IMG/VR virus record: IMGVR_UViG_2529292908_000012
DNA: 34,970 nucleotides
Reading direction: 5' to 3' (one strand)
Source of the DNA: a virus
Lineage: Duplodnaviria > Heunggongvirae > Uroviricota > Caudoviricetes
Shown here: one piece after another, positions 1 to 34,970 of the stretch
Position numbering within the stretch: the first letter of the stretch is position 1
Layout: each line of letters starts with the position of its first letter
Notes under the pieces: generated by a model
Database searches by the model: none
The model's input: only the letters and a program-made list of their open reading frames with translations
Told to the model about the DNA's origin: nothing
Program-made: the position numbers and the translations under genes

Positions 1-26331: not shown

Positions 26332-26625
26332 TTAATTACACAGTCGCATATCCTGAAGTAACACATCTATAGCTAACTTCACAGCGAGATCATCCAATTC
26401 ATCATGGTGAAGCACTCGGATCATTCCCGCAATAGCATCTGCTGAAATAGCTTCCCCAGTAGCAATAACCTCAAGCAACGACACCCCTAGAATTTCGACT
26501 ACCCGCTGGTGCAACACACCAAATTCCCCTTCGATTAACATGCAATCACCCATAACAATCAGCCTTTCCCCCTTGAAAATATCACGCGGATACCACAAAA
26601 ATAAAATATTTTTGTTATCAGTCAT
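26332..26625 (-). CDS. 97-aa hypothetical protein, convergent with cI, in the cI-N interval
   Basis: ORF occupying the position where lambda carries rexAB, but on the opposite strand; no family recognised. Confidence 0.5.
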   Translation of the reverse strand: MTDNKNILFLWYPRDIFKGERLIVMGDCMLIEGEFGVLHQRVVEILGVSLLEVIATGEAISADAIAGMIRVLHHDELDDLAVKLAIDVLLQDMRLCN

Positions 26626-26671
26626 TTATAACGTTTTTCATAAAATGATAAATATAGTTATTGCACAACCA

Positions 26672-26687
26672 GATAACTTAGGTTATC
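26672..26687. promoter_or_regulatory. OL-like operator palindrome GATAAC-TTAG-GTTATC upstream of N
   Basis: Perfect 6-bp inverted repeat with the same ATAAC/GTTAT half-sites as the cro-cI interval. Confidence 0.5.
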
Positions 26688-26733
26688 TTCAATTCAACAG
26701 CAGGACGCTGGAAGCCAAACGGAACAGATTGGC

Positions 26734-26775
26734 CGGCTCTTTAACATTGATGGACTCTCAACCTAACCGTTGAGA
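26734..26775 (+). promoter_or_regulatory. Candidate nutL (boxA-like CGGCTCTTTAA plus boxB hairpin tctcaac-ctaacc-gttgaga)
   Basis: boxA-like sequence about 11 nt upstream of a 7-bp stem / 6-nt loop hairpin, about 110 nt upstream of N. Confidence 0.5.
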
Positions 26776-26885
26776 CCAAAATCTAAGTGGTTTTGGGGAT
26801 GACGCGAATTTCAGTTGCAAGGCCGCGATCGAGAAGAAAAACACCTCGACGCGTCATACACCAAAGCCACTTAAAGGAGACCATC

Positions 26886-27191
26886 ATGGTAACCATAATC
26901 TGGAAAGAATCCAAAGGTACGGCAAAAAGCCGCTATAAAGCTCGCAGGGAAGAACTTATTGCAGAGCGGCGCAGTAGTGAAAGACTGACACGGAAGATTG
27001 CGCTAAAGATCTCTGGTTGCGTCGGAGCAGACAAAGCAGTATCACTCGGAAGCCTTCGCTGCAAGAAGGCAGAAGAAGTCGAGAGTAAACAGAACCGTAT
27101 TTACTACCGCAAACCACGCAGTGAAATGGGTGTGACTTGCTCAGGCCGCCAGAAACAACGCGGAAAATCAATTCCGGCTTATTACGATTGA
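26886..27191 (+). CDS. N: N-like transcription antiterminator
   Basis: Arg-rich N-terminus (SRYKARREELIAERR) and C-terminal YRKPRSEMGVTCSGRQKQRGKSIP resembling lambda N (..YSKPGERGITCSGRQKIKGKSIP) as recalled; SD aaggag 7 nt upstream. Confidence 0.75.
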   Translation: MVTIIWKESKGTAKSRYKARREELIAERRSSERLTRKIALKISGCVGADKAVSLGSLRCKKAEEVESKQNRIYYRKPRSEMGVTCSGRQKQRGKSIPAYYD

Positions 27192-27198
27192 GGTTAAT

Positions 27199-27481
27199 GA
27201 TGAAGTTCAAATTGAACGATGAAGTTAAATGGTCAAGCTCATCAAACGGTGTAACGAAGGTAAAAATCGGGTTTATCGTCGAGGTGATTCCTCCTGGTGT
27301 CAACGTAAAAAAATTCGAACTAGGCCGTCTGCTAGATGCACCTGGCCTTCCGAGGAAAGAAGAGAGCTATATAGTTTGTGTAGGTTCAAGACCCGGATCT
27401 CGTGCCAAGCCAAAATATTACTGGCCGCGAGTTAATAACCTGCGTCGATTACAACAAAAAACTTGCGCCCTTAAAACTTGA
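27199..27481 (+). CDS. Hypothetical early-left accessory protein
   Basis: ORF starting MMKFKLNDEV with SD gagg upstream; AT-rich. Confidence 0.45.
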
Positions 27482-27618
27482 AATTCTTCAGGCCGCCGGA
27501 AAAATGCAGCTTAAACTGGACGAATTCATCGACTGTATGGATGAAATGAATAAAGCAGTTCAGAAGCTTAAAGAGCTGACCGCCTGATATTAATAAATTG
27601 CAACTACCGGAGTTAACT

Positions 27619-27978
27619 ATGAATGAAACAGAACTGAAGCACATTATCGCCCTGCTTCTGGAAGATGCCAGACAGGTTTATCGACTTAGCCCAAATTCCG
27701 CAACGCAGGAACGCATCCGGATAGCGGAAACAGCACTGAAACAGGACAATGGAAACGGCATATCCAAATTTAGCGCCGCCAGTGAAAATGAAGTAATAGA
27801 AATAAACAGCAATATCAGCGACAGTTGCGTCGCTTACAGCCACCAAATAATTCGTGTAAGTGCAAGAATAATGGAAGTGATGGCAAGTGAGCTTGAAAAG
27901 AACAACATCAAGCCCACTGATTGTTGTTTAAGAACCGTAATGAACGTTATTTATTACTCGATGTTCCGAAGTCGCTAA
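27619..27978 (+). CDS. Hypothetical early-left accessory protein
   Basis: ORF starting MNETELKHIIALLLEDA with SD ggag 7 nt upstream. Confidence 0.5.
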   Translation: MNETELKHIIALLLEDARQVYRLSPNSATQERIRIAETALKQDNGNGISKFSAASENEVIEINSNISDSCVAYSHQIIRVSARIMEVMASELEKNNIKPTDCCLRTVMNVIYYSMFRSR

Positions 27979-28156
27979 CAGCGTCGAGTTTTTCATTAAA
28001 AAATGATTCAAATGCATCGTAAAATACGGCAATAGCACCGCCCTTATCTACCGCGGCAGGAACTGCCTTTTGAGGTATATCTTTCTCCGTAAATTGTGTG
28101 TTGTAAGTATCGACAGCCAGCCGCATCAGAAACATCACTTTTTCTTCTTGTGTCAT
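27947..28156 (-). CDS. 69-aa hypothetical protein encoded antisense to the pL operon
   Basis: Strong SD (aaggagag) 7 nt upstream of ATG; 3' end overlaps 27619..27978 convergently by 32 nt. Confidence 0.5.
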   Translation of the reverse strand: MTQEEKVMFLMRLAVDTYNTQFTEKDIPQKAVPAAVDKGGAIAVFYDAFESFFNEKLDAVSDFGTSSNK

Positions 28157-28612
28157 AAATTCACTCTCCTTACGGGGTTTGTAGTTGAGGAGTTCTCCAC
28201 GGGTGAGGTGGAGATCGTGCGCCGGACACGGGTGAGTTCCTGCACTCTCAGTTTACTGAACAGACATTACCCTGAAAGCCAGGGTACTACACGAAAGCGC
28301 GAGGCGAAGACTCTTTCCCATAGAAGGATTGTCGTTAGATTTCTTCGACCGTGCGCTTCCGGTTGTGAATAACAACATTGCTGTGTGTAACCCTTGGCGG
28401 ATATCGGTTTGCCGATTGCTGATGTCCGCCCTTTTTAAAGTGAATTTTGTGATGCGGTGAATGCGGCTATGCGCACGCGGAACAGTTAAACCGACAGGAT
28501 GTCACGGAAAGTCATCGTCCCCTGACCCGGCGTTAGTTGTTAACTGGTTAACGTCACCTGGAGGCACCAGGCACCGCATCAACAAAGTTCATTTGTGAAA
28601 ATGGAGATAATT

Positions 28613-28834
28613 ATGATTGCTCATCACTTCGGAACTGATGAAATACCACGTCAGTGCGTGACGCCTGGCGATTATGTTCTTCATGAAGGTCGGACATATA
28701 TCGCTTCAGCAAACAATATTGAAAAGAGAAAACTCTATATTCGTAACTTCACAACAAAAACATGCATTACCGACTGCATGATTAAAGTTTTCATCGGGCG
28801 CGATGGCTTACCCGTAAAAGCAGCGTCGTTGTGA
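28613..28834 (+). CDS. Hypothetical early-left accessory protein
   Basis: [24 protein letters not shown].. with SD ggag 7 nt upstream. Confidence 0.45.
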
Positions 28835-28917
28835 CGAGTAATAAAATACACCTTCCATATCTGTAACAGACAAGCCGAAATAAAACCGCATTAATTATCA
28901 ATCACGGAAAAATCAAA

Positions 28918-29304
28918 ATGAAAGAACTTGCGCAAAATGAAATATTTTCCAAAACCAGTCCTGATGCAATAAATGAACTCAAAGAAATTGCAGAACGCAT
29001 CAGTAAAATATGCAAAGAATACAAAATCGACTTTGTATTTTCTTTTTCAGTGCTTACAGAAGTTGGAAATAACGAATATAAGGACAGTCGTTTTGTTTTA
29101 TGTGGGTTAAATGGCAAAACACCAAGCCCATATATTCATGCTGCACGTGAAGTTGTCAGAAGCAACATTGGAGTACAACAAATCCATACACTTGCACAGG
29201 CTCTTGAGTTTGCAAGAGAAAATTCTGAGTGCGACTGCCCTGAATGCCAGCACGAAAAGGGAAAAACAACTCACAAAACAGCAAACCAGGCAACCTTCCA
29301 CTGA
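28918..29304 (+). CDS. Hypothetical protein with C-terminal Cys/His cluster (CDCPECQHEKG)
   Basis: 128-aa ORF in the AT-rich early-left region. Confidence 0.5.
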   Translation: MKELAQNEIFSKTSPDAINELKEIAERISKICKEYKIDFVFSFSVLTEVGNNEYKDSRFVLCGLNGKTPSPYIHAAREVVRSNIGVQQIHTLAQALEFARENSECDCPECQHEKGKTTHKTANQATFH

Positions 29305-29411
29305 AATAAAAATCCGGCAGCGCAGGCTACCGGATTTCTCCCTGCGTCACCGTATTCGGAGAAATCAGACAAAGGGCCGCTAATTCTAATCCAGCCAGAG
29401 GTTTAAATACA

Positions 29412-31484
29412 ATGAGCGCTGATAAACAGACTTTTGCACTACACTGCGAAGCAAAAAACGATAAAGTCAGAAAACGCCTTGGCATCAAAGGCGGTTTTTT
29501 CTGGACCGAGGCCAGAAAACTTTCTGTCGCAGTTTCCCGCTGCATTGCAGCCATGGACGATGCAGGCTACGACGAGGATGATTTCAAAAAACCCGTTCGC
29601 GTAAATTTCCCCGTCGTGAATGACCTTCCACCGGAAGGCGTGTTTGATACTGAATTCTGCAACCGCTATGAAAAAGGCGGTAACGATGGCATCACCATGA
29701 TGGCTATCCCCTTCGATGACAACATCAACGGTGAAGATGCCACAACTGCTGGCGATGACAACGATAACCTGGACGGAACTATTCCGGATGATGTGGAGAA
29801 AAGCGAATCCCCGGACAGCGACGATGACTGTTCTGAGTGTGAAATTCCCGTCGCCACTCTGAGCCTTACTCATCGCTTCCTTCACCTCTTCTTATTCAGC
29901 AAAGATGAAGATGGAAAATACCGGCATCATGCCACACCAGAACAACGCAATAACGTGATCCGTATGGAGATGGACACAGAGGACAGTTACCTTCAGAGCC
30001 TGCTTACTGCTGTGCGCGCCGCGCATCATGAACTGGATAAACTGACGAACTATCACCTTAGTCGCCTGGCTGAATCTGTAGGGAAAGCATTCCCCCACTC
30101 TGCAAATCATCGCATCAGCCCGGCTGAATTCGACAAGTTCATTTCCACCTGGATGAAAACTGACTACCTTGATCAGGGCCTGCTGACAAAAGAATGGCAG
30201 AACGGAAATTATGTTTCAGGCATTACCCGTACGCCTTCCGGTGCTAACGCTGGCGGCGGAAATATTACCGATCGTGGTGAAGGATTCAAACATGATAAGA
30301 CATCACTCGCACGAGATGTAGCCACCGGCGTTCTGGCCCGTTCAATGGATGTGGATATTTATAACCTGCACCCAGCACACGCAAAACGCGTTGAAGAAAT
30401 CGTGTCAGAGAATAAGCCGCCCTTTTCTGTTTTTCGCGACAAATTTATCGCCATGCCCGGTGGGCTGGATTATTCCCGCGCCATTGTGGTGGCTTCCGTG
30501 AAAGAAGCACCAATCGGCATTGAGGCCATCCCGGCACGCGTGACTGAATATCTCAACAAAGTGTTGACCGAAACCGATCACGCTAACCCGGATCCGGAAA
30601 TCGTGGAAATTGCCTGCGGTCGCTCATCAGCACCGATGCCGCAGCGCGGAACAGCAGAAGGAAAACATGGCGATGAAGAAAAGCAACAAACATCGGACAC
30701 AATGGCTAATGAACAGGCAGCGCCTGAATCAGTGGAAGAAATTCCAGTTAAACATAATGAGGACACGCAATCACTGGAAAATGTCTCATCTGTAGAAACG
30801 AAATACCAGGAACTGAGGGAGGAACTCAATAAAGCCAGGGAAAACATCCCCCCAAAAAATCCAGTCGATGCCGACAAATTACTGGCTGCCTCGCGTGGAG
30901 AATTCGTTGAAGGCATCAGTAACCCTGCTGATCCGAAGTGGGTGAAGGGGATCCAGACTCGCGACACTGAGGACCAGAATCAGCCCAAAGTGGAACAAAT
31001 TGCCCCAGAAGCGGGACAAAACAGCCCGGATACGCAACAAAACGGGCCAGAAGAGCAACAGCCAGGGCCAGTAATGCAACAGGAAGTGGAAAAGGTTTGC
31101 ACCACATGCAGTCAGAACGGTGGCGGCCATTGCCCTGACTGTGGTCCAGTAATGGGAGATGAAACTTACGCTGAAACTTTTGGAGAAAATGACGCCGCTG
31201 ATGGAGAAGACTCAGCACAAACTGAGGAGAAGATCATTCAGGAAAACTCTGTTGATGCCGCTCAGGAGGGCGAAACCGTTGTTCAGAACGAGCCAGGCAG
31301 TGATACGTCCGGCGATGACGCCAATTCTGAGCCAGTAACTCTCGACTGGAAAAGACAGCTCGTGATTGCCGCCGTCTATGGTTTGTGCGCCAACCCCGCA
31401 TGTATAGCCACAGCGCCAGCAATCCCTGATATCGCCATCATGATTGCCAACAGGCTTGAAAATTTCGAAGGTGATAAATCATGA
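29412..31484 (+). CDS. 690-aa highly acidic protein with C4 zinc ribbon, translationally coupled to gam
   Basis: Long ORF; acidic tracts ([30 protein letters not shown]); [16 protein letters not shown] at aa 563-578 (nt 31098..31145); hydrophobic C-terminal segment; stop overlaps the gam ATG. Confidence 0.8.
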
Positions 31485-31777
31485 ATGCCTGGCTTATCCC
31501 CGATCGCATTGAAGAGCAGTCATGGGCACGACACTACCAGCAAATTGCCCGTGAAGAAACTGAAGCTGAGCTGGCAGACGACCTGGAAAAAGGTCTGCCC
31601 CAACACCTGTTTGAATCGCTATGCATCGATAATCTGCAACGTCACGGGGCCAGCAAAAAAGCTATTTCCCGTGCATTTGATGACGATGTCGATTTTCAGG
31701 AACGCATGGCAGAACACATCCGCTACATGGCTGAAACCATCGCCCGTCACCAAATTAATATTGATTCAGAGGTATAA
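31481..31777 (+). CDS. gam: Gam (RecBCD inhibitor), short form
   Basis: [59 protein letters not shown] is near-identical to the lambda Gam C-terminal 98 aa as recalled. Confidence 0.9.
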
Positions 31778-31782
31778 AACGG

Positions 31783-32568
31783 ATGAGTACAGCACTCGCA
31801 ACGCTGGCAGGGAAGCTGGCTGAACGTGTCGGCATGGATTCTGTCGACCCACAGGAACTAATCACCACTCTTCGCCAGACGGCATTTAAAGGTGATGCCA
31901 GCGATGCGCAATTTATCGCATTGTTGATCGTCGCCAACCAGTACGGCCTTAATCCCTGGACGAAAGAAATTTACGCCTTCCCTGACAAGCAGAACGGCAT
32001 CGTTCCGGTGGTTGGCGTTGATGGCTGGTCCCGCATTATCAATGAAAACCAGCAGTTTGATGGCATGGACTTTGAGCAGGACAATGAGTCCTGTACATGC
32101 CGGATTTACCGCAAAGATCGCAATCACCCGATCTGCGTTACCGAGTGGATGGATGAATGTCGCCGCGCACCATTCAAAACCCGCGAAGGCAGAGAAATCA
32201 CCGGACCGTGGCAGTCGCATCCCAAACGGATGTTACGGCACAAAGCCATGATTCAGTGTGCTCGCCTGGCCTTCGGATTTGCTGGCATCTATGACAAGGA
32301 TGAAGCCGAGCGTATTGTCGAAAATACTGCATATACTACAGAACGTCAGCCGGAACGCGACATCACCCCGGTTAACGAAGAAACCATGTCGGAAATTAAC
32401 GCCCTTCTTACTTCCATGGAAAAAACGTGGGATGACGACCTGTTGCCGCTCTGTTCCCAGATTTTTCGCCGCAACATTTACACATCTTCAGAACTAACAC
32501 AGGCTGAAGCTGTGAAGGTTCTTGGATTCCTGAAACAGAAAGTCACAGAGCAGAAGGTAGCAGCATGA
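31783..32568 (+). CDS. bet: Bet (Red-beta single-strand annealing protein)
   Basis: 261-aa ORF near-identical to lambda Bet as recalled. Confidence 0.95.
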
Positions 32569-33242
32569 CACCGGACATTATCCTGCAACGTACAGGGATC
32601 GACGTGAGAGCTGTCGAACAGGGGGATGATGCGTGGCACAAATTACGGCTCGGCGTCATCACCGCTTCAGAAGTTCACAACGTGATAGCAAAACCCCGCT
32701 CAGGAAAGAAATGGCCTGACATGAAAATGTCCTACTTCCACACCCTGCTGGCTGAGGTTTGCACCGGTGTGGCTCCGGAAGTTAACGCTAAAGCGCTGGC
32801 CTGGGGAAAACAGTACGAGAACGACGCCAGAGCCCTCTTTGAGTTCACTTCCGGCGTGAATGTTACTGAATCCCCGATCATCTATCGCGACGAAAGTATG
32901 CGCACCGCTTGCTCTCCCGATGGTTTATGCAGTGACGGCAACGGCCTTGAACTGAAATGCCCGTTTACCTCCCGGGATTTCATGAAATTCCGGCTCGGTG
33001 GTTTCGAGGCAATAAAATCGGCTTACATGGCCCAGGTGCAGTACAGCATGTGGGTGACGCGAAAAGATGCCTGGTACTTTGCCAACTATGACCCGCGCAT
33101 GAAGCGTGAAGGCCTGCATTATGTCGTGATTGAGCGGAATGAAAAGTACATGGCGAGTTTTGACGAGATGGTGCCGGAGTTCATCGAAAAAATGGACGAG
33201 GCACTGGCTGAAATTGGTTTTGTATTTGGGGAGCAATGGTGA
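32565..33242 (+). CDS. exo: Lambda-type 5'-3' exonuclease (Red-alpha)
   Basis: [54 protein letters not shown].. is near-identical to lambda Exo as recalled. Confidence 0.95.
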
Positions 33243-33293
33243 TAGCCAGTAGCAACGAGGTGCAAATGATATGACAATTAAGGAATACTACCG

Positions 33294-33545
33294 GTGTTCG
33301 TTCTAATCCAGCGCGGGCAGTCTTTCGTCGATGCCAACAACTATCCGGTTGAAGTCTGCAAAATCACTCTGACGCAGGTAATCTTCCGCAGGCTGGATGG
33401 GAGAACCAGAGCCGCTTCAATTAGCGCATTTAATGCAGAATTTGAGCGAATCGATCACAACGAACTACACATGATTAAAGCAGAAATTGAGAAGGAAAAG
33501 CATATTGCCAGCCTTCGAAAAATGCGCCGCATATCAATCAACTGA
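33294..33545 (+). CDS. Hypothetical protein between exo and xis (GTG start)
   Basis: 83-aa ORF in the position of lambda ea-type genes. Confidence 0.45.
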   Translation: MFVLIQRGQSFVDANNYPVEVCKITLTQVIFRRLDGRTRAASISAFNAEFERIDHNELHMIKAEIEKEKHIASLRKMRRISIN

Positions 33546-33579
33546 CAACCGCCTTCGGGCGGTTTTTAATGGCGAAAAT

Positions 33580-33951
33580 ATGGATTCACACAGTATCACC
33601 CTCAAAGAGGCCTGTAAGTTTCTCAAGATATCAAGGCCAACAGCTGTTAACTGGATACGAACGGGCCGACTACAGGCAACCCGAAAAAATTCTTCCGGTA
33701 AAAGATCACCTTATCTCACAACCCGGCAAGCCTGCATTGCAGCACTTCATTCACCGCTGCATACTGTCCAGGTGAGCGCGGGTGATGGCATAACAGAGGA
33801 AAGAAAATGTCACTCTTCCGCAGAGGTGAAATATGGTACGCCTCGTACTCGCTCCCGGGCGGGAAGCGAATTAAGGAGTCTCTTGGCACAAAGGACAAGC
33901 GGCAAGCTCAGGAGTTGCACGACAAGCGAAAAGCAGAACTCTGGCGAGTAG
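33580..33951 (+). CDS. xis: Excisionase-like HTH protein (AlpA/Xis-type); 3' end uncertain, frame overlaps int by about 145 nt
   Basis: [31 protein letters not shown] resembles AlpA/Xis-type HTH; the frame has no stop until 33951. Confidence 0.5.
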
Positions 33952-34970
33952 ACAGACTGGGGGATATGCCAGATGTCACTTTCGAAGAAGCCTGCCTGAG
34001 ATGGCTTGAGGAAAAAGCCGACAAGAAATCCATCGATTCCGATAAATCCAGAATCGCATTCTGGATTGAGCATTTCGAGGGAATAAGGATTAAGGATATA
34101 TCGGAGGCAATGATCTACTCAGTTATCAGCAAAGCGTATAACCGAAAAACAAAGGAGAGATGGAAGTTGCAGGTGGAGGCTGCATTAAGAAAAGGGAAAG
34201 AACCACCAGCCTATATACCTAAATCGGTGAGCACGCAAACAAAAGCAACACACCTGGCAATGATCAAGGCTATTCTGCGCGCCGCAGAGCGAGACTGGAA
34301 ATGGCTTGAAAAAGCACCTGTAATCAAAATACCTGCCGTAAAAAACAAACGCGTGAGATGGCTGGAAAAAGAAGAAGCCAGGAGACTCATTGATGCATGT
34401 TCTGATCCCCTGAAATCTGTAGTTAAATTTGCACTGGCAACTGGCCTGAGGAGATCAAACATTATTAATCTGGAGTGGCAACAAATCGATATGCAGCGAC
34501 GTGTTGCCTGGGTAAACCCTGAAGACAGTAAGTCAAACCGCGCTATTGGGGTCGCACTGAATGACACTGCCTGCAAGGTGTTGCGTGATCAAATAGGCAA
34601 ACATCACCGCTGGGTGTTTGTTTATACCACTGCTGCCAGAAGGCCTGACGGGACAATGACACCAAGCATCAGAAAGATGCGCCTGGACTATAACACATCG
34701 TGGTTAACAGCATGTCGTCGGGCAGGAATTGAAAATTTCCGTTTTCATGACCTCCGCCATACCTGGGCCAGTTGGTTAATTCAGTCAGGTGTACCACTGT
34801 CAGTACTTCAGGAAATGGGCGGCTGGGAGTCTATCGAAATGGTGCGTAGGTACGCACACCTTGCACCTAATCATTTGACAGAGCACGCGAGGAAAATTGA
34901 CGACATATTGGGTGACGATGTCCCAAATTTGTCCCACCCTGAGGTTTTTGAGGATGCAAAGAAAGCATAA
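33807..34970 (+). CDS. int: Tyrosine integrase, DLP12/phage-21 IntD-like
   Basis: [22 protein letters not shown]-terminus and C-terminal catalytic region [40 protein letters not shown]; stop codon is the last triplet of the window. Confidence 0.9.

What the first reader, a model, noticed from the sequence alone, without database searches (positions are those of the whole stretch)
26332..26625. Convergent 97-aa gene in the cI-N interval (rex-like position, opposite strand)
Lambda carries rexAB between cI and pL on the cI strand. Here a single 97-aa ORF lies on the opposite strand, separated from cI by a shared hairpin terminator (26301..26326). Genes in this slot are frequently lysogen-expressed exclusion or defence factors. 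I see no clear SD, so confidence in expression is moderate.
Basis: partly seen in the sequence, partly recalled or inferred. Interest (0 to 1): 0.5.

Follow-up and report, generated by a model that had tools for sequence, protein, structure and literature searches.

The report
Small AriR-like prophage accessory gene
The 97-codon reading frame is a rare one-base artefact around a real, widely conserved 69-codon prophage gene next to the early leftward promoter pL; its small acidic helical protein resembles bacterial "connector" proteins such as AriR/YcgZ, and its function has never been tested.

Summary
It runs 26541->26332 and encodes 69 aa.

- **Rare extension.** The first 28 codons are in frame only because the window has T5 in a homopolymer where every relative examined has T6. 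The exact 97-aa product occurs on 3 public contigs; the 69-aa and 73-aa products occur on >=1000.
- **Conserved core.** Homologues of 65-69 aa (phrog_3946) start at the equivalent of M29 and have a stop 6-8 codons upstream (19 in one Klebsiella phage). dN/dS is 0.06-0.43.
- **Fixed position.** In 11 immunity regions of Escherichia, Salmonella, Klebsiella, Enterobacter and other genera the gene is divergent from pL/N and convergent on cI, sometimes with a moron such as BstA in between.
- **Own signals.** It has a conserved extended -10 promoter outside the operators, an SD, and a hairpin that travels with it. This is moron architecture.

I read it as a CI-independent accessory gene for a protein-binding modulator of host signalling. 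No defence model matches it. Function and expression in lysogens are untested. The finding is ordinary to moderately interesting.

The parts
26332..26541 (-). True CDS: 69 aa including the ATG at 26541-26539; stop TAA at 26334-26332. Acidic three-helix protein, phrog_3946 (WP_024166114.1).
   Evidence: PGAP call in FORC_069. phrog_3946 E 7.4e-30 over aa 30-94 of the 97-aa ORF. Homologue starts align here. dN/dS 0.06-0.43.
26542..26625 (-). Non-conserved 28-codon 5' extension that makes the 97-aa ORF. Probably untranslated, and largely upstream of the predicted transcription start.
   Evidence: Out of frame in all relatives. The 97-aa product is on 3 contigs against >=1000 for the short forms. 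Three of four homologues checked have a stop 6-8 codons upstream of the start; the Klebsiella one has 19 open codons with only TTG candidates.
26597..26601 (.). Homopolymer run: T5 on the - strand here, T6 in every relative. This single-base difference creates the long ORF.
26545..26551 (-). Shine-Dalgarno GGGTGAT, 3 nt before the ATG at 26541. It overlaps the alternative ATG at 26553-26551 (the 73-aa call).
   Evidence: Read from the sequence. It aligns with the GAGGGA/GAGGAG SDs of homologues.
26576..26584 (-). Predicted extended -10 promoter element TGaTATTTT. The predicted start is about 26568-26570.
   Evidence: TGn+NATNNT is conserved in register in 8 of 9 loci with different immunity regions; the Klebsiella locus has TGcTATTGT 6 nt upstream. 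Prediction only.
26599..26604 (-). Weak -35-like TTATTT inside the conserved A/T tract (26597-26610).
   Evidence: The tract is also kept in an O26 prophage that lacks the gene, so it belongs at least partly to the pL upstream region.
26304..26321 (.). Hairpin CCCGGC-N6-GCCGGG between the two convergent genes. Canonical terminator for cI (+); weak U tract for the small gene (-).
   Evidence: The same hairpin type follows the homologues in MG40 and L013, and is bidirectional only in L013.
26616..26628 (+). IHF-consensus match TATCAGTCATTTA with a 5' A-tract, about 70-100 bp upstream of pL.
   Evidence: 3 matches in the window against 2.7 expected, so position only. Conserved in the O26 RM8426 prophage. 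Inference by analogy with lambda pL.
26628..26686 (.). OL operators of type ATAAC-N4-GTTAT: 26628-26641 (2 mismatches), 26648-26661 (1), 26673-26686 (0).
   Evidence: All 0-1 mismatch matches in the 35-kb window fall in OR (25397, 25422, 25446) or OL.
26661..26689 (+). Probable pL: -35 TTGCAC at 26661-26666, -10 TATCTT at 26684-26689. It is divergent from the small gene.
   Evidence: Read from the sequence. Homology to phage 21 nutL/N begins at about 26698.
25471..26178 (+). cI-type repressor, convergent partner.
   Evidence: Pfam Peptidase_S24 1.5e-17 and HTH_3; phrog_4.
26886..27191 (+). N antiterminator (phage-21 type), divergent partner.
   Evidence: phrog_271 E 7.6e-35. About 90% DNA identity to phage 21 N.

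Best explanation
The feature is a 69-aa accessory (moron) gene, 26541->26332 on the - strand. It was inserted as a self-contained unit (extended -10 promoter, SD, CDS, hairpin) between the pL/OL control region and the end of the cI transcription unit.

Shown:
- It is a protein-coding gene under purifying selection.
- It keeps the same position beside pL across many lambdoid prophages of Enterobacteriaceae, whatever their immunity specificity, N type or neighbouring moron.
- It is dispensable, because a related immunity region lacks it.
- Its predicted fold is a three-helix protein whose best solved match is YmgB/AriR.

Inferred:
- It is transcribed from its own sigma-70 extended -10 promoter. 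That promoter lies outside the CI operators, so the gene would be expressed in lysogens independently of CI.
- The very acidic product (net charge about -8; no HTH, no membrane segment, no catalytic motif) acts by binding a conserved host protein. AriR, YmgA and YcgZ work this way. They act as connectors on the Rcs phosphorelay, on SpoT, and on ompF expression.
- Through that binding it would shift the lysogen's envelope and stress physiology. The host target is not known.
For: Gene and start.
Purifying selection: dN/dS 0.06-0.43.
Synteny N <- pL | gene -> | (moron) <- cI holds in the window, L013, MG40, 118970_sal4, Klebsiella phi8.2 and five further genera.
Dispensable and modular: the O26 RM8426 prophage has a related cI/OL but a different 98-aa gene in the slot, and homology resumes at 26596.
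Promoter: the extended -10 is conserved in 8 of 9 loci although their operators differ. The operators lie at 26628-26686, 44 bp or more upstream of the -10.
Sequence: the family HMM ranks FumD, YcgZ, YdfK, YmgA and AriR as the five best non-family ORFs of 3661. All five align on the same helix-1 motif around the invariant Gly. hhalign gives 44% probability to YcgZ and 43% to YdfK.
Mechanism of the relatives: YmgB binds SpoT and activates Rcs (PMC10704370). YcgZ lowers ompF transcription (PMC5491885).
Distant family members sit at other moron sites, such as the tail-fibre end where ydfK sits in Qin.
Against: - There is no expression data of any kind. The promoter is a prediction, and the generic sigma-70 scan found no - strand promoter.
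- No member of the family reaches any Pfam model. PF10798 (YmgB) is never hit, and PF10965 is hit once at E 0.032.
- hhalign probabilities to AriR (2%) and FumD (9%) are low.
- Three-helix folds are common, and a first lower-confidence model gave no YmgB hit.
- The relatives themselves have diverse or unclear functions: FumD is annotated as a fumarase and YdfK as a cold-shock protein. Even true homology would not fix the target.
- The constant position beside pL could mean a phage-internal role.
Confidence: 0.4

Rival explanations
1. It is a lysogen-expressed superinfection-exclusion or defence factor that acts directly on incoming phages.
For: The cI-N slot is a known site for rexAB, BstA and other morons (PMC7067206). 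BstA lies next to the homologue in MG40. The gene has moron architecture and is dispensable.
Against: No PADLOC model matches the window protein or its homologues. A 69-aa soluble acidic helical protein has no effector domain. The fold and motif point to connector proteins. Distant members sit on chromosomes away from prophages.
Confidence: 0.2
2. It is a phage-internal regulator of the lysis-lysogeny decision or of early leftward transcription. It would bind a host factor used by the phage (Lon, FtsH, IHF, Nus factors or RNA polymerase), which would explain its fixed place beside pL.
For: The gene is always immediately next to the pL/OL region, whereas variable morons lie on its cI side. An IHF-like site sits between it and pL. 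YcgZ is a Lon substrate (PMC5491885).
Against: Related phages with similar cI/OL lack it. It is conserved across different cI and N types, so it cannot be specific for either. Family members occur far from any immunity region.
Confidence: 0.15
3. It is an anti-defence protein, for example an acidic DNA mimic against restriction or RecBCD. It would be made immediately on DNA entry from a repressor-independent promoter.
For: Strong net negative charge (about -8 here, about -11 in Salmonella homologues, counted from the sequences). Small size. A promoter outside the operators. Lambdoid phages keep their anti-restriction (ral) and anti-RecBCD (gam) genes in the leftward pL operon, beyond N (general knowledge).
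Against: The best structural match is not a DNA mimic, and BFVD gives no match. The acidic residues are not the most conserved positions; the invariant or nearly invariant columns are mostly hydrophobic. Chromosomal and tail-fibre-end relatives fit cargo genes better.
Confidence: 0.12
4. The 97-aa ORF as drawn (26625->26332) is the gene.
For: It is open in this window and starts with ATG. The exact product is on 3 public contigs.
Against: There is no SD. It is out of frame in all relatives. The extension is not conserved. The ATG lies upstream of the conserved promoter element.
Confidence: 0.02
5. The coding frame is incidental. What matters is convergent or antisense transcription towards cI, or the DNA is only part of the pL control region.
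For: The hairpin is a weak terminator on the - strand, so read-through into antisense cI is conceivable. The A/T tract and IHF-like site belong to the pL upstream region.
Against: Synonymous sites are saturated while dN stays low, with dN/dS 0.06-0.43. Start, SD and stop are conserved. No Rfam match.
Confidence: 0.03

Closest known systems
YmgB/AriR, YcgZ and YmgA of the E. coli ycgZ-ymgABC operon (two-component-system connector proteins; Pfam PF10798 for AriR and YcgZ; PDB 2OXL)
   Different: No member reaches the Pfam YmgB model, and identity is 13-19%. The phage protein is shorter, lacking the N-terminal 15-25 residues, and far more acidic. It is a single gene beside pL rather than part of a BluR-controlled operon. 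The SpoT-contact residue R74 of YmgB was not checked for a counterpart. Targets are untested.
YdfK / YnaE (cold shock proteins of the cryptic prophages Qin and Rac)
   Same: Prophage-borne small proteins of similar size (77 aa). hhalign gives 43% probability over 56 aligned columns, nearly the full length and in register. YdfK is third among non-family HMM hits. The distant family member P0166 occupies the same kind of site, after tail-fibre genes, as ydfK does in Qin.
   Different: They sit at the tail-fibre end, not in the immunity region. They have no Pfam family of their own in this copy. The function of YdfK is unknown too, so the resemblance does not give a mechanism.
DUF2767 / FumD (YdhZ), Pfam PF10965
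   Same: Same size (about 70 aa), same taxa and same helix-1 motif. It is the best non-family HMM hit (E 0.0043 in 3661 ORFs). The distant member P0155 hits PF10965 at E 0.032 and lies 630 nt from a fumD gene. One homologue cluster is named DUF2767 by UniRef.
   Different: The window protein and 26 of 27 aligned members do not hit PF10965. hhalign probability is 9%. FumD is basic to neutral and chromosomal, and is annotated as a fumarase.
Morons of the cI-N interval: lambda rexAB, HK022 nun, BTP1 bstA
   Same: Same slot between repressor and N. Dispensable and swapped between related phages (PMC7067206).
   Different: Those genes lie on the cI strand and are co-transcribed with cI. This gene is on the opposite strand with its own promoter, always abuts pL, and can coexist with them (MG40 has both BstA and the homologue). 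No sequence or model similarity.

Membership tests
phrog_3946 (phage protein family of unknown function) | Significant match to the family HMM over its full length | tested here: met
   E 7.4e-30, profile positions 2-67 of 67, aa 30-94 of the 97-aa ORF.
phrog_3946 lineage as defined here (65-69 aa genes beside pL) | Position: divergent from pL/N and convergent on the cI unit | tested here: met
   Same arrangement in the window and in 10 further immunity regions from six or more genera.
YmgB/AriR family (Pfam PF10798) | Match to the Pfam model at or above the gathering score | tested here: not met
   No hit at E<=10 for the window protein or any of 27 members. AriR and YcgZ themselves do hit it.
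YmgB/AriR family (Pfam PF10798) | Three-helix YmgB fold (PDB 2OXL) | tested here: met
YmgB/AriR family (Pfam PF10798) | Detectable sequence relationship (profile level) | tested here: inconclusive
   The family HMM puts YcgZ, YmgA and AriR at ranks 2, 4 and 5 of 3661 background ORFs, but with E 0.0084-0.73. hhalign probabilities are 44%, 14% and 2%.
YmgB/AriR family (Pfam PF10798) | Head-to-head dimer; binding to SpoT and activation of the Rcs phosphorelay | not testable with these tools
   Needs two-hybrid or pull-down assays, cps reporter and ppGpp assays (features from PMC10704370).
DUF2767 / FumD (Pfam PF10965) | Match to the Pfam model at or above the gathering score (20.7 bits) | tested here: not met
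   The window protein has no hit. Only P0155 matches, at 14.7 bits and E 0.032. hhalign probability is 9%.
Prophage moron (accessory transcription unit) | Present or absent between otherwise related phages; dispensable | tested here: met
   The O26 RM8426 prophage has related cro/cI/OL but another gene in the slot; homology resumes at 26596.
Prophage moron (accessory transcription unit) | Own promoter and terminator | tested here: inconclusive
   A conserved extended -10 and a hairpin that travels with the gene. Both are predictions, and the hairpin's U tract on the gene's strand is weak in this window.
Prophage moron (accessory transcription unit) | Expressed in the lysogen | not testable with these tools
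   No transcriptome of a lysogen carrying this gene was found.
Known anti-phage defence systems (PADLOC-DB v2) | Match to any defence protein model | tested here: not met
   No family at E<=10 for the 97-aa form, the 69-aa form or three homologues.

The most novel reading that the evidence does not exclude
Lambdoid prophages of E. coli, Shigella, Salmonella, Klebsiella and relatives carry, beside pL, a dedicated repressor-independent AriR/YcgZ-like connector. In the lysogen it would plug into host signalling (Rcs phosphorelay, SpoT/ppGpp or porin control). The prophage would then reset capsule, porin and stress status, and with them phage-receptor exposure and host fitness. Classical EHEC O157:H7 and Salmonella are reported to lack the chromosomal bluR-bluF-ycgZ-ymgAB unit (PMC3509220), so there the phage copy would supply a missing type of regulator.
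Probability: 0.2. Interest if true: 0.6.

Novelty: new member of a known kind. Interest (0 to 1): 0.33.

Why it matters
The gene itself is already in the databases as a "hypothetical protein" (WP_024166114.1, phrog_3946). Its exact sequence is on at least 1000 contigs of E. coli and Shigella, including Stx-converting prophages, and its family is common in Salmonella and Klebsiella prophages.

This analysis adds four things:
- the correct gene model;
- the rule that the gene always sits back-to-back with pL, whatever the immunity type;
- a conserved repressor-independent promoter signal;
- a first structural and sequence link to the AriR/YcgZ/YmgA/YdfK group of small enterobacterial regulators.

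If the link holds, a very widespread prophage gene becomes a testable candidate for lysogenic conversion of envelope and stress signalling in pathogens. If it does not, this remains one more small orphan moron.

Tried and rejected
**Searches that gave nothing useful**
- Pfam, NCBIfam and PADLOC scans of the window protein and its homologues gave no meaningful hit.
- A profile search of PDB sequences found only chance USP28 matches at E about 0.6.
- Foldseek against BFVD found nothing at E<0.9. The afdb50 library was not available.
- tblastn of AriR against phage genomes found no match.
- Rfam has no family in 26150-26950.

**A wrong recollection**
- I recalled that YdfK is DUF2767. That was wrong: YdfK hits no Pfam model, and DUF2767 is FumD/YdhZ.

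**Literature**
- There is nothing on WP_024166114 or DUF2767.
- The PA28 paper predicts OL1-3, but its table is not among the held supplements.
- The BTP1 transcriptome paper covers the slot but not this gene.
- Papers on ydfK/ynaE give no mechanism.

**Rejected ideas**
- A PRM-like promoter activated by CI at OL2 or OL3. The spacing to the conserved -10 does not fit (my reading).
- The generic sigma-70 scan finds no - strand promoter, because the -35 is poor.
- The IHF consensus is not enriched in the window. Only its position and its conservation are suggestive.

Full report
**1. What is in the window**

The region is the immunity region of a lambdoid, Stx-phage-type prophage.
- It is 99% identical over 2 kb to Escherichia phages PA28 and 06-3462 (Traversvirus) and to several Stx1a-converting phages.
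- It is 99.9% identical to a prophage of E. coli FORC_069.
- The layout is: a cro-like gene at 25136-25360(-), a cI-type repressor at 25471-26178(+), the ORF in question, the OL/pL region, and a phage-21-type N gene at 26886-27191(+).
- The operators are ATAAC-N4-GTTAT palindromes. There are three in OR (25397, 25422, 25446) and three in OL (26628 weak, 26648, 26673). Every 0-1 mismatch match in the 35-kb window falls in these two clusters.
- pL is most plausibly TTGCAC (26661-26666) plus TATCTT (26684-26689). Homology to phage 21 begins just downstream, at about 26698.

**2. The observation**

The 97-aa ORF at 26332-26625(-) exists, and so does the hairpin at 26304-26321. The hairpin is a textbook terminator for cI, with the tail UUUUAUUU. 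On the ORF's own strand the stem is followed by GGGAUUUAG, so it is a weak terminator there.

The 97-codon frame is not the gene.
- An alignment with phage 06-3462 shows one extra T in the relatives' homopolymer: T6 against T5 at 26597-26601.
- In 06-3462, FORC_069 and OkiPb01684 the ATG at 26625 therefore opens only 14 codons.
- IMG/VR holds 14 contigs with the T6 form and none with T5.
- The exact 97-aa product is on 3 short public contigs. The 69-aa and 73-aa products of the same locus are on at least 1000 contigs each, in E. coli and Shigella.
- PGAP annotates 69 aa (WP_024166114.1, start 26541). A Geneious-based annotation gives 73 aa (start 26553).
- phrog_3946, a 67-position profile, covers aa 30-94.
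- In distant homologues the start aligns with M29. Three of the four checked have an in-frame stop 6-8 codons upstream and no alternative start. The Klebsiella one has 19 open codons with only TTG candidates.
- The ATG at 26541 is preceded by GGGTGAT, which aligns with the GAGGGA/GAGGAG Shine-Dalgarno sequences of the homologues.

**3. It is a real gene with a fixed address**

*Family size.* A search with the Salmonella homologue found 437 relatives, all "hypothetical", in Salmonella, Klebsiella, Enterobacter, Citrobacter and related genera. A profile search of 1.84 billion cluster representatives found only 62 clusters. The family is narrow and enterobacterial.

*Selection.* Pairwise dN/dS is 0.06-0.43 where synonymous sites are not saturated, so the protein is under selection.

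*Position.* The arrangement is the same in every immunity region examined: N <- pL/OL | gene -> | <- cI.
- The window and metagenomic contig L013 have nothing in between.
- The P22-like Salmonella phages MG40 and 118970_sal4 and a Klebsiella phage have one cI-strand moron in between.
- So do prophages of Enterobacter, Scandinavium, Trabulsiella, Pluralibacter and K. grimontii.
- In MG40 the intervening gene is BstA (PADLOC E 1.7e-124).
- The small gene always abuts pL. The variable cargo lies on its cI side.

*Dispensability.* An O26 prophage with a related cro/cI/OL region carries a 98-aa gene on the cI strand instead. Its homology to the window resumes exactly at 26596.

*Other sites.* More distant family members lie at other cargo sites. 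P0166 lies after tail-fibre genes, as ydfK does in Qin. P0155 lies on a chromosome 630 nt from a fumD gene.

**4. Expression signals (predicted)**

Upstream regions were anchored at the start codon. Eight of nine loci then share TGn plus a -10-like hexamer in the same register. Examples are TGaTATTTT here, at 26584-26576, and TGaGATACT, TGcCATACT and TGcTATGCT elsewhere. The ninth locus has TGcTATGTT-type TGcTATTGT 6 nt upstream.
- This is an extended -10 promoter with a poor -35 (TTATTT in an A/T tract). That explains why the generic scan missed it.
- The predicted start is about 26568-26570, which gives a leader of about 28 nt. It places ATG 26625 upstream of the transcript.
- The element is conserved although the operators of these phages differ. 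In the window the nearest operator ends 44 bp upstream of the -10. I therefore infer CI-independent transcription.
- The A/T tract and an IHF-consensus site (26616-26628) are kept in the O26 prophage that lacks the gene. They probably belong to the pL upstream region, as in lambda.
- The CCCGGC-N6-GCCGGG hairpin follows the gene in the window, MG40 and L013. It is bidirectional only in L013.
- Promoter, CDS and hairpin together look like a classical moron cassette. I found no transcriptome for any lysogen carrying the gene.

**5. What the protein looks like**

- It has 69 aa and a net charge of about -8; Salmonella homologues are about -11. It has no membrane segment, HTH or metal motif.
- With a diverse 27-sequence alignment AlphaFold gives a confident three-helix model: pLDDT 87.4, pTM 0.73, helices 3-28, 34-44 and 52-62.
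- Predicted viral structures gave nothing.
- At sequence level no member reaches the Pfam models YmgB (PF10798) or DUF2767 (PF10965). One distant member hits the latter at E 0.032.
- The five best non-family ORFs were FumD (E 0.0043), YcgZ (0.0084), YdfK (0.027), YmgA (0.14) and AriR (0.73). One truncated family pseudogene and then noise followed.
- All five align to the same segment, a helix-1 motif hhLGxAVxxhh...(S/N)xxxh around the family's invariant glycine.
- hhalign gives 44% probability to YcgZ, 43% to YdfK over nearly full length, 14% to YmgA, 9% to FumD and 2% to AriR.

I read this as probable but unproven remote homology. The wider group would be small enterobacterial helical proteins that includes the AriR/YcgZ/YmgA connectors and the prophage protein YdfK.

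**6. Mechanism**

The characterised relatives act through protein-protein contacts.
- YmgB/AriR forms a head-to-head dimer, activates the Rcs phosphorelay (mucoidy) and binds the TGS/helical region of SpoT to raise ppGpp (PMC10704370).
- YcgZ lowers ompF transcription and is a Lon substrate (PMC5491885).
- The chromosomal locus has been suggested to be of phage origin, and is reported absent from Salmonella and classical O157:H7 (PMC3509220).

My best-supported reading is that this is a repressor-independent accessory gene. Its acidic product would bind a conserved host signalling protein and shift the lysogen's envelope and stress physiology. The gene model, conservation, synteny, dispensability and fold prediction are shown. 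The promoter, expression in lysogens, protein-binding mode and target are inferred.

Four rivals remain open:
- a direct exclusion or defence factor, which the slot favours but no model supports;
- a phage-internal regulator, which would explain the constant place beside pL;
- an early anti-defence DNA mimic, which the charge favours but the fold does not;
- a purely transcriptional role, which dN/dS argues against.

**7. Verdict**

- **Observation:** partly confirmed. The ORF and hairpin are real, but the ORF boundaries are wrong because of a rare one-base allele.
- **Interpretation:** partly supported. This is a moron in the rex slot, but the defence role is unsupported.
- **Novelty:** the gene family is already catalogued as hypothetical. 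The corrected model, the positional rule and the AriR-like link are new but modest. I class it as a new member of a known kind, with interest of about 0.33.

Noticed in passing
window 20321-20495 (-) and 18531-18757 (-): Rfam matches above the gathering score: sok antitoxin RNA (RF01794, 110 bits), which implies a hok/sok-type module in the prophage, and sRNA STnc100 (RF02076, 78 bits).
   Followed up: no
window 26481-26487 (-): The window reads GGGGTGT inside the small CDS, whereas 06-3462 and OkiPb01684 read GGGGGGG (V->G and S->A). Two 70-aa gene calls from Logan assemblies (P0004, P0005) start in another frame and join the C-terminal part just after this run. This could be assembly error or slippage at a G7 tract.
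   Followed up: partly
L002 (Salmonella phage MG40) 2761-3684 (-): The 307-aa 'hypothetical protein' between cI and the 67-aa homologue is BstA (PADLOC E 1.7e-124). A known abortive-infection gene and the small gene can therefore share the slot.
   Followed up: yes
window 26597-26628: An A/T tract plus an IHF-consensus site TATCAGTCATTTA lies about 70-100 bp upstream of pL. It is conserved in an O26 prophage that lacks the small gene and resembles the IHF site upstream of lambda pL. The T5/T6 indel lies in this tract.
   Followed up: partly
L020 (E. coli O26 RM8426 prophage) 2061-2357 (+): A related immunity region carries a different 98-aa gene on the cI strand in the same slot. It has no PADLOC hit.
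   Followed up: partly
window 25446-25473: The operator nearest cI (25446-25459) is only 11 bp from the cI ATG (25471), and there is no SD at a usable distance. The PRM transcript may be leaderless, as in lambda.
   Followed up: no
L016 4001-5048: The distant family member P0155 lies on a chromosome, not in a prophage, 630 nt upstream of a fumD (DUF2767) gene. It is the only member with a sub-threshold PF10965 hit. It may be a paralogous pair that bridges the two families.
   Followed up: partly
window 29412-31484 (+): A 690-aa, very acidic, low-complexity ORF lies in the pL operon, downstream of N.
   Followed up: no
window 23387-24708 (-): A peptide-level repeat QPQQPEAD...PGPS recurs in the 360-aa ORF and in the short ORFs upstream of it. 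TRF finds a 16-nt unit repeated 2.1 times at 24556-24588. This may be iteron-like DNA near the replication genes.
   Followed up: partly

Follow-up and report, generated by a model that had tools for sequence, protein, structure and literature searches.

The prophage locus considered here has its closest described counterparts in two prophages of Escherichia coli K-12: the kilR region of Rac (ydaG-ydaF/sieB/kilS/kilR/ydaE/racC/recE) and the dicBF operon of Qin (ydfABC-dicF-dicB-ydfD). The K-12 small RNA KilS has been verified by northern blotting and associates with Hfq, and its transcription start has been mapped (PMC8175672); the precursor of dicF is known to be processed by RNase III (bioRxiv 10.1101/2023.04.14.536235). 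Expression of Rac KilR is known to block cell division (PMC12482147). A further point of reference is the pL region of phage lambda (ral, sieB, ea10, cIII, kil), situated between N and the recombination genes.

We analyzed a stretch of viral DNA of 34,970 nucleotides (IMG/VR record IMGVR_UViG_2529292908_000012), referred to here as the window. Within it, the interval 27199-29304 (hereafter the block) is probably an accessory segment, mosaic in make-up, within the early-left (pL) operon of a lambdoid E. coli prophage, an operon antiterminated by N. Its contents would be of three kinds. These are small genes transcribed from pL (ORF1, the dead 3′ remnant ORF2, ORF3, kil and ORF6); a non-coding module directly upstream of kil, comprising a KilS-type small RNA and then a strongly structured leader; and a cargo gene on the opposite strand, ORF4, placed back-to-back with the small RNA (Table 1).

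Table 1. Features of the block and their positions in the window
Feature	Position	Strand	Description
ORF1, 93 aa	27200..27481	+	Conserved small protein
ORF2, annotated 61 aa	27402..27587	+	Remnant; homologous part about 27450-27587
ORF3, 119 aa	27619..27978	+	Conserved helical protein; 3′ end overlaps ORF4 convergently
ORF4, 69 aa	27947..28156	-	Acidic, soluble, predicted helical hairpin
Cargo-slot upstream region	28157..28278	-	Conserved ahead of unrelated cargo ORFs
Shine-Dalgarno of ORF4	28171-28166	-	Within upstream region
Hairpin CUCCAC-N7-GUGGAG	28213-28195	-	Within upstream region
Candidate promoter	-10 TAAACT 28255-28250; -35 CTTTCA 28278-28273	-	17-nt spacer; weak match
KilS-type small RNA, DicF/KilS family	28347..28436	+	Single-stranded 5′ region (AAUAACAACAUUGCUGUGUGUAACCC), terminator hairpin, U5
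kil 5′ leader, STnc100-like	28437..28612	+	Closed by ~22-bp long-range stem
kil, 73 aa, KilR-family FtsZ/cell-division inhibitor	28613..28834	+	Alternative in-frame ATG 28601
ORF6, 128 aa	28918..29304	+	Conserved, E. coli-restricted, C-terminal CxCxxC motif

The likeness to Rac extends over the whole arrangement, in that an opposite-strand gene, a terminator-ended small RNA, a structured leader, a 73-aa Kil and a RecE-type gene follow one another in the same order and orientations. The leaders are nearly identical over their conserved parts, and the Kil proteins fall into the same NCBIfam family. In Rac, sieB sits in the same slot and orientation, divergent from kilS, whereas the window has the soluble ORF4 there, with an upstream region unrelated to that of sieB. 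Furthermore, the window RNA differs from KilS in the hairpin loop and at 3 nt of the 5′ region, ydaE and racC are absent, with ORF6 in their place, and the window prophage additionally carries gam, bet and exo.

The dicBF operon of Qin likewise contains intergenic DNA homologous to the cargo-slot upstream region, a terminator-type small RNA and the leader, but the gene downstream is dicB where the window has kil, and the 5′ region of its small RNA is of the DicF type rather than the KilS type. The ftsZ-pairing loop of DicF is not conserved in the window RNA, and a segment of ~90 nt upstream of dicF is absent from the window. With the lambda pL region the block has in common its place in the operon, a mosaic content of low GC, a terminator that N would override, a division inhibitor and one gene with what may be its own expression signals. 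However, its ORFs are without any Pfam match, its Kil is of the KilR rather than the lambda Kil type, and, in comparison with lambda and with the moron concept, the putatively independently expressed gene lies on the opposite strand.

Results

Position, composition and coding content of the block

The GC content of the block is 0.428, against 0.499 for the whole window, and only 0.3% of 2106-nt windows have a GC content as low, so that no other 2.1 kb of the window is more AT-rich. The flanking genes are a phage-21-type N (26886-27191; phrog_271) and a gene of 690 aa, within the gene order cI-like repressor, N, block, RecE-N-terminal-like 690-aa gene, gam and bet. A preliminary description of this DNA as an AT-rich block between N and the 690-aa gene, at a site equivalent to that of lambda ral, sieB and cIII, therefore agrees with the analysis. 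The same description had five short ORFs of no recognizable family filling the region, and here it requires revision. There are six ORF-like units (ORF1, ORF2, ORF3, the - strand ORF4, Kil and ORF6), of which ORF2 is a gene remnant. Kil belongs to a recognized family (NF008465, phrog_294), and the statement survives for ORF1, ORF3, ORF4 and ORF6 only in the sense that the PHROG families they match (E 4e-45 to 2e-78) have no assigned function. Nor do the ORFs fill the block, since 28157-28612 (456 nt, GC 0.498) is non-coding, with no conserved ORF; the small RNA and the structured leader located here had been overlooked. This stretch is homologous to the kilS-kilR (Rac) and dicF-dicB (Qin) intergenic regions of E. 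coli K-12. A + strand ORF of 100 aa that extends into it (28070-28372) was rejected as coding, since its frame is interrupted by indels in relatives.

About 1% of complete E. coli genomes carry the region, those of the O104:H4 outbreak lineage among them, and it is also present in Stx phages; the block genes occur in the inducible or sequenced phages PhiR5_2 and phiSTEC1589-Stx1c. Conservation of the frames in related prophages had been set beforehand as the test that could refute the earlier description, and the frames are conserved: homologues at related loci have no internal stops, and pN/pS, counted only for comparisons with at least five substitutions available, lies between 0.05 and 0.8 for Kil, ORF3, ORF4 and ORF6, hence below 1.

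The genes read in the direction of pL

The PHROG match of ORF1 (a family without assigned function) covers residues 1-87 of 93, and the coding sequence for the final ~9 residues comes from junction DNA. Its homologues are intact proteins of 84-88 aa (56-97% identity), and its conservation spans Enterobacterales genera, 26 positions being invariant; a tblastn search of the GenBank phage collection gave no match. The fold of ORF1 is predicted to be an SH3/Tudor-like beta-barrel. PGAP misses this real 93-aa gene. The neighboring ORF2 has a GTG start without a Shine-Dalgarno sequence. Over residues 16-61 it shares 96% identity with the C-terminal 46 aa (residues 192-237) of a phage PhiR5_2 protein of 237 aa, its match to phrog_2539 is limited to profile positions 183-229 of 229, and DNA alignment places a sharp junction at about 27450. 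As read from these alignments, ORF2 is the 3′ remnant of the 237-aa gene, the 5′ part of which was replaced by the ORF1 segment.

Both ORF3 (phrog_2982, E 8e-78, 1-119 of 119) and ORF6 (phrog_2016, E 2e-78, 1-128 of 128) match families without assigned function over their full length. ORF3 has no stops and a pN/pS of 0.5-0.8, and over its last 36 aa it shares 50-53% identity with the C-terminus of a 201-aa protein of Qin-like prophages, which overlaps the ORF4 homologue there. Homologues of ORF6 extend down to 58% identity, with pN/pS of 0.2-0.64 in comparisons with at least five substitutions, and it shows no similarity to RacC or YdaE, whose genes occupy the corresponding position in Rac.

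Among the block genes, only kil has a known activity, which, as judged from its family, is FtsZ-dependent division inhibition. The protein scores 154.9 bits against NF008465 (NCBIfam; cutoff 92), with residues 1-72 on profile positions 1-72 of 73, and matches phrog_294 at E 8e-36; its pN/pS is 0.05-0.11. PGAP likewise annotates 28613-28834 as kil.

A KilS-type small RNA and a structured leader precede kil

The small RNA and the K-12 ncRNA KilS (b4833) agree at 77 of 102 aligned positions (75% identity), and the 5′ region AAUAAC-ACAUUGCUGUGUGUA is conserved between the two; by analogy with K-12 KilS, its 5′ end is placed at 28347. Its fold has an energy of -30.6 kcal/mol (z -3.2), and it ends in a terminator with a 13-bp stem (28396-28430) followed by U5. 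Across the family this stem varies in sequence yet stays paired, as judged from variants that were inspected rather than formally counted. The small RNA lies 177 nt upstream of kil, a spacing matched in K-12 dicF-dicB and kilS-kilR, and in relatives the distance from the terminator to the leader motif is 105-128 nt. Because its score against Rfam DicF (RF00039; 29.2 bits, E 2e-4) is below the gathering score of 48, it is not to be called DicF. In a restricted test of ftsZ complementarity, the window RNA reaches -25.5 kcal/mol, a value equaled or bettered by 24% of shuffles, and neither it nor KilS gave a signal above shuffles; the DicF control was positive (-30.9 kcal/mol, 1.8%). Folding of whole-length duplexes with ftsZ told nothing further. 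RIL-seq had suggested a pairing of KilS with yncL, which the window RNA keeps only in part and which is not significant there.

The leader resembles STnc100 in the core GGUGAAU, the hairpin, GUCACCNGGAGGCACCNGGCACC, the GGUG/CACC closing stem and its covariation. It differs in that the match to Rfam STnc100 (RF02076; 28433-28627, 31 bits, E 6e-5) is below the gathering score of 47, and it falls within a subclass whose members act as leaders of kil or dicB; about 60 of 102 copies in viral contigs precede kil or dicB. The minimum free energy is -65.6 kcal/mol (z -3.64), and none of 200 shuffles folds as well. In an alignment of 58 sequences, one hairpin pair is G:C in 30 and U:A in 28, and an outer-stem pair is C:G in 22, U:A in 22 and A:U in 4. 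A canonical STnc100 copy (78 bits) is present elsewhere in the window (18531-18757). We also considered the PasD-STnc100 link proposed in bioRxiv 10.64898/2026.05.13.724894, which concerns the late region and not the block locus.

ORF4 and the slot in which it lies

The opposite-strand ORF claimed in the preliminary description is indeed there, with AAGGAG 9 nt upstream of its ATG and a convergent overlap of 32 nt with the 3′ end of ORF3. It matches phrog_2605 in full (E 9e-45, 1-69 of 69; no assigned function), its frame is intact in 40 of 40 related loci with pN/pS of 0.18-0.5, and its first 15 aa are invariant despite four synonymous changes. On the strength of this conservation, ORF4 is a real, conserved gene. 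Homologues with 46-53% identity occupy the same slot in Qin-like prophages among viral contigs, and the gene is deleted in Stx phages 75/02 and POCJ13. The family is tiny, with 6 hits among 1.8 billion cluster representatives; beyond this family, the exhaustive phmmer search gave only two repeat-protein hits, which are probably spurious. The protein has a pI of 4.5 and no hydrophobic or membrane segment by the Kyte-Doolittle 19-residue mean (maximum 0.99), and its AF2 model (pLDDT 64) has two helices in a low-confidence hairpin. No intrinsic terminator follows the stop codon; the only hairpin there, of 11 bp, lacks a U run.

In related prophages, the ~100-nt upstream region with its Shine-Dalgarno sequence stands in front of four or more small ORFs that are unrelated to one another, the cargos being phrog_2605 (ORF4), phrog_10348, phrog_18692 with a 91-aa relative, and phrog_7249. 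Every cargo begins at an equal distance from the Shine-Dalgarno sequence, three alternative cargos match their PHROG families over the full length, and slot architecture and spacing are identical at six loci. The upstream region is kept without cargo in Qin of K-12 and in phage Tritos, and a division inhibitor accompanies the slot in every case. Because one upstream region precedes at least four unrelated ORFs, and because Rac has sieB there, the comparison speaks for a moron slot whose genes are expressed independently. The candidate promoter matches at 7 of 12 positions here and at 8 of 12 in relatives (TTTTCA, 17 nt, TAAACT), below the threshold of the promoter scan, which found no consensus-grade sigma-70 promoter on the - strand upstream of ORF4. 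Of the earlier suggestion of a moron with its own promoter, the varying cargo behind a conserved upstream region supports the moron, and the promoter is a weak candidate.

The further suggestion that the block holds superinfection-exclusion or anti-defense genes found no backing in the databases searched. Profiles of PADLOC-DB v2 matched 0 of 8 proteins at E <= 0.1, and for ORF1, ORF3, ORF4 and ORF6 there was no match in PADLOC, Pfam, NCBIfam or PDB sequence searches. The SieB, Ral and CIII models of Pfam, NCBIfam and PHROG match no block ORF at E <= 0.1, and these three proteins are ruled out because no block ORF matches the Pfam models.

Discussion

As mosaic accessory DNA, the region is ordinary and will not surprise a phage specialist. 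A literature search with the protein accessions and PHROG numbers returned nothing. In the pL operon reading that we favor, transcripts would end at the terminator hairpin when N is absent and so yield the small RNA, and with N transcription would pass the terminator and reach kil and the recombination genes; the long stem that closes the leader may be a point at which processing or translation of the toxic kil is controlled. ORF4 would be a moron with its own transcription, active in the lysogen, where pL is off, and opposed by convergent pL transcription after induction. A host- or lysogen-benefit role for ORF4 is most likely because of its positional analogy with sieB of Rac.

It is worth considering, as a tentative possibility, that the ~100-nt upstream region, with its candidate promoter, its Shine-Dalgarno sequence and a 5′ UTR that includes the hairpin, is a conserved and reusable expression cassette, back-to-back with the DicF/KilS small RNA, that drives a series of rapidly swapped small acidic proteins. 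The slot would then be a hotspot of conflict genes expressed in the lysogen, coupled to the division-inhibitor module and switched off on induction by convergent pL transcription. The conservation of the upstream region could instead be accounted for by a role on the + strand, for example in processing of the small-RNA precursor, or the region could simply be young recombinant DNA, as it diverges by about 10%, and so do the first 45 nt of ORF4.

A related alternative, which we think unlikely, is that the slot ORFs are not functional proteins and that what matters is the - strand transcript, as an antisense RNA or as a convergent-transcription brake on pL read-through into toxic kil or dicB that affects small-RNA processing. 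The upstream region is better conserved than the cargo and is the part retained in Qin and Tritos, the tie to a division inhibitor is constant, and RNase III processing of the dicF precursor is established (bioRxiv 10.1101/2023.04.14.536235), all of which such a transcript would fit. However, the purifying selection on ORF4, with only synonymous changes in its invariant first 15 codons, the constant Shine-Dalgarno distance and the full-length family matches of three alternative cargos argue for proteins; the protein and transcript roles of the slot could also coexist.

The products of the slot might, at the other extreme, be assigned a specific task, and ORF4 regarded as a superinfection-exclusion or anti-defense protein that is a functional analogue of SieB. 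The shared slot and orientation in Rac, the low GC of the block and the rapid turnover of cargo among unrelated small proteins, as expected of conflict genes, would accord with this, but the argument is one of position only. ORF4 has no PADLOC, Pfam or NCBIfam match, its structure model is too low in confidence to be informative, and it lacks a membrane segment, unlike SieB, which is a membrane protein; we consider this assignment improbable. It is very unlikely that kil is the only part of the block with a function under selection, the rest being prophage DNA in decay in which short ORFs persist only through the youth of the prophage. Such decay would explain the dead ORF2, the C-terminus that ORF1 derives from the junction, the relaxed pN/pS of ORF3 and the lack of ORF4 in Stx phages 75/02 and POCJ13. 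Yet the same genes are carried by the inducible or sequenced phages PhiR5_2 and phiSTEC1589-Stx1c, ORF1 keeps its invariant positions across Enterobacterales genera, and no homologue of ORF1, ORF3, ORF4 or ORF6 contains a stop.

For the probable pL operon segment described here, the immediate consequence is that a widespread region gains a usable annotation, in which kil is named, a KilS-type RNA and the kil leader are placed, the 61-aa "gene" becomes a remnant and the 93-aa ORF1 is recovered. In addition, Rac KilS and Qin DicF are two versions within a single family of terminator-derived small RNAs, a mosaic family in which 5′ regions and loops can be exchanged, and exchangeable parts of this kind bear on how prophage small RNAs gain new targets. 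If the upstream region does prove to be a reusable cassette, the hotspot would be one not previously described, with sieB as its Rac analogue, and the slot gives a short list of small prophage proteins for screening for exclusion or anti-defense activity.

Results

The block between N and the 690-aa gene (27199-29304) belongs to a lambdoid E. coli prophage, whose early leftward operon (pL) is encoded here on the + strand. E. coli FORC_069, NCCP15648 and others carry an identical sequence in their chromosomes, and phage PhiR5_2 and O104:H4 strains carry a version that is 97–99% identical from 27448 onward. The AT-richness of the block noted in the preliminary description is borne out: its GC content is 0.428 compared with 0.499 for the window, with only 0.3% of equally long windows as low.

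Features of the block and its surroundings
Feature	Coordinates	Strand	Length	Match or position
STnc100, canonical copy	18531-18757	-		78 bits (gathering score 47)
sok antitoxin RNA	20321-20495	-		110 bits
cI-like repressor	25471-26178			upstream of N
Second opposite-strand ORF	26332-26625	-	97 aa	phrog_3946 (residues 30-94)
N, phage-21 type	26886-27191			phrog_271; Pfam N_peptide
ORF1	27200-27481		93 aa	phrog_11941, E 3.9e-45
ORF2 (remnant)	27402-27587		61 aa	last 47 of 229 positions of phrog_2539
ORF3	27619-27978	+	119 aa	phrog_2982, E 8e-78, end to end
ORF4	27947-28156	-	69 aa	phrog_2605, E 9e-45, end to end
Direct repeat	28198-28207, 28227-28236			CACGGGTGAG, 29 nt apart
Promoter candidate	28278-28250	-		CTTTCA, 17 nt, TAAACT
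Small RNA	~28347-28436	+		DicF at 28382-28431, 29.2 bits (gathering score 48)
kil leader	28437-28612	+		STnc100 at 28433-28627, 31 bits (gathering score 47)
Kil	28613-28834			NCBIfam NF008465 "FtsZ inhibitor protein", 154.9 bits (cutoff 92)
ORF6	28918-29304		128 aa	phrog_2016, E 2e-78, end to end
690-aa protein	29412-31484	+	690 aa	after the block, before gam
gam	31481-31777			3′ of the 690-aa gene
bet	31783-32568			after gam

The block had been described as filled by five ORFs of no recognisable family, a statement that holds for neither the count nor the families. One ORF is Kil, which also matches phrog_294, is named kil by PGAP, and alone among the ORFs of the block exceeds its NCBIfam cutoff. 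The families of ORF1, ORF3, ORF4 and ORF6 are all PHROG families of unknown function; these four ORFs have no matches in Pfam or among PDB sequences, and no ORF of the block matches a PADLOC model. Nor do ORFs fill the whole block, as 28157-28612 is a non-coding gap homologous to small-RNA regions of Rac and Qin. The reading frames are conserved: homologues taken from more than 40 related loci contain no internal stops, and every comparison that offered five or more substitutions gave a pN/pS under 1 (Kil 0.05–0.11, ORF4 0.18–0.5, ORF6 0.2–0.64, ORF3 0.5–0.8). A lack of such conservation in related prophages would have refuted the preliminary description, which therefore survives this check.

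The PGAP-annotated ORF2 is the tail of a 237-aa gene. Over residues 16-61 it shares 96% identity with residues 192-237 of the PhiR5_2 protein, and the DNA alignment is unrelated up to ~27450 and near-identical beyond; with a match confined to the C-terminus, the 5′ four-fifths of the gene have therefore been replaced by the segment carrying ORF1. In FORC_069, whose genome is identical here, PGAP calls the remnant (3803-3988 of that locus, L003) and leaves out the overlapping, conserved ORF1. We consider ORF1 the better supported gene, because intact homologues (56–97% identity) occur in viral contigs and also in Cronobacter, Pectobacterium, Pantoea and Pluralibacter, because 26 positions are invariant, and because the AF2 model (pLDDT 83.5) predicts a small SH3/Tudor-like barrel. 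The 3′ end of ORF1 is junction DNA, and its homologues, of 84–88 aa, end differently.

The opposite-strand gene, ORF4, is as first described, with AAGGAG 9 nt 5′ of its ATG and a convergent overlap of 32 nt with ORF3. Its product is acidic (pI 4.5), lacks a hydrophobic segment and is predicted, with low confidence, to form a two-helix hairpin. The family is restricted to enterobacterial prophages; this allele is found in 65–75 of 5426 complete E. coli genomes, one copy per genome, and ORF4 is deleted in Stx phages 75/02 and POCJ13. Relatives in Qin-like prophages are only 46–53% identical. The first 15 residues of the protein do not vary, even though four of their codons show synonymous differences. 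The 90%-identity database cluster of ORF4 includes 73-aa Kil proteins, one of them its representative; ORF4 and Kil are unrelated, and their grouping is apparently an artefact of the clustering.

The small RNA and ORF4 stand back-to-back, and ORF4 takes the place occupied in Rac by sieB, which likewise diverges from kilS. The ~100 nt 5′ of ORF4 are ~90% conserved in Qin-like prophages, where the ORF4 homologue is only ~50% identical, and the same region precedes unrelated ORFs, all at an equal Shine-Dalgarno distance: a 77-aa protein (phrog_10348) in EHEC prophage PPompW, a 92-aa protein (phrog_18692), a 91-aa remote relative of the latter (E 2.6e-6) and a 73-aa protein (phrog_7249). In Qin of K-12 and phage Tritos the upstream region is kept and the ORF is absent. 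Downstream, each of these loci continues at fixed spacing with the small-RNA terminator, then the leader, then DicB or Kil. Such a pattern is what a moron slot would be expected to show if its expression signals can be reused. Direct support for a promoter is weak: the promoter scan, at its threshold, found none upstream of ORF4, and the best - strand candidate reads TTTTCA, 17 nt, TAAACT in relatives. No intrinsic terminator was found 3′ of ORF4. The conserved upstream region also contains the direct repeat CACGGGTGAG. Its first copy makes up the loop of a CTCCAC/GTGGAG hairpin together with the 3′ arm, and the repeat might be a protein-binding site or RNA element.

K-12 alignments show that the gap is homologous to the Rac sieB-kilR interval, home of the annotated ncRNA KilS (b4833), and to the Qin ydfC-dicF-dicB region. 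The prediction of KilS came from Hfq RIL-seq data; a northern blot confirmed the RNA, and its TSS has been mapped (PMC8175672). The window RNA is 75% identical to KilS and, across the hairpin part, 62% to DicF, its Rfam match to which is sub-threshold; in the predicted fold (-30.6 kcal/mol, z -3.2) an unpaired 5′ region is followed by a GC-rich hairpin of 13 bp and by U5. Among viral contigs picked by the conserved leader motif, the 5′ regions of this family are of three types (DicF-type, KilS-type and a third, CAACAACCCAUGUUGAUUACC), and they occur in combination with several hairpin loops, making the family mosaic; some recombinants join a KilS-type 5′ region to the DicF loop that pairs with ftsZ, and loci L147 and L129 are among those that show this modularity. 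The window RNA combines the KilS-type 5′ region with its own loop. We file it with KilS rather than DicF, and claim no target, because it is no more complementary to the initiation region of ftsZ than shuffled controls are (24% as good), whereas DicF is (1.8%).

The kil leader, also a sub-threshold Rfam match, has a folding energy of -65.6 kcal/mol (z -3.64), which none of 200 shuffles equalled, and a closing stem of ~22 bp; pairs covary in an alignment of 58 sequences, canonical STnc100 copies among them. The first ORF 3′ of the leader in 102 viral-contig copies is DicB-type in ~42 and Kil-type in ~19. Its core also sits 5′ of terB in P1-like phages, as in phage P7 (1501-1616 of locus L044), and in phages of other genera; further carriers are phage D6, Klebsiella phages and Aeromonas phage AP1. 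As a structured module it travels widely, without being bound to kil. With the canonical copy elsewhere, the prophage thus holds two diverged STnc100-type elements; it also carries sok.

Two flanking genes deserve mention. The 690-aa protein matches positions 1-598 of 877 in profile NF007259 (740 bits, where the cutoff is 1269), and Pfam Exonuc_VIII matches within residues 55-197. It corresponds to no more than the N-terminal ~600 positions of RecE/exonuclease VIII and therefore seems to lack the C-terminal nuclease part; a complete gam-bet-exo set lies downstream. The second opposite-strand ORF, between repressor and N, occupies the position of lambda rexAB; its PGAP version is 69 aa.

Discussion

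The analysis shows the gene content, the homologies, the conservation of the reading frames, the RNA folds with their covariation, the variable cargo of the slot and the origin of ORF2 as a remnant. What is known of lambda pL/N, Rac KilS and Qin DicF suggests how this region may work. In the lysogen, with pL repressed, a weak promoter of its own would drive the cargo gene, and + strand transcription begun 5′ of the hairpin would stop there, yielding the small RNA. After induction, N-modified polymerase would pass hairpin and leader and go on to transcribe kil, ORF6 and the recombination genes, and this read-through would converge on the cargo transcript. A role of the cargo protein in benefiting the lysogen is suggested by position only.

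All of these elements are of known kinds, and near-identical DNA is already present in GenBank phages as "hypothetical protein". What goes beyond routine annotation is modest: a predicted shared expression region with exchangeable cargo beside a DicF/KilS RNA, and the apparent mosaic make-up of the DicF/KilS RNA family.

Follow-up and report, generated by a model that had tools for sequence, protein, structure and literature searches.

What does a large, strongly acidic protein do in a phage early-left operon, directly upstream of gam? The question is raised by an ORF in the window, the 34,970-nucleotide stretch of tailed-phage DNA analyzed here (IMG/VR record IMGVR_UViG_2529292908_000012). 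The ORF spans positions 29412–31484 on the plus strand, starts with ATG and encodes 690 aa. Its product contains 18.3% Asp and Glu and 9.7% Lys and Arg, and with a net charge of −59 and a pI of 4.56, it is as acidic as the preliminary description had read it to be. That description recognized no family and proposed a DNA-mimic-like anti-restriction or anti-nuclease role; RefSeq lists the product (WP_001271587.1) as a 'RecE family exodeoxyribonuclease'.

A family can be assigned: the protein corresponds to the N-terminal region of RecE (exonuclease VIII). Its single Pfam match is PF06630, the Exonuc_VIII N-terminal region (E = 1.8e-12; 48 bits against a cutoff of 25). PHROG 607 aligns with residues 1–687 over profile positions 1–617 of 883 (E = 2e-260), and the NCBIfam RecE equivalog NF007259 is covered at profile positions 1–598 of 877 only, with 740 bits and hence below the curated 1269-bit cutoff for a full-length match. 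By BLASTP, residues 51–635 align with residues 43–578 of the Rac RecE of K-12 (E = 5e-178, 51% identity), and identity in the core (aa 248 to 600) reaches ~85–90%. A nuclease-bearing RecE of 1049 aa is 87% identical over residues 1–611 and near-identical to about residue 520. The protein also matches PHROG 26058 (E = 2e-29), and a YdfE-type relative from this group, P0182, aligns by BLASTP with residues 239–687, C-terminal tail included (E = 3e-38). In the family profile, the N-domain and the helical core are conserved between the 690-aa protein and the RecE-N/YdfE members. The precomputed Pfam labels PF27430 (YdfE_N) and PF27432 (YdfE_C) occur on distant relatives and only PF06630 on window-like proteins. 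The nuclease part is missing. Neither the protein nor the rest of the window matches PF12684 (PD-(D/E)XK), DEDD or RecT models, and a tblastn search of the window with two RecE nuclease domains returned chance matches only. Judged by sequence, the ORF product is thus a free-standing, non-catalytic RecE-N/YdfE-family region of ~600 residues, and without a nuclease domain it cannot have the exodeoxyribonuclease activity that its database name implies. The preliminary description had given a confident match to a characterized protein with an unrelated role as grounds for refutation; RecE is a characterized protein, but the match falls on the part of it that lacks an assigned role. Reviews describe the RecE N-terminal domain as having an undefined role, as dispensable for nuclease activity and RecT recombination, and as enhancing linear–linear recombination.

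The surrounding operon is tightly packed and encoded on the plus strand. Upstream lie a kil gene of the Rac KilR type (28595–28834, PHROG 294) and a 128-aa ORF (28918–29304, PHROG 2016) that occupies the racC slot of Rac-like prophages. The term 'kil/cIII position' is imprecise, as kil is a separate upstream gene; the 690-aa ORF sits in the recE slot of Rac (kilR-ydaE-racC-recE-recT). Downstream, recT is absent from the window and gam, bet and exo adjoin instead, confirming the expected Gam-Bet-Exo module: gam (31481–31777) encodes 98 aa, only the GamS-equivalent form, 84% identical to lambda Gam (PF06064, E = 5e-65); bet (31783–32568) encodes 261 aa, 94% identical to lambda Bet; and exo (32565–33242) encodes 225 aa, 98% identical to lambda Exo, the sole exonuclease detected in the early-left operon of the window. 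Homology to lambda DNA begins ~21 nt inside gam. The TGA of the ORF (31482–31484) overlaps the ATG of gam (31481–31483), as had been noticed, and the ATGA overlap is preceded by a Shine-Dalgarno-like AAGGTGA (31468–31474), the whole element spanning 31468–31484. Placement in the early-left operon and co-expression with Gam-Bet-Exo are supported, the gene being conserved, selected and co-transcribed. At the distant loci examined, however, a stop/start overlap is general for the RecE-N/YdfE gene slot with any downstream gene, and the overlap is consequently weak evidence of a specific link to gam.

Purifying selection acts on the gene. In a comparison between sublineages with a dS of about 1.2, i.e., saturated, whole-gene dN/dS is 0.24, and no dN/dS above 1 was found. 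The predicted structure consists of folded segments joined by disordered linkers. The N-terminal α/β domain (aa 1–103; 29412–29720) features a pLDDT of 83–98 and a dN/dS of 0.11, and its DNA is found in 1584 of 5426 complete E. coli genomes. It is followed by the acidic disordered linker 1 (aa 104–139; 29721–29828; net charge −13, pLDDT <50) and by the helical core domain (aa 140–415; 29829–30656; pLDDT >90, dN/dS 0.26), which carries the motifs conserved family-wide: W262; G277/A280/G282; T286-D287-R288; D313-x-D315; and P349-G350-L352-R356. Linker 2 (aa 416–455; 30657–30776), acidic and disordered by predicted structure and charge, leads to a conserved helical segment (aa 456–513; 30777–30950; dN/dS 0.14) that also precedes the nuclease domains of several PHROG exonuclease families. 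After linker 3 (aa 514–559; 30951–31088), disordered by predicted structure, and a cysteine motif comes the acidic, hypervariable linker 4 (aa 579–642; 31146–31337; net charge −18). In total, the linkers carry a net charge of −46 over 186 residues and the folded parts −12 over 485 residues. The 'long D/E tracts' of the preliminary description dissolve on inspection—the longest pure D/E run has four residues, and the acidity stems from D/E-rich disordered linkers. A structure search with the predicted model, proposed at the outset as a check, gave zero matches in three libraries, so that the folded domains have no relative among the solved or viral structures searched. Searching PDB sequences with phmmer likewise gave no match for the 690-aa protein, and the family profile found 3H4R alone, via full-length members of the alignment.

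The cysteine motif is a CxxC-x7-CxxC of zinc-ribbon-like appearance (aa 563–577 in the segment aa 563–578; 31098–31145, plus strand), whose counterpart in K-12 RecE lies at residues 517–532; metal binding is putative. The four-cysteine motif is present as described, but it is a subgroup feature (7 of 83 family representatives) and not one of the family as a whole. The motif region has a dN/dS of 0.15, its first Cys is lost in one sublineage, and the confidence of the model is low there (pLDDT 57–67).

The nuclease domain's slot is occupied by a C-terminal mini-domain, or tail, of about 45 aa (aa 643–690; 31338–31481, plus strand), a predicted helical hairpin, and the protein ends 48 aa past the linker. 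With a dN/dS of 0.09, it is the most constrained segment. All architectures share the linker ...MEGAEHPH.EN.GS..H.D.SDETGE and diverge right after it; in E. coli relatives, linker 4 ends at this ...SDETGE, which is the site of C-terminal cassette exchange. The cassettes at the junction are a PD-(D/E)XK nuclease (RecE proper), a DEDD exonuclease or the ~45-aa helical tail. The tail of the window protein aligns with A2, A3 and ten distant representatives in a motif ...QQL.IAA..G[LM]CANP...[LI]P..A..., and it recurs in relatives of 22–30% identity (PHROG 26058; Pfam YdfE_N/YdfE_C). No counterpart was found by phmmer in fused relatives. Two further ideas about the tail found little backing. Its Smith-Waterman score against the internal hairpin at residues 348–388 lies weakly above that of shuffled sequences (equaled or exceeded in 61 of 2000 shuffles and in 42 of 2000), leaving a duplication as a lead only. 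A profile search for the tail as a module that other proteins might also carry returned only fragments of the same gene.

Synteny was surveyed at 80 IMG/VR loci. Wherever downstream sequence exists, the tail form is followed by Gam and the PD-(D/E)XK form by RecT, while the DEDD form has no annealase. Bet and Exo follow Gam too, barring a contig end or an IS element (L065, L071 and L076); these three loci had looked like exceptions, but in L071 gam is followed by an IS66-like insertion. Gam-Bet-Exo is again found downstream in a third diverged lineage (65% identity), in an otherwise Rac-like prophage. Among the relatives of 22–30% identity, exo, annealase and gam are absent at all seven distant tail-bearing loci examined, and the small ORFs that follow these genes come from three or more unrelated families. 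Because homologous tails occur in prophages without any recombinase, the tail-bearing protein is, on comparative grounds, predicted to be an autonomous unit and not a Red-specific subunit. The exact gene type is present in 98 of 5426 complete E. coli genomes and the wider family in about 29%. The inducible phage PhiR5_2, which grows on MG1655, carries a gene 99% identical to it.

Several known systems frame this protein. Rac RecE (exonuclease VIII, K-12 b1350, 866 aa) shares with it the PF06630 region, the CxxC-x7-CxxC motif, acidic linkers and the operon slot downstream of kil, but carries a PD-(D/E)XK nuclease (PF12684/DUF3799; PDB 3H4R) in place of the helical hairpin and has RecT as neighbor in place of Gam-Bet-Exo. 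The RecE-N::DEDD 'exonuclease' of CFT073 and O157 prophages (813–847 aa) has the same N-region and linker junction; its C terminus, however, is an Rv2179c-like 3'–5' exonuclease (PF16473), with no adjacent annealase gene. YdfE of Qin (K-12 b1577) and the PHROG 26058 proteins belong to the same family by the P0182 alignment and reciprocal PHROG matches: they are nuclease-less, have a homologous C-terminal mini-domain and sit between kil/dicB and xis-int, but differ in their low identity, in lacking the zinc ribbon and in residing in prophages without any recombinase. In K-12, ydfE itself is a pseudogene of the DEDD-fusion type, truncated by IS2, and a literature search found no functional work on ydfE. 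Nuclease-less 'RecE-2' proteins of lambdoid Rec modules were noted in 2025 (Genome Res, PMC12315714), without analysis; being nuclease-less by description, they may be the same kind of protein. A 'miniRecE E121-T222' (NAR 2026) was considered as an active piece of the N-region and rejected, since full-length RecE has P at position 121 and L at position 222. One numbering that fits starts near residue 586, as in the common truncated RecE construct, which most probably places the fragment in the nuclease domain.

For the function, we tentatively favor a non-catalytic scaffold that would act at the ends of linear DNA or on intermediates of recombination, a reading to which we give somewhat less than even probability. 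In the literature considered, the sole activity tied experimentally to the N-region is that linear–linear recombination rises strongly with full-length RecE but not with its nuclease domain by itself, an effect measured there on covalently fused RecE and not on a free-standing protein. The scaffold would cooperate with whatever nuclease and annealase are available—fused as in RecE, next door as with Exo and Bet here, or host-encoded. The C-terminal hairpin would, we infer, most likely provide self-association, which in fused forms could come instead from oligomeric nuclease domains; RecE is a toroidal tetramer and DEDD exonucleases are dimers. The acidic linkers would serve as flexible spacers. 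The role may not be recombination at all, since many members reside in recombinase-less prophages or are fused to a 3'–5' DEDD exonuclease, and exonucleases of that type are said to usually inhibit recombination. A further-reaching version, which we consider speculative and rather unlikely as a whole, holds that the RecE-N/YdfE scaffold is an autonomous DNA-end factor of which RecE is one fusion; that the tail form would in trans give lambda Red efficient linear–linear recombination, a property observed to date with full-length RecE/RecT alone; and that the core motifs (the Gly-rich loop, T-D-R and D-x-D) would form a new DNA-end-binding, host-factor-binding or catalytic site in a fold without solved relative.

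Next to the scaffold, an anti-defense or host-takeover role is possible, if on the improbable side: the protein would block a host nuclease or defense system, or draw it off as a decoy, or would serve as a platform that brings interchangeable effectors to a host target. The early-left placement among accessory genes—kil and the gene in the racC slot—points this way, RacC being known to block a retron toxin, as do the low pI together with the hypervariable linkers, the persistence of the family in prophages without any recombinase and the lack of a recognized anti-RecBCD gene in Rac-type RecE/RecT phages. Against it stands the placement of the acidity in disordered linkers that evolve nearly neutrally (dN/dS 0.43–0.66), with the folded domains near neutral charge and no structured DNA-mimic surface evident. 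The DNA mimics Ocr, ArdA and lambda Gam are likewise acidic products of early phage genes, but in them a rigid, folded surface displays the acidic residues, and they have no sequence or fold similarity to the window protein. The originally proposed DNA-mimic anti-restriction role thus finds no positive evidence, the charge residing in fast-evolving linkers and not on a folded surface. Besides PF06630, Pfam gives no match to a known anti-restriction family or any other, and neither a structural relative nor positive selection between sublineages argues for such a role; PADLOC gave no match either, with a library that models defense systems and not anti-defense proteins. The protein co-occurs with Gam here and is therefore not simply a Gam substitute.

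Quite unlikely is a Red-specific, trans-acting subunit—in effect a split RecE—in which the hairpin would dock the RecE N-region noncovalently onto lambda Exo, Bet or Gam. In E. coli, three diverged lineages combine the tail form with Gam-Bet-Exo where the downstream region is intact, the strongly constrained tail sits exactly at the nuclease position, and the stop overlaps the gam start. Favored at first as the main explanation on this E. coli synteny, the adaptor was dropped when homologous tails appeared at seven of seven distant loci devoid of Gam, Bet and Exo, where unrelated ORF families follow and the overlap occurs with any next gene. Within E. coli, the simple fact that tail and gam are neighbors accounts for their linkage.

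The C terminus is hydrophobic, as predicted, with a best 19-residue Kyte-Doolittle mean of 1.75 (aa 650–668), above the classical threshold of 1.6, and could in principle insert into the inner membrane and localize the acidic body there. We consider such an anchor highly improbable: the invariant N661-P662 interrupts the predicted helix and divides it into two of only about 15 and 20 residues; the invariant GLCANP core suggests specific packing; and distant homologues have an acidic, amphipathic second helix. A nonfunctional remnant, left after gam-bet-exo replaced the recE-nuclease/recT segment, would fit the mosaic joints at the linker and inside gam, the K-12 ydfE pseudogene and the frameshifted, deleted or IS-truncated copies (L039, L047, L038 and Shigella fragments), but is largely refuted by the selection data—a low dN/dS overall and lowest in the tail, at saturated dS—and by more than 100 clusters of intact proteins of 680–700 aa, three diverged intact lineages and a tail kept down to 22–30% identity, and can be practically dismissed.

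The 690-aa protein is a member of a known, functionally unexplained prophage family and not a new DNA-mimic anti-restriction protein. RefSeq, GenBank and PHROG name this nuclease-less protein an exodeoxyribonuclease, a misannotation that affects all 98 complete E. coli genomes with the exact gene type. The fixed linker junction, at which a 5'–3' exonuclease, a 3'–5' exonuclease or a 45-aa mini-domain is swapped, is a clean case of cassettes being exchanged within a phage gene. The N-region of RecE has lacked an explanation ever since the enzyme was first taken apart, although RecET direct cloning depends on it. That a free-standing form is under selection implies that the RecE N-region is an independent functional unit, and nature supplies the constructs for testing its role: beside a near-lambda Red module here and without a recombinase elsewhere.

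The ORF at 29412..31484 (+ strand, ATG start) encodes a protein of 690 aa for which the preliminary description recognized no family, whereas Pfam, PHROG, NCBIfam, and BLASTP all return strong RecE matches. PF06630 'Exonuc_VIII' covers aa 55–197 (E=1.8e-12), PHROG 607 matches aa 1–687 at profile positions 1–617 of 883 (E=2e-260), and the NCBIfam RecE equivalog matches over profile positions 1–598 of 877 only (740 bits, below the 1269-bit cutoff). BLASTP aligns aa 51–635 with aa 43–578 of K-12 RecE (E=5e-178), the core being ~85–90% identical. A nuclease-bearing RecE of 1049 aa shares 87% identity over aa 1–611; the two are near-identical as far as about aa 520 and part near aa 600. The matches are of partial length, and the protein is therefore the non-catalytic N-terminal region of RecE minus the PD-(D/E)XK domain. 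The rest of the window holds no gene for a RecE-type nuclease, a DEDD domain, or RecT. The RefSeq and GenBank names—'RecE family exodeoxyribonuclease' and 'exodeoxyribonuclease VIII'—are recognized here as wrong for this protein. The family is already catalogued and common in prophages, and the window gene is a typical member; among 5426 complete E. coli genomes, 98 have its type and 1584 the N-domain. The nuclease-less nature has been remarked on once before in the literature; a survey of lambdoid Rec modules published in Genome Research in 2025 (PMC12315714) mentions 'RecE-2' proteins in one sentence.

The gene had been assigned to the kil/cIII position. kil is, however, a separate upstream gene (28595–28834, +; PHROG 294), and the ORF therefore sits where Rac-type prophages carry recE (kilR–ydaE–racC–recE–recT). 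The 79-aa Kil is a Rac-type KilR, not lambda Kil. The racC slot holds a PHROG 2016 ORF (28918–29304, +; 128 aa) with a C-terminal CDCPEC motif; RacC reportedly blocks the retron toxin RcaT, which makes the ORF in its slot a candidate for an anti-defence gene. Downstream follow Gam (PF06064, E=5e-65), Bet, and Exo, with 84%, 94%, and 98% identity to the lambda proteins. The TGA stop overlaps the gam ATG as described before (ATGA at 31481–31484) and is preceded by an AAGGTGA Shine–Dalgarno-like site. gam (31481–31777, +) encodes the 98-aa GamS-equivalent form only: in place of the first 40 codons of lambda GamL stands sequence coding for the tail, a conserved ~45-aa C-terminal segment predicted to form a helical hairpin (aa 643–690). 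DNA homology to lambda and 933W starts only ~21 nt inside gam. Between exo and int, the RefSeq annotation lists a DUF4222 ORF (33294–33545) and a partial helix-turn-helix pseudogene (~33580–33645), and no canonical xis, although PhiR5_2, a phage nearly identical to this one, has a deposited complete genome of 61.5 kb that lists K-12 MG1655 as host. RelE/ParE-family, Doc-family, and HokD toxin genes cluster in the nin region (~18578–20325, positions inferred from L088 by an offset of +17411). The prophage is integrated in ynfG of E. coli FORC_069.

An AlphaFold2 model built on an 83-sequence family alignment (mean pLDDT 76.6) predicts confident folds for an α/β N-domain (aa 1–103), a helical core (aa 140–415, pLDDT >90), and helices at 458–494, as well as a C-terminal helix-turn-helix (646–660 and 668–687, pLDDT 76–91). 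Disorder is predicted for aa 104–137, 422–455, 514–559, and 579–639. Of the proposed zinc ribbon, the CxxC-x7-CxxC motif is present at aa 563–577 and common to K-12 RecE, but it occurs in 7 of the 83 family representatives (segment occupancy 15%); its segment has a pLDDT of 57–67. The family-wide conserved core comprises aa 1–100 and 140–400, with a hot spot at W262, G277/A280/G282, T286-D287-R288, D313-x-D315, and P349-G350-L352-R356. A family-profile search of PDB sequences gave the RecE nuclease domain 3H4R as sole match, owed to full-length members of the alignment. The tail (aa 640–690) weakly resembles the core helix-turn-helix at aa 348–388 (...AIPARV...); the score is reached by 61/2000 and 42/2000 shuffles, and either chance or an old duplication within the protein may account for the resemblance.

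Codon alignments of 29 unique nuclease-less genes, comparing the sublineages A1 (window type) and A2, give a whole-gene dN/dS of 0.24 at a dS of about 1.2. The segment-by-segment selection profile, new here, yields 0.09 for the tail, 0.11 for the N-domain, 0.14 for aa 456–513, 0.15 for the zinc motif, 0.26 for the helical core, and 0.43–0.66 for the acidic linkers. The tail is almost invariant and the preceding linker hypervariable. Synonymous sites have diverged as much in the tail as in other segments; it is therefore the protein that is constrained, and not the gam ribosome-binding region. The protein is indeed acidic (D+E 18.3%, net charge −59, pI 4.56), but pure D/E runs span at most 4 residues instead of the long tracts described, and the net charge is −46 over 186 disordered-linker residues versus −12 over 485 folded ones. 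A DNA-mimic anti-restriction protein is thus not what emerges: the acidity resides in disordered, near-neutrally evolving linkers of a RecE-N family member. A host-directed or anti-defence role in general would agree with the persistence of the family in prophages without a recombinase; nothing was found in its favor, and given where the acidity lies we regard it as rather unlikely.

Across ~80 related IMG/VR loci, C-terminal architecture and downstream genes go together cleanly. After nuclease-less ORFs (646–692 aa), Gam comes next in every locus with downstream sequence, and then Bet and Exo barring a contig end or IS element (L065, L071, L076); in L071, an IS66-like three-ORF insertion (6372–8704, −) lies directly 3' of gam. 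A1 (83–100% identity) has kil and the PHROG 2016 gene upstream, A2 (56–60%) kil and racC. A3, a third nuclease-less lineage (65%), precedes Gam–Bet–Exo in a prophage that is Rac-like in other respects (KilR, Lar, DUF1187, Exc, Int at yebY/copD). PD-(D/E)XK forms (891–1098 aa) have RecT next wherever downstream sequence is present; L072 carries an ORF of 1098 aa in which RecE reads through into RecT, and a RecT domain is joined to the family region in three representatives. Forms with an Rv2179c-like DEDD 3'–5' exonuclease (827–847 aa), known too from CFT073 and O157 prophages, come without annealase. These PF16473 fusions (L005:5001–7442, CFT073; L006:3589–6060, O157 FORC_044; L051, L054–L056, L058) are directly followed by xis/int, with no annealase gene nearby. 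The acidic linker ...MEGAEHPH.EN.GS..H.D.SDETGE is common to all architectures, and their sequences part at its end, the 45-residue tail taking exactly the slot of the catalytic domain—a fixed junction for C-terminal cassette exchange that is new here. Two further C-terminal region types of 350–450 aa lie downstream of the family core, ending ...YLEGRLRRLEEVK... (P0224, P0258, P0142, P0190, P0127, P0177, P0200) or ...HGE (P0242, P0215, P0178, P0172, P0162, P0137, P0165); neither type has a Pfam or nuclease match, and both may be additional cassettes.

A homologous tail is found in many distant nuclease-less representatives (22–30% identity), with the consensus [YW].QQL.IAAL.G[LM]CANP...[DE][LI]P.MA... 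and an acidic, amphipathic second helix; this conserved mini-domain and its wide distribution are new. BLASTP against one such protein, P0182, aligns aa 239–687 including the tail (E=3e-38). The proteins belong to PHROG 26058 ('unknown function') and carry the precomputed Pfam labels PF27430 YdfE_N and PF27432 YdfE_C. Their loci read kil/kilR, small ORF, family gene, overlapping 62–80-aa ORF, xis, int; Gam, Bet, Exo, and RecT are absent in 7/7 loci examined, and the small 3' ORFs represent three or more unrelated families, with no Gam-like one among them. The tail therefore has no conserved neighbor partner, and the stop/start overlap belongs to the slot rather than to gam; on the same grounds, the tail-bearing nuclease-less form is a basal architecture of the family. 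K-12 ydfE (Qin prophage, L095:6079–6999), namesake of the Pfam families, is a pseudogene truncated by IS2 that retains family residues 1 to ~257 of a member of the DEDD-fusion type (PHROG 2082 positions 1–257 of 823), and a literature search yielded no functional work on it. In the A2 proteins of L059–L064 the tail runs on into ...VTDDEHMPDF or ...SDERLPDF, an acidic tip ending P-x-F that resembles the SSB C-terminal tip DDDIPF and that the window protein lacks.

A Red-specific adaptor, in which the N-region would dock onto Red proteins through the tail as a 'split RecE', was favored first because the tail form consistently precedes Gam–Bet–Exo in E. coli loci; it was set aside owing to the distant tails in recombinase-less loci and now appears improbable. 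Membrane anchoring via the hydrophobic tail (Kyte–Doolittle mean 1.75) is very improbable, given a helix break at the invariant N-P and the acidity of homologous tails. Decayed family copies exist, but with purifying selection and >100 intact clusters of 680–700 aa, the window gene is a maintained gene and a dead remnant scarcely credible.

The nuclease-less proteins are evidence, new here, that the RecE N-region is an autonomous unit. Tentatively, the window protein would be a non-catalytic scaffold for linear DNA ends or recombination intermediates, because linear–linear recombination is the sole phenotype tied to this region: reviews state that full-length RecE greatly raises it and call the role of the N-terminus 'unclear'. 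Such a scaffold would cooperate with any nuclease and annealase present, here the near-lambda Red module. DEDD exonucleases are dimers. RecE is described as a tetramer in a review, and since all the alternative cassettes are oligomeric nucleases, the tail most plausibly would provide self-association. Through the window gene, the N-terminal region of RecE, long unexplained, becomes directly accessible to experiment.
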